Part shown: piece after piece, positions 1-64,000 of the stretch
Layout of the letters: each line of letters opens with the position of its first letter
Numbering within the stretch: position 1 is the first letter of the stretch
Assembly: GCA_965242865.1 (NCBI GenBank)
Contig: CBDETK010000013.1
Location: 2,208,001-2,272,000, forward strand
Source of the DNA: Candidatus Latescibacterota bacterium
GTDB lineage: Bacteria > Latescibacterota > UBA2968 > UBA8231
Direction of reading: 5' to 3'
Length of the DNA stretch: 64,000 nt
Made by a program: the position numbers and the translations under genes
Notes under the pieces: model-generated
What the model saw: only the letters and a program-made list of their open reading frames with translations
Told to the model about the DNA's origin: nothing
The model's database searches: none

Positions 1-1
1 A

Positions 2-631
2 GTGTACGGGATCGGCGGCGGATTTTCCGAAACATCCCCTACCATGCCGATTTCGCCATACGGGGTGTCCAAACTAAACAACGAAAACATGAACACCTGT
101 TACAGTCACCTATACGGATTCCCGATCACCAGCCTCCGGTTATTCACGGTATACGGCACTTATGGTAGGAACAACATGGCGATCTGGAAATTTACCAAAA
201 ACATCGCTCTTGGCCGGCCGATCACCCTATTCAATAACGGGCTGAACAAAAGAGACTTCACCTATGTCAGCGACGTCGTGGATGCCATACTACGGGCCAT
301 GTTCGACGAGAAATCGACCGGGCACAACGTTTACAATGTCGGCACGGGAACCAGCATTTCGGTATTAGAGGTCGTGCGTATTATTGAAAATATACTCGGC
401 AAAACTGCGACGATAGAGACTACACCAGCACAGCCCGGGGACATCGCGGCAGCTTGTGCGGATATCACAAAGATCAAACGGGATTTGGGCTATGCCCCAA
501 CGATCAATTTCACCAACGGCTTGCGGATGTTTTCCGACTGGTTGATTGACAAATCTCAACGCCCACTTACCCCTCGCCGCGCCCGCCATACAAATCCCGC
601 ACTCGGCTCACCACCACGGCCAACAGAATGA
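2..631 (+). CDS. NAD-dependent epimerase/dehydratase (UDP-glucuronate 4-epimerase-like), 5'-truncated by the window edge
   Basis: SDR catalytic YxxxK (SPYGVSK), LRLFTVYG, RDFTYVSD, YNVGTG and PGD motifs of extended SDRs. Confidence 0.85.
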   Translation: MYGIGGGFSETSPTMPISPYGVSKLNNENMNTCYSHLYGFPITSLRLFTVYGTYGRNNMAIWKFTKNIALGRPITLFNNGLNKRDFTYVSDVVDAILRAMFDEKSTGHNVYNVGTGTSISVLEVVRIIENILGKTATIETTPAQPGDIAAACADITKIKRDLGYAPTINFTNGLRMFSDWLIDKSQRPLTPRRARHTNPALGSPPRPTE

Positions 632-1526
632 TCGACCCCAAAAACGCCTGTTCGTAATAGACATTGGCTTCCAGCATCACCAAGCCGTTCTTGATGAGGA
701 CGATGATGACCGCCCCCAGCAGCAGGCCCAGCGCTGAGATGCGCCCGCCCGACAGGCCGGTTCCGCCGACAATGGCCACCGCAAAGCTGGTTATCAGCCA
801 GTCCTTGCCCGTCGCCGGTTGCGCCGAACCCATCCGCGACACCCACAACACCGCGGCCAGCGCACCCACTCCGCCCGACAGCACGTGCGACCACAGGACC
901 AGCCGCTCGGTGTGGATCCCGGCCAGCCTAGCCGCTTCCCGATTGCCCCCGGTTGCCAACAGCCGCCGGCCAAAGACCGTGTGCCGGAATGCGTAGTGCG
1001 TCGCCAGCAGCACCAACCCCATCGTCCAGAACAAATTCGACAGCCCCAAAAACCTCTGCCGTCCCACAAACGTGAACGCCCGCGGGATGTCCGTGTAGGC
1101 GTAGCCTTCGGAAAACCCATGCACGAGGCCGGTAAAGACAAAAAGCGTCGCCAGCGTGGCGATAAAGGAATTGATCTGCAGCCGCGTGATGATGATCCCG
1201 TTGACCCACCCGGCCGCGCTGCCGATTCCCAACGCCACCAGCGCTGCGAACCACCCGGGCAACCCCAACACCTGAATGCAGTACCCGGTGGCGATGGTGG
1301 CCAAGCCGCCGATGGCCCCGACGGATAGGTTCATCCCCCCGCCGACCAGCACCACGGCCTGCGCCAACGCCACCAACGCGGAGAACGCGACGATCCGCGA
1401 GATATTGAAGAGGTTGTACGCGGACAGAAAGCTCTCCGAGCTGAGCGCACAGCCCACAAACAGCAACCCGGCCGACAAGGCGATTCCCGCGTCGTTGTGC
1501 CGCATGAGTCGGCGTAGGCGTTTCAT
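567..1526 (-). CDS. Monosaccharide ABC transporter permease (RbsC family)
   Basis: Hydrophobic 319 aa; GGMNLSVG, GRRLLATGGNREAARLAGI (EAA loop) and AVAIVGGTGLSGGRIS motifs. Confidence 0.9.
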   Translation of the reverse strand: MKRLRRLMRHNDAGIALSAGLLFVGCALSSESFLSAYNLFNISRIVAFSALVALAQAVVLVGGGMNLSVGAIGGLATIATGYCIQVLGLPGWFAALVALGIGSAAGWVNGIIITRLQINSFIATLATLFVFTGLVHGFSEGYAYTDIPRAFTFVGRQRFLGLSNLFWTMGLVLLATHYAFRHTVFGRRLLATGGNREAARLAGIHTERLVLWSHVLSGGVGALAAVLWVSRMGSAQPATGKDWLITSFAVAIVGGTGLSGGRISALGLLLGAVIIVLIKNGLVMLEANVYYEQAFLGSIILLAVVVSRVRDLYGGRGEG

Positions 1527-1538
1527 CGTCGCAGCGAT

Positions 1539-2726
1539 CTACTCCTCGCGTCGCCGGCGTTGGGATTCCATCCAGAAGTACAGCGCGTGCAGAAGGTTGG
1601 GGAAGCGGTAGCCCCCGCTGACTTCGGGATCTTTTTCCAACGCTCCCAATTTTGTCATGCGGCGGAGAAAACTGTCCAAGCCCTTTTTCTCCTCAGCCGT
1701 CAGGAGTTTTTGCAGCTCCGCCCGCCGGAAGTGGGTTCTAGGCTCATCCGCCATTTTGCGGAGGATCGAGTGGTATCTCTCGCTGCGGATGGCACTAAAT
1801 ATCTGCGGGGTCAGCAGTTTCCGCCCGATGACTTCAGCGGCTGTGGAAATACCTTCCCATACCTCGTTCTTCTCGATGGTCGGGCCCCGAGCGGTCCGCC
1901 AAACCGCGTCCCCAATTTCGTGCGCCAAGACCGGCAAGCCGCCGGTAAACTGGGCCAGCCCCTTCAGCGACTCTTCGGATATCTTCGCCCCGCCAGCGTC
2001 AAACGATTGTCGGTAGAATTGCGAGACCTCGTCATCCGACCAAGGAGCGATGTCGATCAACTCGAAGACGCGAGCCAGCGACGGTTGCTTCCCCGCCAGT
2101 TCCCGCCGCCTCTCCTCAAGCCCTACCACGACAATGCAGAGGCGAATTTCCTCTCGAGCAGTCGCGATCGCATCTACGGTGCTCTTGAGCCAGTTGGCGA
2201 AACTCTCCGAGTTGGCCAGTCCATTGATGTCGTCGAGGATCAGAAAGAGCGACTTCTTGTGCTCCTTGATGCTCTCCAATAGCTGCCTCACCGATGGCAC
2301 AAAGTCGCGTTCCATGGCGGACAGGTCCTGCTCCGCGAGATTCAACTCAAGCGTTACGCCAAAGAGCCCCACCTTGCTGACGCGATTGCCGAATAGGTTT
2401 ATGAGTTGTTGATGCCAAGACTTGTCGATGCTCTCTTTCAGGATGCGGTCAAAGGTCCGGCGCAGCATCTCCCGGAGCTCCTGAACGCCTCCGAGGAAGA
2501 CGTGACACCCGGCCACGTCGTGGTCGCTTTCGACCAAGTGGCGAACAAAAGCAACGAGGGAGCTTTTGCCGATACCCCGCTCGCCGCTGACAAAGCCGAT
2601 CTTGAAGCGGCCTTGCGCACTGGCGTTGACCATGCCGCGCAGCCGCTCTATTTCGGGGCGGCGTCCGACAAAGAACTCAATCGGCACGGGTTGTCCGGGT
2701 CTGAACGGACTAGATTCAGGAGTCAT
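1539..2726 (-). CDS. P-loop ATPase (STAND/AAA_16-like) with C-terminal winged helix
   Basis: SPFRPG...FVGR, Walker A GERGIGKS, Walker B LILDD, TGGLP; start placed at ATG 2726 after an AAGGA RBS. Confidence 0.8.
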   Translation of the reverse strand: MTPESSPFRPGQPVPIEFFVGRRPEIERLRGMVNASAQGRFKIGFVSGERGIGKSSLVAFVRHLVESDHDVAGCHVFLGGVQELREMLRRTFDRILKESIDKSWHQQLINLFGNRVSKVGLFGVTLELNLAEQDLSAMERDFVPSVRQLLESIKEHKKSLFLILDDINGLANSESFANWLKSTVDAIATAREEIRLCIVVVGLEERRRELAGKQPSLARVFELIDIAPWSDDEVSQFYRQSFDAGGAKISEESLKGLAQFTGGLPVLAHEIGDAVWRTARGPTIEKNEVWEGISTAAEVIGRKLLTPQIFSAIRSERYHSILRKMADEPRTHFRRAELQKLLTAEEKKGLDSFLRRMTKLGALEKDPEVSGGYRFPNLLHALYFWMESQRRRREE

Positions 2727-2775
2727 GTTACTTTTTCCTTTTTGGTGATTAGGCGGCACTAGCCGCCAGCCATCG

Positions 2776-4284
2776 TCAGTTTAGGTGGCGGCCGATGCGG
2801 CGGCTTATCGCGTCGTAGCTCAACCCCCGCTCGTGGATCTCGGCGACCTCGTGGACGATCTGCTTTTCCTTAAAGACGAGTATCCGCCCGGCCAAGCCGA
2901 TGAGCTCGGGCATGTCCGACGAGATCAAAACGATGGCCTTGCCTTCTTGGGCCGCCAAGTCCCAGAGCAAGCGGTGAATCTGGGCCTTGGCTTGGATATC
3001 CACCCCAACGGTCGGCTCATCGACGATTAGGATGTCGCAGCCGGCCGCCAGCCACTTGCCCAAGCTGACCTTTTGCTGATTGCCGCCGCTGAGGTGGCTG
3101 ACCGCCTGGTCCAAGCCGGGCGTGCGAATATCCAGCGCGGCGACCATGGCCTGCGCGGCTTGTGCCTCGGCTCGGTCGTCGATCCGGCGGGTGAACGTGC
3201 CGACGATCCGCTCCCATATCGTAAGGCCGAGATTGGTCCGAACGGCTGCGTCCAGCAGCAGGCCCTCTTCTTTGCGGTTTTCGGTTACGTAGGCCATCCT
3301 GTATTTGTACAGGCTGTCGGCCACTGAGCGGATCCGCGCTTTGACGCCGTGGATATAGACGGCCCCCCGCTCGGCCGGCTCGGCCCCGACCAGCAGCCGC
3401 GCCAGCTCGGTGCGCCCGGCCCCCACCAAGCCGTACCAGCCCAAAATCTCGCCGGCGTAGAGCGAAAAACTCGCGTCGTGCGCCCGGCCCCGCGCGTACA
3501 GCCCTTCGGCCCGGAGCACCTCCCGCGCCCGGTCCACCACGGGCCGACCAAACGACGCGGTCGCGGCCGACCGACCGATCATCATCTCGATCAACTCGGC
3601 GCGCGGCAGCCCGGCCAGTGCCCTCGTACCCACGTGGCGGCCGTCCCGCAACACGCTGACTTGGTCGCCGATTTGATAGACCTCGTCGAACTTGTGCGAG
3701 ACAAAGACGATGGCTACCCCCGCCTCCTGTAGCTGGCGCAAGATGCCAAAGAGCCGGGCCGCTTCGTGCTCGGTAAGCGACGACGTGGGCTCGTCTAAGA
3801 GCAGGACGCGCGCTTGGGCCGACAGCACCCGCGCAATCTGCACGAGTTGCTTGTGCGCCGCGCTCAAACCGCCAATCGGAGCGTGCGGGTCGAGGTCGAG
3901 GCCGACCCGGGCCATTGCCGCCCGCGCTTGGTCGTCGAGGCGCGGCCAGTCGAGGCGGCCCCATCGGCTGAAGGCGTCTAACTTGTCGAGCATGATGTTC
4001 TCGGCCACGCTGGCCTCGGGCACGACCGCGATCTCTTGGGGGACGAGGCCAATGCCGCGGTCGAGGCAGTTGCGACGGTTGCGGACGCGCAGCCGTGCAC
4101 CGCCCAAGCGCAGCTGCCCGGCGTCGGGCTGGTATATCCCGGTGACAATTTTGAGTAGGGTGCTCTTGCCCGCGCCGTTTTCGCCGACCAAGGCGTGAAT
4201 TTGGCCCGCCTGAAACGAGAGCGACACGTCGTCGAGTGCTTGGACGCCGGGGAAGTGCTTGCTGATGGATTGGAGTTGTAACAC
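2776..4284 (-). CDS. Monosaccharide ABC transporter ATP-binding protein (RbsA family, two NBDs)
   Basis: GENGAGKS, LLLDEPT, LSGGNQQK, VDEPTVGVD. Confidence 0.93.
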   Translation of the reverse strand: MLQLQSISKHFPGVQALDDVSLSFQAGQIHALVGENGAGKSTLLKIVTGIYQPDAGQLRLGGARLRVRNRRNCLDRGIGLVPQEIAVVPEASVAENIMLDKLDAFSRWGRLDWPRLDDQARAAMARVGLDLDPHAPIGGLSAAHKQLVQIARVLSAQARVLLLDEPTSSLTEHEAARLFGILRQLQEAGVAIVFVSHKFDEVYQIGDQVSVLRDGRHVGTRALAGLPRAELIEMMIGRSAATASFGRPVVDRAREVLRAEGLYARGRAHDASFSLYAGEILGWYGLVGAGRTELARLLVGAEPAERGAVYIHGVKARIRSVADSLYKYRMAYVTENRKEEGLLLDAAVRTNLGLTIWERIVGTFTRRIDDRAEAQAAQAMVAALDIRTPGLDQAVSHLSGGNQQKVSLGKWLAAGCDILIVDEPTVGVDIQAKAQIHRLLWDLAAQEGKAIVLISSDMPELIGLAGRILVFKEKQIVHEVAEIHERGLSYDAISRRIGRHLN

Positions 4285-4300
4285 GACGATTCAGCCCGCG

Positions 4301-5596
4301 TCAACAAGCGGTCATTAGGCCCGCCTGATACCCGCGCCGTACTTCTCGGCAGAACCTTTCGTAGTCGTTTAGGGCTATGGGCCGGTAATGGGCTAAATCG
4401 TTGCGGATCTGCCGCGACCAACGCGCTAGACGGATCCACCGCCGTTCCCGCTCGAGCTTCGGACAGTACCGCAGCAGTGCTTCGAGATGCCCCCACTGAC
4501 AGGCAAAGGGCGTATCTCGCACGGCCTGCTGTTCGGCGTCGAGCTCTGGTTCTTCCCACCGATAGGGCCAATCCGGGCCATACCGCTGGTTGAGGTGGGC
4601 ACACAACGCCAAGCGCGCTTCGTCGATTTGGGGCAGTAGCAGCCCAGCCTGACCGCGCCATAAGCGGTGGTCTAAGGCTTCTTGGCGGTCGAGTTGGGCC
4701 AAGACCGCGCTGTGGCGTTCTAGACCGCGTTCTAGCGTCCAATGCACCATTCCCCGGGCCCAGCTTTGATACAAAGGAGCGGGCAAGGGCCAGCCCTCTG
4801 GCCGCGTCCCTTCTCGGGGAAAACCTTCCATCGACGACGCTTCCAACTCGGCCTTGGTCCAGCCGCGTTCCTCGGCAAAGACCCGCAGCACGTCCGTCAA
4901 CTCGGCACCCGTGCTATACTCTTGAACCCACAAGTAATCGCCCAAGCATAGATCCGATCCGGCAAGGGCTGGAATCACAGACTCTTTCCAGCGGCTCAGG
5001 GGCGTGGAATCCTGCGCCGCGGCCAGTTGACACAACAGCCGCATTTCCAAGGTCGTGGGGATGCCCCACCAGACGTGGACCGCCAACAACACATTGGTCG
5101 AAGGCGGCGGAGGCGGCACCTTTGACGCTTGGGCGAGCAGACACAGGGCCGGCAGGATTTTGCCGCCCTCTTCGTCGGTCGAGTGCCGGCCTTGGCACAC
5201 TTCAGCCCACTGCACCATAAACCGCAGCCAACGCCTTCGGTCCTCTTCAGCCAATTCGTCAAACCCATCGAGCAACAGGATTTCGGGCAGGTCCGCTTGG
5301 CTGAGGAGATTCGCTAGGGTGCGCGGCGCGGTGGAAGTGCCCCAGTCTATGCCCAGCGTGTGGGCCAACGCGGCCGCGGGCATTTGCGCGTCTAATTGGG
5401 GGACGAACACCTCGTGGAGGTGCAAATCCCAGCGTTCCAAACCATTCAATACATCCAACCGCAGCGGATTGGAATCCACGCCTTCGGGCAGCAAGCCCAA
5501 TACACTGCGCCCCGCCCGCAAGTCGTCCAACATCCGACCGAGCAACTGCCGCACCGTGGGCATCTGAATGAGGGAGGTCGCCAGTCCCAAGCTCAT
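4301..5596 (-). CDS. Hypothetical protein: degenerate P-loop-like N-terminus plus C-terminal HEPN-like domain
   Basis: True start is probably ATG 5596 (ATGA overlap with the upstream stop), giving 431 aa; Walker-B-like ILLLDGFDE; Rx4H motif RNDLAH at 4388-4405. Domain calls are inference. Confidence 0.65.
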   Translation of the reverse strand: MSLGLATSLIQMPTVRQLLGRMLDDLRAGRSVLGLLPEGVDSNPLRLDVLNGLERWDLHLHEVFVPQLDAQMPAAALAHTLGIDWGTSTAPRTLANLLSQADLPEILLLDGFDELAEEDRRRWLRFMVQWAEVCQGRHSTDEEGGKILPALCLLAQASKVPPPPPSTNVLLAVHVWWGIPTTLEMRLLCQLAAAQDSTPLSRWKESVIPALAGSDLCLGDYLWVQEYSTGAELTDVLRVFAEERGWTKAELEASSMEGFPREGTRPEGWPLPAPLYQSWARGMVHWTLERGLERHSAVLAQLDRQEALDHRLWRGQAGLLLPQIDEARLALCAHLNQRYGPDWPYRWEEPELDAEQQAVRDTPFACQWGHLEALLRYCPKLERERRWIRLARWSRQIRNDLAHYRPIALNDYERFCREVRRGYQAGLMTAC

Positions 5597-8500
5597 GGCG
5601 TGCCAACCACCCGCCCCAAAACGGCCTCGACTTGGTACGCCCCGTCCCTTTTTTCGAGGCATCCGAGGCGGTACAAAAGCTCCACAGCCGCTTGGCAGTC
5701 CTCCAGCGAGAGCGGCCCTTTGACGAAATCTACCAGATCCGCTAAGTCCTCTTCTGATACCTTGGATTTGTACTCCACTAGCGTCTGTAGGACCCGGAAC
5801 GGCTCCACTGGGGTAGAGAAGCCGAGCTGCTGTACCAGCTTGGAACCTAACGCGGACCCCGGCAGCTCCATCTTCGCGCAATCCCTCGGGTCGTTGAGGT
5901 TGCCGCACCGGCGCAACAGCTCGTCGAGCAATGAAGACCATCCCCCGGTCGCTTGCAGGACCGCCGCGCAACACTCGGGCAAATCGAGCTTCCCGGCTTG
6001 GTCCAGCCGCTGCCGAATTCCTTCTGCATCCCAGCGCCGCAAAAAAATCAGGTTTGCTTGGTCTTCCAAGGCAGTGCGTTTAGGGGACTTCAGCCAAGCC
6101 CAAGAAGCGGCCGGATCAAACATAAAGACCACCTGTCGAGGCCGTTGACGTTTTTTGTTGCGGCTGTTGTGGCTACTCAGGACATCCCAAACAAATTGGG
6201 CCATATTGCCCCCAGTGCCTCGGATCGGGCGATAGAACAACGATTGCTGCTTGTGGGTGTGCGAATCCAACCACTCGACGGTCTGATTCGGCCATTCAAT
6301 GCCCCCCACGCGCTTTAAGGCTTGTATTAAGACATCCAACCCTAGGGCGGCGGAGCCAAAAATTAGGCTCACCCCCGATTGTTCGGGTTGCAGCAACCGG
6401 CCTTCCTGCACCAGCGTCAAGGGGCTGTACAGGAGCTTTGAGGCATCTAATAGTCTATGCTGACTTTCGGGTATCGATGGGCGCGGCGGATGAATATCGA
6501 GCTCCAGCAGGCGATTTTCGATGTCCTCTTCAGTGCCCATCAGACGAACCAAGTTGGGACTACGCAGCGAGTACTTGTTTTCTACGTTGCACAGCAGGAT
6601 GCCTAACCCGACCATTTCGCCGAGCAACCCCCGCAAGGCTTCGAGGTCGAGGTCGTTGAAGCCTTGCGGGGACCACTCCCGGGCCAATTTTTGCAGCTCG
6701 GCCACGCTGAACGACCGAGCATAGCTGTCCGGGGTCTCCTTTTGTTCGTGAATCATGGCCCAAGCAATGCACTGATAGCGGGAATCGAGCGCGAGCGTCC
6801 AATCGAGCCGCTCGCGGATGACCGCCCGCGTTTGCGGCAGGCGATATACCGCATCTACATCGTCGAGTTGCACCTTGTAGGGAGGGCTTGCCGAGCGTCT
6901 TTGGGTTTGGAGGCGATGGAGCAGTTCGCGGCAAAAATACTGGATCAAACCCGGATGGTAGTTGGTGTACGACAGGACCTTGAGCACCGTGGTTTCATCG
7001 GCGAAGCGATAGCCCAGCGTCTTCAGGGGCTCGCGCACCAACTCCCGCGCCGGACGAGCTTCGAGGGGACCGACCAATAGGTTTTGGCCGAAATGGGCGA
7101 GGGGCTGATTGGCGATGTTCTTGAACCGCTGGACATCGTGCAGCCCGGCAAACACCACCCTGAAGCGCGACCCGGTGTCTTGGATCAAGGTTCGCAAGCG
7201 GTCCACTTCGGGGAAGCCCCTTTTGGCATCGGCGTCGAGAAAGCGATCGGCTTCGTCAAACAGGACCAGAACCTGCCGTTGCGGCGCTTCCGCCAGCGAC
7301 CGCTCGATGCGTTTGATGATGTTGTCGGGCTGGTTGGCCGTTACGCTGCCTTTTATGAGCTGGTGTTTCTTAAAGCCCTCGCGCAACTTGATCCACAAAG
7401 AAGCGGGCTGTTCGCCGGCAAGGGGGTCGTCGCCCACGAGCTTGATGTCCTCGACCCACGCGAATTGATCGCGGTCGGGCTGGTGAAACTCGCGCTCTAC
7501 TTGGCGCAGCAAGGCGGATTTGCCCAACTGACGCCCCCCGAATACGATAGAGCCTTCCGCGTCTTGCAACTGGCGGACCATGTCGCCGCGGCCATAAAAC
7601 ATCTCGGGCGGGACATTGCCCGCTTGGAACGGCGTGTAGGGATTGAGGGCCGCGTAGGGCAGGCTACAGCGCAGGAAGGCGGGAAGGCGCGTGTCGTCGA
7701 AGCGGGTCAAAAACGCGAGCAGGACTTCGTCGAGCACGACCAACGCTAGGCCGCGTTCGCGCGCCCGCCGCGCTAAGGAGTGCCGGCGATGCGCGGTCAA
7801 GCGCCCTAAGAAGAAAATCAGGACCGTCTTGGCGTCTAGCCCCAACTCGCGCAGGAAAGCGCCGATGGTGTCGGCGCCGGGCCGCTCCCACAGACACACC
7901 ACGTTATACCGGCCATGCGCTTGCGAGCCCAGCTGCGGAATGGGTCGGGCCAAGTCGCTGGCCGAGGCTTCTACTGTGCAATAGAGCCCGTCTTGGCCGT
8001 GCTTTTCGACCCGCACCGCCGCCTCTTCCCGCGATACGTGGAACCCCAAGAACTCCAACAAGACTCGGATGGGCCGATGGATTTTTTTCGGGTCTCCCGG
8101 TTGGCGCTTGAGCCGGTGCCAAACGCGCAGGGCGGCGACGGCCTCGCTCCGCCGCACTTGCGGCAATTCGCCAAACTTCACGCCGGCCCAAGTTTGGCCT
8201 TGCTCGATCCATTCGGACAGTTGATCGACGTTCTTGTCGCGCAGCCCGGATTCGATGCCGCGACAAGCGTCTTGAAACTCCTCAAAGACATCGCGCTTGT
8301 CGGTCGGGGTAAACCACTCGCTCTTCCATTCGCTTTCGCCTTGAGCAACGCCCCGCAAGAGGGCCAAACTCTCTTCCACGACCCGGGTATCGCACTGCCG
8401 GATCGCCCGCCGAATAAACGCGTCGGTAGCTTCGAGGCGCTCGGGTTGGATGCGCTGGGCTAGACTGCGCCGCATTTTTCGCCATTGAGCCGCTAACTCT

Positions 8501-10707
8501 TGCAAGCGGTCGCTGAGCTTTGCCTCCAAGTTCCGTTCAATCTGCTCCAATCGCTGGAACAGCGGTTGGATGTGGATGGAGTGTTCGACGTCGGGCAGTT
8601 CGGCATTGAGGCGGTCGCGTTCTTCTTCCGAAAGCAGCCCATCCACGATGCCCTGCTCAATGGCCCCTTGCACTTTGGCGACTTGATCCGCCAGCGCCGC
8701 CCGGGCCCCTTTGAGATTCTCGTCGATCCGATTTTCATATTCTCGGCGGGCCTCGTCGCCCTCCAACGCATTTAGCAAGGCGTCGGTGAAGCGAAAATCC
8801 AAGCCTTCTATTCGCAGCGTACAGGCCGTGTGTAGCGAGCGTTCCTCGGCGAGCGATTGGCACAACGCCTTCGCCATATCGGCTTCGTGGCCCGCTTCGG
8901 GATAGCCCTCTGGGGTGAGGGGAACTTCGGGGAGCCACAACAAGCGATGGGCTAATGCTTCCTCGAGCGAATCGCTGTCCCGTTTCATCCAAGCGTCCGG
9001 GGCTGCAATATCGGGTTGTTCCTCGATACCGAGCATCCCCAGCACTCGGCCTACGGCTTGGCGCAAGACAGCTCCCAAAGCGGCTACTTCTTGGCGTGGG
9101 TCGGCCTGCATGCGGTCGAGTTCCGCCCGGACTCCGGGCCCGGTCTCGCGGACGCGGTCGAGCAGTGCTTTCACGTGCTCGGACCACCAATTCCCCTTGC
9201 TGTCGCTGGCCTGCTCAATGAGGGAACACCAGCGACCGGCCAACCCCACGGCCTCTTCGACGCTGCGAACCAACTGATCAATGGGCCGGCCGATGATGGG
9301 TTTTGGCCGGCTCTGTACCAGATCTTGATCGATCTGGTGGATCAGAGCCACAATCCGCTTGCGCTCCTTGAAATCGCGCAGGTGCTGCCGGACCAGCTTG
9401 ACTTCGGCGGCCTTGTTTTCAACTACCGGAGCAAGTAAGAGGTGCAATGCCCCGTTCTGGCTGACCAAGTGGTGCAACACATGGGTCGCTCGCTTGTACT
9501 TCAATCGGCTGTCCTTACTGGTCGCCAAGAAGCGACGGGCCTGCCCCACGGTACTTTCAATGAACTTTTGGTGATTGCTCTCTCCTTCTACCTCCCGCAG
9601 ATCGGCGTCCTGCAACGCATGGCCCGCGGACGCAAAGGTGCGGACCGCATCGGCTAGCGCACCGAGCGCGGGATCGATTTCGTCCCGTTGCGGGAGCCAG
9701 CCGCTCAACCCCGTGGTCTGCGGAGCGATCAAGCTGGGACGCAGGGCCGCAGACAACCCCAGCAACTGCTCGAAAGGGGTGTTTTGAGGCTCCCACTCTG
9801 AGGCAATTTCCAGCATATCAAAGACGAATTTATCGGTATCGCTTTCCAACCAGTGCGCGCCTTGAAGAACGGCGAGCAGTTGGGGAGCAACGGGCACGTC
9901 GCGGCCTGCGGCCTGCAAGGAGCGCACCAGCCAGTACGCCCCGGCCCAATCCCCTGCGGCCAAGAGGCTCCATCCCAATGATGCCCAGTGTTCATCGTCG
10001 TCCTCGCCTTGCAACAGGGCCGCGGCCACCTGTTGGACCGGGCGCAAAGGCCGCGGCTTTTCCTCGGGGGGCGGGGGCGGAGGTTCGGGGTCTTCAGGCG
10101 GTGCTTTTTCCTCGGGGAGACTGGACTCTTGCTCTTGGGGTGGATCGATGGCTTCTGCGGAATCCGGGGCCTCTTGGACGGGACTAGGCGGTTCTGGGGG
10201 CGGCTCCTCTGGAGGCTCGGGGGTTGGCGCGGAAAAGCCTTGGTTGAGTTGGTCCAACCCAGCGCTAATCCGGTCTTCCACGGCCTCCATAGCCGCTCGG
10301 TGCTGGCGGGCTTGTTGGATGTTTTGGGGGACGTGCTGGTCTAAGGTGCGGCGTTGGGCCAAGTGCTCCAGCAGGGCCTGCACCCGCTCGGTCTGTTCGG
10401 GAAGGTGCTCACTCGGACAATGATTTGCTTGCCAGTGGGCTAGGTCTGAATCGCTGAAATTGAAAAACGCGAGATCGCTCTCGTGGTTTTGCCGCAGTTG
10501 CGCCAGTGCCTGTTCGAGCCGCTGGATCCGCCCGGCCTCATCCCGTTCTCGGCCTTTCTGCGCGGCCACCTGTTGGACTTGGTCGATAAACGCTTGGGCT
10601 ACTTCCCATTCTGACGCCTCGGCCGGCCATTGACGCATCTCTGCAATTAGATTGGCCCACTGAGTTTTCTGAAGGGGCTCTGCGGTGTGCGCTTTTTCAG
10701 CGGGCAT
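5593..10707 (-). CDS. Large (1704 aa) STAND-class NTPase
   Basis: GAGGAGG RBS; long helical N-terminus with Pro/Glu linker; NPY..G.VPPEMFYGR; Walker A GGRQLGKS (7516-7539); Walker B VLFDEAD; TNYHP (GxP-like). Confidence 0.8.
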   Translation of the reverse strand: MPAEKAHTAEPLQKTQWANLIAEMRQWPAEASEWEVAQAFIDQVQQVAAQKGRERDEAGRIQRLEQALAQLRQNHESDLAFFNFSDSDLAHWQANHCPSEHLPEQTERVQALLEHLAQRRTLDQHVPQNIQQARQHRAAMEAVEDRISAGLDQLNQGFSAPTPEPPEEPPPEPPSPVQEAPDSAEAIDPPQEQESSLPEEKAPPEDPEPPPPPPEEKPRPLRPVQQVAAALLQGEDDDEHWASLGWSLLAAGDWAGAYWLVRSLQAAGRDVPVAPQLLAVLQGAHWLESDTDKFVFDMLEIASEWEPQNTPFEQLLGLSAALRPSLIAPQTTGLSGWLPQRDEIDPALGALADAVRTFASAGHALQDADLREVEGESNHQKFIESTVGQARRFLATSKDSRLKYKRATHVLHHLVSQNGALHLLLAPVVENKAAEVKLVRQHLRDFKERKRIVALIHQIDQDLVQSRPKPIIGRPIDQLVRSVEEAVGLAGRWCSLIEQASDSKGNWWSEHVKALLDRVRETGPGVRAELDRMQADPRQEVAALGAVLRQAVGRVLGMLGIEEQPDIAAPDAWMKRDSDSLEEALAHRLLWLPEVPLTPEGYPEAGHEADMAKALCQSLAEERSLHTACTLRIEGLDFRFTDALLNALEGDEARREYENRIDENLKGARAALADQVAKVQGAIEQGIVDGLLSEEERDRLNAELPDVEHSIHIQPLFQRLEQIERNLEAKLSDRLQELAAQWRKMRRSLAQRIQPERLEATDAFIRRAIRQCDTRVVEESLALLRGVAQGESEWKSEWFTPTDKRDVFEEFQDACRGIESGLRDKNVDQLSEWIEQGQTWAGVKFGELPQVRRSEAVAALRVWHRLKRQPGDPKKIHRPIRVLLEFLGFHVSREEAAVRVEKHGQDGLYCTVEASASDLARPIPQLGSQAHGRYNVVCLWERPGADTIGAFLRELGLDAKTVLIFFLGRLTAHRRHSLARRARERGLALVVLDEVLLAFLTRFDDTRLPAFLRCSLPYAALNPYTPFQAGNVPPEMFYGRGDMVRQLQDAEGSIVFGGRQLGKSALLRQVEREFHQPDRDQFAWVEDIKLVGDDPLAGEQPASLWIKLREGFKKHQLIKGSVTANQPDNIIKRIERSLAEAPQRQVLVLFDEADRFLDADAKRGFPEVDRLRTLIQDTGSRFRVVFAGLHDVQRFKNIANQPLAHFGQNLLVGPLEARPARELVREPLKTLGYRFADETTVLKVLSYTNYHPGLIQYFCRELLHRLQTQRRSASPPYKVQLDDVDAVYRLPQTRAVIRERLDWTLALDSRYQCIAWAMIHEQKETPDSYARSFSVAELQKLAREWSPQGFNDLDLEALRGLLGEMVGLGILLCNVENKYSLRSPNLVRLMGTEEDIENRLLELDIHPPRPSIPESQHRLLDASKLLYSPLTLVQEGRLLQPEQSGVSLIFGSAALGLDVLIQALKRVGGIEWPNQTVEWLDSHTHKQQSLFYRPIRGTGGNMAQFVWDVLSSHNSRNKKRQRPRQVVFMFDPAASWAWLKSPKRTALEDQANLIFLRRWDAEGIRQRLDQAGKLDLPECCAAVLQATGGWSSLLDELLRRCGNLNDPRDCAKMELPGSALGSKLVQQLGFSTPVEPFRVLQTLVEYKSKVSEEDLADLVDFVKGPLSLEDCQAAVELLYRLGCLEKRDGAYQVEAVLGRVVGTP

Positions 10708-10809
10708 ATCGCCTCCTCGATTCTACGTCGGGTTTACTACACGACACCAACTCCAGCGGCACATAAAGAAGGACGCCAAACTATCCACGGTCAAACCATT
10801 CCATCGCTG

Positions 10810-11844
10810 CTATTCGGCGGGTGAGCGCAAGTACTTGGTCTCCAGCTCGCCCATAATCCGTGCGGTGATGGCCCGGACTTCGTCCTCAAAGGTATCGACG
10901 TTGGCTTGGGTCACCAGCACCGTGCCCGAGTTGACGAAGTAGTGCTCGGGATGGGCTTGCCAGCCGTCGAGCAGGTAGCGCAAGAGGGCGCAAGAGATGT
11001 AGCCGTGGCCGTAGGGGTTTTGCGAGAGGGTCGCGTCGATGGCCCCTTGGCGGATCGCGTCGAGCACCACCGCGTCCGTGTCGATGCCGACGAAGTGGAT
11101 GCGCTCGTTGCCCGGGGTCTGGTTCCATTCGGACAGAATCGTCGCCGCGGCCACGGTCGGGGTGTACCCCGTGCAAATCACGCCATCGATCTCCGCGATC
11201 CGCGCTGAGAGCGCGTCTTGGATTTTGGCCGTGCTGGTCTCAATCGACTCCATGCCGGCGATTTCTTGGACGATCTGGACCGCGGGGTATTTGGCCACGG
11301 CCGCCTCAACGCCTTCTTTGCGCAGGATGGTGTTGGGGTCTTCGACCAGCTCTAGCACGTTGAGGATGTGGCCCTCGCCGCCCATAAAGCCGATCAGGGC
11401 CTCGGTCGCCTCCATCGCTGCCTGCCGGACGTCGGTCGCCACGCAAAACGAAGCTGGCGTCGGCCGCGTCGTCGGCGCTCCATAGCTGACGACGTACGCT
11501 CCGTTTTGCACCAATTCCTCGTAGAGGCCGTTGGCCGCGCTGGCGTCGGCCGGATAAAGCGAGAAGCCCTTGTAGCCTTGGGCCGCCAGCGGCTCGACGT
11601 TGGCGTTTTCGTTGTCTTGGGTCCAGTTTTGGCCGATCTGACGCTTGATCTCGACTCCGGTGTCGCGCTCATAGCCGATCACCCCTTTTTGCACCTCTTC
11701 GACGTAAGGATGGACCATCAAGGCGTACCAGACGATTTTTTTCGCCGCGGGCGCGTCGCCCGATTGGCCGGACCCGCCGCACCCGGCGACGAGTGCGGTG
11801 AAAAGGAAAGCTGCGAGGAGAAATGGGAGAAAAGTTTTGTACAT
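10810..11844 (-). CDS. Monosaccharide ABC transporter substrate-binding lipoprotein
   Basis: Lipobox LVAG-C; Peripla_BP-type motifs (VGID, IDATLSQNPYGHGY); cognate ATPase and permease downstream. Confidence 0.9.
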   Translation of the reverse strand: MYKTFLPFLLAAFLFTALVAGCGGSGQSGDAPAAKKIVWYALMVHPYVEEVQKGVIGYERDTGVEIKRQIGQNWTQDNENANVEPLAAQGYKGFSLYPADASAANGLYEELVQNGAYVVSYGAPTTRPTPASFCVATDVRQAAMEATEALIGFMGGEGHILNVLELVEDPNTILRKEGVEAAVAKYPAVQIVQEIAGMESIETSTAKIQDALSARIAEIDGVICTGYTPTVAAATILSEWNQTPGNERIHFVGIDTDAVVLDAIRQGAIDATLSQNPYGHGYISCALLRYLLDGWQAHPEHYFVNSGTVLVTQANVDTFEDEVRAITARIMGELETKYLRSPAE

Positions 11845-11900
11845 AATTATCCTCTTGATTTGGAGCGTCGGGAGGGTGAATGATTATGCTACGTTTGCGA

Positions 11901-12034
11901 AGAAGCGTCCTTAAAAATCACGTTGCTTTTGGCCTAGTCTTTCACGCCTCTAGATGTCATTCCCGCGAACGCGGGAATCCAAAAAAGCACCAAGCCGAAT
12001 CGGAGACTGAAAACCTAGTTTTAAGAACGCTTCT
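11901..12034. mobile_element. MITE-like element (family A) with internal CGTC-type REP / dRS3-like hairpin
   Basis: TIRs AGAAGCGTCCTTAAAA / TTTTAAGAACGCTTCT (1 mismatch); internal GTCATTCCCGCGAACGCGGGAATCC. Confidence 0.75.
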
Positions 12035-12068
12035 AATACAAAATCAAAGCTAGCGTGAATGCTCCGAG

Positions 12069-13403
12069 CTAAACCATGTCTTGGCCAATGAACTCAGGTT
12101 TCTCTCGGACGGGGGGTGGTTCGATATCGTCAATTTCGCTCGGTCGTTCGTACTTGCCGATATTAAAACTGGCTTGACTCAATCCCCAAGCAACCGCGAG
12201 TCGATGATATGACTTGTCGTCAATCTCTGCATCGAGAGAATTGGGCTTTGGTAGCTGAATCTGTATAATACCGTCTGAACTCCTAATCCACCTCTGAAGC
12301 CATTCCCCAGCATCAGATACTACATCCTGATACGCTCGCATGACACTCCCGCCCCCACAAAGAAATACGGGAAGTGTACTGTTCCAACAACGAGACAAAG
12401 GATCGCGTTTACTCCGTAAGTCCCCAATTGTTCTGGTGAGAACTTTCTTGCAATCATTTCTGAATCTTCTTTCTGCTCCGGCTCCCCTTCTCTGACGTAG
12501 TATTTCTACTCCGAGAAGCTCGAGGTGGGCGGTGAGTATGGGTACTCGGTCATCTCCTTCATGTTGTCTTGGTCCTAGATTGAATGAACAGACATCCAGC
12601 GTACTCGCTCCAATATCCACCAAAAGGTGAAGCCCTTCGTTTCGGCGCGGCGAGTTGGCATATCCTGCTACTTCCGCGATAACTTCCGGTCTCAATTCAG
12701 AGTCAATAGGCATCTCCTCAGATTCATACCTTGCGAACATGACATCATCAATTGCCTCTTGAGCATCGTCAACCGTTATTGGTCCGGGCCGTCTTGAGGC
12801 GAGCCAAGCAGCCTTGTGCGATATGCAAAAGGCATCTCGTAGTTTTTCATTGTCATCAACATCAGCAGGTAAGCCGAGATTGCATGACCACTCAAGATAA
12901 TACTCGCCGAAGACATTTCTCTTATTCGCGATAAACCAGCGGCGGACATATCGGAGTACTAAGGCAAGATAGGCGACCGCTACCGTGATTGAAGATGCGT
13001 CACAAGGTGGGCCGGACGCGGAGTTTATTCCCTTGTTTGGCTCATTCATCAAGCCAAGTTTTATATCCTTAAGGAACGAAGCTCCTGGCGTATAGGCGAG
13101 TGAACACCGTCGGTCCTCGTCGATAAACAATTGGGTGGGAATCAAGTACTTCAGGCTTTCATCAGCGAGTTTACCGAAAGGAACGGCAAATGCGGGCTCG
13201 CCAGCGTAGAATGGAACATTTACTACGACCTTGGTGAATGACGTTCCAATATCCACTCCCACTATAACATCGAGGGGTTGCGAGCGGTCATTATGCTGGA
13301 ACTGGTGTTCGTTTTCAGAAATCATGCTTACTCTCCATAGGTTAGAAGAAGGGGGGAACGTTGTCATGTAGGAATCGGAAGCTGGTATAAAAAACCCCAT
13401 CAT
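12069..13403 (-). CDS. Hsp70/actin-like (ASKHA fold) ATPase-domain protein
   Basis: Phosphate-1 VGVDIGTSFTKV, connect-1 PEVIAE, phosphate-2 LVDIGASTLDV, adenosine LCGGGS; ATGA overlap with the helicase stop. Confidence 0.75.
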   Translation of the reverse strand: MMGFFIPASDSYMTTFPPSSNLWRVSMISENEHQFQHNDRSQPLDVIVGVDIGTSFTKVVVNVPFYAGEPAFAVPFGKLADESLKYLIPTQLFIDEDRRCSLAYTPGASFLKDIKLGLMNEPNKGINSASGPPCDASSITVAVAYLALVLRYVRRWFIANKRNVFGEYYLEWSCNLGLPADVDDNEKLRDAFCISHKAAWLASRRPGPITVDDAQEAIDDVMFARYESEEMPIDSELRPEVIAEVAGYANSPRRNEGLHLLVDIGASTLDVCSFNLGPRQHEGDDRVPILTAHLELLGVEILRQRRGAGAERRFRNDCKKVLTRTIGDLRSKRDPLSRCWNSTLPVFLCGGGSVMRAYQDVVSDAGEWLQRWIRSSDGIIQIQLPKPNSLDAEIDDKSYHRLAVAWGLSQASFNIGKYERPSEIDDIEPPPVREKPEFIGQDMV

Positions 13404-16400
13404 TCAATTAGAACTACAGCTACGAAAATCTCTTCGGACTCAGGAGTTATCTTTCGACGCGATTCAATCTCCCGTCGCCTTCTTTCACCCCAATCATCAA
13501 GGCTCCTCAAACGTCCCTTGGTTGCAGGTATCATTCTATTTCTCCCTGTCTCCCTAAAGTTTCTGAGTGTACGTTCGATTCCTTCCCTTTGCTTTGAAAA
13601 GTGTCGATGGCGATGTCTCTCTTGGATGTCTGCCCGGTCTTCGTTTTGATTCCTTTCTTCTTCGGTATAGCTTTCAAAGTGGCCATCAAGAGTTCTGAAC
13701 AGAACCTCGTCGGCGATGTAATGGACTTGCTGTAGTTCACACTGATGTCCGACTTCCAGCCAATGCCTCCCTTTCGCAGCGCAGGTGATGGCAAGACGTT
13801 CAGCCTTGTCTTCGCGGAGGAGTGTTTCTGGCCGATCCAGCGGGACGGCCGCGTAAACGAGTTTCTCTACATCTCGAAGTCCCTTGATGCGCCAAAGGGA
13901 AGCCGCCAAAACGTAAACGCCTAGCCCGAGGGATATATCAAGATCGCACCTTGAAACTTTTACGGACACAGCCGGGCGGAGCTGAGGGACTGTTTTTGAG
14001 ATTCGATCACTGATGAAACGAACCAGAGGGTGAAATTGGGAAATAGTCTCCTTTCTCTCGGGCTTTCCAGCTAATACGCGGTTTTTGAACCGACAGATAA
14101 TCGGTTTGGCCGAGTACTGGTCCAATTGCGTTTGACCGCTCAAATTGTTCAATCGGATAAACTCCGATAGAGCATGCCTCGCTTCGCTATTCAGAGATAG
14201 TTCGTATTCGTGGTTCTGTCCATCTGTTTCCTTAAGCACATAACCGGGGTAATTAGCACTTAGGAAATCGGTCACATAAGCGAGCAGGTCGGTTCCGTTG
14301 ATCCAACGATTCATATCGTGTGCAGCCTTAACCTGCTGGAGAATGTAGTCGCCGTATGCCACCAGATGTGCTGCATTTGCTTCCAAGCGCTCCTCTTCCT
14401 GTTTCCGCGTCGCTAGGGCTTGGGCGGTTTGGTTGATGCGCTCTTCTTGTTGTTTGGGCGATAAATGACCCAGAACTAGATCGCGTGTGAGTTTTTCGAT
14501 CTCCTCGCCGAGAATGGCCTCAAAATCGCCCAACGCATTTCGGCACAAATCGAGCTTGTCGTAGAGGCATTCATAGATACGCGCATCTATCGTATTGGCA
14601 TAAAAAAGGTTCCAGATCAGCACCTTCTCGGATTTTTGGCCGAGGCGATCAACGCGGCCGATTCTCTGTTCGACGCGCATGGGGTTCCAAGGAAGATCGT
14701 AGTTGATCACGACCCATGAAAATTGGAGATCAACGCCCTCTCCCCCCACTTCTGAAGACAGCATAACGCTCGGTCCCTTGGGCGACCTGAATTCTTGGAT
14801 AATGTCGTACTTGGGCCGGCTGCCGCCGCCGCGAAGGACAATGCTCGAAATACCGTCGTCGTCGAGCCGTTCTTTCAAGTAATCAAGTGTACCCAAGAAT
14901 GTGGAAAAGACGATGACTTTGTCTTTTGGATATTTCTCGAAGAACTCCTGCAACATTTTACGTAACCGCGTATATTTGCTGTCGCTACCTGCGAGGTCAT
15001 CGAAAGCAACGAATTCACCTGAGTTATTCACTAGTTCTTCTGTTAGTGGTCCCAATTTTTGCCGTTGTCGGGCATCCTGATCTGTCCCTGAAAGCTGGTC
15101 TTCGGGAATCTCAATACGCCGTTCCTGCCAAGATTTCAGGGCAGCCGGCATACAGCTAGCCATCTGGCGCTGAGGCTGAGCGAGCAGAAAGGCTTCGTTA
15201 ATGTCGTTTTCTTGGGCGTATGAGCCGACGATATTCGTTACGGTATCGTAGAATTCGCGCTCTATCTCCGTCATCGGAATGAACTTGGGAATTGGCTGGC
15301 GAACGACGCGCCACTCCTTGACGTCTCTTTTCCGGGTCCGGGTTATGGTATGGCCCAATAGGTTAATGGTTTCGAGACGATAGGCGATACGGCTTCGTTT
15401 TGTAGGTGAATCGAGGGACCCATCCTCGATCTGGTCTAATAGGGTTTTAAGTTGCCGGTTGCCCTGCAAAAGGCGGTTGTTTCTATCTTCCGAAAGCACT
15501 GAAACCAACTCGTCAGGCGAGCTCTTCCCCTTCAACACACGGTCTAATAGGGTTTTAAGTTGCCGGTTGCTCTGCAAAAGGCGGTTTTTTCTAGCTTCCA
15601 AAAGTACTGAAACCAACTCGTCAGGCGAGCTCTTTCCCTTCAACACTAAGTCCCGCGCACGGACCAATGGCTCGTTGGCCCTGAGGATTTCGTCAAAATT
15701 ATCTTCCCGCTCAAAGGTGTCGGGATCAAGGAGATGAAGCAGGGAGAAGAGATCGCGGTTGTAGTTATGGATCGGAGTCGCGGTCAGTAGGACGAGATAG
15801 TCAGAAACACCGCGCATCAGCTGGCCCAAGCGATTGGTTTGGGTGGCGGGATTACGCATGTAGTGTGCCTCGTCAACCACAAGCAGGTCGATAAGATGTT
15901 CTTCGTGTTCCTTCCCCTTGAGAAGCCGAGCCAACTTACCGACATCGTTAGCATCGTCCTCAGCATCTTCCCAACCGCGGCGAGGACGCAGACCCTGGAT
16001 GCTTGCGATGATGGCAAATCCCCGCACGTGTGCTTGCCGGTCCTGCAAAATTCTCAGGGTATCCCTCGCGGTGCAAATCTCTGGGGACACGCCGATCTTG
16101 TTGACGAGTTCGTCCCGCCATTTTTCACGCAGAGCAGCAGGACATAAGACGACCAGCCTTTTCAAATTGAATCGGCTTCTTAGCTCAGTCCAAATCAGTC
16201 CTGCTTCAATGGTCTTGCCCATACCAACCTCATCAGCGATTAGCAGGCTGTTCGTCGGAGTCTGAAGGAGCTTGAGGACGGGCTTGAACTGGTAGGCATA
16301 GAAGTCCGTATCGGTGGCTTCCATGCTATAAATGATGTCGGCCAATCGCCCCGTGAGACGAACATGGATCAGTGTCCGCCGAAGAGCCTCGGGCGTTCCG

Positions 16401-16630
16401 AGTTTCCCCGTGTACAGCAAATCGAGAGGGTGCATCGGCTCATCAGGAAGCGGTTCAAGTTGCTCCTTCGGTATGAAGTCGGGTGCTGGCCTGTCATTGA
16501 ATCGAACCCGATATACCTGACGACCTCTTCTTAGGACACAGACTCCGTCTGTCAGCGTACCGACCCGCTGCGGATCGTGAATCAGTCGCACCTGCTTTCC
16601 AGCTTGCCATTTTTCCTCGCCGCTCTGCAT
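13400..16630 (-). CDS. SNF2-family (RapA-like) helicase/ATPase, 1076 aa
   Basis: LIADEVGMGKT, DEAH, LTATP, GGEGVDLQ, NYDLPWNP, EQRIGRVDRLGQ. Confidence 0.9.
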   Translation of the reverse strand: MQSGEEKWQAGKQVRLIHDPQRVGTLTDGVCVLRRGRQVYRVRFNDRPAPDFIPKEQLEPLPDEPMHPLDLLYTGKLGTPEALRRTLIHVRLTGRLADIIYSMEATDTDFYAYQFKPVLKLLQTPTNSLLIADEVGMGKTIEAGLIWTELRSRFNLKRLVVLCPAALREKWRDELVNKIGVSPEICTARDTLRILQDRQAHVRGFAIIASIQGLRPRRGWEDAEDDANDVGKLARLLKGKEHEEHLIDLLVVDEAHYMRNPATQTNRLGQLMRGVSDYLVLLTATPIHNYNRDLFSLLHLLDPDTFEREDNFDEILRANEPLVRARDLVLKGKSSPDELVSVLLEARKNRLLQSNRQLKTLLDRVLKGKSSPDELVSVLSEDRNNRLLQGNRQLKTLLDQIEDGSLDSPTKRSRIAYRLETINLLGHTITRTRKRDVKEWRVVRQPIPKFIPMTEIEREFYDTVTNIVGSYAQENDINEAFLLAQPQRQMASCMPAALKSWQERRIEIPEDQLSGTDQDARQRQKLGPLTEELVNNSGEFVAFDDLAGSDSKYTRLRKMLQEFFEKYPKDKVIVFSTFLGTLDYLKERLDDDGISSIVLRGGGSRPKYDIIQEFRSPKGPSVMLSSEVGGEGVDLQFSWVVINYDLPWNPMRVEQRIGRVDRLGQKSEKVLIWNLFYANTIDARIYECLYDKLDLCRNALGDFEAILGEEIEKLTRDLVLGHLSPKQQEERINQTAQALATRKQEEERLEANAAHLVAYGDYILQQVKAAHDMNRWINGTDLLAYVTDFLSANYPGYVLKETDGQNHEYELSLNSEARHALSEFIRLNNLSGQTQLDQYSAKPIICRFKNRVLAGKPERKETISQFHPLVRFISDRISKTVPQLRPAVSVKVSRCDLDISLGLGVYVLAASLWRIKGLRDVEKLVYAAVPLDRPETLLREDKAERLAITCAAKGRHWLEVGHQCELQQVHYIADEVLFRTLDGHFESYTEEERNQNEDRADIQERHRHRHFSKQREGIERTLRNFRETGRNRMIPATKGRLRSLDDWGERRRREIESRRKITPESEEIFVAVVLIE
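15433..15646. repeat. 108-bp (36-aa) in-frame tandem duplication inside the SNF2 gene
   Basis: GGTCTAATAGGGTTTTAAGTTGCCGG starts at both 15433 and 15541; peptide VLKGKSSPDELVSVL...NRQLKTLLD occurs twice. Confidence 0.9.
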
Positions 16631-16648
16631 TCCTTTTGTTTCCCCCCT

Positions 16649-16783
16649 AGAAGCTGTCTGAAAACTCTGGTGGTCGTCTCTTGGGTCTAAAAGATCCCGG
16701 CTGGATTCCCGCTTTCGCGGGAAGGACGGAAGCTGTTTCTACGGCTTGTTCAACACCCCAAAGTGGGTTTTCAGACAGCTTCT
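16649..16783. mobile_element. MITE-like element (family B) with internal REP-like hairpin
   Basis: Perfect 17-bp TIR AGAAGCTGTCTGAAAAC / GTTTTCAGACAGCTTCT; internal CTGGATTCCCGCTTTCGCGGGAA. Confidence 0.8.
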
Positions 16784-16922
16784 TAACGGATCACGTTGAA
16801 GTAGCTAAGTATTATAGGTAAGAGTAGGCTCTTTTAACAACTAACCCAGCCTAGGAAACCACCCCCCTTGAGCCAATCTCCGCTTTGGCCTACTTTGCCG
16901 TCCCACTCAAAAGGAGCTTGTC

Positions 16923-17801
16923 ATGTATCGGATTGCGACTCTCGGCGTTTTGCTGCTGGCCCTGCCGGCCCTCGCCCACTACCCCGAAGACACCACCTTC
17001 AAGGTCTTCCAATTTCCCGACGACCGCGTCCCGCAGATGGACGGCAATGCGGCCGACTGGGCCAACGTGCCCGCCGAGTACTTCTACGACTATACCCAAT
17101 ACGCGGAACTGCACCGCGAGCGCGGCGCGCCCGACACCACGGATTTTTACGTGCGCCGCTCGGCCGTCGGCTGGAACAAAACCCACAACCGCCTGTACTT
17201 CATGGCCGAGGTGTATGACGACATCTGGCGGTTCCACAAGGACCGCACCGACTCGCTCGACACCCCCCATAGCCGCCTGACCGGAGCCCACGTCCACGGC
17301 GCAGATATATGGGAGATCGTCATTGACGCCGATCACGGCGGCGATAAGGTCATCCACTTCGCGGACTCAGCAGAAGCGCCCCACGTGGAATTGCGCCACC
17401 GCAGCGCGTACACGCAAAACTACCACCTCTACATCCCGCCGCTCAACGACCACTACTGGCACTGGCTGTGGGGCAAGGCCCTGTGGACCAAGGAGGAACG
17501 CTATTCAGCGGTGGGATGGCAGGGCGCGGTCGAGCACTTGTCCGGGGGGACCGTGATCTACGAATGCTATCTAACGCCCTTTGACGACCTGCACCCGGAA
17601 GGACCGCACCTGAGCCGCCGCCACGCGCTGCAAGAAGGCGCGATCATCGGCCTCGGCTGGGCCTTTCTCGACGCGGACAGCAAAGAAGACGACTTCGATG
17701 GCTTTTGGGCGCTGACGCAACACCCGAAAATGTATTGCAGCGGAGAATTTATCGGCGACTTTGAGTTGATGCCGCTCGAGGAAGGGGTGTTTGGAGAATA
17801 A
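16923..17801 (+). CDS. Secreted protein, CBM9/DOMON-like family (paralog of 26811-27779)
   Basis: AAGGAG RBS; signal peptide ending ALA-H; FQFP..P.MDG...DW, GWN...RLY and IDADH.G motifs shared with the paralog. Confidence 0.6.
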   Translation: MYRIATLGVLLLALPALAHYPEDTTFKVFQFPDDRVPQMDGNAADWANVPAEYFYDYTQYAELHRERGAPDTTDFYVRRSAVGWNKTHNRLYFMAEVYDDIWRFHKDRTDSLDTPHSRLTGAHVHGADIWEIVIDADHGGDKVIHFADSAEAPHVELRHRSAYTQNYHLYIPPLNDHYWHWLWGKALWTKEERYSAVGWQGAVEHLSGGTVIYECYLTPFDDLHPEGPHLSRRHALQEGAIIGLGWAFLDADSKEDDFDGFWALTQHPKMYCSGEFIGDFELMPLEEGVFGE

Positions 17802-17924
17802 GGGCTCTTACTACACGACACCTGCCTCCCGCCGGCCAAGGATCGAGGGCGGATGCAGCGGGAACAGCAGAAGAGGCGTCCGCAAAGTAAGGGCGGCGTA
17901 CTGAGCTATAATTTTCGCCCGCGC

Positions 17925-20504
17925 TCAGTACGCCACCGCGACCGTCCTGAGAACATAAGCGTCTTTGACCTGCGCTCCCTCGATGTCGGTATCCACGCTC
18001 AGTTGCACCACATACAGCCCCGGCGGCACCATGCGCCCGCTGGCGTCGCGGCCATCCCACTCGATCGCATAGGGGCCGGTGCTAAAGGGGCGCGCTTGCG
18101 CCAGACGCCGCAGTAGGCGGCCTCCCAAATCGTAGATCGCCGCGGCCACCGGGCTATCGTCGCCGACCCGCACGACGTTGAAGGCAAAGACCGTGCGGTC
18201 GTTGACCCCATCGCCGTTGGGCGAAAAGGCCGCCGGCCGCACGGCCACATCCATGAGCAGGGCGTTTTGCTCGACCGCGGCGACAATCGTCGTGGTGTTG
18301 CCGACGACCTGCGGTAGGGCCTCCCCGGGATCGATCCGCTGCCAAGCACCGCTGTCTGCGCCGCTATCGCTGTTGCGCAGGGCGGCCTGCAACACCGCGC
18401 CGGTGACGAAAAGGGCCGTCTCAAAATCCAGCCTCAGCACTTCGGTCGAGCCATTGGGCTGTATCGCGTCAAAGCGCACGTGCAGGGAGTCGCGGCCCGT
18501 AGGCAGGACTTCGACCCCGGGCAGCGCGTCCGGGCCGGTCTCGCCGTTGAAATCCGCCGCTCGACCGCCGTACAGGCCCGCCATATTTAGCTCCATGTTC
18601 GACGGCGCGAACAACAACAACTCGTCAAACCCCGAATCGCTGCGGTCAAACTCCGGCCGCACGTACAGGGAAAACGGCCGTTGAACCCCGAGTTCTTCGA
18701 CCTCAGACGGGCCGATCTCGCCCAACAGCCGCTGGGCCACGGGATTGGCAAAGTTGAGATGGACCGAGCGCAGCGTGGGGCTGACGGCCGGGTCTTCCGA
18801 CAGCAAGGTCGCCTGCACGGTCAGGAACTCCCGCGGCGACGGCGAGGAAATCGGGCTGCCCGCTAAGTTCTCGTAGGGCGCGCTCCAATTGCCCCAATCG
18901 CTGCCGGGCACTTGCTCGGCGACGATGTCGCCCCGGAACAGGGACAGCAGCTTGTTGTACTCGCTCTCGGTCACTTCGGTGCCGTCTTTTTTGAAATAGT
19001 GCAGGATCTCGCCCAATTCACTGCCCGTGCGCGTCTGAACCAACACTTGGGTCCCGGGGGGAGTGTCCGCATCCCACTCAATCGACAGCAAGTTGCGGCT
19101 GCCGCCCAAGCGAATTAGGTCGGACCGCAGCGAAACCTCCGGTTGGAAGCCAGCGCCGTAGAATTGCAGCTCGGCTATATCGGCGGTGCGGGCGCCAATG
19201 GCGTTTAAGGTCCACTGAAAGCGACCAAACCGCGCCTTGATCGGCTCGAACTCCTCGCCTTCAAACCGCGAGGTGGGGCGCGCCCCTAGCGACGCCTTAG
19301 TGGTCCACTGGAGGCTGCCGTCCGGCGCGAGGGTGCCGTCGGAAAAATCCATTCGGTAGCTGGGGAACAAGCCGCCGTTGTAAATCAGGCGGAAGGTATC
19401 GACCCAATAAAAGGAACCCAAGTCGAAAACCAGCTCCAGCTCGGGATCCGCCACGGCCGAGGAGACTCCGTAAAAGATGCGATTGAAGGTCGCCAAGTCG
19501 CCATCGACGAACTTGGTCAGGGCCAGCGGCTGCTTGGCATTGGTGGAGATGACGCCGCCGCGCGCGAGGATGCCGGCCGTGAGCTCATCCCCTTCGTTCC
19601 ACACCTCCAACTCGGCCAAGCGGGGCAATTCGCGGCGAAAGTAGCGGACGCTGCCCCGGCGATCCGCGTCCAAGATGTCGTACAGGTCTTGGTCAACGGG
19701 CACTTCGCGGCCATCGGGCTGGCGCTTGAAGTACTGGATCGCCCCGCGCATCTCTTCGCTGAGAGCGTCGTATTCGTCGGCCGAGACTTCTGTGCCGAGC
19801 ATCCCGTCAGTATCCGTGACTAAAATTTGCACAAAGCGCACGGCCGCAGCTTGGACGTTGGGCTGTTCGTTGGTCAGATCGACCGTAAAGACCCGCTGGC
19901 TCTTGTTTTTGCTCAAGGTCCGCAACACGGTCTTAAAGGCCGGGTTTTCGCTGTTTTGCAGGCGCGCCGGCTTGAGGCCATCGGAGATGAGCACCTCAAA
20001 GAGGAGAAAGGGATCGCCCATGCCCTCCTCGACAAAGCGCACCACCAGTTCCTTGGCAAAAACCACGCGGCCCAAGTCGATCACAAACCACCACTGGGAA
20101 GCCAAGTCTCGGTCGCCGGCTGGCGGATCGGGTTGCCAATAGGTGGAGAGGTCGCCGTCGAGCAGCTTGACCACATCGGCGACATTGGAGCCGCCCTTGA
20201 CCGCATCGGCGAGGACGATTTCGGCCGGCTCTTTGTCGCCGAGGGACGCCGGCGGGTTAAAGCGCAGGTAATCGACAATGTCGAACACGGCGTTGGTATT
20301 TTTTGCAATGCGCCGAGCGCGCACGGCGCCGTCTGGAGAAATGGTCAAGGTCCCTGGGGCAAATTCCCAGTTTTGCCAATGGTTGCGACCATTGATTACG
20401 ACCTGATTGCCGCTAACTCGGTGGCCGGCCTGCTGGGCATCCACGGCGGCCCCGGCCAATGAGACCGCCAGCCCAATGCAAAAAGCGCGTCCTAAGATAG
20501 TCAT
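17925..20504 (-). CDS. Secreted protein with discoidin-like motifs and C-terminal FlgD-Ig/'FSPNGDGVND' domain
   Basis: Signal peptide; LLDGDLSTYW and WFVIDLG motifs; C-terminal FSPNGDGVND...IYDLGGR...WDGRDASG..VPPGLY...VAVAY. Confidence 0.7.
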   Translation of the reverse strand: MTILGRAFCIGLAVSLAGAAVDAQQAGHRVSGNQVVINGRNHWQNWEFAPGTLTISPDGAVRARRIAKNTNAVFDIVDYLRFNPPASLGDKEPAEIVLADAVKGGSNVADVVKLLDGDLSTYWQPDPPAGDRDLASQWWFVIDLGRVVFAKELVVRFVEEGMGDPFLLFEVLISDGLKPARLQNSENPAFKTVLRTLSKNKSQRVFTVDLTNEQPNVQAAAVRFVQILVTDTDGMLGTEVSADEYDALSEEMRGAIQYFKRQPDGREVPVDQDLYDILDADRRGSVRYFRRELPRLAELEVWNEGDELTAGILARGGVISTNAKQPLALTKFVDGDLATFNRIFYGVSSAVADPELELVFDLGSFYWVDTFRLIYNGGLFPSYRMDFSDGTLAPDGSLQWTTKASLGARPTSRFEGEEFEPIKARFGRFQWTLNAIGARTADIAELQFYGAGFQPEVSLRSDLIRLGGSRNLLSIEWDADTPPGTQVLVQTRTGSELGEILHYFKKDGTEVTESEYNKLLSLFRGDIVAEQVPGSDWGNWSAPYENLAGSPISSPSPREFLTVQATLLSEDPAVSPTLRSVHLNFANPVAQRLLGEIGPSEVEELGVQRPFSLYVRPEFDRSDSGFDELLLFAPSNMELNMAGLYGGRAADFNGETGPDALPGVEVLPTGRDSLHVRFDAIQPNGSTEVLRLDFETALFVTGAVLQAALRNSDSGADSGAWQRIDPGEALPQVVGNTTTIVAAVEQNALLMDVAVRPAAFSPNGDGVNDRTVFAFNVVRVGDDSPVAAAIYDLGGRLLRRLAQARPFSTGPYAIEWDGRDASGRMVPPGLYVVQLSVDTDIEGAQVKDAYVLRTVAVAY

Positions 20505-20528
20505 AGCATTTCGTTTCCCGTTGTTCTT

Positions 20529-20739
20529 AGAGGCGGTCTGAAAATCCCCCTTGGGTCGTGTTGAACAAGCCGTAACCGTAGGGGGCCGGCCCCCGTGCCG
20601 GCCCCCGTGCCGGCCCCCGTCATTCCCGTGCCAGCCCCCGTCATTCCCGTGCCAGCCCCCGTCATTCCCGTGAAAACGGGAATCCAGCCGGGACCGTTTG
20701 GACGCAAGGAACGACCACCAGAGTTTGCAGACCGCTTCT
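20529..20739. mobile_element. MITE-like element (family B, inverted relative to 16649) with internal REP expansion
   Basis: TIRs AGAGGCGGTCTGAAAA / TTTGCAGACCGCTTCT; carries reverse complements of CTCTGGTGGTCGT and ACGGCTTGTTCAACAC from the 16649 copy; 12- and 21-bp tandem units. Confidence 0.75.
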
Positions 20740-20740
20740 A

Positions 20741-20845
20741 AGAGCGTTCTTAAAGTTAGGGTTTCAGTTTCTGATTCGGCTTGGTCCTTTTCTGGATTCC
20801 CGCCCCGTGTCGGAGCACGGGGTGACGTTCTTTCGCGGGAATGAC
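20741..20845. mobile_element. Partial MITE-like element (family A, inverted) with a nested hairpin
   Basis: Matches the reverse complement of 11956-12034; extra CCCCGTGTCGGAGCACGGGGTGAC inserted in the REP loop. Confidence 0.7.
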
Positions 20846-20925
20846 CAGAGTCGTCAAGGGCGGGTCGCTGGGGTCGCGTAGTAAGCGTTCAGGGTACGGA
20901 AATTGTGCATCGTCCGCCATTCTTT

Positions 20926-22851
20926 TCAATATACTAGGGCGGCCACGGCCTGCCGCTGAGTGGTTCCCTGATCGGTCTCGACGCGCAAGCCGACCACGTA
21001 CAACCCCGGCGGCACCAACGCGCCCTGCTCGTCCCGACCATCCCACACCCCCACATACCGACCGCGACCCAACCAAGACGACGCTACCACCCCCACCTGA
21101 CGACCCGACACGTCATACACCCAACAGGCCACCGACGACACCTCCGAAACGTTCAGCACATCGCAGCCGATTTCCACCGCATCGTTGACCCCGTCGCCGT
21201 TGGGACTAAACACTCCCGGCACCACCGACAATGCTCCCAATGGACCCGTGCCTAACCCCGTCAAATCCACCCGCAGCCGCTCGCTTGAAGGCGTCCCATC
21301 GGCATCGCCGACCGCCAACGCCTGCGGCACCTCGTGAGGATGGGCGCTGTTGAAGATGCGCCCGCTGAACACCGTGCCAAACTGGAACACCGACGCATGG
21401 AAATCCACTTCGAGGACCTCGTCGGTGCGCTGGGCATCCATCGGGGGCACGGCCAGCACCACGCCCGTGTCATCGCGCTGGAGGACCTCAAAGGGCACCG
21501 GCTGCCCGGACAGGCGCACCGCATCCACCTGCTGCACCCGCGCCGGCGTGTCGATAGCCAACCGATCAAAGCCCAAGTCGCCGCTGGCCATGGACGCCTT
21601 GACCTTATAAGTGAACGCGGCCACCGCGCCCGGCGCTACAGCCGAGGGCACGATCTCGGCGATGGCTTGGTGTGCCACCGGCGGGATCGACACGGCCAGC
21701 ATCAGCCAGTCGAGCCGCCCGCTGGCGCGCTGCTCGGAGGTGAAGTCCGCACGCACCTGCACGAACTGGCGCGGACCCGCCCCGGCGATGGCTCCCTCGC
21801 TGGCAGTAAACTCTTCGGCCGTGTTCCAGAACGCCCAATTCTCCGTGTCGTGGGTGATGCCGGCCTGCGCTCCTCGCGCCAGCTTGTTGTAGGACGCCAA
21901 GGTCAAGGGACGCCCCCGCTCGTCAAAGCGGGTGCGCTCGCCGCCGCGAAAGGTGTAGCGCCAGTACGTGTTGGGATCGGCGTCGTGGCCGCTGCGCGTG
22001 CTCAACGCGAGGAGGGCGCCGTCGTCCTGCTGGCCTGCCCACGTCAAGCGGCCGAGGCTGGCGGGCGCACCCAAGTCGATCACATTCGACACATAGCGGG
22101 CAAACGGCGCAAAGCCGCGCCCGTAAATCTCCAACTCCGCGATCTCCCAAATGTTGCGCGTGTTCTCCTTGGCGTAAAACAAAACGTAGCGGATGGGCTG
22201 CTGCGGGAATTTCAGGTCGATGACGGGCTGGGTATTTTCCACCACGTCATGCACGATGTCAAAATCAAAATAAAATCCCGCGGCCCCCAAATTCACTTCC
22301 CGCGTCCCATCCTTGAGGGGATTGCCGTCGTTGATGCCGATTCTGAACTGCTGCACAAAGCGATCGGTGCGGTGCTGGTCGCGGGGAAAAAAGCGGATGC
22401 GGTCGAGGAGCAGCGGCGCGCCCAAGTCAAACGTCAGGGCCTTGATATAGGGCCAATGCGCGGCAAAACGGCCGTCGCCGAGAAAGGCGGTCTTTAAGTC
22501 GCCGTCAAACATCAACGCATCGGTCGCCGTGTGGGACAGCCAGCCATTCCAAGCGAACCGGAGCACTTCGCCCCCGCGGGCCTCAATCAGCGGGGTCAGG
22601 TTGGTGTCCGGGCTGAACGACTGCGGGCGCATCGAATCTGGGCCGAGCTGCATTAGGGTTGCACGACCGTGTTGGGCCGCGTCAATTTCGCTCCAGCCGA
22701 TTTGCACGAATTCGTAGGGAATGTCCAGTGCTGGCCGCGGCAGGCTCTCCCCGCCGAGCCGATAGATCGTCAGCCCGCTCGCCGGCGGCACGTGGAGTAG
22801 GGACGCGGCGAAAACCAGCGAGCCGGCCCAGTGTTTTGTCGGACAAAACAA
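20926..22851 (-). CDS. Secreted 'LTIYR.GG' family protein with C-terminal FlgD-Ig/'FSPNGDG' domain
   Basis: Probable TTG start at 22851, just after the upstream stop; paralogous to neighbours; ends AALVY. Confidence 0.7.
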   Translation of the reverse strand: MFCPTKHWAGSLVFAASLLHVPPASGLTIYRLGGESLPRPALDIPYEFVQIGWSEIDAAQHGRATLMQLGPDSMRPQSFSPDTNLTPLIEARGGEVLRFAWNGWLSHTATDALMFDGDLKTAFLGDGRFAAHWPYIKALTFDLGAPLLLDRIRFFPRDQHRTDRFVQQFRIGINDGNPLKDGTREVNLGAAGFYFDFDIVHDVVENTQPVIDLKFPQQPIRYVLFYAKENTRNIWEIAELEIYGRGFAPFARYVSNVIDLGAPASLGRLTWAGQQDDGALLALSTRSGHDADPNTYWRYTFRGGERTRFDERGRPLTLASYNKLARGAQAGITHDTENWAFWNTAEEFTASEGAIAGAGPRQFVQVRADFTSEQRASGRLDWLMLAVSIPPVAHQAIAEIVPSAVAPGAVAAFTYKVKASMASGDLGFDRLAIDTPARVQQVDAVRLSGQPVPFEVLQRDDTGVVLAVPPMDAQRTDEVLEVDFHASVFQFGTVFSGRIFNSAHPHEVPQALAVGDADGTPSSERLRVDLTGLGTGPLGALSVVPGVFSPNGDGVNDAVEIGCDVLNVSEVSSVACWVYDVSGRQVGVVASSWLGRGRYVGVWDGRDEQGALVPPGLYVVGLRVETDQGTTQRQAVAALVY

Positions 22852-22861
22852 TGTAGCGCGC

Positions 22862-24763
22862 TTAGTACGCGAGCGAGATGACGGCTTGCCGCGAGGCTGG
22901 CCCCTTGTCGGTCTCGACGCGCACGCGCAGAATGTACAACCCCGGCGGCACCAGCTCGCCGCGCTCATCCCGCCCGTCCCACTCTCCTGCGTACCGGCCG
23001 CTGGACGTCCAATCCGACCCCACCACGCTCAATAACCGGCCCGACAAATCGTACACCGCGGACTCCACCTGCACCGGCCCCACCAAGTTTAGCACGTTGC
23101 ACTCAATGCGCACCGCGTCGTTGATGCCGTCGCCGTTGGGGCTGAACGCCGATGGCCGCAGCACTAAGTCGCCGATGGTCTGCGCCCCCAAGCGGGTCAA
23201 CCCCACGCTCAACCCGTTGCTCTCGGAGCGCACATCTATATCCCCAGCCTCTAGGCTTTGCGGCACTTCTTGCGGCTGCTCGCTGTTGGAAATCCGGCCG
23301 GAAAACACCGTGCCGAACTTAAAGATCGCGGCCTGAAAATCCACCTCGATGAGCTCCTCGGTGCGCTGTGCGTCGATCTTCGGCAACTGCATTGCAAAGC
23401 CGGTCTCGTCTAGCCGCACCACTTCAAAGGCCACGGGCTCGCCCGAAATTCGCACCGCATCCACGCTCTGGGCTTGGACCGGCGTGTCAATGTCGAGCCG
23501 GTCAAAGCCCAAATCGCCGCTGGCCAAGGCCGCCCGCAGCTTGTAGGTGAAGGCCGTAACCTCCCCCGGCGGCACGGCCGCGGGCGTTATTTCGGCGATG
23601 GCTTGTTGCGCCACCGGCGGGATCGACACGGCAAACTGCACCCAATCCAACTGCCCACTGGTCTCTCGGCTCGAGGAGAAGTCCGCACGCACCTGCACGT
23701 AGCGTTGGGGGCCATCCCCGATCAACGCCCCCTGCCCGGCTGCGAAGTCGTACCCCCCCCAAAACGCCCAATTCTCGGTGTCGTGGGTGATGCCGGCCTG
23801 CTCGCCGCGGGCCAGCTTATTGTACGATGCCAGCGTCAGCGGGCGGCCTTGGGCGTCAAAGCGGGTGCGCTCGCCGCCGCGAAAGGTGGTGCGCCAATAG
23901 ATATTCGGGTCCGCGTCCAGCCCGCTGCGCATGCTTAGGGCCACGTTGGCCTCCTCGCTCTCGCGTCCGGCCCACGTCAGCTCTCCCAAGCTGGCCAAGG
24001 CTCCTAAGTCGATCACATTGGACACGTAGCCGGCAAACGGGGCAAAGCCATTGCCGTAGATTTCCAACTCGGCGATCTCCCAGATACCGCGCGTGTTTTC
24101 CGCGGCCGAGAAGAGCAAGCGCCGCACGGGTTCGGCTGGCAGGGGCAAGTCGATGACGGCTTCGGTGTTTTCGGTTATGTCGTAGATGATGTCGAAGTCC
24201 AACTCGCTGTTTCGCCGCCCAATGAGGAACTCGCGGGAGCCGTCCTTGAGGGGATCGCCGTCGTTGATGCCGATCTTGAAGGTCTCTACAAAGCGGTCCG
24301 TCAGGTGTTTGGTGCGCGGGAAAAAGCGAATCCGCTCCAACAGGAGGGGCGCGCCAAAATCAAAGGCGAGGTACTTCTCCGGCGGCCCGTGCGAGGCAAA
24401 GTGCCCGTCGCCGAGGTAAATGGTGCTCGGGTCTTGGTCGAACATGAAGAGATCGTCGGCCTGCGGCGGCCCCCAGCCAATCCACACCAAGTTCAGCACT
24501 TGGCCGCCTTGCTCTTCGATGATCGGCACTAAATTGACCGACGAATCAAACCGTTGGGGGCGCGTAAAATCGGGATCAAACTCCAGCAACTCCGCGCGGC
24601 CGTGCTGCGCCGCGTCGAGATCGCTCCAACTGATTTGCACGAATTCGTCCGCTCGCTCTGGGGGCGGCAGGCTCTCGCCGCCGATTCGATAGATCGTCAG
24701 CCCAAGCGCCGGACCGACCGCGCCGCTCCACAGGACCGCCCATAGACACGCGATCAAACGCAT
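22862..24763 (-). CDS. Secreted 'LTIYR.GG' family protein with C-terminal FlgD-Ig/'FSPNGDG' domain
   Basis: AAGGAG RBS before ATG 24763; signal peptide MRLIACLW...ALG; ends ISLAY. Confidence 0.75.
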   Translation of the reverse strand: MRLIACLWAVLWSGAVGPALGLTIYRIGGESLPPPERADEFVQISWSDLDAAQHGRAELLEFDPDFTRPQRFDSSVNLVPIIEEQGGQVLNLVWIGWGPPQADDLFMFDQDPSTIYLGDGHFASHGPPEKYLAFDFGAPLLLERIRFFPRTKHLTDRFVETFKIGINDGDPLKDGSREFLIGRRNSELDFDIIYDITENTEAVIDLPLPAEPVRRLLFSAAENTRGIWEIAELEIYGNGFAPFAGYVSNVIDLGALASLGELTWAGRESEEANVALSMRSGLDADPNIYWRTTFRGGERTRFDAQGRPLTLASYNKLARGEQAGITHDTENWAFWGGYDFAAGQGALIGDGPQRYVQVRADFSSSRETSGQLDWVQFAVSIPPVAQQAIAEITPAAVPPGEVTAFTYKLRAALASGDLGFDRLDIDTPVQAQSVDAVRISGEPVAFEVVRLDETGFAMQLPKIDAQRTEELIEVDFQAAIFKFGTVFSGRISNSEQPQEVPQSLEAGDIDVRSESNGLSVGLTRLGAQTIGDLVLRPSAFSPNGDGINDAVRIECNVLNLVGPVQVESAVYDLSGRLLSVVGSDWTSSGRYAGEWDGRDERGELVPPGLYILRVRVETDKGPASRQAVISLAY

Positions 24764-24774
24764 ACTCGGCTCCT

Positions 24775-26700
24775 TCAATATACTAGGGCGGCCACGGCCT
24801 GCCGCTGAGTGGTTCCCTGATCGGTCTCGACGCGCAAGCCGACCACGTACAACCCCGGCGGCACCAACGCGCCCTGCTCGTCCCGACCATCCCACACCCC
24901 CACGTACCGACCGCGCCCCAACCAAGACGACGCTACCGCCCCCACCCGACGACCCGACACGTCATACACCCAACAGGCCACCGACGACACCTCCGAAACA
25001 TTTAGCACGTCGCAGCCGATCTCCACCGCATCGTTGACCCCGTCGCCGTTGGGACTAAACACTCCCGGCACCACCGACAATGCTCCCAATGGACCCGTGC
25101 CCAACCCCGTCAAATCCACCCTAAGCCGCTCGCTCGAAGGCGTCCCATCGGCATCGCCGACCGCCAACGCCTGCGGCACCTCGTGAGGGTGTGCGCTGTT
25201 GAAGATGCGCCCGCTAAACACCGTGCCAAACTGGAACACCGACGCATGAAAATCCACTTCGAGGACCTCGTCGGTGCGCTGGGCGTCCATCGGGGGCACG
25301 GCCAGCACCACGCCGGCCGCGTCGCGCTGGAGGACCTCAAAGGGCACGGGCTGCCCGGACAGGCGCACCGCATCCACCTGCTGCACCCGCGCCGGCGTGT
25401 CAATGGCCAGCCGGTCAAAGCCCAAGTCGCCGCTGGCCATGGACGCCTTAACCTTGTAAGTGAACGCGGCAGCCGCGCCCGGCGCCACGGCCGAGGGCAC
25501 GATCTCGGCGACGGCTTGGTGCGCCACCGGCGGGATCGACACCGCCAGCATCAGCCAATCGAGCCGCCCGCTGGCGCGCTGCTCGGAGGTGAAGTCCGCA
25601 CGCACCTGCACGAACTGGCGCGGACCGGCCCCGGCGATGGCCCCCTCGCTCGCGGCAAACTCCTCGGCCGTGCTCCAGAACGTCCACGCGGCCGTGTCGT
25701 GGGTAATGCCGGCCTGCGCTCCCCGCGCCAGCTTGTTGTAGGACGCCAAGGTCAAGGGACGCCCTCGCTCGTCGAAGCGGGTGCGCTCGCCGCCGCGAAA
25801 GGTGTAGCGCCAGTACGTGTTGGGATCGGCGTCGTGGCCGCTGCGCGTGCTCAACGCGAGGAGGGCGCCGTCGTCCTGCTGACCTGCCCACGTCAAGCGG
25901 CCGAGGCTGGCGGGCGCACCCAAGTCGATCACATTGGACACATAGCGGGCAAACGGCGCAAAGCCCCGCCCGTAAATTTCCAACTCCGCGATCTCCCAAA
26001 TGCCGCGCGTGTTTTCGGGGGCTTCAAATAGCAACTGCTGCACCGGCACGGCTGGCAAGGGCATATCAATGACGGACTCGACGTTCTCAACGACATCGTA
26101 CGAAAGGTCAAAGTCAAAGAAGCTCCCCCGGATGCCCTGCGTAAATTCCCGAGTGCCCTTCTTGAGCGGGTCGCCGTCACTGATGCCGACGATGAAGCGC
26201 TGCACAAAGCGGTCGGCCAAAAATCGCTCGCGGGGGAAGAAGCGAATGCGCTCGAGGAAAAAGCGGCCGCCAAAGTCGAAAATCAGGGATTTTTGGCGGA
26301 TGACGCCGTAATCGCCGCCCCAATCGCCATCGCCCAACAGCGCGGTCGTGGCGTCGCCATCGAACATGGCCAAGTCGTTGCCGCTAGCCGGCCCCCAGCC
26401 GATCCAACTCAGGGACAGCACTTGGCCGCCGCGTTCTTCGAGCATTGGCACCAGATTGACCGTCGGATCCAAGTGCAGCGGCTCGACAAAGCCAGTATCT
26501 ATTGTTACGAGTTCGGCCAAGCCGTGCCTTTTGGGGTCCACCTCGGCCCATGCCAACTGCACAAATTCGTAGGGGACCTCCAAGTCGGGCGGCGGCAGGT
26601 CCGCCCCGCCGAGGCGAATTACGGTCAGGGCGGCAACCCAAGTTGGCCCGCCCCAAAAACACCATCCCAATGCGAGGAGAATTCCAATGCGTCGTGGCAT
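24775..26700 (-). CDS. Secreted 'LTIYR.GG' family protein with C-terminal FlgD-Ig/'FSPNGDG' domain
   Basis: ATG 26700, signal peptide; C-terminal ~410 aa nearly identical to the 20926 gene; ends AALVY. Confidence 0.75.
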   Translation of the reverse strand: MPRRIGILLALGWCFWGGPTWVAALTVIRLGGADLPPPDLEVPYEFVQLAWAEVDPKRHGLAELVTIDTGFVEPLHLDPTVNLVPMLEERGGQVLSLSWIGWGPASGNDLAMFDGDATTALLGDGDWGGDYGVIRQKSLIFDFGGRFFLERIRFFPRERFLADRFVQRFIVGISDGDPLKKGTREFTQGIRGSFFDFDLSYDVVENVESVIDMPLPAVPVQQLLFEAPENTRGIWEIAELEIYGRGFAPFARYVSNVIDLGAPASLGRLTWAGQQDDGALLALSTRSGHDADPNTYWRYTFRGGERTRFDERGRPLTLASYNKLARGAQAGITHDTAAWTFWSTAEEFAASEGAIAGAGPRQFVQVRADFTSEQRASGRLDWLMLAVSIPPVAHQAVAEIVPSAVAPGAAAAFTYKVKASMASGDLGFDRLAIDTPARVQQVDAVRLSGQPVPFEVLQRDAAGVVLAVPPMDAQRTDEVLEVDFHASVFQFGTVFSGRIFNSAHPHEVPQALAVGDADGTPSSERLRVDLTGLGTGPLGALSVVPGVFSPNGDGVNDAVEIGCDVLNVSEVSSVACWVYDVSGRRVGAVASSWLGRGRYVGVWDGRDEQGALVPPGLYVVGLRVETDQGTTQRQAVAALVY

Positions 26701-26740
26701 AACGGCCTTGTGATTGGACTGAGGGGACAAAACGTATAGC

Positions 26741-26779
26741 AAAAAAGGACGGGCAGATCAACGAAGACCTACCCGTCCC
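26741..26779 (-). terminator. Rho-independent terminator
   Basis: Minus strand GGACGGGTAGGTC-loop-GATCTGCCCGTCC followed by a T run, just downstream of the 26811 gene. Confidence 0.7.
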
Positions 26780-26810
26780 AACTACGGATTTGCTGCTTTA
26801 AGCGGGTGGC

Positions 26811-27779
26811 TTACCGTGCGACCGAAGCCTTGATATGGCCCCAGCTATCGTGCTCAACCGAAGACTCGGGCGCGTAATTTGCGAGCGCGTCTTCGTCGAG
26901 CGGCAGCAAGACAAAGTCGGAAAACGAACTGGCGTTGCCAAAGATGTCGGACTGGCCGCCCAACGTCCATTTGGCTGTCCACGGGTTCCGGTCTTCGGCG
27001 TCTTCCGGGCCGTTGTCGTTATCGACGACCTGCAAACCCGCGCCGACGATTTCCAACTCGACGAAGTCGTGCTGCTCGCTCAGCTCGGGGCCCTGCCAGT
27101 TGAAGTCGTCCCAGCCAATGGTGTACCACTCGGCTTGGAAATTGGCCTCAGCACCGTGGACGCCGTCGAGGTTGAAGGAGTCGCTGCAGCACTGATACGG
27201 CTCGTCGCCGTGCCAAGTTGAGCTAGACATCCAAAACCAGCTCCAGCCATTGGGATCGCTGCCAGAGGTGATGGGCGGCCAGCGGTAGTGCGAGGTCTGG
27301 GTCTGGCCGCCGGTGAAGAGCTTGCTCTCTTCTTCGGTCAAGTCGCCAGAAATGCCAGCACCGCCAGCGTGGAACCAGCCACCGGAGTGGTCGGAGTCCA
27401 AACCGATCTCAATGGAATCGTCTTGGCCGCAGCAGCCAATGCCGCCGGCATCGCGATCCCAAACGTTGTCAAAGCGGTCGAAGACATAGTAGATGCGATC
27501 CAGCTCGTCGTTCCAGCCCATGGCAAAGCGGAAGAACAGATTGGAGCGGTCTTTTTCGCGCCCGACGTCGCCTTCACCGACGATGATGTCGGGATCATCG
27601 CTGTCGAGCCACACCTCGGCCGGCAAAATATCCCACTCGGAGATGTCGCCGTCGAGGACGGGCAGTTTGTCGGTCGGCCACTGGAAGGCGCCAAAGACCC
27701 TCCCTTCGGGAATGTGGGCGAAGGCAGACGAACTGACCAAACCCATAATAGCAGCCAACGCCGCAATTTTCTTGCTCAT
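26811..27779 (-). CDS. Secreted CBM9/DOMON-like protein with C-terminal SVExxSWGxIK tail
   Basis: Signal peptide ending AFA-H; FQWP..LPVLDGDISEW; ends SSVEHDSWGHIKASVAR. Confidence 0.65.
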   Translation of the reverse strand: MSKKIAALAAIMGLVSSSAFAHIPEGRVFGAFQWPTDKLPVLDGDISEWDILPAEVWLDSDDPDIIVGEGDVGREKDRSNLFFRFAMGWNDELDRIYYVFDRFDNVWDRDAGGIGCCGQDDSIEIGLDSDHSGGWFHAGGAGISGDLTEEESKLFTGGQTQTSHYRWPPITSGSDPNGWSWFWMSSSTWHGDEPYQCCSDSFNLDGVHGAEANFQAEWYTIGWDDFNWQGPELSEQHDFVELEIVGAGLQVVDNDNGPEDAEDRNPWTAKWTLGGQSDIFGNASSFSDFVLLPLDEDALANYAPESSVEHDSWGHIKASVAR

Positions 27780-27857
27780 GCTACAACCCCCTATGTTGGT
27801 TGAATGAGTGATAAAAAACGCCCCGTATTGCAGGACGCATGAGGCGGAAGTGTCTCA

Positions 27858-27886
27858 ATTCAATAGTGAAATACCTTTTTTGTCAA
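27858..27886 (-). promoter_or_regulatory. Putative sigma70 promoter for the 27779 gene
   Basis: Minus-strand TTGACA followed by an AT-rich spacer and TATTGAAT; the -10 match is weak. Confidence 0.35.
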
Positions 27887-27908
27887 GTATTTTCTCTTGC
27901 TCACTTGC

Positions 27909-29651
27909 TCAGGAATCCCCCTTGAGCGGCGTCCCGGTGGCCCAAGGCATGGCACTCAGGCTCAAATCCTTCCGCTGGGCCGCGGCCTGCAAGTGGCGCG
28001 CCCGATTCCAGTGCCTTTTTGCGAGGGGCTGATTGCCCATTTTTTGGTAGGTCTGCGCGAGGGCCAAGTGGGCGCGGTCGTAGCCCGCGTCTAGGGCCAC
28101 CGCGCTCTCAAACGCGCCAATGGCCTCCCCGAGCCGGTCCATTTTTGCGTATTCCACCCCCAGATTGAAATGGGCTTGCGCCAATTCGGGATCGAGCGCG
28201 ATGGCCCGTTGGTGCAGGCCGATGGCCGCCTTCAAATCGCCTTGGCGCGAATGGGCGATCCCCAAGTGCGTATAGGCTTGAGCGTAGGTAGAATCCGCGC
28301 CAATGGCCTGTTGGTGGGCGGCGATGCCGCGGTCGAAATCCCCTCGGCGGCTATAGGCTATTCCCAAGTCGTCGTGGGCTTTGGCCACGCTCGGCGCCAG
28401 CCGGGACAAGTATTCCTTGGCGCGGACATCCGACAGCGAATACCGAGCGTCGCTCCAAGCCAAGAAGAGGATGGGGACCCCAAAGTACAGCACCTGCTTG
28501 CCGGTCTCGAACCCGTATAGGAGCACCGGCCACCGCGCCCGCGCATTCTGCCAGCGCGTCGCCAGCGCGGCCCAACTGCGGCGCGGCAGCACTTCCTCAG
28601 CGGAATCGTCGGGTATCAAATTCCGCCGGATCTCTTTCTTGCCGACCTTCCACATGAAGCCGTCGTAGTAGTAGTGCATAAAGGCCGAGGTGGCGATGAG
28701 CACCTTGACTATATCGTAGATCAGGAAATTTTGGGTCGCCCGCGCCAGAGCCTCGATGCCGCCGTATGCCAGTATCAGCACTAGGTAAAACAGGACGATC
28801 CGCAAGCGCCCGTCGGCGAACAGGAAGCGAAAGAAGGACCGCCCCAAGTCGCGCGACCGCCGGAGCACCCCGTGATTGTAGATCCACACGATGGCAAAGT
28901 ACTGAATGTCGTGGGCCAGCGCGGTGATCGCGTAGCCCAAGATGACGTCTTCGAGCACGATGTACGCGTAATAGACCGTGGCAAACGTCGTGGCCGAAAT
29001 CGCCAGCTTGGGCCAGACGATGGGCGCCCCGCGCCGCCTTTCGACGACCATGTTGACCACGTAAATCGCCGACAAGGCCAAGGCCAAGTACAACAGGGCA
29101 TCCCGCAGTGAGAACACGTATTCGGGTTTGATATAGGTGTACAGCCCAAAGCCGTAGCGGTGGCAGCGCTCTAAAAAATTGATCAGATAGTGGGGGCTCG
29201 CCGCGATCACATAGCCGAACCAGACGGCCGTCAGCCACCAGTCCAGCCGTGCACTCAACGGCGAGGGCCGACGTCGCTTGACCTCGTAGATCCGCATGAA
29301 GCCGTAGTGCTGCATGAAGAAGTGCCACATGTCCCACAGGGCCAAGAAGATGAAAAACCCGAGGTGGCCGTTGAACACGCTCCAACTGACAAAGGAGGCG
29401 ATGACCAGCGGAGCGACGATGAAGCGGGCCTTGTAGCGACCAAACAGCTCGCGCTCGCCATAGGCGCGCAGCAGCCCGGGCAGGTGGTGCCCCACCGCAA
29501 AAAAGGCCAGCACAAAGAGGGCAATGTCCGCTGAGGTGAAGTAGTTGGCGGCGAGCAGCAGCGCCGCGAGTGAGAGCAGGGGGGTGCCGATGAAAAACAA
29601 AAAATCCCAGCGGCGGCTAATGATCCAGCCCTGCGGTGCAGCCGTCGTCAT
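27909..29651 (-). CDS. Multi-pass membrane protein with His motifs fused to C-terminal TPRs
   Basis: Many TM segments; GHH, WHFFMQHYG, HDIQY, HYYYDG; TPR repeats (AHFNLG...A.ALDP). Confidence 0.75.
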   Translation of the reverse strand: MTTAAPQGWIISRRWDFLFFIGTPLLSLAALLLAANYFTSADIALFVLAFFAVGHHLPGLLRAYGERELFGRYKARFIVAPLVIASFVSWSVFNGHLGFFIFLALWDMWHFFMQHYGFMRIYEVKRRRPSPLSARLDWWLTAVWFGYVIAASPHYLINFLERCHRYGFGLYTYIKPEYVFSLRDALLYLALALSAIYVVNMVVERRRGAPIVWPKLAISATTFATVYYAYIVLEDVILGYAITALAHDIQYFAIVWIYNHGVLRRSRDLGRSFFRFLFADGRLRIVLFYLVLILAYGGIEALARATQNFLIYDIVKVLIATSAFMHYYYDGFMWKVGKKEIRRNLIPDDSAEEVLPRRSWAALATRWQNARARWPVLLYGFETGKQVLYFGVPILFLAWSDARYSLSDVRAKEYLSRLAPSVAKAHDDLGIAYSRRGDFDRGIAAHQQAIGADSTYAQAYTHLGIAHSRQGDLKAAIGLHQRAIALDPELAQAHFNLGVEYAKMDRLGEAIGAFESAVALDAGYDRAHLALAQTYQKMGNQPLAKRHWNRARHLQAAAQRKDLSLSAMPWATGTPLKGDS

Positions 29652-29663
29652 CGATCCCCGCTC

Positions 29664-32591
29664 CTACAATCCGGCAAATACCGAAAGGAACACGAGGCCC
29701 GAGGTCTTCCGCTCTGCATCCCCGCCTTTAATCTCCAGCGACCGCCGATCAAACCGCACCCCGAGCTGAGTGGTCAGGTCGTACCCGGCATAGGCGCGCG
29801 TGCTCGTCAGTTGGCAGGCCAAAACCGTGCCGCGAAAGTCGCCGGTCCGCTCTTGGGCCGCCAGAGGGCCTTCGTCGGTTTCGAGGTCGTAGAAGTAGCG
29901 TCCTTCAATTCCGAGCTGGACGTGCGAGCTGTGGAGAATCGGGAAATTCGCCAGCACCATGTAGAGCACATCGTAGCTGCGTTCCCGTTGCGCGCTGCGG
30001 CTGAAGGGCACGCGGCGCAGAAATTCGCTCTTAATGCGCGGGGAAATGGCGATTGACTTCCAAGAGAACGCATAGGAGACCTTGTCGATCAACCCGACAA
30101 AACTCGACGTCTCGCGCCCGTTGCGGCCTTCGGGACCCAAGGGATCGAAAGCCACCACGGACGCCCCGGCGTCGTCCCGGGCCCATATCACCTCGGCCCC
30201 TCGCTGCTTCCACACCTCCAATTTGAAGCGGTGGCGGGTGCTCCAGCCCCTCGGGCTGTCGTACTCCCAGTCCGAGTACAAGGTGTTGATCCACGTATTC
30301 TCGGCCGCCAGCAGGTCGGGCACGGGCACGTTGCTGCCAGCCGTCTCGCTGAATTGGCCGAACTCGGCGCGCGGCACGATCCACTGCACGAGGGGATCCT
30401 CAATGTTGTCTTCGGCCCGCCGCACCATGTCGAACAGCCGCCAGCGACCGAGGGTGGGGTGGGTCTTGGCAAAGGCAATGATTCCGTAGAAGGTATCGTT
30501 GTCGCGCGCGGCTTGGTGCATGGCTTGGCGCAGGCGGCCCACCGTGAGGCGGATTGCGGGGTTGACTTGGACGCTGGTGTAAAAATTGTAGCCCCAGTGG
30601 TCTTTCTTGTAGGGATAATCCGGCTCGTCGTCGTTTTCAAAGCGATCGACCCAGCCGTTGTTGTTCAAATCAATGCCAAAGAGAAACTCGGGCCGGTCCA
30701 CCTCGTAGCGGAGAAAAGGCTCTTCGTAGTCTGGAAAGAAGTTTTGCCGCTCGCCGTTGCTGTTTTGGTTGAAGTCGGAAATAAAGTCTCCGTTTTCGTC
30801 GTACCCGGGAAAAACCGCTGGATCGGCCACGCCATTGGCCCGCACCCGGAAAGTCTGCCCCGGAATGGGGATCAAACTGCCCTGAAAGCGGCGCAACTGA
30901 TCGGGGTGCCGGTCGTTGTCGTCGTTGTCATCGACAAAGTCGTAGGACTGGATGATGGCTTCGGGCGAATAGTCAACCAAGCCGCGGCCATCCACGGGCC
31001 GCACGTTGGTGCTGTACCCGTCGTCCATGCCAAACCCTTCGAGAAAAAATTGCCACGGGCCAATCGCCCGCGCCACGTTGACCATGTACGCCATGTCGTG
31101 CCGGTCGCCGACAATGCCGGCAATGGCCGCGTGTTTCTTTAGAGTCGTCGTGGGGTACTTGCGATACTGGGTGCTGATGTTGAGCTCGCCGTAGAAGTCG
31201 AACCCGTACCAATCGCGCATTTCAGCGGTGACGCCGTAGAGCTGACTCGCGGTGGGCAGCCCGTAGTCAAAGGCCACCTCTTGCTGGTTGAGGCGGTTTT
31301 TGATGTTGCCGGCCGCGCGCGCAACCGGCAGAAATTGCGGCTGATCCACCGGATTGGTCTGCCGGTCGGACGCGACCTCTACCCGGTAATCGTTGGCCAG
31401 CACCAGCCGGAAGCGCACCTTCTTGATCGCGGTCACCGCATCTTCGGCCTCGGCCGAGCTCAGCCCCAAGCTCTGCTGCAATAGCAGGCGCAACGTCCCG
31501 ACCTCGTCTTCCCCATCTTCGGCCGCCAGCGGGTATTTGAGCGTTATGCGCTCCGGACCATCGGCGGTGAGGAAGCCGTCGCGCACCTTGCCTCCTTCGC
31601 GCAACGGGCGGTAGCCGATGCTGCTGCCGGTGATGACCGTGTCCCGCGGCACCAAAGCCACGCTATCGCCCGCAGCCACCGCGCGCATCAAGGTCGTCGT
31701 GATCTCCACGTCGTCGCTGAAGAGCACGGCCCCGCCCTCGCCGTCTTCGGGCGAATCGTCGGACAGGCGCACCACGAGCAATTCGAGACGCCGGTCTAGC
31801 TGGCCCGAGGTCAGCAACCCGGTAAAGGGGCTTTCCTGAAAGCTCTCCAAGGCCCCGTTGTTGCTGTGGGAATTGACAAAGGTCGCGCCCAAGGTCAGAT
31901 GATCGCCGACATCGGCCTCAAGGCGCAGGGCCGATAGATTGGTCGCGTTTTCTAGCTGCCGGGTGGGAAAATCCGCGCTGATGTCGATGATCGGCGACGA
32001 GATCCGCGAAAATAGCCCGGTCCCCCGCAAGCGCTGGCTGGCCAAGCTGAGCACCACGCCATTGAAGCCGGTCTTGCGAAACGTCAGGGGCGTGAGCGTC
32101 GTAAAAAGCTCGTCGCCGACCACGATCGAATAGCTGTAATCGCCGCTGGTATCCGAAGAGATGATGAGGCGGTTGAACCAGCTTAGGTACTCGCCGCGCT
32201 TGGTGACCTGATTGCTGGCACTGGTCAGCGGCTGGGTCTGCCGCCAATCGTAGATGAGCCAGCCGCGGGTGATCAAATCGCCGTAGGGATCGTAAAAGTA
32301 GAACCCCTCTTGGCTGCGCGACACGTAGCGGAGAAAAGGCTCCCGCGCATAGTTGGTGTACTGCCACTGGCGGCGGCCGTACTCGGTAAACAACTCCTGC
32401 GGCAAGTACCAGCGCTGAATGGTGGGGTCTAGCGCGTCGATTAGCATGGACCGGCCGGCCGCCGAGAACACGCGGCGCTCGTCGGCCCGGCGGCCGAGGC
32501 GGTTGCCGTAGTCTAGCTGGGCGCCGACCTCGAGGACGCCGAGGACCCCTGCGACCAAGAGCAACGCGCATTTAGCTCGCAACGCGCCCAT
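29664..32591 (-). CDS. Large putative outer-membrane (beta-barrel-like) protein, paralog 2
   Basis: Signal peptide; amphipathic beta-strand patterns; C-terminal strand VFLSVFAGL; Asp-rich loops; paralog of the next gene. Confidence 0.55.
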   Translation of the reverse strand: MGALRAKCALLLVAGVLGVLEVGAQLDYGNRLGRRADERRVFSAAGRSMLIDALDPTIQRWYLPQELFTEYGRRQWQYTNYAREPFLRYVSRSQEGFYFYDPYGDLITRGWLIYDWRQTQPLTSASNQVTKRGEYLSWFNRLIISSDTSGDYSYSIVVGDELFTTLTPLTFRKTGFNGVVLSLASQRLRGTGLFSRISSPIIDISADFPTRQLENATNLSALRLEADVGDHLTLGATFVNSHSNNGALESFQESPFTGLLTSGQLDRRLELLVVRLSDDSPEDGEGGAVLFSDDVEITTTLMRAVAAGDSVALVPRDTVITGSSIGYRPLREGGKVRDGFLTADGPERITLKYPLAAEDGEDEVGTLRLLLQQSLGLSSAEAEDAVTAIKKVRFRLVLANDYRVEVASDRQTNPVDQPQFLPVARAAGNIKNRLNQQEVAFDYGLPTASQLYGVTAEMRDWYGFDFYGELNISTQYRKYPTTTLKKHAAIAGIVGDRHDMAYMVNVARAIGPWQFFLEGFGMDDGYSTNVRPVDGRGLVDYSPEAIIQSYDFVDDNDDNDRHPDQLRRFQGSLIPIPGQTFRVRANGVADPAVFPGYDENGDFISDFNQNSNGERQNFFPDYEEPFLRYEVDRPEFLFGIDLNNNGWVDRFENDDEPDYPYKKDHWGYNFYTSVQVNPAIRLTVGRLRQAMHQAARDNDTFYGIIAFAKTHPTLGRWRLFDMVRRAEDNIEDPLVQWIVPRAEFGQFSETAGSNVPVPDLLAAENTWINTLYSDWEYDSPRGWSTRHRFKLEVWKQRGAEVIWARDDAGASVVAFDPLGPEGRNGRETSSFVGLIDKVSYAFSWKSIAISPRIKSEFLRRVPFSRSAQRERSYDVLYMVLANFPILHSSHVQLGIEGRYFYDLETDEGPLAAQERTGDFRGTVLACQLTSTRAYAGYDLTTQLGVRFDRRSLEIKGGDAERKTSGLVFLSVFAGL

Positions 32592-35401
32592 TACTGGATT
32601 CCGGCATACACGGTGATGAAGCTCGTCGTCGAATTGCTGCTCTCGCGGCCCTTGGCAAACCCACTGTCTTTCTCTAGCACCAACTCTTCTTGGATGCGCC
32701 CGTAGCGCAGGCCGATCTGGGTCGTCAGGCGATACCCCATGTAGTCCGAAGAATTAGACAGTTGCACGGCCACGTTTATGCTGCTCTCGTCGCCCGTTTT
32801 CGTGGTGATGCCGCTGGCGACCATGGCGTCCTCGTCGCGCATCAAATCCCGCCGCAGCAGTTGCTCTATACCGCCCATGAGCACGGTGTGCTTGAGCACC
32901 GGCAGTTGAGCCAGCAGCATGAAGCTGCCGGTCCACTCCTTGCGCTCGTCCTCTTGCGCCAAAAACGGCGTACGCCGCAGGTATTCGCTCTTGAACTTGG
33001 GCTGGAGGCTGAAGCGACCCAAGTCGTAGGTATAGTCGAATTTGTTGATCAACCCCAAGAAGCTGGTGTCGGTCCGCAGGCGCCGGCCGTCTATGTCGCG
33101 GGGGTCGTCTTGGTTTTGGCGGTAGAATTCGTACTTGAACTTGTTGATGATGTTGAGCCGCTCAATGCCCACGTAGTCGAACCCGAGCCACAGGGAATTG
33201 ACCCAAGTGTCTTGGGCCGGCAGAATGTCCGGGACGAGGGGCTGAATCGCCGGGGCATCGACGTAAGGCGTGGGGGGGCGCCGGTCGTCGGGAATGGTGT
33301 CGGCGACCTTTTTTAACGAGTCAAACACCCGCAAGCGCCCCACGCCCGGCACATCGCGGTCAAAGGTAAAGAGCGCGTACTGGACGCGGTTTGAGCGGTC
33401 GGCCGAAATCATCTGCTCGTCCGCCTGCCCCAAGGTCAGCCGTGCGCCCGGCACGATCTCAGCACCCGCGAACACATTGTAGCCCTGCCGGTCGGTCTTG
33501 TAGGGATAGTCCGGCAAGTCGTCGTCTTCAAAGCGGTCGATCCAATCGTTGTTGTTCAGATCGATGCCAAAGAGGAATTCGGGCCGATCCACGGCATAGC
33601 GCAAAAACGGCTCGTCGTAGTCGGGAATGAGGTTGTTGACCGTGCCGTTGTCGTTTTGGTTGAAGTCCGAGATGAAGTCGTTGTTTTCGTCCCAGCCGGG
33701 AAAAATGAGCCGGTCGTTGGCCGACCCCGCGCGGATCCAATCGGGGTATTGGTCTTGGTCGTCGTTGTCCTCGACGAACTCGTAGAAGTTGCGCTGGGAA
33801 TTGTCGTATTGGATGTCGCCGTTGGCATCGACCAAAAAAGCCGTGGTCGAATACGCGTCGTCCATCGCATAGACCTCGCCGAAGAAGAACCACGGATGAA
33901 ACTGACGGGAGAGGTTGAAAAACCAAGCGTCGGACTGCTCGGTGGCAATTTTGTGGTTCTTGCCGGCCGTAAACAGCGCGGCATTGGGATACTGAAAGTA
34001 GCGCTTGTTGCGGTCCCACTCTCCGTAGAAGTCAAACCCCCACAGCCCCTTGCCCTCCACCGTAAAGCCGCCGACTAGGTTGCCTGTGGGCAGGCCGTAG
34101 TCAAATTTGACGAGCTGGAGATTGGAGATGTCTTGCACGTTGCCCTCGGCGCGCCGCAGGGTAATCAGCGCCGGCTCGCTGGCGTCGATGGTCTCGGCAC
34201 TCAGGGGCGCGGCCGGCATGGCGCGGCGGCCGGTCTGGCGGTCGGACCACATCTCCACCTTGAAGTCGTTGCCCAAGACGTATTCAAATTCCACGGCCAC
34301 GATCGCGGTCGGGTCTGGCCCGATGTACGCGGGGTCGTTGAAGTCGTAGTTGAGCACGATGCGCTCGTACCCGTCGGCGGCCGTGTAACCTTGCCGTTCA
34401 AAGCCGCCGAATTTAATCGGCCACTCCGCGCCCGGGCGCACGACCTCCTCGGCCTCAAAAACCTCCTCTTTGTTGGTCTCAAAATCGCGGCTGATGATGC
34501 GCACCCGGTCGCGGAACAACGCCGCGCCGCCCTCGCCATCTTCGGGCGTGTCGTCGCTGAGAATGATGGCAATGGCCGTCAGCGGCGTGCTGCTCTGGCC
34601 GGACGTGAGGCTGCCGGCGATCAAGTCGCCGCTGAACAGATCGAGCGTGGTGTTGGTGTTGCGGGCATCCACTAGGGTCGCGCCCACCTCGATGAAGTCG
34701 CCGACCTGCACTGTGCCGCGCCCACCGAACATGGTCGTGGTGTTGGTGCGGGTCTCTGGCTCGCGGGTCTCGCCCAAGATCGGGTCGCTGATCCGCGAGG
34801 CCAAGATCGTGCCGGCGTACTTGTCGGCCATGAAGTCGATCTGGACGCCATTGAAGCGAGGCCGCGAGAAGGTCAGGGGCGTGAGGGTCGTGCGCAGCAG
34901 ATTGCCGACCGTAATGGAATAGTAGTACTGGCTCTGGGAGTCGCCGCCAATGGTGACCCCGTTGAACCAAGAGTCGAAGCGGGCATTCTGAAAGATGCTG
35001 CTGCCGAGCTGGCCGGGTTGGTTTTGGCTCCAGTCGTAGATCAGCCAGCCGCGCCCGATGAAGTTGCCGTAGAAATCGTAGAAATAGTCGCCTTCGCGGT
35101 GGATGTTGACATAGCGCCGAAACTCGTCCTTCGCGTAGTTGGAGTACTCCCATTGCCGCCAGCCGTATTCATTGAAAAGCTCTTGCGGGATGTACCACTT
35201 TTTAATGGCCGGATCGAGGGCACCAAACAGGACCCCCGGGCCGCGCGGCTCAAAGCTGACCGCCCCGCCGCGCTGGCGTCCCAAGCGGTTGCCATACTCT
35301 TGGGCTTCAGCCGTGCCGGCCCACAACGCCAGCGCGGCCCAACCAATCAGCCCCCACATTCTAAACGCTTGCAAGTCATCTCTCCCTAAATTTTGATCCA
35401 T
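32591..35401 (-). CDS. Large putative outer-membrane (beta-barrel-like) protein, paralog 1
   Basis: Signal peptide AEA-Q; shares YGNRLG, ALDP.I..WY.PQELF and DRPEFLFGIDLNNN.W.DRFE with the paralog; ends FITVYAGIQ. Confidence 0.55.
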   Translation of the reverse strand: MDQNLGRDDLQAFRMWGLIGWAALALWAGTAEAQEYGNRLGRQRGGAVSFEPRGPGVLFGALDPAIKKWYIPQELFNEYGWRQWEYSNYAKDEFRRYVNIHREGDYFYDFYGNFIGRGWLIYDWSQNQPGQLGSSIFQNARFDSWFNGVTIGGDSQSQYYYSITVGNLLRTTLTPLTFSRPRFNGVQIDFMADKYAGTILASRISDPILGETREPETRTNTTTMFGGRGTVQVGDFIEVGATLVDARNTNTTLDLFSGDLIAGSLTSGQSSTPLTAIAIILSDDTPEDGEGGAALFRDRVRIISRDFETNKEEVFEAEEVVRPGAEWPIKFGGFERQGYTAADGYERIVLNYDFNDPAYIGPDPTAIVAVEFEYVLGNDFKVEMWSDRQTGRRAMPAAPLSAETIDASEPALITLRRAEGNVQDISNLQLVKFDYGLPTGNLVGGFTVEGKGLWGFDFYGEWDRNKRYFQYPNAALFTAGKNHKIATEQSDAWFFNLSRQFHPWFFFGEVYAMDDAYSTTAFLVDANGDIQYDNSQRNFYEFVEDNDDQDQYPDWIRAGSANDRLIFPGWDENNDFISDFNQNDNGTVNNLIPDYDEPFLRYAVDRPEFLFGIDLNNNDWIDRFEDDDLPDYPYKTDRQGYNVFAGAEIVPGARLTLGQADEQMISADRSNRVQYALFTFDRDVPGVGRLRVFDSLKKVADTIPDDRRPPTPYVDAPAIQPLVPDILPAQDTWVNSLWLGFDYVGIERLNIINKFKYEFYRQNQDDPRDIDGRRLRTDTSFLGLINKFDYTYDLGRFSLQPKFKSEYLRRTPFLAQEDERKEWTGSFMLLAQLPVLKHTVLMGGIEQLLRRDLMRDEDAMVASGITTKTGDESSINVAVQLSNSSDYMGYRLTTQIGLRYGRIQEELVLEKDSGFAKGRESSNSTTSFITVYAGIQ

Positions 35402-35410
35402 CTGAGCCAG

Positions 35411-37684
35411 CTAGTAAGCCACCCCGACGACCCCGACTTTCCGCACTTGGCCCGTGCCGGCTCGCAGCGAGACGCTAAACATGTAGTGCCCCGGCCGCAC
35501 GTACGCGTCGTCGTCGTCCCGGCCATCCCAAGGTTGGGCAAAGCGACCGCTGATGGCCTCGCTATTGACCAAGGCCCGCACCAAGCGGCCGGACAAATCG
35601 AAAATCGAGACCTTCACCGGCGAGGGCCGCACGATATTGGTGATGTCGTACTGGATGAGGACGCGGTCGTTGACGCCGTCGCCATTGGGCGTAAACACCG
35701 GGGCATTCGCGGCCACATTGGCCAAGAGCTCCTTGCTGATGGGCACGGCCACCGAAAGATTTTCTTCGATCGGCGTGCCCACCGGCTGGAGATCGGAGTC
35801 GGCAAAACCAGACTGGCTCAAGTCGGCGGCATTGCCGGCCACGACGCCCTGCCCAATGGTCGTCTCAACCGCGCGGTTGAAGGCCCGGCCGACAAAGGTC
35901 GTGCCAAAGCGCAACACCCCGTTGTCGAATTCCACCTCCAAGACCGCCCCGTCCTCTTCGATGAGCGGGAAGGAAATGGCAAAGCGGTCGTCGCGCACTT
36001 CGTCGATGGAGATGCCATTGCTAACTTGGGGCAAGCTCGCCAAGGACGCGCCGGAAAAATCCGCTTCTTGGACCGCGCGGCCGGGCCGCTGAATCCGCAC
36101 GCGGCCAATGGCCTCGACGCGCAAGGGGGTCTCGATCTCAAAGGCGTCAAACCCGCGCTGCTGCCCAGAGGACTTGTTGAGGACCGCGTACAAAAACCGG
36201 GTGTTTTTCCCCACGGCGGCCGAGCGCGGCGAGATCTCGGCGATCAGGGCTTGGGCAAAGGGCGGCGAAATCACGTCAAAGGCCAAGCCGCCTACGGTGG
36301 CCGCGGCCTCAAAGTCGTCGCTAAAAAAGTCAATGGAAAACTGGAAGTAGCGCCGCGGACCAGGCGAGGTAATGGGGACGCCGGCGCCGTCTATGGGAAG
36401 CTGGGCTTGGCCGACGATGCCGGCTGCCGAGTAGGGGGGCGACCAACTGCTCCAGTTGTTGACATCGTCGCGGATGACGCCTTTGTCCTCGCCCCGCAGC
36501 GCACCGTAATCGGCCTCGTCGAGGGTGACGAGGGCTTGCTGGTCCAGCGGCAGGTCCTTGAACACCCCCAAGGCCTCGCGCACATCGACTTCGTCGTTGT
36601 CCAGCACGGTTTCGACCAAGGTCTTTAACTCGGCATCCTCGATGTCTTCGGCCCGCTTCCACGGCACTTCCACATTGGCCGTTGAGGTGCCCGACCGATT
36701 GCCGGCGCGGGCGCCGCCGCCCACGCGAAAGATGCGCTCGCCCGGACGGACCTTGTTGAATTCGACCGGGTCGCGGTCCACGCCCGTCCGCGTGCGAAGG
36801 CGCAAGCGGGACCGATTCGCGTCGCCGGTGGCGTCTTGGACCCAGCGCACATTGCCGAACAGGGCCAAGTCGCCAAAGTCGAAAATGTTGGACACGTAGC
36901 TCGCTTCGGGTACAAAGCCCGTGCCGAAAATCTGGAACTCGGCCATGTCAAAGCCGGCCGCGGTCAGCACCTTGAGCCGCACGAAGCGCACGTATTGCGG
37001 CGCAATGCGCACATCGACCACGGATCGGTCGTTTTGGGTTTCGACCGCGACGGTTTGCAAAATCGGCACGCCTTCAAAGGAGTTTTCCGGCGTGCCATCG
37101 TTGATGAAAATCTCGTATCCCCGCAAGAATTCGTTTTGAAAGGGAAATTCCACCGAGGGGAAATCCGGGTCGCCGTTGCGCGGAAAGAACTTGAAGCGAT
37201 TGAGGCCAAAGCGCGCCCCGAGGTCTAGGTCTATAATCAGCCCCAGCACTCGGGCGCTTTGGGTGCCCCCAGAAGCGCGCAGGTCCAAGGCCGTGTCGCC
37301 GTCGTCGTCGATCAGATTGGCCAACGCCGCGCTAATGGAGCGATTGTTCGGGGAGTTGATGCTGCCGCCGCGCAACGGCGAGTTAATGCCGACCGCTATG
37401 TTGCGGGTGGTATCGGCGCGTTGGGGGGCAATGAAATAGGGCAGGCCCTCCGGCTCAAAGTCGATGACGCCGCCGGGGGCGTTGGTTTTTTCGATCGCGG
37501 TCGCGCTGCGGATGACCACGGCTGGGAGATCGCCCCCGCCGCTCTCCCAGCTCAGACCCTCTTCACTGCCGATGATCACGACTTCCGCCACCGCGGCGAC
37601 CGCCAAGAACAAAATGCCGCCCACGAGGCCGGCCGCTCGAAAAGCTGAGTGCATAAAGCGAAACTCTAGAAATGAAGGAGGCAT
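35411..37684 (-). CDS. Secreted protein with C-terminal FlgD-Ig/'FTPNGDGVND' domain
   Basis: Signal peptide (start may be ATG 37654); LDLGARF...FKFFPR and AEFQIFG.GF shared with the family; ends VGVAY. Confidence 0.7.
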   Translation of the reverse strand: MPPSFLEFRFMHSAFRAAGLVGGILFLAVAAVAEVVIIGSEEGLSWESGGGDLPAVVIRSATAIEKTNAPGGVIDFEPEGLPYFIAPQRADTTRNIAVGINSPLRGGSINSPNNRSISAALANLIDDDGDTALDLRASGGTQSARVLGLIIDLDLGARFGLNRFKFFPRNGDPDFPSVEFPFQNEFLRGYEIFINDGTPENSFEGVPILQTVAVETQNDRSVVDVRIAPQYVRFVRLKVLTAAGFDMAEFQIFGTGFVPEASYVSNIFDFGDLALFGNVRWVQDATGDANRSRLRLRTRTGVDRDPVEFNKVRPGERIFRVGGGARAGNRSGTSTANVEVPWKRAEDIEDAELKTLVETVLDNDEVDVREALGVFKDLPLDQQALVTLDEADYGALRGEDKGVIRDDVNNWSSWSPPYSAAGIVGQAQLPIDGAGVPITSPGPRRYFQFSIDFFSDDFEAAATVGGLAFDVISPPFAQALIAEISPRSAAVGKNTRFLYAVLNKSSGQQRGFDAFEIETPLRVEAIGRVRIQRPGRAVQEADFSGASLASLPQVSNGISIDEVRDDRFAISFPLIEEDGAVLEVEFDNGVLRFGTTFVGRAFNRAVETTIGQGVVAGNAADLSQSGFADSDLQPVGTPIEENLSVAVPISKELLANVAANAPVFTPNGDGVNDRVLIQYDITNIVRPSPVKVSIFDLSGRLVRALVNSEAISGRFAQPWDGRDDDDAYVRPGHYMFSVSLRAGTGQVRKVGVVGVAY

Positions 37685-37790
37685 CCCGCCACGCCGAATG
37701 CCTCTGCATTGTTGCCCAAAAATTCGTCAAATCCTACATTAACTGCCCGTTAAATAAGCGAATAGTCCCCCCTAGAGCAAGAAATTTTCC

Positions 37791-39482
37791 ATGATCTCAA
37801 CCCAGCCCGTGCGGCGCTCGCTCCTGTGGTTCTCCGTCCTTTTCCTCGCGTCCTGCGGGGGCCAAACCGAACCATCCGAGGCACAAGATGTCGTCTTGGC
37901 GACCGTTGCCGGCGACCCCATTACGCTCTCGGCCTTCACCGAGTTTAGCACCCTCATCCCGGAGGGCATGAAAAAGGGCGACACCCCGCTCGCCAAGAAC
38001 CGCCAAGTCCTCCACAGCTTGATCGACAAGCGGCTCTTGCTCGCCGAGGCCCAAGCCCTTCAGCTCGCCGACGACCCGGCGATTCAAGCCGAGCTGGCCT
38101 TCTTCGCCAAAAACCGCTTGCTCAACTTGTACACCCAGCGCGAAATAGCCGCAAAAATCGTCGTTACCGACGAGGAGCTGGAGGCGCACTATCGCGCCAC
38201 GCACCGCGACCGCGCCCTCCGCTTCAGCGGCATCATGCTAAAGACCCGCGAAGAAGCCGAGGAAATTTTGCAGGCCGTGGCCGACGGGGCGCCGTTCATG
38301 GAGCTGGCCCAGGGGCATTCTCTACACCGCGATAGCGGCGAACAGGGCGGCGATGTCGGGGGCTACAAACTCAAGGACAAGGTCCTGCCAGCCATTGCCG
38401 AAGCGATCTTCCCCCTCGCCGTGGGCGAAGTGTCCCAACCCATCCGCTTCCAGTTTGCCGGCGAGCCTCACTACACGGTCTTTCAAGTCACCGACGAGAT
38501 GCCCCTGCCGCTCGCCGCTTCCGAGCGCAAGGTGCGGGAGGAAGTTTTTGGCCGCAAGCGGGCCGCCCGCTACCAAGCCCTCCTCGATTCGCTCAACCGC
38601 GCGTACGGCCCGGAGCTGCGCCCCGAAGCGATTCGCGCCCTCAACGAGCACAGCGAGCAGGCCGAGGACGACCTGTACGCCCTGCCGGCCACCGTGCGCG
38701 ACGAGCCGGTGGTCGCCTTTCGCCGTGGTCAAATTAGTGGCCACGAGTTCCTCTACATGGCGCGGCAAATGCGCGCCGGCCGGGCGGAGCTAGCCGATTC
38801 GGCGCGCGTCGTCTTTCTCCTCAAAACCGCGATCATTCCGGCCTTTCTCTTCGCGGCCGAGGCCCATGCGCTCGGGCTAGACCAAGACCCGGACCTGCTC
38901 CAGCGCGTCCGCGATAAGCGAGAGGACCTGTTGCTCAATGCCCTGCGGCAGCGCTACGTGGATCAGCACGTCACCGCCACGCCCGCGGAAGCCCGCGCCT
39001 TCTACGACAGGCACCCGGAAAAATTCACCGCGCCGCTGACGACCGAAGTGGTAGAAATCCTCGCGGCTTCCGACTCGTTGGCCCAGCGGCTCAAGCGCGC
39101 GATCCTCGCCGGGGCCGATCCCGCGCCGCTGGCCCGCGCCCACACCCGCCGCCCCGGCGCCGACCACCACGACGGGCACCTGACCCTCACCCCCTACACC
39201 AAGGCGTACTATCGGGGCATCTACGACTTGGCGCTCGCGCTGCCCGTCGGCCAAGTCGGCGGGCCCGTGCAGGTACAGGGTGGGTACTCGGTCTTCAAGG
39301 TCCTCGACCGCTACCAGAAAAATCATCCCTACGACGCCACCTCGCGTCGGCGCGCCACCGCGTACGTAAAGATCGCCAAGTCCAAGCGCGGGTACGTGCG
39401 CTACGTGCGCGGCCTGCGCGATCAGTACCCGGTCGAGGAGTTTGCCGACGCCATAGAACGCGCCCTGAGCGCCCCGAATTGA
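37791..39482 (+). CDS. Parvulin-type peptidyl-prolyl isomerase lipoprotein (PrsA/SurA-like, two rotamase domains)
   Basis: Lipobox LAS-C; LATVAGDPIT; FMELAQGHS...SGEQGGDVG; VGEVSQPI; second domain VGQVGGPV. Confidence 0.85.
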   Translation: MISTQPVRRSLLWFSVLFLASCGGQTEPSEAQDVVLATVAGDPITLSAFTEFSTLIPEGMKKGDTPLAKNRQVLHSLIDKRLLLAEAQALQLADDPAIQAELAFFAKNRLLNLYTQREIAAKIVVTDEELEAHYRATHRDRALRFSGIMLKTREEAEEILQAVADGAPFMELAQGHSLHRDSGEQGGDVGGYKLKDKVLPAIAEAIFPLAVGEVSQPIRFQFAGEPHYTVFQVTDEMPLPLAASERKVREEVFGRKRAARYQALLDSLNRAYGPELRPEAIRALNEHSEQAEDDLYALPATVRDEPVVAFRRGQISGHEFLYMARQMRAGRAELADSARVVFLLKTAIIPAFLFAAEAHALGLDQDPDLLQRVRDKREDLLLNALRQRYVDQHVTATPAEARAFYDRHPEKFTAPLTTEVVEILAASDSLAQRLKRAILAGADPAPLARAHTRRPGADHHDGHLTLTPYTKAYYRGIYDLALALPVGQVGGPVQVQGGYSVFKVLDRYQKNHPYDATSRRRATAYVKIAKSKRGYVRYVRGLRDQYPVEEFADAIERALSAPN

Positions 39483-40945
39483 AATTGCGCGGGGTCGTGC
39501 TCCTGTTGTTTTTGCTCGCTTGGGGCTGCGCCCGCGACGATCCCCTGCTAACCGAGGGCCAGCAACACTTCCGCAACCGAGACTACCAAGCCGCGATTGC
39601 GGTCTTACAACAGGCCGTCCGAGGCCCGTCCCCCTCGCCAGCGACCTATCGCTATCTGGGACGGTGCTACCTCCAAGTCGGCCAGTACGACCAAGCGCGG
39701 GAAGCCGCGCGCACCGGGCTCGCCCGCGCTCCCAACGACCCCGAGCTTTACGATCTACTCGGAGCTGTCGAGATGACCCGCGCCTTTGCCGTGGCCCGGT
39801 ACAGCGATACCGCTGCCGCCCTGCAGGCCTTCCAACGGGCCATTGAACTCGATCCCCACCGCGCCACCACCCACTACAACCTCGGCCTCGTGCATAGCTA
39901 CCGCGACAGCGCCCACCGCGCCGAGCGTGCGTATCTAGCGGCCTTGCAGGTGGACTCCACGCTCGCGCCAGCCCACAAAAAACTGGGCCTGTACTACCGC
40001 CGCCAAGGGGCACTAGACCAAGCCCTGCGCCACCTGCACCGCGCCGTGCAGTACGCGCCCGAAGACGCCGAAGCGCATTTCCACCTCGGCTTGCAGCACC
40101 GCGCCCAAGGGCACTACGACCCAGCCATAGCCGCCTTAGAGCGGGCGGCCGCGCTCAACCCCTATTCGCCCCAAGTTCACTTCAACCTGTCTCAACTCTA
40201 CTTGCGCACCGGCCAGCGCACCCGCGGCGAAAAAGCCCTCGCGAACTCGGAAATCCTCCGCCAGCACCATCGGGGAATCGGCTCGGAGCAATCCCGGCCC
40301 GAGGTCAGCGCGGTGGCCATTGGCTCGGCGACGGCCCGCTACAACCTCGCGCTGCACCTCGCCTTGCAAGGCCAGCACGACCAAGCCATCGTCGAATATC
40401 AAAACGCCCTCGCGATCAACCCCGAGCTAAAGGACGCGCACAGCAGTCTAGGCGTCCTGTTCCACCTAGCAGGCGACTGGGCCACGGCGGCCGCGAGCTT
40501 TCGCCAAGCCCTCGCCCTCGACGGTGAAGACCCGCTCAGCCATGCGCGGCTGGGGATGGTTCTGCTCAAGCAGCAACGCTATGCCGCGGCGCGGGCCAGC
40601 CTGCGGCGCGCGGCCGCTCTCGACTCGAGCTTGCACGAGGCGGCCCACGGCCTCGGCTTGGTCGCGGCCCGCACGGGCGATTTGGCCGCGGCCATCGCCC
40701 ACTTTGCCGAGGCCGCCCGCCTCAGCCCCACCAGCGCGCTGGCCCAGTTAAACCTCGGGGTGGCCTACGCAAAATCGGGCCACTTTGCCGAGGCCGCTCG
40801 CGCCTATACTCGCGCCGTTGAACTGGACCCTGCCAATGAACGCGCCCACCGCTACCTCAGCGACGCCTACCGGGAGTTGGGCCACTCGGAAAAAAGCCGC
40901 ACCCACCGCGCCAAGGCGCGGCAGCTAGCGTCCAAGGCCCCCTAA
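39479..40945 (+). CDS. TPR-repeat lipoprotein
   Basis: Lipobox AWG-C; many 34-aa TPR units. Confidence 0.85.
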   Translation: MKLRGVVLLLFLLAWGCARDDPLLTEGQQHFRNRDYQAAIAVLQQAVRGPSPSPATYRYLGRCYLQVGQYDQAREAARTGLARAPNDPELYDLLGAVEMTRAFAVARYSDTAAALQAFQRAIELDPHRATTHYNLGLVHSYRDSAHRAERAYLAALQVDSTLAPAHKKLGLYYRRQGALDQALRHLHRAVQYAPEDAEAHFHLGLQHRAQGHYDPAIAALERAAALNPYSPQVHFNLSQLYLRTGQRTRGEKALANSEILRQHHRGIGSEQSRPEVSAVAIGSATARYNLALHLALQGQHDQAIVEYQNALAINPELKDAHSSLGVLFHLAGDWATAAASFRQALALDGEDPLSHARLGMVLLKQQRYAAARASLRRAAALDSSLHEAAHGLGLVAARTGDLAAAIAHFAEAARLSPTSALAQLNLGVAYAKSGHFAEAARAYTRAVELDPANERAHRYLSDAYRELGHSEKSRTHRAKARQLASKAP

Positions 40946-40949
40946 CCCC

Positions 40950-42848
40950 GTGCCACGCATCCTCTACTCAGCGGCCTGCTGCCTCGCGGTGGCCCTCCCG
41001 TTGCACGCGCTCACCATCTATCGCATCGGCGGGGCCGACCGGCCCAAACCGGCGCTGGAAGCCGAGTACGAGTTCGTGCAACTGTCTTGGGAAGCGGTCG
41101 ATCCCCAGCAGCACGGCCAAGCCCAATGGGTCGCGCTGCAGCCCGACCGCATCGGTCCTTTGTTGCTAACTCCCTCGGTCAACCTGACGCCGCTGTTGGA
41201 ATCGCTCGGCGGCCGCATCCTCGTCCTGGAGTGGAACGGCTGGCGGCAGTGGTACGAAGACGACATCCTGATCTTCGATGGCGACCCGGAAACCGCGTAC
41301 TTAGGGGACGGGCACTATCTCCGCGTGGCCGGCTATGGCCCCCAGCACAAGTACTGGGTCTTCGACTTTGGCGGGCGGTTTTTCGTCGATCGCGTGCGCT
41401 TTTATCCGCGCCCGCGCTTTGCCGCGACCCGCTTTGTCGAGCGCTTCATCTTGGGGACCAGCGATGGCGACCCCTTGGCCGACGGCACCCGCGAGTACGC
41501 GGCGAGCTGGCGCAACAGCACCCTCGACTTCGACATCGTCCACCGCGTGCGCGAGAACACCCAAGCCGTCATGGAGTTGGCCCTGCCCGACGAACCCATC
41601 CAGCAGGTGTTCATCGAGCTCCCCGAAAACAACCGCGGGATCTGGGAAATCGCCGAATTCGAAATCTACGGAGCCGGGCCGGCCGCCTTCTCCCGCTATA
41701 CCTCCAACATCATCGACTTGGGGCGACCGGCCGCCTTGGGCACCTTGACTTGGGGCGGCCAGCACGACGCAGAGGCCCGCATCGACCTGAGCGTGCGCAC
41801 GGGCGACGACGACGACCCCAATACCTATTGGCGGCGCACGTTCCGCGGCACCGAGCGCACCCGCTTTGACGCGGCCGGCCAACCGCTCACCCTGCAAACC
41901 TACAACCGCTTACAACGGGGCGAACAGGCCGGCTTCACTCCAGACGTCGAGGACTGGAATTTCTGGAGTGCCCCGTTTGCCTTTGCCGCCGGGCGCGGGC
42001 TTATGCCGGGCGACCGGCTGCGCCGCTACGCGCAATTTAGGGCCGAATTCCACTCGACCGCCGAGGCGACGAGCCACCTCGCGTACGTGCAGTTCAGCGC
42101 GTCCATCCCACCGCCGGCCTCCCAAGCCTTCGGGCAAATTCACCCGCTGCGAGCACCGGCCCTGACCCCGACCCTGTTTACCTTCTCTCTAGAGCCACAC
42201 ATCGCAGCCGACGACCTCGGGTTTGACCACTTAGCCATTGCCACCGCGGCCCAAGTGCAGGCTGTGGAGGCCGTGCGGATCGGCGGAGTAGAAGCGGCCT
42301 ATACCCTGGTGCAGCACGCGGCCGAGGGGGTTGAAATGGCCCTGCCGCGCATGGACCAGCAGCGGACCGGCGAGCGGGTTGAGGTCGATTTCTGGGCCGA
42401 GGTCTTTGCGTACAACACCCACTTTGCCGGGCGAATCCGCGATAGCACTCGCCCGTTTGAAGTGGCCCAGCCCGTGTCCCCCAAGGCGACCCACAGCCTC
42501 CAAGTGGCCTTGCTCAGCCTAGATCAACCGCTCATCGGCCGCCTCGCCCTGCAGCCGGCGGTCTTTACCCCCAACGGCGACGGCCGCAACGACGCCGTGC
42601 AGATCGAATACGACCTGCTGTATCTAGTGGATGCAGTTCGCGTGGAGCTCGCCGTGTTTGACCTCGCTGGTCGTGCGGTGGGCGTCCTCTACGACGGGCC
42701 GGCCACCAGCGGTCGCTTTGCCGTTGAGTGGGACGGTCGCACCGCTGGCGGTCGCCTCGTGCCGCCCGGGTCTTACCTCGTCCGCCTCACCGCAGCAATC
42801 GACCGCGGCCAGCAGCGACGCCAACGCCTCGTCTCGGTCGTTTATTGA
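40950..42848 (+). CDS. Secreted 'LTIYR.GG' family protein with C-terminal FlgD-Ig/'FTPNGDG' domain
   Basis: Signal peptide LHA-LTIYRIGG; full-length paralog of the 20.9-26.7 kb trio; ends VSVVY. Confidence 0.75.
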   Translation: MPRILYSAACCLAVALPLHALTIYRIGGADRPKPALEAEYEFVQLSWEAVDPQQHGQAQWVALQPDRIGPLLLTPSVNLTPLLESLGGRILVLEWNGWRQWYEDDILIFDGDPETAYLGDGHYLRVAGYGPQHKYWVFDFGGRFFVDRVRFYPRPRFAATRFVERFILGTSDGDPLADGTREYAASWRNSTLDFDIVHRVRENTQAVMELALPDEPIQQVFIELPENNRGIWEIAEFEIYGAGPAAFSRYTSNIIDLGRPAALGTLTWGGQHDAEARIDLSVRTGDDDDPNTYWRRTFRGTERTRFDAAGQPLTLQTYNRLQRGEQAGFTPDVEDWNFWSAPFAFAAGRGLMPGDRLRRYAQFRAEFHSTAEATSHLAYVQFSASIPPPASQAFGQIHPLRAPALTPTLFTFSLEPHIAADDLGFDHLAIATAAQVQAVEAVRIGGVEAAYTLVQHAAEGVEMALPRMDQQRTGERVEVDFWAEVFAYNTHFAGRIRDSTRPFEVAQPVSPKATHSLQVALLSLDQPLIGRLALQPAVFTPNGDGRNDAVQIEYDLLYLVDAVRVELAVFDLAGRAVGVLYDGPATSGRFAVEWDGRTAGGRLVPPGSYLVRLTAAIDRGQQRRQRLVSVVY

Positions 42849-44515
42849 CGCGGCTCAACCACGGTCAGCACCTGATCGGCGGCTAGATTGGTCAGCACCT
42901 GAACCACTCCGCTGGGCCAGCGCACTTCGAGCCGCTCAACGCGCTCGGCCCGGCCCAAGCCAAAGTGCAGCCGCCGGTCGTTGTGGGACAAATAGCTCCC
43001 TCCGCTTTGCACCTCGGCGTGCTGACTTTGTCCGCCGGCACGGACGATCACCCGCGCACCAATCCCGTCGCGGTTGCTCGCGGTGCCCACCGGACGCACC
43101 AGCAGATAGTGATTCTCGTGGTGGCTGTCGTTGCGCAACAGGGTTGGCGGGCCGTTGAGATTGAGGATGAATACATCGAGGTCGCCATCGCTGTCGTAGT
43201 CGGCGAAACTGGTCCCGCGGCTGACCCGGCTCAGGGCAAAGCCCGGGCCAGCCGCCGCCGACACCTCCACTAAGCGTCCGTCCCTGTTTTCAAACAGCGA
43301 GTTGGGTTGTTGGTAGCTGGAGTTGACCCGCGGCAGGTCGGCCTGTGGATAGGTGTGGCCGTTGGCCACGAACAGATCGCGGTCGCCATCGTTGTCGTAG
43401 TCGAAAAAGCCCGTGCCCCACGAGACCCATTCGGCCGGGGCCGCTCCGATCCCGGCCGCAAACGACACGTCGGCAAAAAAGCCTCCGCCCTCATTCCGGT
43501 ACAGCGCGTTGTACTCGTCGGCGAAATTGGTGACGAAGAGGTCGAATAGGCCATCGTTGTCGTAATCGCCCCAAGCGGCCCCCATGCACCCTTGCGCCAC
43601 TCCTTCCCCGCTGTACGCCACGCCAGCCACGAGTCCCTCTGCGGCAAAGCGCCCGTCTTGGCGATTGCGAAACAGCAGGTTGGGCGTGGAATCGTTGGCC
43701 ACGAACAGATCGGGCCAGCCGTCGTCGTCGTAGTCGCTGAACAGGGCGCTCATGCCGTAGAATGCCTCGCCGGACAGGCCCGCCTCGGTTCCGTACTCCC
43801 CAAAGGTCCCATCGCCCTCGTTGCGGTAAAACACATCCGCGGCCGGCCGCAGGCCCACCGGCCCGCAGTACACCTTCACGTTTTTCCACAAGCAGGGGAT
43901 GGGGGATTCGTAGTCCAAGGAGAAGTCCACATAATTGGCCACGTACAAATCCACGTCGCCATCGCGGTCGTAATCCCCAAAGCTGGCCCCCGTGCCCCAT
44001 CCGGTATCGCCCACGCCGGCTGCGACCGTCACGTCGGCAAAGCGACCACCATCGCGGTTGCGATAGAGGATGTTGCGGCCAAAGTTGGTGACGTAGAGGT
44101 CGGTATGGCCGTCGTTGTCGTAATCGGCCGCCGCGCAGCCCATGGACCAACTCGTATCGCCCACGCTGGCTGCGGCCGTCACATCGGCAAAGCGGCCGCT
44201 GTCGTTGCGGTAGAGCTGGTTGGCCGGATGCTCGCCCGCGGCAAAGCCGGCAAAGGAAGAGCCGTTGGTCACGTACAAATCCGCGTCGCCATCGCGGTCG
44301 TAATCGAAAAAGGCGGCCCCGCCCATCATCCCCTCGACGATGTAGCTTTGGTCGGTCCCCGAGACATTGCGCTGGGTCAGCCCGGCCGCCACCGCTTGAT
44401 CGACGAATTGCGCGGCGAGCGGCTCGCTCCACCCGCTGACGGCCCCCAAGAGGCACCCCACCGCGCCCGTTATCAACGCACCCCAGCCGCCGGCCTTCCT
44501 AAGGATCGAGGGCAT
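42842..44515 (-). CDS. CRTAC1-family protein (FG-GAP/VCBS repeats + ASPIC/UnbV domain)
   Basis: Repeated DYDxDGxxDLyV motifs; SNRDGIGARV, SYLSHND.RLHFGLG, VRWPSG; start uncertain. Confidence 0.88.
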   Translation of the reverse strand: MPSILRKAGGWGALITGAVGCLLGAVSGWSEPLAAQFVDQAVAAGLTQRNVSGTDQSYIVEGMMGGAAFFDYDRDGDADLYVTNGSSFAGFAAGEHPANQLYRNDSGRFADVTAAASVGDTSWSMGCAAADYDNDGHTDLYVTNFGRNILYRNRDGGRFADVTVAAGVGDTGWGTGASFGDYDRDGDVDLYVANYVDFSLDYESPIPCLWKNVKVYCGPVGLRPAADVFYRNEGDGTFGEYGTEAGLSGEAFYGMSALFSDYDDDGWPDLFVANDSTPNLLFRNRQDGRFAAEGLVAGVAYSGEGVAQGCMGAAWGDYDNDGLFDLFVTNFADEYNALYRNEGGGFFADVSFAAGIGAAPAEWVSWGTGFFDYDNDGDRDLFVANGHTYPQADLPRVNSSYQQPNSLFENRDGRLVEVSAAAGPGFALSRVSRGTSFADYDSDGDLDVFILNLNGPPTLLRNDSHHENHYLLVRPVGTASNRDGIGARVIVRAGGQSQHAEVQSGGSYLSHNDRRLHFGLGRAERVERLEVRWPSGVVQVLTNLAADQVLTVVEPRQ

Positions 44516-44574
44516 CTTGCCCTCGCCGAGGGCGGGACGCCCTCGATCCCGGACGCAAAGCAAGTGTCGCGTAC

Positions 44575-46404
44575 TTAGCGCACCCATTCCTGCTCCACGA
44601 CCAAGACCCGATCGACCAACTCGCCGCGCCGCTCTTGTACGCTGCCATCGGGCCAAGTGATCTCAATCCGCTCTACGAGGGCGCAATCGCCCAAGCCAAA
44701 GTGCAAGCGGCTATCGCTCGCCGATAGATAGGTGCCGCCGCCAATCCGCTGGCGCGTTTGTACGGTGCTGCCGCAGACCACCCGCACCCGCGCCCCAACC
44801 GCATCGCGATTCGCCCGCGTCCCCACTAGCTGCAGGGACAACCAGTGACGGGCCGATCGCAGCTCGTTGCGGTACAGCCGCGCCGCGGCATTGACGTTGG
44901 TCACCAGCGCGTCCAAGTCGCCGTCGTTGTCGTAATCGCCATAAGCGGCCCCGCGCGACACCCCAGCCAACGCAAAGGCCGGGCCGCTACGGGCCGACAC
45001 GTCGGCGAAGGTACCTTGGCCATCGTTGGCGAAAAGCTGGTTGGGCTGGGCATAGCTCAACGCCGAGTCCTGTCGGGCGATGCGGTCGAGGACGTGGCCG
45101 TTGGCTACGAATAAATCCACATCCGCGTCGTTGTCGGCATCGGCAAAAAACGCGCCAAATCCCAGCGGCAGTAAGGTCGAGCCGTGCAGGCCCGCGCTCT
45201 CGGTCGCATCGGCAAAGCGGCCGCCGCCCTCGTTGCGGTACAGGGTGTTGCTCTCGCGGGAAAAGTTGGTCACCAACAGGTCGGCATCGCCGTCGCCATC
45301 GCCGTCGCCGACCGCGACCCCCATGCCGGCCTCGGCTTGGCCGGTGCCGTTGTACGCGGCCCCGGCCGCCAGCCCGGCCTCGGCAAACGTGCCGTCGCCG
45401 CGATTGCGGTAGAAAAAATTGCGCGTCCCGTCGTTGGCCACGTACACGTCGAGGGACCCATCGCCGTCAAAATCAGCGGCCGCGACCCCTAGCCCCTTGC
45501 CAAAAGGACTGAAGACCCCGCTGGCCTGCGCCACGTCGGAGAACCGCCCGTCCCCCTCGTTGCGAAAGAGGGCGTCGGGCGCGCCGTTGTAGCGTCTCGG
45601 GCTGCAATAGGTCCGCTGGTCGGCCGGAACGCGCAAGGTGGCCCCAGTGCTGGCGACCGCGCCGCCGCACAAGCGGTTGGTGCTCGGCGTCAAGTCGAGG
45701 TAATTAGCCACGTATAGATCGAGATCGCCGTCGTTGTCGTAGTCGAAAAAGGCCGCGCTCGTACTCCAGTGGGGGTCGGCCACGCCAGCGGCCTGCGCCC
45801 GCTCGGCAAAGGTCCCGTCCTCCTGATTCCGGTAGAAGGCATTGCGACCGTAATTGGTCACGTAGAGATCGGCGCGCCCGTCGTTGTCGTAATCGCCGAC
45901 CGCGCACCCCATGCCGTAGCCCAGATCGCCGGTCTTGGTCTGCGCGGTGACCTCGCGGAAGGTGCCGCCCGCATTGTGGTAGAGGCGATTTTGCGTCTGC
46001 CCCGAGCCGGGCGCTTGACGCCACGCCAACACCAAGGTATCCACTCGGCCATCGTAGCGCAGGGGCGGTCGGAACTCCTCGACGACCCAAGTGCCCGCTG
46101 AATCGCCGGTCACGAGGTTGACCGGCACCAAGTGCTCGCGCCACGGCGACAGGTCAAAGCCATCGACGAGATACACGTCTAGCCAGCCATCGTCGTCCCA
46201 GTCGAAAAAGGCCGCGCCGGCCCCCATCGTCTCAATCAGGAAGTAATCGCCGCTGGCGCCGCTGGTGTGGCGAAAATCTAGCCCGACCTCGGCCGCCACC
46301 TCCACGAAAAAGGCCGAGGACTTGGGCGCGTCACAGCCGCAGCACAGGAAGAAAAAAACCAAGATCGGGAGCAAAATGGATGGATGAGGGGCGTAGCTAT
46401 TCAC
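44575..46404 (-). CDS. CRTAC1-family protein (FG-GAP/VCBS repeats + ASPIC/UnbV domain)
   Basis: Same motif set (ANRDAVGARV, RLHFGLG, ITWPDG); probable GTG start near 46404 before a lipoprotein-like signal. Confidence 0.85.
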   Translation of the reverse strand: MNSYAPHPSILLPILVFFFLCCGCDAPKSSAFFVEVAAEVGLDFRHTSGASGDYFLIETMGAGAAFFDWDDDGWLDVYLVDGFDLSPWREHLVPVNLVTGDSAGTWVVEEFRPPLRYDGRVDTLVLAWRQAPGSGQTQNRLYHNAGGTFREVTAQTKTGDLGYGMGCAVGDYDNDGRADLYVTNYGRNAFYRNQEDGTFAERAQAAGVADPHWSTSAAFFDYDNDGDLDLYVANYLDLTPSTNRLCGGAVASTGATLRVPADQRTYCSPRRYNGAPDALFRNEGDGRFSDVAQASGVFSPFGKGLGVAAADFDGDGSLDVYVANDGTRNFFYRNRGDGTFAEAGLAAGAAYNGTGQAEAGMGVAVGDGDGDGDADLLVTNFSRESNTLYRNEGGGRFADATESAGLHGSTLLPLGFGAFFADADNDADVDLFVANGHVLDRIARQDSALSYAQPNQLFANDGQGTFADVSARSGPAFALAGVSRGAAYGDYDNDGDLDALVTNVNAAARLYRNELRSARHWLSLQLVGTRANRDAVGARVRVVCGSTVQTRQRIGGGTYLSASDSRLHFGLGDCALVERIEITWPDGSVQERRGELVDRVLVVEQEWVR

Positions 46405-46565
46405 CGCAAAAAAGTAAGCCCTACCTGCAAACGGAGCCAATTGAGGGGCCGCTCTTCGGTAGTGGATCCGTTTGAAATTCACTATGTTTGAAAAGGGGAA
46501 TGCCAACCGGATGACCGTCATCCGGGCTTTAGTCACCCGCAGACCAAAAGCAAGGAGTCTTTCCT

Positions 46566-47375
46566 ATGAACGAGAATACCTTTCGCGTCGTGCTTGCCGA
46601 AGCACTTAAGCCCGTAATGGACCGGCTGGACCGGATAGAGACAAAGGTCGATGGCCTAGAGACAAAAGTCGATAGCTTAGAAACGAAGGTCGATGGCCTA
46701 GAAACGAAGGTCGATAGCTTAGAAACGAAGGTCGATGGCTTAGAGACAAAAGTCGATGGCCTAGAAACGAAGGTCGATAGCTTAGAGACAAAAGTTGATG
46801 GCTTAGAAACGAAGGTCGATGGCCTAGAAACGAAGGTCGATGGCCTAGAAACGAAATTCGATGGCCTAGAAACGAAATTCGATGGCCTAGAAACGAAATT
46901 CGATGGCCTAGAAACGAAATTCGATGGCCTAGAAACGAAATTCGATGGCCTAGAAACGAAATTCGATGGCCTAGAAACGAAGGTCGATGGCCTAGAAACG
47001 AAATTCGATGGCCTAGAAACGAAGGTCGATGGCCTAGAAACGAAATTCGATGGCCTAGCGACAAAGCTCGACGACCACGAGGATAAGACCGCTGAACGGT
47101 TTGCCGCTTTGGCGGTGAAGGTGGTCAGCTTAGAGACGAAGCTCGACGACCACGAGGATAAGACCGCTGAGCGATTTGCCGCTTTGGCGGTGAAGGTAGT
47201 CAGCCTAGAGACGAAGCTTGACGACCACGAGGATAAGACCGCTGAGCGGTTTGCCGCCTTGGCGGTGAAGGTAGTCAGCCTAGAAACGAAGCTCGACGAC
47301 CACGAGGACAAGACCGCCGGTCAGCTTGCTTCTTTAGCGTTCAATCTATCCCAAACGAAGGATGTCAACGCCTAA
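46566..47375 (+). CDS. Tandem-repeat coiled-coil protein
   Basis: AAGGAG RBS; 20 heptads ETK(V/F)D(G/S)L then three-plus 25-aa units; downstream terminator. Confidence 0.75.
   Translation: MNENTFRVVLAEALKPVMDRLDRIETKVDGLETKVDSLETKVDGLETKVDSLETKVDGLETKVDGLETKVDSLETKVDGLETKVDGLETKVDGLETKFDGLETKFDGLETKFDGLETKFDGLETKFDGLETKFDGLETKVDGLETKFDGLETKVDGLETKFDGLATKLDDHEDKTAERFAALAVKVVSLETKLDDHEDKTAERFAALAVKVVSLETKLDDHEDKTAERFAALAVKVVSLETKLDDHEDKTAGQLASLAFNLSQTKDVNA
46638..47057 (+). repeat. 21-bp tandem repeat x20
   Basis: Unit approximately GAAACGAAGGTCGATGGCCTA, no spacers. Confidence 0.95.
47061..47317 (+). repeat. 75-bp tandem repeat, three full copies plus a partial
   Basis: AAGCTCGACGACCACGAGGATAAGACCGC recurs every 75 bp. 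Confidence 0.9.
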
Positions 47376-47415
47376 AGGACCTCAAAGGCCGCGCCAGCGC
47401 ACCACTATTTTAACC

Positions 47416-47448
47416 AACCCCCAGACGCGGTGCGTCCGGGGGTTTTCT
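47416..47448 (+). terminator. Rho-independent terminator
   Basis: AACCCCCAGACGC-GGT-GCGTCCGGGGGTT followed by TTCT. Confidence 0.6.
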
Positions 47449-47527
47449 CTAGTAATTTCACGGATACACTACCCAAACGCATAGGACGACGCTATGGCTG
47501 CTCCGCCTGACCGGCACTTCCATCGAA

Positions 47528-47704
47528 ATGACCGAGCAGGACTTCAACGACCTAGTGCGGATTCACCTATGCGACTGGCTGGAGCAGGTGGCGCGGTGGG
47601 GCCGATGGGACTATCGCCGCGCCGCCTTCGAGCGCATGGCACAGCGCTTAGGTGGCATTGCCGCGGAGCGGTTCGCCGTGGTGTTCGCCGGTCGCCTCAA
47701 ATAG
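47528..47704 (+). pseudogene. Probable 3' gene remnant (58 aa, MTEQDFNDLVRIHLCDWLEQV...)
   Basis: Protein-like frame absent from the ORF track because it is under 60 aa; no clear RBS or N-terminus. Confidence 0.35.
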
Positions 47705-49190
47705 ATACCGAAAACAGCTTGGCTTTGTACAGGTGAAAGCGGAGGCCGACCTGTTCGCCGGCGAGGGCCGCTAGATCGGCTCGGCCCCTCCAGCGCGCGG
47801 CCTCAGCGATGGAATCGCCCGTGAGCGGCTCGGCCTCTTTGAGCGAGAAGCCGGGGTAGGCTTCTACCGGCTGCGGAGGCGTGTGAATGGTCTGGACGAT
47901 TTCGGCCTTGATCCAGCCGTCTGGGGCCGTGCGAAAGTTGAGCAGCAGGGCGCGGCCGGCGCACGGTCGCTCAATGAGCGTGACCCGTCCCTCGCCTTTG
48001 GCCTCGATCCCCGCGAGCCGGTCGGGGTCCCAACAGGCCCAGCGAAATTCTCCATCCTCGGGGTACGCCGCGCCGCGGCGGAGGAAGTCGTGGCGGCGTT
48101 GGTAGCCCCTAAAGGGCAGCCGCCAAGTGCCGTTGGCAGCGATGAGATTCGGGCTGGCGTAGAGCTGGCCGTAGGTTCCCCCCTCGTAATTGAGGTCGAT
48201 AATGGGCTGGCGGAAGGGCCGGATCCATTGGTGGCTATCGCGGCTGACCGCGAGCTGGACATCGACCGTAGAGGCGATCCGGTGGTACACCGACGGAAAC
48301 ATCAGATAGCGCGGCTGCGTCCCTGGGTACGGGGTGTAGCAGGGATTGTACAGGTCGTCGTCAATCGGGTCCAAGGGGTCGGGCAGGAGGCAGGGGCGCG
48401 GGTCGGCCAAGGCGGCAAACCGCGCGCCCGACACGCGGCGCACCAAGCGCCGACGGTCGAGATGGCCGCGCAAGTACGCCACGTATTGCCCTTGGTGCGG
48501 ATCGTATGCGCAGAGGTTGTGGGTGTCTAGCTGGGTCGCGCCTGCGTCAAAGACGGGGGTGCTGAGGTTTTGCCAGTGGATGCCATCGGGCGAGACCGCG
48601 CCGTGGAGCTGCTGCCGAATCTCAATTCCTCGGGCCTTTTCCCCGGCCGACACATCCCCCAAGTCGCGGGCCACGAGCAGGGCCTTGAAGCGGGCGGAGT
48701 CCATTTCTGGATCGGGCTGGCCATTGCGGAAGTAGCGCGCCCCCGGGCCGACGGCTTTGTAGCGCTCGGCCGCCGGGGCGCTGGGGTCGATGAACACCCA
48801 GCCGAGGGGATGGTCGTGGCCCGCGCTGATGATGTTGTTGCGGGTAGAGCCTTCGTACTCGCACAAGCCCAAATCCGGTCGTTGCCAGCAAAAGCCGTCG
48901 TCGCTTTCGGCGTAGCAGACATAAGAGCGTGCAATGTCGTCCAAGCGCTGCACCCCGTACCAGAGGCGATAGCACCCTTCGGCGTGTAGCATGGCGTTGA
49001 TGTGGAGATTGGCACCTTGCTCCCAAGGGCGTTCCTGGTGGAAGAAGACCGCGGACTTACGAGCCAGCTCGGGCGCGAGTTCAATGCCTTGGGGCGGGTC
49101 CTGCGACCAGACGGTGCCGTCGTCTTCGAGCTTGCGGTGGGAGGGCCAGACTCCGTACCAGTCGAGAAAGGGCGTGGGTTGGGGCTGCAT
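47697..49190 (-). CDS. Hypothetical protein, five-bladed beta-propeller glycoside-hydrolase-like
   Basis: YRLWY, CYAESDDG..W..P.LG, SPDGIHW, VQLAVSRD...W motifs. Confidence 0.6.
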   Translation of the reverse strand: MQPQPTPFLDWYGVWPSHRKLEDDGTVWSQDPPQGIELAPELARKSAVFFHQERPWEQGANLHINAMLHAEGCYRLWYGVQRLDDIARSYVCYAESDDGFCWQRPDLGLCEYEGSTRNNIISAGHDHPLGWVFIDPSAPAAERYKAVGPGARYFRNGQPDPEMDSARFKALLVARDLGDVSAGEKARGIEIRQQLHGAVSPDGIHWQNLSTPVFDAGATQLDTHNLCAYDPHQGQYVAYLRGHLDRRRLVRRVSGARFAALADPRPCLLPDPLDPIDDDLYNPCYTPYPGTQPRYLMFPSVYHRIASTVDVQLAVSRDSHQWIRPFRQPIIDLNYEGGTYGQLYASPNLIAANGTWRLPFRGYQRRHDFLRRGAAYPEDGEFRWACWDPDRLAGIEAKGEGRVTLIERPCAGRALLLNFRTAPDGWIKAEIVQTIHTPPQPVEAYPGFSLKEAEPLTGDSIAEAARWRGRADLAALAGEQVGLRFHLYKAKLFSVSI

Positions 49191-49196
49191 GGCGAA

Positions 49197-50216
49197 TTAC
49201 TCCCGGGTTAGGTCGCTGAGGTGGACCAGCTCGCCGCCGCGTTCGGCCGAGGCATTGGCCCCCAAGACCGCGGCGAGGCTGTTGAGCGAAGGCACGTAGG
49301 GGCTGCGCGGCAGGGCCGGGTCGTCCGCTTGGACCGCGGCGATAAAGGCGCGGGCCTGCGCAAAAAAGGCGCCCCGCGATTGCGGCGCTTGGTCGGCTTC
49401 CCACACCACCTCGCCGTTTTCCCGCACCTGCTGCGGATTCCACTCAATGACCGAGTCGTCGCTGATGACGAGGATTTCGCGCCGCGCGTACTCGACATGG
49501 CTCAGTACCCGCGAGACGCTGGCGTTGGCCGTCAAGCGCTCCTTAAAGCGGTAGTTGACGTTGTACACGTGGGGCAGATTCATCGGCTCAATGCGCTCTT
49601 CGGGCAGGGATTCGACGTAGAAGGCCGACACCGCCTCAATATCGCCGAGCCAGTAGCGCAGCAGATCGACGCTGTGGATGGTGTTTTCCACAAACGAGCC
49701 GCCGCAGAGTTCGTAGCGGCTGGTCCAGTAGCGGATCGGCTGGCCGCTGTAGAAGTTTTGGATTTGGGCGTGGCGCGGCGTGCGCTTCTGCACCAACTCC
49801 AAGGTCGGCGCGGAAGCCGGCTCGTAGCGATAGACAAAGCCGACTTGGGATACGATGCCGGCTTTTGCAATGGCGGCGTTGAACTCGGCGACTTGCGCCA
49901 GATCGAGGGTCTGCGGCTTTTCGACGAACAGGGCGACGCCTTGGTCCGCGGCGATGAGCACCTCGTCGGTGTGTGCGGTCGGCGGAATGCACAAGTAAAC
50001 CGCGTCGAGTTGCTGCTCGGCGAACATCAGGTGGTGATCGGTATAGGTCGAGCGAGGCTTGTAGGCGGCCGCTTGTTCGCGGAGAGTCTCCTCGCTTTGG
50101 TCGCAAAAGGCTTGGAAAACGACTTGGCCTTCCTCGGCCAGAGCCGCTAACGCCGGCAGGTGCGCCCTTTGGGTGATCCAGCCGAGGCCAATGCAGCCGA
50201 CGCGGACAGGTTTCAT
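49197..50216 (-). CDS. Gfo/Idh/MocA oxidoreductase
   Basis: VGCIGLGWI Rossmann motif, EKP, H..D; ATG 50216 after GAGGAGG. Confidence 0.88.
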   Translation of the reverse strand: MKPVRVGCIGLGWITQRAHLPALAALAEEGQVVFQAFCDQSEETLREQAAAYKPRSTYTDHHLMFAEQQLDAVYLCIPPTAHTDEVLIAADQGVALFVEKPQTLDLAQVAEFNAAIAKAGIVSQVGFVYRYEPASAPTLELVQKRTPRHAQIQNFYSGQPIRYWTSRYELCGGSFVENTIHSVDLLRYWLGDIEAVSAFYVESLPEERIEPMNLPHVYNVNYRFKERLTANASVSRVLSHVEYARREILVISDDSVIEWNPQQVRENGEVVWEADQAPQSRGAFFAQARAFIAAVQADDPALPRSPYVPSLNSLAAVLGANASAERGGELVHLSDLTRE

Positions 50217-50229
50217 CAGCAATTCCTCC

Positions 50230-51132
50230 TCAAACGGTGAGTCTTTCGATGCGGGCGACGAGTTCGGCCGACAAGGAGCGGCCATCGGAAACGGCCGCGG
50301 AGGCTTCGAGTTCGTCTAGGGTGGCCGCCCCGGTGAGCAGCACGGAGACTTGGGGATCCGACAGCAAGTAGCGCAGCCCGTGGTCGGGCAGGTCGCCGGG
50401 CTCGCCGGCGAGCAGGGCTTCGACTTTTTCGAGTTTGGGGTACAGCTCGGCAAAGCGCCCCAGCTCCTGCCAAGCGGCGCGCTTGGAACCAAGCAGGCCG
50501 GCGTGCAGCGGCGAGGCGAGGACGACGGCCACATCGCGGGCGGCCGCGGTGGGCAGCAGGAGCTCCTTGGCCGTCTGCACCAGCAAGTCGTATTGGAGAA
50601 AGGTGACCACCGAGACGAAGGCGTCGGACTCGGCGAGCACATCGCGCATGAGCACCAAGTCCGAGCCAGTTAGGCCGATGTGGGTGGCCAAGCCTTGCTC
50701 GCGAATTTCGAGCATAGTCTCTAAGGCGCGCCCTGGGCCGAATATCCCCTCCCAACCGGCCTGCTCGGCCTCGTGGAGCTGCAACAGATCGACCGAGTCG
50801 CGCTGCAAGCGCGTGAGACTGCCCTCAAGCCCCTGCCACACAGCGTCGTACGTGTAGTCGAAAGGCGCGGGATAATAGCCGACCTTGGTCGCCAGATAAT
50901 GGGGCGCGTCAACGCCTTTGAGGGCGTGGCCGAGGACCTTTTCGCTGCGGCCTTGGCCGTAGAGCGGGGCCGTGTCAAAGTAGTTGATGCCGAGTTCGAG
51001 GGCGCGCTCGACCATGGCGACGCCGTGCGCCACCGGCAAGAGGCCGTATTCCGGGCGTCCGTAAAACCAAGACCCGCCCAAGGCGATTTCGCTGACCTGC
51101 CAATTTGTTTTGCCGAATCGTCGGTATCGCAT
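50230..51132 (-). CDS. Aldo/keto reductase
   Basis: GINYFDTAPLYG, SE..LG, ATKVG, SL.RLQ.D.VDLLQLH. Confidence 0.92.
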   Translation of the reverse strand: MRYRRFGKTNWQVSEIALGGSWFYGRPEYGLLPVAHGVAMVERALELGINYFDTAPLYGQGRSEKVLGHALKGVDAPHYLATKVGYYPAPFDYTYDAVWQGLEGSLTRLQRDSVDLLQLHEAEQAGWEGIFGPGRALETMLEIREQGLATHIGLTGSDLVLMRDVLAESDAFVSVVTFLQYDLLVQTAKELLLPTAAARDVAVVLASPLHAGLLGSKRAAWQELGRFAELYPKLEKVEALLAGEPGDLPDHGLRYLLSDPQVSVLLTGAATLDELEASAAVSDGRSLSAELVARIERLTV

Positions 51133-51219
51133 GGGCACTCCGCTGTTGGGGGCTAAGGGGACGGAGTAACTTAGACACAGCGACGGCTGATTTCAATTCC
51201 CAATTTTTTGGAGGCCACC

Positions 51220-52008
51220 ATGCACTACAGCTATATGGTAATCGACTTTGCGGATCTCGGGGGCGATTTCGCCGCCGGATTGAGCTTCATCCGGGACTGC
51301 GGGTACGCTGGCGTCGAGCTGAACCTGACGCCAGCGGTCCTCGGCCAATTAGACGCGATTGAACGTGCGGTCGAGGCGCGTGGCTTGGTGGTGCCGTCGC
51401 TGTTGACCGGAGCGGCCTATGCCGAGGGGCTGTGCTTGAGCGCGGCCGACCCGCGCCGCCGCGCCAGCGCGGTCGCTCGGCTGCGGGAGTACCTGCCGAT
51501 TGCCCAGCGATTTAACGCCCTCCTCGTGGTCGGGCTTTTGCAGGGCTTGCGCACGGACGAGGCCGACGCCGAAGTGGCCAACGAGCGGATTGCGGCCGGC
51601 CTGCGCGAAGTGGGGTTGGCCGCGCAAGCCGCTGGCGTGGACTTGGTCGTTGAGCCGATCAATCACCTGCAAGTGGGGTTTAACCATTCTGTGGGCGAGG
51701 TGTGCGCTCTGATCGAGCGCATTGGCTCCCCAGCTTTTGGGCCGATGGTCGATACGATCCACATGAACATTGAGGAAAAGTCCTTGACCCAACCCATTTT
51801 CGCCTGCCGCAACGCGCTGCGGCACGTCCACTTGTGCGAGAGCAATGGCGGCGTCCTCGGCAGCGGCCACCTCGACTTCAAGGCCGTGCTCGCCGCCTTA
51901 GACGCCATCGGGTACGCGGGTTTTGCCTCGGTCAAGATCTATCGCCAAGCCCGGTTGCGCGAAGCCGCGCCCGCCAGCTTGGCGTACTTGCGCACACTAA
52001 GCGGCTAG
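51220..52008 (+). CDS. Sugar phosphate isomerase/epimerase (TIM barrel, D-tagatose-3-epimerase-like)
   Basis: EPINH, DTIHMNIEE, HVHLCESN...GSGHLDF; GGAGG RBS. Confidence 0.85.
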   Translation: MHYSYMVIDFADLGGDFAAGLSFIRDCGYAGVELNLTPAVLGQLDAIERAVEARGLVVPSLLTGAAYAEGLCLSAADPRRRASAVARLREYLPIAQRFNALLVVGLLQGLRTDEADAEVANERIAAGLREVGLAAQAAGVDLVVEPINHLQVGFNHSVGEVCALIERIGSPAFGPMVDTIHMNIEEKSLTQPIFACRNALRHVHLCESNGGVLGSGHLDFKAVLAALDAIGYAGFASVKIYRQARLREAAPASLAYLRTLSG

Positions 52009-52370
52009 CGGGCCGCCCAATACCCGACGAATACGGCGGGAATCCCCAGCACCATCTGTAGCCCAAGGTGGACTAGAGCGGCTGGCACCTGCCCCGCGCG
52101 CAGTATCTGCGCGGTCTCGTAGGCCACGGAGGAAAAGGTGGTGAAGCCGCCGAGGAGGCCGACGAAGAGAAACAGCCGGAGCGGGAGGCTTAGGTATTGA
52201 CGCTCTTCGGCCCAACCGCCCAAAAAGCCGATGAGCAGGCAGCCGACCACGTTGACCACGAGGGAGCCGTAGAGCGGGGTGCCCAACAGACGCTGCACCC
52301 CCATCGAGACCAAGTAGCGCAGCACGGCCCCAATAAAGCCGCCGCAACCCACCAGTAAAATGCGTTCCAT
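52005..52370 (-). CDS. crcB: Fluoride channel FluC/CrcB
   Basis: GGFIGAVLRY, VNVVGCLLIG, GLLGGFTTFSS; four TM segments. Confidence 0.93.
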   Translation of the reverse strand: MERILLVGCGGFIGAVLRYLVSMGVQRLLGTPLYGSLVVNVVGCLLIGFLGGWAEERQYLSLPLRLFLFVGLLGGFTTFSSVAYETAQILRAGQVPAALVHLGLQMVLGIPAVFVGYWAAR

Positions 52371-52490
52371 GACGTGCTAACAACGGCATCGCCCGATGCG
52401 CGGGCAAGATCTATAGATCGTCTGGAGAGGCGTCGGGAATTTGGGTTTTTTCATCAACGCAATCTCACTTACGCGCCGAGGAGGCCAACC

Positions 52491-53723
52491 GTGAAAATCA
52501 CCGACATCGACATCATTCCGGCGCACGTGCCGCTCGCCGCTCGCAACGCCGAGCACGCCGTGCGCTTCCGCTCAATTGACCAGCGCACCTTTTTCAAGGT
52601 CCAAACCGACAACGGCTTGGTGGGCTGGGGCGAGTATCGCTGCATGCCGCCGCCCGCCCAGAGCGTGGAGGGCCTGATCGGTTACAGTCCCTTTGACTTT
52701 TTGGGCCGCGATGTCCACCTCGGCTTGGCCGGGGCCCTGTACGACGTGATGGGCCAGTACCTCGAAGTGCCGGCCTACAAGCTAATGGGCCCCAAAGTGC
52801 GCGACCGCGTGCCGGTGGCGGCTTGGACTCGGCCCGCCGATCCCGAGGCACTGAGCCGCGAAATCCGCCGCGCCGCCGACCAAGGCTATCGGCTGTTCAA
52901 GATGCACACGTGCCAGCACTACGATGTGTTTGAGCAAAACCGAGCGGTAGAGGACGTGGCGCCCGCAGGCTTCAAGATGCAGTACGACTTCAATGCCAAC
53001 CGCACCTTGGCCACCGTGCTCCCCCTCGTCAAACAACTCGAAAAATCGCCCGTAGTAGGCTATATCGAGGATCCCTTGGTGCTGAGTGATGTAGAAGGCT
53101 GGCGACGGCTCCGCGCCCAATGCGGCGTACCGCTGGTCATGCACGTGCCGCCGCTGGGCGGGTTGCAGGAGGTCGTGCAGGGGATGGCCGATGCGTATAT
53201 CGTGGCCGAATACTGCGGCGGGTTTGGCGACGCGCTGGTGCGCGGCTTGGCTTACGGCAAAGCCAATGTGCAAGTGATAGTGCAGCTAACCGGGGGCACC
53301 TTGGCCAAGGCGTTGGCCCTGCACTTGGCGGCCGTGCTGCCCACGGCTGCTCACTCGATCAACCTCGACGACCAGTACGAGGAGGACGCGGCCCGGCAGC
53401 GCATTGAGATCGTCGAGGGCTGTTCGCCCGTGCCCGAGGGGCCGGGCCTTGGCGTGGAGGTGGATGAAGCGGTCATCGTGCGCTTGGCGCAGCGCGGCCC
53501 AGCGGAGATTCCCCGGCACTTGGGCAAGCTGCGCCTGCCAGACGGGCACGTGCTCTACACGGCCGGCATCCCGCCGCTCGATGCGTTGACCGGCTTTGCC
53601 GAGGGAACCATCCGGGGCTTGTCCTTTGCGGTGTGGAACGACGATGGGTCCGAGGAATTCGCCCGTCTGTACGAGCGGGTGGAAGCGGAAGGGGCGGTGC
53701 TGGCGTCTCAGCCCCGCAGTTGA
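52491..53723 (+). CDS. Mandelate racemase/muconate lactonizing (enolase superfamily) enzyme
   Basis: MKITDI start after GAGGAGG; TDNGLVGWGE, P.YKLMG..RDRVP, DFN, EDP, PEGPGLGVEVD. Confidence 0.87.
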   Translation: MKITDIDIIPAHVPLAARNAEHAVRFRSIDQRTFFKVQTDNGLVGWGEYRCMPPPAQSVEGLIGYSPFDFLGRDVHLGLAGALYDVMGQYLEVPAYKLMGPKVRDRVPVAAWTRPADPEALSREIRRAADQGYRLFKMHTCQHYDVFEQNRAVEDVAPAGFKMQYDFNANRTLATVLPLVKQLEKSPVVGYIEDPLVLSDVEGWRRLRAQCGVPLVMHVPPLGGLQEVVQGMADAYIVAEYCGGFGDALVRGLAYGKANVQVIVQLTGGTLAKALALHLAAVLPTAAHSINLDDQYEEDAARQRIEIVEGCSPVPEGPGLGVEVDEAVIVRLAQRGPAEIPRHLGKLRLPDGHVLYTAGIPPLDALTGFAEGTIRGLSFAVWNDDGSEEFARLYERVEAEGAVLASQPRS

Positions 53724-55168
53724 TCGGCGAGGGCTTGGTGCGCTTGCGCGCCAACGGCGAGCAGGAAGGTGTCGAGCGGAAGAGTGCCCATTCCGCTGGC
53801 ATCGGGGTGGCGGACCGCCGCTTGGGGTGCGACGAGATAGCTGTGTCCGCGGAAGTGCTCGTGCCGTTCCATCAAGGCGCGGAGGCCCGAACGCGAGTGG
53901 TGGGTTGAAGTGCCGATCTCAAAGGCCAGCGGCTGGTGCGGATCCCCCCAAATTAGGTCCACCTCGCGGGTGCTAGCGCGCCAGTGGTGGAGCCGCAGGC
54001 CGGCGTGCATGCTCAAGGTGTGGAGCGACGACGCAACGACGTTTTCGATGAGGGAGCCCATCTCCCCGGGATCGTCGAGCGGGGCGAGGCCGCGTTGCAG
54101 GGCCGCGTTGCGAACCGCCCCATCGACGAAGTACAGCTTGCGGCCCCGACGTTGAATCCCCACCTCGCGTCCAACGTAATTCGGCAGGGTGAAGACGAGA
54201 AAGGCCCGCTCTAGATACGAGAGATAGCGGTCAAAAGTCGGCTGGGACAGGTCGAGATCATTGCTGATGTTCGACGGCGACAGGAGACCGGCAATCTGTC
54301 CGGCCAGCACGTACAAAATGCGCTCCAGCATCATCGGGTTATGGACCCCAAATGACTGGGGGATGTCCTTGTAAATGGTCCGCTCTACGGCGTCGCTACG
54401 GAGAACCCGTTGCGACGCCAGCAGCAGATTCGATTCGTCCGGCTGTTCGTCGCGGTGCTGGCGGACGAGCAGTTCGGGAAAGCCGCCGACGAATAGGAAG
54501 ATGCGACGCCACCGGCCAAGGGCCGCATCGGCTGGCCGACCGGGGGGCAAGGCGCGCAGCGTTTGGCCGAGGGTGCGCTCGACCACGATCTCGGGTTGCG
54601 ACCCTATCAGGTGGAGGAATTCGTCGAACAAGTAGGGCATCAGGTACTGTTCCTCCCAGCGCCCGACTCCGCTTTCGACCCGGCGCTCTTTCAGGGCGGC
54701 GGTAGCACTCGAAGTGGCTGCAATCCGCACCGGCCACCGTTCGTCGTAGAAGGTCTTGAGCCACAGGTCCCAGTCCGCCGCGTACACGAGTTCGTCGAGC
54801 ATTAGGTAGATAGGGCAGTCGGCGGTGGCAGCACTCGCGTTCAATATCTCCCGCACGAGCTCGTCGAGCGGTAACTGAAAGAGGAGCGGGTGATCCATGT
54901 GCAACCACCAGACTCGCTGCGGCTCAACGCGCTTTAGCAGGTGGCGGACGGTCTGATAGAGCACGGTGGTCTTGCCCACCCGACGCGGCCCGAGCACGAG
55001 TTGGTAGCGCAGCGGGTCGTCGCGTAAGAGCCGCTGCCACAGCAACTGCGCTAGCGGGCGCTCCACTGGCGGGGCCAGCGATGGCGGTACGGCCCCTTGG
55101 CTATGCCACGGGTTTTGTTCGGTAAAGACGTGCTCAAAGTCGGAGAAGCGCGGGGTCCAAGCGGCCAC
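53708..55168 (-). CDS. AAA_14/DUF4143-type ATPase
   Basis: QNPW, GPRRVGKT, LMLDE, GGFPE, HTH-like segment, KLYFVD, EVD...EI. Confidence 0.85.
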   Translation of the reverse strand: MAAWTPRFSDFEHVFTEQNPWHSQGAVPPSLAPPVERPLAQLLWQRLLRDDPLRYQLVLGPRRVGKTTVLYQTVRHLLKRVEPQRVWWLHMDHPLLFQLPLDELVREILNASAATADCPIYLMLDELVYAADWDLWLKTFYDERWPVRIAATSSATAALKERRVESGVGRWEEQYLMPYLFDEFLHLIGSQPEIVVERTLGQTLRALPPGRPADAALGRWRRIFLFVGGFPELLVRQHRDEQPDESNLLLASQRVLRSDAVERTIYKDIPQSFGVHNPMMLERILYVLAGQIAGLLSPSNISNDLDLSQPTFDRYLSYLERAFLVFTLPNYVGREVGIQRRGRKLYFVDGAVRNAALQRGLAPLDDPGEMGSLIENVVASSLHTLSMHAGLRLHHWRASTREVDLIWGDPHQPLAFEIGTSTHHSRSGLRALMERHEHFRGHSYLVAPQAAVRHPDASGMGTLPLDTFLLAVGAQAHQALADQLRG

Positions 55169-55195
55169 GTTAAACCTCTTGCGGTGACTACTGTG

Positions 55196-55249
55196 ATGCT
55201 TATTCAGCAAATAACATACATGAGATATATGTTATTTAGTAAATAACAT
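55196..55249. promoter_or_regulatory. Tandem palindromic operator-like sites upstream of the ATPase
   Basis: Perfect ATGTTATTT-N3-AAATAACAT at 55229-55249; degenerate copy at 55196-55217. Confidence 0.55.
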
Positions 55250-55293
55250 TCACCTGTCTCGCTTTCACAAATCCCTGAGCCGGGAGCGATGGG

Positions 55294-56808
55294 CTACAAA
55301 ACGCCTACGCGCTCGCTCTCGGCATCTTCCAACGCGTTCTGAGCGGCCACGAGATTGAGCTGGCTCACTTCCTCGGGCGTCAGTTCCGGCAACCGCTCCA
55401 CCAGCCCCAGAAAACGCTCCACCTCGGCTGGCTCTACGACTCCTTCGGTCAAGGCGGCCAGCTTGCGGATGTAGTCCGGCCGCGCAAAGGGCCGGTTGCC
55501 GAGGGAGTGGGCGTTGGGGTTGTCGAGGCGTTCGGCGAGCTGAGTGCCGTCGGCGAGGCGGACCACGACTTGGGCCCCGAACTTCTTGTGCGCGGGGTCT
55601 GGATGGTGATAGGCTCGAGTCCACTCGGCGACTTCCTCGGTGCGGATCTTGTGCCACAGCGCGACCGTCGAAGGGCGGTGCGCGCGCTCCGAAGTATAGG
55701 AATGCACGTGGTGCCAAGTGCCGTCCTCCCAAGCGACCGCGAGGATGTACATGGCGCTGTGGTCGAGGGTCTCGCGCGAGGCGTCTGGGTCCATTTTCTC
55801 TGGATCGTTGGCTCCCGCGCCAATGACGTAGTGGGTGTGGTGGCTGGTGCGGATCACTACGTCTTCTACTTGGCCCAACTCTATACGGCGAGCGTGGAGC
55901 CGGAAGCCGAGGTCAATTAGGGCTTGGGCTTGGTACTCGGCCGAGTGTTCCTTGGTGTAGGAGCGCAGGATGGCGCGCATCCGCTCGCCGGGAGCGGGCA
56001 GGGGAACGCGGTATTCGGCGTCCGGCCCGGACAGCATCCAAGCGATGACGGCGTCGCGGCCCTCGTAGATGGGCGACGGCGCCCGCTCGCCGAGGCGCGC
56101 CCGGCCCACCGCTTCGATGGCGATCTTGTTGGCTTGGGCTGGGGCGTAGGCTTTCCAAGAGGTGATGTCGCCTTTGCGCGATTGGCGGGTGGCGCAGGCT
56201 AGGTGCAGGCTCTGATTGATGGCTTGGTAGATTTGCGTAGCTGGCATCTGGAGCATAGTCCCCAGCCCGGCGGCCACGGCCGGAGCGAGGTGGGCGACGT
56301 GGTCGATCTTGTGCTCGTGTAGGCAAATGCCCGTCACCAGCGCCATCTGCACCTCATAAGCCGTGAGTATGCCCAAGGTCAGGGCCCGGCCCTCGGCGGC
56401 CGTTTGCTGGGCGGCCGCGAGCAAGCCGGGGATGGTGTCGCCGGGGTGCGAGTAGTCGGCCGCGAGATAGGTGTCGTGCATGTCGAGTTCGCGCACGGCA
56501 ACCCCGTTGGCCAGGGCAGCCCACTCGCAGTGGAAGCTGCGGGCGTTGGCCACGCCAAAGAGGCGACCCCCGCTGTGGCGGGGATGGGGATACCCCAAGG
56601 CGAGGAGGCGGGCGTTGCACACCGACGGGCGGTTGATCGCGGCGAGGGCGACCGCGGCGTTGTCGATGACGCGATTGCCGATCATCTCGGCGACATCCGC
56701 GTCGAACGCTCGATTGTGGGCGGCGAGTTGGGCCAGCTTCCAAGCCAATTGCTCTTCGCGCGGGAGGACCGCTCCCTCGCGGTGGGTTTTGACGCTGTGG
56801 TGTTGCAT
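55294..56808 (-). CDS. prpD: 2-methylcitrate dehydratase (MmgE/PrpD family)
   Basis: AVRELDMHDTYLAADYSHPGD, HKIDHVAH, ETLDHS motifs. Confidence 0.88.
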   Translation of the reverse strand: MQHHSVKTHREGAVLPREEQLAWKLAQLAAHNRAFDADVAEMIGNRVIDNAAVALAAINRPSVCNARLLALGYPHPRHSGGRLFGVANARSFHCEWAALANGVAVRELDMHDTYLAADYSHPGDTIPGLLAAAQQTAAEGRALTLGILTAYEVQMALVTGICLHEHKIDHVAHLAPAVAAGLGTMLQMPATQIYQAINQSLHLACATRQSRKGDITSWKAYAPAQANKIAIEAVGRARLGERAPSPIYEGRDAVIAWMLSGPDAEYRVPLPAPGERMRAILRSYTKEHSAEYQAQALIDLGFRLHARRIELGQVEDVVIRTSHHTHYVIGAGANDPEKMDPDASRETLDHSAMYILAVAWEDGTWHHVHSYTSERAHRPSTVALWHKIRTEEVAEWTRAYHHPDPAHKKFGAQVVVRLADGTQLAERLDNPNAHSLGNRPFARPDYIRKLAALTEGVVEPAEVERFLGLVERLPELTPEEVSQLNLVAAQNALEDAESERVGVL

Positions 56809-56989
56809 GACTTACTTCCGTGAGTGATTAGTGAGGTTGAGAAGGACCATATAATAGGGCCTGTGGCCGCGGACGGACAATTACAAGAAAAGGAGCACGA
56901 TGAATGGACAACGTGCTGATCACGTCGATTAAGCCAACGTCGTTTCCAATCTATGTTTTCGTTCTATCCAGTTGCAGATGGCCTTATCT

Positions 56990-57193
56990 TCAAGCGATAT
57001 TTCCGGCCGAGGTAAATTTAGCGATCCTCATTGTTTGGCCGATCATTTCGTCCATCTGTTCCGACGATAAATCAATGCCATGCACCTCTTTTACCACATC
57101 GTAAAAGAAATCGTCCATCGCGTTTTTTGCGGCATTCTGCGCGTTGCTATCGCGGATAGATTCGGGCACATCGTCGCGTTGTGAATTTGCCAC
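56990..57193 (-). pseudogene. Short ORF, possible C-terminal remnant of a type I restriction HsdR subunit
   Basis: AT-richer patch; NAMDDFFYDVVKEVHGIDLSSEQMDEMI resembles HsdR C-termini from recall, unverified. Confidence 0.3.
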
Positions 57194-57283
57194 TCGCCTA
57201 TCCCTATCTTCGATTAAGTGGACGAATGTTCAGCCCTCCTCTTGGGGCCAAGTAAAAGTGCGCCACGATAGAGGGCAGTAATC

Positions 57284-57997
57284 ATGAAAACCATGCATTT
57301 TGAGGATATCGCCATGAAAGAGCAAAACGAGGACGTGCTGGCCCAAGCCCGGCGCTATCTGTCCGATTTAGTGGCCTTTGAAGGGACTCAATTCACCGCA
57401 CCGGAGTCGGCTGCGGAGCACAACGAGGAGGAACCAATGGTCGGTACTTTAGAAGCCTTTCGCCGCCAGATTTGCGATTGCACCCGCTGTCGGCTGGGCT
57501 CGACGCGACAACAGTTCGTGTTTGGCAGCGGCGATCCAGCGGCCGGCATCCTGTTCATCGGCGAGGCCCCAGGGGCCGAGGAAGACCGCGCCGGCCAGCC
57601 CTTTGTGGGGAAAGCCGGTCAACTGCTGACCAAGATCATCGAAGCCATGGGCCTAGCCCGCGACGAGGTCTATATCTGCAACATACTCAAGTGCCGCCCC
57701 CCGAATAACCGCGACCCCCAGCCCGATGAGATCGAGCAGTGCGAGCCGTATCTCAAGCGGCAGATCGAAATCGTCCAGCCCCGCGTCATCTGCACCTTGG
57801 GCCGGTTTGCCGCGCAAACCCTGCTCCGCAGCCGCGAGCCCATGGGGCGGTTGCGCGGCCAGTCCCACCACTACGAGGGCATCCCCTTGGTGGCCACGTA
57901 TCACCCGGCGGCCCTCTTGCGCAACCCCCAGTGGAAGCGCCCGACTTGGGAGGACATCAAGCGGGTGCGGAAGCTCTACGACGGAGTTGAGTTGTGA
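57284..57997 (+). CDS. Family 4 uracil-DNA glycosylase (4Fe-4S)
   Basis: [32 protein letters not shown]. Confidence 0.92.
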
Positions 57998-58016
57998 AAT
58001 TTTTTGGAGCGGAACC

Positions 58017-59399
58017 ATGACCCAGAGTCCAACACCGGCGCCGGATCTCGGGCGAGTGCCGCCGCAGGCCGTAGAGGTTGAGCAGGCCGTGCTCGGGGCG
58101 ATGATGCTGGAGCAGCGAGCCCTCAGCCGCGCCTTTGAAATCCTCGACAAAAGCTGTTTCTACCACGCCCCGCACAGTCGGATATTTGAGGCCATGAACA
58201 CCCTGTTTGAGCAGGGCACGGCCGTTGATCAGCTCACCCTGACCGAAGAGCTCAAGCGCCGCGGCCAGCTCGACGAGGTCGGCGGGGTCGTCTATCTGGC
58301 TAAGCTGGGGTCTGAGGTGGCTACGGCGGCCAACATTGACTTTCACGCACGCATAGTCTTTGAAAAGGCACTAAGCCGCAAGTTGATCGAAGCCGCCAGC
58401 GAGATCAGCGAGCGGGCGTACGCGGCCGACGAGGACGTCCAGACCCAGCTCGACAAGGCCGAGCAGCAGCTTTTCAGCCTGAGCGAAAACCAAATCGGCG
58501 AGGGCTTTGAGCCGCTGGAAAAGGTGATGGGCGACGCGTTCGAGCACATTGAGCGCATCCACGCCAAGACGGATACGGTCTTGGGCGTGGATACGGGCTT
58601 TGCCAATCTCAACGACCTGACATCGGGCTTTCAGAAGGGCGACCTGATCATTCTCGCGGCGCGGCCCAGCGTGGGCAAGACGGCCCTCGCGCTGACGCTG
58701 GGCCGCAACGCGGCCGTAGAAGCCGAAGTCGGGGTGGCGATTTTCAGTTTGGAAATGTCTAAGATGCAACTGGCCCAGCGCCTGCTCAGCGCGGAGACCA
58801 AGGTCGATTTGCACCGGCTCCGCACCGGCCGGCTGAGCGACGAAGACTGGATGCACCTAACGCGCAATATCGACCGCTTGGCCCAAGCCCCGATTTACAT
58901 CGACGACACGCCGGGGATTTCCGTGCTTGAAGCGCGGGCCAAGGCGCGGCGTCTGCAGCGCGAGTACGGGATTGGCATGGTCGTGATCGACTATCTCCAG
59001 CTCATGAGCGGTCATCTTAGGACCCAAAGCCGCGAGCAGGAGATTTCCCAGATCTCGCGCGGCCTCAAGGCCATGGCGAAAGAATTGGATGTGCCGGTCT
59101 TGGCCTTGTCGCAGTTGTCGCGCGCGGTAGAAAGCCGCACCGACCGGCGGCCACAGCTTTCGGATTTGCGGGAATCGGGCAGCTTGGAGCAAGACGCCGA
59201 TGTGGTGATGTTCATCTATCGCCCGGAAATGTACGGGCTCAAGTCCCCGGATGGCGAGAGCCTCGAAGGCATTGCCCACATCATCGTTGGCAAGCAGCGC
59301 AACGGCCCGGTTGACGAGGTGGAACTGATGTGGAACAAGGACAGTGCCTCGTATGAGATGCTGGCCCCTGAATGGCGGACGGAGCCGGAAGAATATTAG
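58017..59399 (+). CDS. dnaB: Replicative DNA helicase
   Basis: PPQAVEVEQAVLG, AARPSVGKT, FSLEM, IDYLQLM, LSQLSR, DLRESGSLEQDAD, KQRNGP. Confidence 0.97.
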   Translation: MTQSPTPAPDLGRVPPQAVEVEQAVLGAMMLEQRALSRAFEILDKSCFYHAPHSRIFEAMNTLFEQGTAVDQLTLTEELKRRGQLDEVGGVVYLAKLGSEVATAANIDFHARIVFEKALSRKLIEAASEISERAYAADEDVQTQLDKAEQQLFSLSENQIGEGFEPLEKVMGDAFEHIERIHAKTDTVLGVDTGFANLNDLTSGFQKGDLIILAARPSVGKTALALTLGRNAAVEAEVGVAIFSLEMSKMQLAQRLLSAETKVDLHRLRTGRLSDEDWMHLTRNIDRLAQAPIYIDDTPGISVLEARAKARRLQREYGIGMVVIDYLQLMSGHLRTQSREQEISQISRGLKAMAKELDVPVLALSQLSRAVESRTDRRPQLSDLRESGSLEQDADVVMFIYRPEMYGLKSPDGESLEGIAHIIVGKQRNGPVDEVELMWNKDSASYEMLAPEWRTEPEEY

Positions 59400-59405
59400 G
59401 CGGCC

Positions 59406-60401
59406 ATGTTCATCGACGAAGTGACTATCGCAGTGGAGTCGGGCCATGGCGGCCGCGGCTGCTGTTCGTTTCGGCGCGAGAAGTACGTGCCCCGGGGCGG
59501 GCCGGATGGCGGCGACGGCGGCGACGGCGGCGATGTGATCTTTCGCGTCGATGCCCAGCTAAACACGCTGCGCGATTTTCGCTACCAACGCCACCTCCGC
59601 GCCGGCCGCGGGGCCCACGGCGAGGGCAAGGGCAAGACCGGCCGACGCGGCGAGCACGCGATTATCTGTGTGCCGCCAGGCACCATCTTGCGCGACGAAA
59701 AGGGCGCGCTGATCTGCGACATGGTCGAGGACGGGCAAGAGTTGGTGCTGCTGGCCGGTGGGCGCGGGGGCCGCGGCAATGCCCGCTTTGCCACGGCGCG
59801 CATGCAGGCCCCGCGGCGGGCCGACCCCGGGCGAGAAGGGGCGCAAACGGTGGTGCGACTAGAGCTAAAGTTGCTGGCGGATGTAGGGCTGGTGGGCTTT
59901 CCCAACGCGGGCAAATCCACGCTGCTGGCGCGGCTTTCGGCGGCCCGTCCCAAAATTGCCGACTATCCCTTTACGACCTTGGAGCCGAACCTGGGGATTG
60001 TGCAATGGGCCGAGGGCGAGAGCTTTGTGTTGGCCGACTTGCCTGGGCTGATCGAGGGTGCTCACGCGGGCAAGGGCTTGGGGACGCGGTTTTTGCGCCA
60101 CATTGAGCGCACCCGCATCCTGCTGTTTGCCATTGATTGCACCAGCCCGGACCTGCGTGGCGAGCTGGAGGCCCTCCGCCGCGAGTTGGAGTTTTTCGAC
60201 GCTGGGATGCAGCACAAGCCGGCTGGCATCGCCCTGACCAAGGCCGACCTATTAGGGCCGGACGCGGACTTCAAAGACCCATTCGCCGACCTGCGTGCGC
60301 CGCGGTTTTTGGTGTCGGCCGTCAGCGGTCGTGGGGTGCCTGAGATGGTGCGCGACTTGGGACAGGCGGTGAAGAAATTGCGTACCAGCGAAGTGGGGTA
60401 A
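59406..60401 (+). CDS. obgE: GTPase Obg/CgtA
   Basis: MFIDE, Gly-rich GGPDGGDGG, GFPNAGKST, YPFTT, DLPGLI, TKAD. Confidence 0.96.
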   Translation: MFIDEVTIAVESGHGGRGCCSFRREKYVPRGGPDGGDGGDGGDVIFRVDAQLNTLRDFRYQRHLRAGRGAHGEGKGKTGRRGEHAIICVPPGTILRDEKGALICDMVEDGQELVLLAGGRGGRGNARFATARMQAPRRADPGREGAQTVVRLELKLLADVGLVGFPNAGKSTLLARLSAARPKIADYPFTTLEPNLGIVQWAEGESFVLADLPGLIEGAHAGKGLGTRFLRHIERTRILLFAIDCTSPDLRGELEALRRELEFFDAGMQHKPAGIALTKADLLGPDADFKDPFADLRAPRFLVSAVSGRGVPEMVRDLGQAVKKLRTSEVG

Positions 60402-60417
60402 AAATAAACAGCACAAT

Positions 60418-60909
60418 ATGCCAACAGTTTATTTGGAAACGACAATTCCCAGTTACTTAGCTGCGCGGTCGAGCCGCGATATTATTATTGCTGCTCATCA
60501 GCAGATTACACGTAATTGGTGGCGCGATGCTCGCGAGCGTTTCGATGTATACATTTCCGAGGCTGTGTTAGCAGAAATTCGCGTCGGAGATCCAGACGTA
60601 GTCACACGCCGTCTCGCGATCATTGAGGGATTGCCTATCGTAGAGATCAACGATGGAGTGCGAGACCTCGTTCGTATCTACGAACAACGTCTTGGTTTGA
60701 CAGGTCGGGCCCGAGCCGACTTGCCCCATATTGCTTTTGCTGTCGCGTATGCAATGGATTATCTGGTGACGTGGAATTGTGCCCATATTGCTAATGGGGC
60801 AGTCATTCGGCGGCTCGTGGACATTAATTCAGCATTACATCGTCATACGCCAATCATTGTTACACCGGAAGAACTATTTGAACCCGAACCTCCCGGAGGG
60901 GAAACATGA
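60418..60909 (+). CDS. PIN-domain (VapC-like) toxin
   Basis: VYLETTIPSYL, S..V..E, D..HIA.A, DYLVTWNC.HIAN, P.I.TPEEL. Confidence 0.8.
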   Translation: MPTVYLETTIPSYLAARSSRDIIIAAHQQITRNWWRDARERFDVYISEAVLAEIRVGDPDVVTRRLAIIEGLPIVEINDGVRDLVRIYEQRLGLTGRARADLPHIAFAVAYAMDYLVTWNCAHIANGAVIRRLVDINSALHRHTPIIVTPEELFEPEPPGGET

Positions 60910-61739
60910 ACCGCGATCCTATTGTTGAAGAAATTCACCAGACCCGGCAGAAGCTCTTAGAAGAGTGCGGTGGCGATCTCGACCGATTGCTGGACCGTTT
61001 GAAAGCCAGTGAAAAGCGCGATCGAGGTTACAGGGTGTCCACTACATCTCTGCCGACAAAGACTTACGTTATTAAATCGACTGAGTCGGTACTGCGCTCG
61101 CTATTAGGGGTCATACCGTCCATTGGGACGGCATTAAACGAAGCTATTTTTGATCTGCGCGCCCGTCTTAAACAGGAGCGTCTCGAAAGGTTCGTGGAGG
61201 AATTGGCTAGTATCCTTCAGACCCTTGAATCCGACAAGATCGATGTCGCCTATATTCAAAGCGATGAGTTTGTTGATTTCCTAGAAGATGTCCTCATACG
61301 AGCCGCCAAGGTCAGAGCGGAGGAAAAGCGACGAAAACTGGCCGCAGTACTCGCAGGCCGATTGCAGGCCGCTGAAGGTACGTCTTTCGACGATCTCTTT
61401 CTCGATTTATTGATTTCCTTGTCAGACATCCAAGTGCGTATTTTGGTCGAACACCTGCGGGCGGCTGAGAGACGAGAAAATTCAGGGGGAGACGCTGAGC
61501 ACCGCCAGTCGAGTTACTACAAGGTCTCGGAGTCAAAGTACTGTTTTCTGATCCAAGATTTAATGTCAAAGGCACTTCTCTACGCCCCGGTGTTCGGCCG
61601 TGGGAATCTTGGCCCATTTCAGTTCCTAGAAGTAACAGAGCTTGGGCAAGCGTTTATCCGCTTTTTAGAGCATGCCGATTGCGTGCTTGAGGCTGCTGAG
61701 GAACCCGGTCATCCCACCTCTTGCCGAATCGACAAATAA
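60906..61739 (+). CDS. Hypothetical protein: antitoxin-like N-terminus fused to an Abi-alpha/DUF4393-like domain
   Basis: ATGA overlap with the PIN gene; N-terminal DPIVEEI...R......GGDL; IP.IG.AL, EEKR..LA..L, VTELG..FI.F. Confidence 0.5.
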   Translation: MNRDPIVEEIHQTRQKLLEECGGDLDRLLDRLKASEKRDRGYRVSTTSLPTKTYVIKSTESVLRSLLGVIPSIGTALNEAIFDLRARLKQERLERFVEELASILQTLESDKIDVAYIQSDEFVDFLEDVLIRAAKVRAEEKRRKLAAVLAGRLQAAEGTSFDDLFLDLLISLSDIQVRILVEHLRAAERRENSGGDAEHRQSSYYKVSESKYCFLIQDLMSKALLYAPVFGRGNLGPFQFLEVTELGQAFIRFLEHADCVLEAAEEPGHPTSCRIDK

Positions 61740-61748
61740 CTCGGTGCG

Positions 61749-62594
61749 TCAATCCCCAAAGCCGAGGAAGCGTCGGGCGGTCTCGCCCATGATGAGCTTG
61801 CGCTGATCGCTGCTCAGGTCGGGTAGCAGGTGGTCGAGCACCTCGACGCACTCTCCGTAGCCGGGATCGGCTACAATCCAAGGAAAATCCGAAGCCCACA
61901 GCAGGCGGCTGGCCCCAAAGGCCGACAGCAGGCGGCGATGCCAAGCGGCCAAGTCGAGATAGGGATAGGCCGCCTTGCTCATGGCGTATTGACCCGACAG
62001 GTGGACGCAGACGTTGGGCGAATCGGGCGCAGGGCCGAGCAACCCGGTCGGCGGCGGCATCTCCACGTCGATTTGCGGCCGGCCCTTGGCGTCCCAAGTA
62101 AATCGATCCGGGCGCGGGCAGACCATGAGGTGATTGATCACGACGCGCACTTGGGGGAAAGCCGCGAGGAACTGGGGCAGCCGCCGGGCATCGGCTGCGC
62201 GCAGGTAGAGCCAGAGCACGTAGTCTTGGCGGGCGGCGTGTTCCCAGATAGGACGAGAACCGTCGCCGAGCGAGCGGAGCCGGAAGCCGATGATCGAGCC
62301 GTCTTCAGCGAGGCGATCCATCTGGTCGGCGGGCGCGGGCGCGTCGGGCGGTATCAAGCCGATGCCCAAGAAGCGGTCGGGATAGGTGCGGAGGCAGTGT
62401 TGTAAATAGGCGTGGTGCGCGAGGCTGGTGCCGCCGGTTTGCACGAGCACGGCCTTGTCGATGGCGTGGTCGGCCATCTGCGCCAACAGCGCCTCGACAG
62501 GTGCTTCGCGCTCGGCAGGCATGCTCGGGGTGACCGTGCGTGGGAACTCGGCACTGGGGCGGGCGAAGACGTGTAGGTGAGCGTCGATACGCAT
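61749..62594 (-). CDS. Amidohydrolase (Amidohydro_2, sugar-lactonase-like)
   Basis: IDAHLH, AVLVQ, INHL, RLLWASDFPW. Confidence 0.88.
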   Translation of the reverse strand: MRIDAHLHVFARPSAEFPRTVTPSMPAEREAPVEALLAQMADHAIDKAVLVQTGGTSLAHHAYLQHCLRTYPDRFLGIGLIPPDAPAPADQMDRLAEDGSIIGFRLRSLGDGSRPIWEHAARQDYVLWLYLRAADARRLPQFLAAFPQVRVVINHLMVCPRPDRFTWDAKGRPQIDVEMPPPTGLLGPAPDSPNVCVHLSGQYAMSKAAYPYLDLAAWHRRLLSAFGASRLLWASDFPWIVADPGYGECVEVLDHLLPDLSSDQRKLIMGETARRFLGFGD

Positions 62595-62606
62595 AGTGAA
62601 TGTCCC

Positions 62607-62988
62607 TTACGGACGAGGCCCACTTAAAAGCAGCGATTTGATCCGTCCCCACGTTTGCGACTCGACGCTCGTACCCGCAGGGAGCATCGGTTGCCAAGCA
62701 GGAGAATGCCCACCTAAGCCGTTAGTCAATTCGACCCAGTCGTCCCCGTCTATATCAGCGGCCCAAATCTCAAACTGACTTCGCGCCATCCGGGGACCAC
62801 GCCGGGCTAGTGCAATCCCGTCCTTGGGTTAGGTTTACGGGGTTGCTCCCATCCGCCTGCATAATCCACACGTCCTCGTGCCCTTGGCGGTCGGAGATAA
62901 ACGCTATTTTGCCGTCAGCTTGTCCCCAGCCAGCGGCGGCCAACCCCAGCGTAGTCAAGCAGACGATCAGCATGGTTCGATAGTCCAT
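62607..62988 (-). pseudogene. Disrupted TolB/PD40-like secreted protein with TWGxIK tail
   Basis: Signal peptide plus KIAFISDR...PAWSPDG in one frame; EIW...SPAWQP...SVESQTWGRIK in another; far too short for a propeller. Confidence 0.65.
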
Positions 62989-63127
62989 AACATGGCTCCT
63001 TCGTTAGGGAAATGTTCAATTGGGCAGCACCGGCTCGGCTCGACCCCTTTCGTCTGTGCATCCCTACCACGAGTAACCGTCACCTCCTTTCGTCGGCCTC
63101 GGTCTCGCCGTTGCGAATTATAAATAC

Positions 63128-63176
63128 GCAAGTTTCGTGCCAACGAACAGCTTTGAAACAAAAAATCCTTCAGGAT
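63128..63176 (-). promoter_or_regulatory. Sigma54-type promoter with upstream palindrome
   Basis: Minus strand TTGGCACG-AAAC-TTGC (63143-63128); ATCCTTCAGGAT at 63165-63176. Confidence 0.65.
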
Positions 63177-63439
63177 GTCGAGGCAGATTTCTGGAAAAGG
63201 GTACAAACCCAGTTTATATAGATACGACTACAGTCCGAACGTTGGCGAACCAACCAGCAGCCGATTGGCTTGTCAACAGGGCAGTTCGGGTCGTAAGTGC
63301 AGCCAACATATCGATATCCTGATGTACAGCCGGCTTCGGCCTCCTTGCCTCCGAGCAGGACTGCGATCCACGTGAGGGCACTGATGACCCAGCCGAGGGC
63401 CAAACCCTGCCGAGCCGGCACCAACCCGCTTGACGACAT
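63170..63439 (-). CDS. Small secreted Cys-rich peptide
   Basis: GAGGGAG RBS; hydrophobic leader ending AEA; mature part with 6 Cys; alternative start at 63463. Confidence 0.5.
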   Translation of the reverse strand: MSSSGLVPARQGLALGWVISALTWIAVLLGGKEAEAGCTSGYRYVGCTYDPNCPVDKPIGCWLVRQRSDCSRIYINWVCTLFQKSASTS

Positions 63440-63565
63440 GAAAAACTCCCTCAAGTTCTGCATGATTCTCGTCTCCTACGTTGCCCAGTACGCCGGCGGT
63501 CCGATACCGCTGGCACTGGAAGTGAGTGTTGAAAATCAGCCGATACGAGTTCGCATCCCCTCCTT

Positions 63566-63615
63566 TCTTTTGAATCGGCCTAGCTTCTACTCTTTTGAAT
63601 CGGCCTAGCTTCTAC
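63566..63615. repeat. 25-bp perfect tandem duplication
   Basis: TCTTTTGAATCGGCCTAGCTTCTAC x2. Confidence 0.9.
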
Positions 63616-63626
63616 GGATTATATAG

Positions 63627-63676
63627 GCAAATTGCGTACCAAAAAGCAGGGCATGCACAAAAAAATCCTTTAGGAT
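63627..63676 (-). promoter_or_regulatory. Sigma54-type promoter with upstream palindrome
   Basis: Minus strand TTGGTACG-CAAT-TTGC (63642-63627); ATCCTTTAGGAT at 63665-63676. Confidence 0.55.
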
Positions 63677-63762
63677 TGCCCTAAAGGATTGAAAAATATG
63701 GGACTTAAAATAATGGACGAGGCTTCTTACGAGCGGCAGCCTTAGCCCGTGGCGCAAGGCTT

Positions 63763-63821
63763 TACACGATTTTCCGTGGGTTCTACGCGACTTTCCGTGG
63801 ATTACACGACTTTCCGAGTGG
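63763..63821. repeat. Three imperfect ~20-bp direct repeats
   Basis: TAC(A/G)CGA(T/C)TTTCCG(TGG) at 63763, 63784 and 63803. Confidence 0.7.
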
Positions 63822-64000
63822 GCTGTTGCGTCGCCAAAAGTGTAGTAAGCGGTGCAGTATAGCTTCTTTCGGCGGAATTGGACAGCAGGGGTGCTTGGGG
63901 CTAAGGCTCTTTTCATAGCGGCCCATAAGCCCAATGATCGCAGAGATCGAGAATTAGACCGCTTGAGGGTATTCGGCCCAGCGCGCATCTGATTGTCGAT

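Follow-up and report, generated by a model that had tools for sequence, protein, structure and literature searches.

The stretch of Latescibacterota DNA analysed here (64,000 nt, hereafter the window) carries four short repeats with related ends, and raises the question of what moves them and how the palindrome inside them multiplies. By its sequence, this palindrome is the published NTS/dRS3 “Ssn-related motif”, or CGTC-REP. Its commonest form in the genome fits CGTCATTCCCGCGMAVGCGGGAATCYRG, the published definition (PMC11893778), from the second base on. The main text of that study describes NTS as a single-strand DNA hairpin recognised by SsnA-type GIY-YIG nucleases (Chenal et al, 2025).

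Anatomy of the window repeats

All four copies claimed in the original prediction, two of family A and two of family B, were present in the window, and each is intergenic (between or upstream of genes). The features of the region are as follows.

11804–16863, no strand assigned: 5.06-kb segment with A1, a 444-aa gene, a 1076-aa SNF2-helicase gene and B1
11902–12033, forward strand: A1, full family-A MITE of 132 nt with ends GAAGCG...CGCTTC
11956–11981, forward strand: short-form NTS/dRS3 hairpin of A1, 8-bp stem, -8.0 kcal/mol as ssDNA
16650–16782, forward strand: B1, full family-B MITE of 133 nt with a perfect 17-nt TIR
16701–16727, reverse strand: NTS hairpin of B1, with the tag GTCC, not GTCA
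20530–20738, reverse strand: B2, enlarged family-B MITE of 209 nt
20583–20660, forward strand: tandem array in B2, periods of 12 and 21 nt
20661–20687, forward strand: NTS hairpin of B2, with a compensated C-G to T-A stem change
20739–20741, no strand assigned: TAA common to the B2 end and the A2 end
20742–20845, reverse strand: A2, one-armed family-A element, right arm with TIR plus long-form NTS
20792–20845: long-form NTS of A2, with a 27-nt nested hairpin in its loop
20846–20884, no strand assigned: tail after A2, 36 nt without TIR, then a second TAA (20882–20884)

The predicted size of ~135 bp held for A1 and B1 but not for B2, which reaches its length because of the tandem array inside it, nor for A2, which consists of one arm and a long-form hairpin and is not a full element. 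The TIRs of the window MITEs measure 16–17 nt, with one mismatch in A1. The two family-A copies are 89% identical over 61 shared nt and the two family-B copies 85% over 88 shared nt; within its family A1 has diverged most, with 85% identity to the closest copy. The first 20 nt of B1 match the left end of a 931-bp IS5-family element at every position, and the SNF2 helicase start codon is localised 19 nt downstream of this MITE. The array in B2 repeats the tag and left hairpin half three times and adjoins the complete NTS. Measured against the NTS definition, the hairpins of A1 and B1 are 1–2 bases off, B2 differs by its compensated stem pair and A2 by the 27-nt loop insert. The flanks read GAA/TAA for A1, CTA/TTA for B1 and TTA/TAA for B2, and the target duplications in the window are imperfect, those of A1 and B1 by one base.

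B2 with its array, A2 and the tail form one compound insertion (20530–20881). Two congeners (G051 and G019) show an empty site and lack the whole block of B2, A2 and the 36-nt tail; they have 19–24 nt there instead, with TAA at the junction, and the target reads TTC-TAA-GG. The 5.06-kb segment is missing from four congeners, in the closest of which the flanking genes lie 62 nt apart. A1 and B1 sit ~45–100 nt inside the edges of this segment. We rejected a composite transposon bounded by A1 and B1, since the flanks GAA, TAA, CTA and TTA are unpaired and the segment extends beyond both MITEs.

MITE families and their candidate parents

BLASTN of each window element against the genome, a check proposed with the original prediction, returned 66–93 matches, and the genome contains 13 full copies of A and 8 of B. 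We also identified a third, unrelated MITE family of the IS630 type, family C (31 full copies), which carries the same NTS hairpin. The MITEs are 115–135 nt long, intergenic and without coding capacity. Perfect TNA duplications flank 10 of the 13 complete A elements and 6 of the 8 complete B elements; for these counts, rows that matched in both orientations or through the model of the other family were merged by hand. The TNA rule for both families is clear and far beyond chance. Thus the TAA/TTA/CTA flanks of the original prediction hold family-wide as TNA, although A1 and B1 themselves are imperfect. In family C, perfect duplications were found for 26 full copies, 25 of them TA. Signs of recent activity comprise three identical C copies and nearest-neighbour identities of 94–98% in family A. 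Each family has a single hairpin position and a single hairpin orientation, the hairpin is present in every inspected full-length model match, sometimes in degenerate form, and the three identical C copies bear identical hairpins. None of the repeat families of at least six copies without NTS looked MITE-like, a soft result for which one such family was aligned.

The IS1031 subgroup of IS5, as defined in ISfinder, is characterised by a 3-bp TNA duplication and GAG-like ends. In the same chromosome as the MITEs we identified intact or near-intact IS5-type elements of 931 bp and 924 bp with GA(A/G)GC ends and TNA duplications; they share ends and duplication with the MITEs and are candidate parents of A and B. 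Pfam models place DUF4096 and DDE_Tnp_1 in them. The 931-bp element has the TIR GAAGC[T/G]GTCTGAAAAC, TNA duplications, and DUF4096 and DDE ORFs, and the B ends match it over 16–20 nt. The 924-bp element encodes a 295-aa ORF that scored 212.7 bits on the NCBIfam model transpos_IS5_3 (cut-off 110). The family-A TIR matches it at 14 of 16 bases and differs at the other two, and no other A-type TIR pairs 0.3–6 kb apart were found in the main contig (C13); this element is most likely the parent of A. For family C, the candidate parent is an IS630-family element of ~1.12–1.14 kb with matching ends, which scored 107.2 bits (cut-off 100). The transposase of the 931-bp element is split over two frames and most IS630-type copies have split frames, which counts against claiming present-day activity.

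The proposed search for an IS5-family transposase with matching TIRs therefore succeeded, and the prediction of IS5-type ends with TNA targets is borne out by these resident elements. The predicted dRS3/CGTC-REP nature of the core is correct as well. That the repeats are non-autonomous and mobilised in trans agrees with the presence of intact or near-intact relatives, whose transposases would have acted on them.

Hairpin census and candidate enzymes

The NTS census of the genome was made with arm-only models; whole-element models over-call chimeras because they have the hairpin and similar TIRs in common. Of the 143 NTS copies, 92 adjoin a MITE arm, and most copies in this genome would accordingly appear to be passengers on DDE-type MITEs. 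Complete same-family MITEs account for 49 copies (29 C, 15 A and 5 B) and chimeras for four. A further 39 are one-armed, an upper bound since the right arm of C, at 23 nt, readily escapes detection and B2 was scored here because of its array, and 51 are armless. Some MITE arms also occur without a hairpin. The independent occurrence of TIR and REP parts had been named as evidence against the original prediction; such separation does exist, yet within each family the hairpin keeps its fixed position.

Spacer lengths peak at 6 nt (113 copies) and 33 nt (42 copies), whereas other lengths are represented by 4–21 copies. The nested 27-nt hairpin is confined to NTS loops (42 of 42), where at least six different loop variants host it. 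Families A and C both have it, as do single B-type and A/B-chimeric copies and some solo copies. The NTS is the point at which truncations, chimeras, the nested hairpin, half-site arrays and a cargo transposon are joined. The cargo elements are B-ended, 2.4–2.7 kb long, and have LRR/YWTD lipoprotein genes exactly at the position of the NTS left half.

The known partner of the hairpin is the SsnA GIY-YIG single-strand nuclease, not RAYT or IS110. We identified an ssnA homologue, a 99-aa single-domain GIY-YIG protein (PF01541, 55.8 bits) that is 60% identical to an ORF from a Neisseria dentiae MAG (E 4e-35), and the 370 nt upstream of its gene contain three NTS copies. This protein is a candidate for cleaving the hairpin. 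NCBIfam has no model naming the two small GIY-YIG proteins, and a PDB sequence search with the homologue gave only WD40-repeat matches, which we rejected as spurious. The RAYT or IS110 gene that was expected beside the REP did not materialise: the genome has one Y1_Tnp match, with no hairpin within 8 kb of it, and a single IS110-type copy that is frame-split in two, the nearest hairpin being 3.3 kb away.

Beyond this genome, the exact 23 specified hairpin bases, including the asymmetric flanks, occur in at least 129 stretches from many phyla. Five unrelated genomes hold 24–276 hairpin copies each; pairs 1–5.5 kb apart on foreign contigs, considered as bounds of larger elements, were rejected as a simple reflection of such copy numbers. 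Inverted repeats of 14 nt or more surround NTS at 20 of 105 foreign loci compared with 3 of 105 shuffled controls, and a full family-C copy with NTS was found in a Latescibacterota MAG (L032, E 1.3e-21). The congeners G008 and G014 have 35–40 NTS copies and zero family-C arms.

Routes of hairpin spread

Taking these observations together, we consider it likely that the window repeats are gene-less IS5-type MITEs moved by resident DDE relatives, with founders that already carried NTS, the hairpin hitch-hiking along, and that the same applies to family C. Full-length relatives on the chromosome that carries the MITEs would have supplied the DDE transposase for cut-and-paste movement of A and B, the 931-bp element being the putative mover of B, with insertion into C-TNA-G sites and duplication of the TNA. 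With one NTS/dRS3 hairpin already in the founder of each family, every transposition would copy the hairpin too. Family C would have followed the same course from the IS630-family element, with TA duplications. We infer that mobilisation occurred in trans and that NTS was amplified in this way. NTS may plausibly have spread by hitch-hiking on DDE-type MITEs. The 51 armless copies weigh against this view, and the NTS copies without family-C arms in G008 and G014 indicate that it cannot be the sole route.

The reverse order of events, in which the hairpin itself is mobile through Ssn or another single-strand mechanism and was inserted later into pre-existing MITEs that served as targets and not vehicles, appears unlikely to us. 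It would accommodate the carrier-independent dynamics of the hairpin, namely the nested hairpin restricted to NTS loops in several variants, the half-site arrays and the 51 armless copies, and Chenal et al raise an IS-like NTS-ssnA-NTS unit in the main text of PMC11893778. Later insertion is opposed by the single hairpin position and orientation per family and by the uniform hairpins of the three identical C copies; full-length copies lacking the hairpin were absent from the inspected model matches. Units of the REPIN/BIME kind moved by Y1 (RAYT), or targets of an IS110/Piv recombinase as for the Neisseria Nf prophages, are very improbable. The genome does hold one gene of each type, and dRS3 is reportedly the Nf integration site in Neisseria; but neither gene is close to a hairpin, the IS110 copy is broken, and TIRs, TNA or TA duplications and DDE-type parents are unexpected for Y1 or IS110 mobility. 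Least probable of all is the convergent origin, in each MITE family, of a hairpin with a local function as terminator, mRNA stabiliser or protein-binding site. Although the hairpins are stable and the four window copies lie in intergenic DNA, those copies lack a T-run after the hairpin and an Rfam scan of 11500–21200 (E up to 1) returned zero matches. The recurrence of the 23 bases with their asymmetric flanks across phyla, and in high copy in unrelated genomes, renders convergence untenable as it stands.

Returning to transposition by DDE relatives, a more speculative extension is that NTS, shared among the elements and possibly nicked, is the site at which they break, recombine, expand and load cargo. 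Nicking of the hairpin by Ssn on single-stranded DNA could lead to arms being swapped, lost or duplicated, and whole genes could be loaded between the arms, as the B-ended LRR/YWTD elements may illustrate. We regard it only as a tentative possibility, and a rather doubtful one, that NTS is a joint for building and rebuilding DDE miniature transposons and that MITEs in return spread NTS across genomes and phyla.

The elements resemble IS5- and IS630-family MITEs in length, in TIRs matching resident IS, in TNA or TA duplications and in their non-coding, intergenic character. They differ in that three families from two transposase superfamilies have one foreign hairpin module in common, and in that this module is the place of truncation, chimera formation and cargo insertion. 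NIMEs, the Neisseria intergenic mosaic elements, are repeat units bounded by dRS3. They are likewise modular mosaics around the same hairpin, but are not known to have TIRs or target duplications linked to DDE transposition.

With the NTS/Ssn system, as far as the main text of PMC11893778 describes it, the present repeats share the same 27–28-nt sequence with its asymmetric tag, in high copy and in many phyla, as well as a small single-domain GIY-YIG gene with adjacent NTS copies; unlike there, about two-thirds of NTS copies here adjoin DDE-type MITE arms. That main text does not contain the word “MITE”, and it leaves the mode of NTS spread open, raising only an IS-like hypothesis. The survey text of Di Nocera et al (2013, PMC3733652) lists CGTC-1, which is dRS3, among the CGTC-tagged REPs, states that a dedicated transposase for CGTC-REPs was not found, and names Correia/NEMIS, RUP and Nezha as bacterial MITEs. 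Our repeats belong to the same tagged palindrome class but, in contrast to the REPs of that text, lie inside elements with identifiable IS5- and IS630-family transposases. Our literature searches, which included the main texts of PMC11893778 and PMC3733652, found no prior description of NTS/REP hairpins in IS5/IS630 MITEs. The parts are known, their combination was not found described, and the occurrence of NTS in a third, unrelated IS630-type MITE family is apparently new.

For the multiplication of NTS/dRS3/CGTC-REP hairpins, ordinary IS5/IS630 transposases copying a MITE-borne hairpin would provide a concrete and testable route. The results also suggest that a nuclease-target hairpin may shape breakage, recombination and cargo pick-up of non-autonomous transposons, the cargo in the present genome being a family of eukaryote-like repeat-protein genes.

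As to hairpin orientation along chromosomes, we counted 22 forward and 36 reverse copies in the first 2.1 Mb and 30 forward and 19 reverse copies in the last 2.1 Mb, a weak bias alongside an irregular GC-skew curve. In a foreign Dehalococcoidia chromosome, the hairpins form long same-strand runs.

Transposition of the window elements

The overall interpretation, that these are elements with terminal inverted repeats (TIRs) carrying a REP/dRS3 hairpin as cargo, holds. The four related copies claimed in the original prediction are present, as seen both by reading the sequence at three places and in a repeat scan, and represent two families (A and B) of IS5-type MITEs. An arm-by-arm profile search (the arm being the half of an element from TIR to hairpin) identified no additional copies in the 64-kb window.

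Elements in the window
11902–12033: A1, complete family-A element with TIRs, ~133 nt
16650–16782: B1, complete family-B element, ~133 nt; TIR 17/17 bases
20530–20738: B2, family-B copy, 209 nt long owing to an internal tandem array
20583–20660: tandem array in B2; the repeats comprise the tag plus the left part of the central hairpin
20742–20845: A2, family-A right arm only with long-form hairpin, followed by a 36-nt unassigned tail

The four copies all occupy intergenic positions, and 19 nt separate the end of B1 from the start codon of an SNF2-type helicase gene. B2 and A2 have a single TAA in common, located between them. The block they form is placed between the first two of three large neighbouring paralogous genes (17925–20504, 20926–22968 and 22862–24925, encoding 859, 680 and 687 aa), the C-terminal domains of which are F5/8 type C and FlgD-Ig/CHU_C-like.

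The window repeats are genuine transposon products. In the 6.0-Mb assembly (60.6% GC), the genome-wide BLASTN proposed for copy number returned 66–93 matches per element, and profile searches identified 13 distinct full-length loci of family A and 8 of family B, after manual merging of rows that matched both strands or the model of the other family. The anticipated TNA flanks were observed as perfect 3-bp direct repeats, mostly set in C-TNA-G, at 10 of the 13 A and 6 of the 8 B loci, but A1 (GAA/TAA) and B1 (CTA/TTA) are each one base short of a perfect duplication. A1 is the most diverged family-A copy, with 85% identity to its nearest relative; the other A copies show 94–98% to theirs.

In the two closest congeners (same-genus genomes) examined, the B2/A2 block (window 20525–20885) is replaced by 19–24 nt, and the junction, TTC-TAA-GG, is the empty target site of this block. 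The empty site was unreadable for A1 and B1 because both are inside a 5.06-kb segment (11804–16863) that is wholly missing from four congeners. The edges of this segment do not coincide with the ends of A1 or B1. It encodes a 444-aa protein without a Pfam match and a 1076-aa SNF2/helicase protein, and may be a defence-type island; the neighbouring genes abut in the four congeners that lack it.

Parent insertion sequences and related elements

Searching the genome for TIR words adjoining DDE transposase matches, we identified the IS5-family transposase with matching TIRs that had been sought, in two insertion sequences of 931 and 924 bp. The 931-bp element, present twice in full and once as a shorter 758-bp version with the same ends, has the ends GAAGC[T/G]GTCTGAAAAC, and its first 20 nt are identical to those of B1. 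The ends of the 924-bp element (three copies), GAAGCCTTTTTAAAAC, share 14 of 16 bases with family A. Both elements are flanked by TNA duplications. The 924-bp element contains a single 295-aa frame scoring 212.7 bits on NCBIfam transpos_IS5_3 (cut-off 110), and the same protein is split over two frames in the 931-bp element. No other pair of A-type ends 0.3–6 kb apart was identified on the main contig. The proposed IS1031-subgroup label is compatible with the ISfinder features of that subgroup.

Three larger elements with B-type ends were located outside the window.

Cargo elements of 2.4–2.7 kb on the main contig (C13) of this genome
891246–893989
1849832–1852364
1921095–1923536

Their TNA flanks are identical in two cases and differ by one base in the third. 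Each element carries as cargo a gene for a lipoprotein containing both leucine-rich (LRR) and LDL-receptor class B (YWTD) repeats; the elements are non-autonomous, without a transposase gene. At their right ends, agreement with the B consensus begins at the right half of the hairpin and continues outwards, the left arm ends ~5 nt short of the hairpin in two of three, and ~16 more such lipoprotein genes finish in the same half-hairpin and B arm. This eukaryote-like repeat-protein family may have been amplified by an IS5-type transposase.

Sorting of the hairpin flanks yielded a third, IS630-type family (C) of ~115 nt with TIRs TAGCAGTCCTAAAT..., comprising 31 full copies, three of them identical. 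The flanking dinucleotide is duplicated in 26 of the 31 and is TA in 25. The family-C parent is a ~1.12–1.14-kb element in at least five copies, with frames split in most; its best frame scores 107.2 bits on NCBIfam transpos_IS630 (cut-off 100). A genome self-comparison, followed by alignment of only one of the repeat families, gave no clear indication of a hairpin-less MITE-like repeat family of at least six copies. A repeat outside the window (C13, 371–411 kb and 493 kb) was rejected as a MITE; it is the conserved upstream region of about eight paralogous genes and features a sigma-54-like TGGCAC-N5-TTGC box and a signal-peptide start.

The hairpin and its putative nuclease partner

A census of ATTCCCG-N-CGGGAAT showed sharp spacer peaks at 6 nt (113 copies) and 33 nt (42 copies). 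Across many phyla, named public genomes contain at least 129 stretches with the exact 27-nt unit, asymmetric flanks included, with Neisseria, Gallionella, Dehalococcoidia, Planctomycetes, Nitrospirae and candidate-phyla bacteria among the matches listed; five of these genomes contain 24–276 hairpin copies each. The REP/dRS3 nature proposed for the core was corroborated, and the hairpin itself is already published: the motif corresponds to the NTS, which the relevant passages of Chenal et al (2025; PMC11893778) define as CGTCATTCCCGCGMAVGCGGGAATCYRG, with dRS3 included, and describe as bound and cut in single-stranded DNA by SsnA, a 94-aa GIY-YIG nuclease. The same hairpin class has been described as CGTC-tagged REPs, with CGTC-1 equated with dRS3 and apparently no dedicated transposase (Di Nocera et al, 2013; PMC3733652).

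Among the proteins encoded here is a single-domain GIY-YIG protein of 99 aa, to which an ORF of a Nitrospirae MAG is 62% identical and one of a Neisseria dentiae MAG 60% (E 4e-35). Three NTS copies are located within 370 nt upstream of its gene, one overlapping the start codon. No RAYT or IS110 gene adjoining the REP was identified: the sole Y1 transposase gene lies more than 8 kb from any hairpin, and the sole IS110-type gene is split, with its nearest hairpin 3.3 kb away. The Y1 (IS200/RAYT-like) gene, outside the window at C13 ~3384130–3384940, contains in-frame Gly/Pro/Val/Thr-rich tandem repeats inserted between the HUH and Tyr motifs; the repeat DNA is similar to the GGCCCCCGTGCC array of B2. 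The genome has another small GIY-YIG gene of single-domain type, likewise outside the window (95 aa; C13 2492567–2492857). The hairpin preceding it has a stem of its own (ATTCTGAGCG...) and shares the GTCAT tag; gene and hairpin may constitute a second Ssn/motif pair in one genome.

Rearrangements at the hairpin and its distribution

Hairpin position and orientation are constant within each of the three families.

Arm-only census of 143 hairpins (107 short form, 36 long form)
In complete same-family elements: 49 (C 29, A 15, B 5)
Between arms of different families: 4
With one arm only: 39 (upper bound; the 23-nt right arm of family C is easily overlooked, and B2 is counted here owing to its array)
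Without an arm: 51

Among arms with an intact outer end, 163 reach the hairpin boundary and 29 end within the arm. For A and B only, 15 one-armed copies and 4 chimeras (three also involving family C) compare with 15 within-arm breaks, and the hairpin represents only about one-fifth of element length. These counts suggest, but do not establish, that A/B breaks are concentrated at the hairpin. What distinguishes the long form is a 27-nt insert that has a CGTCA tag and a 7-bp stem of its own. This insert sits within an NTS in 42 of 42 cases, as judged by a strict test for 31 and by eye for the 11 in which the left arm is degenerate. Besides families A and C, long forms are carried by single copies of B type and of A/B-chimeric type, and they also stand solo; their loop exists in at least six variants. 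Long forms are also present in 10 of 30 congeners; in the closest, the loop of its 47 copies differs by one base, which points to lineage-specific turnover. In the main texts of the literature searched, we found no description of NTS inside three MITE families and two transposase superfamilies, or of rearrangements clustering at NTS.

The hairpin was identified in 16 of 24 sampled same-genus genomes (0–40 copies versus 87 in this genome, same pattern); of 12 genomes from a second family, two contain it. Family-C arms are present in 7 of 30 congeners (32, 21 and 11 copies in three) and absent from two that hold 35–40 hairpins; therefore, MITEs are one route among others. A Latescibacterota MAG contains a full family-C copy including the hairpin. 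Inverted repeats of at least 14 nt surround the hairpin at 20 of 105 single-hairpin foreign loci versus 3 of 105 shuffled controls. One foreign Dehalococcoidia chromosome carries 188 NTS copies in long same-strand blocks, almost all forward at 1.8–2.9 Mb, with reverse copies predominating in the initial 1.5 Mb. The pattern suggests that orientation is linked to replication or transcription, a bias not seen in the window's genome.
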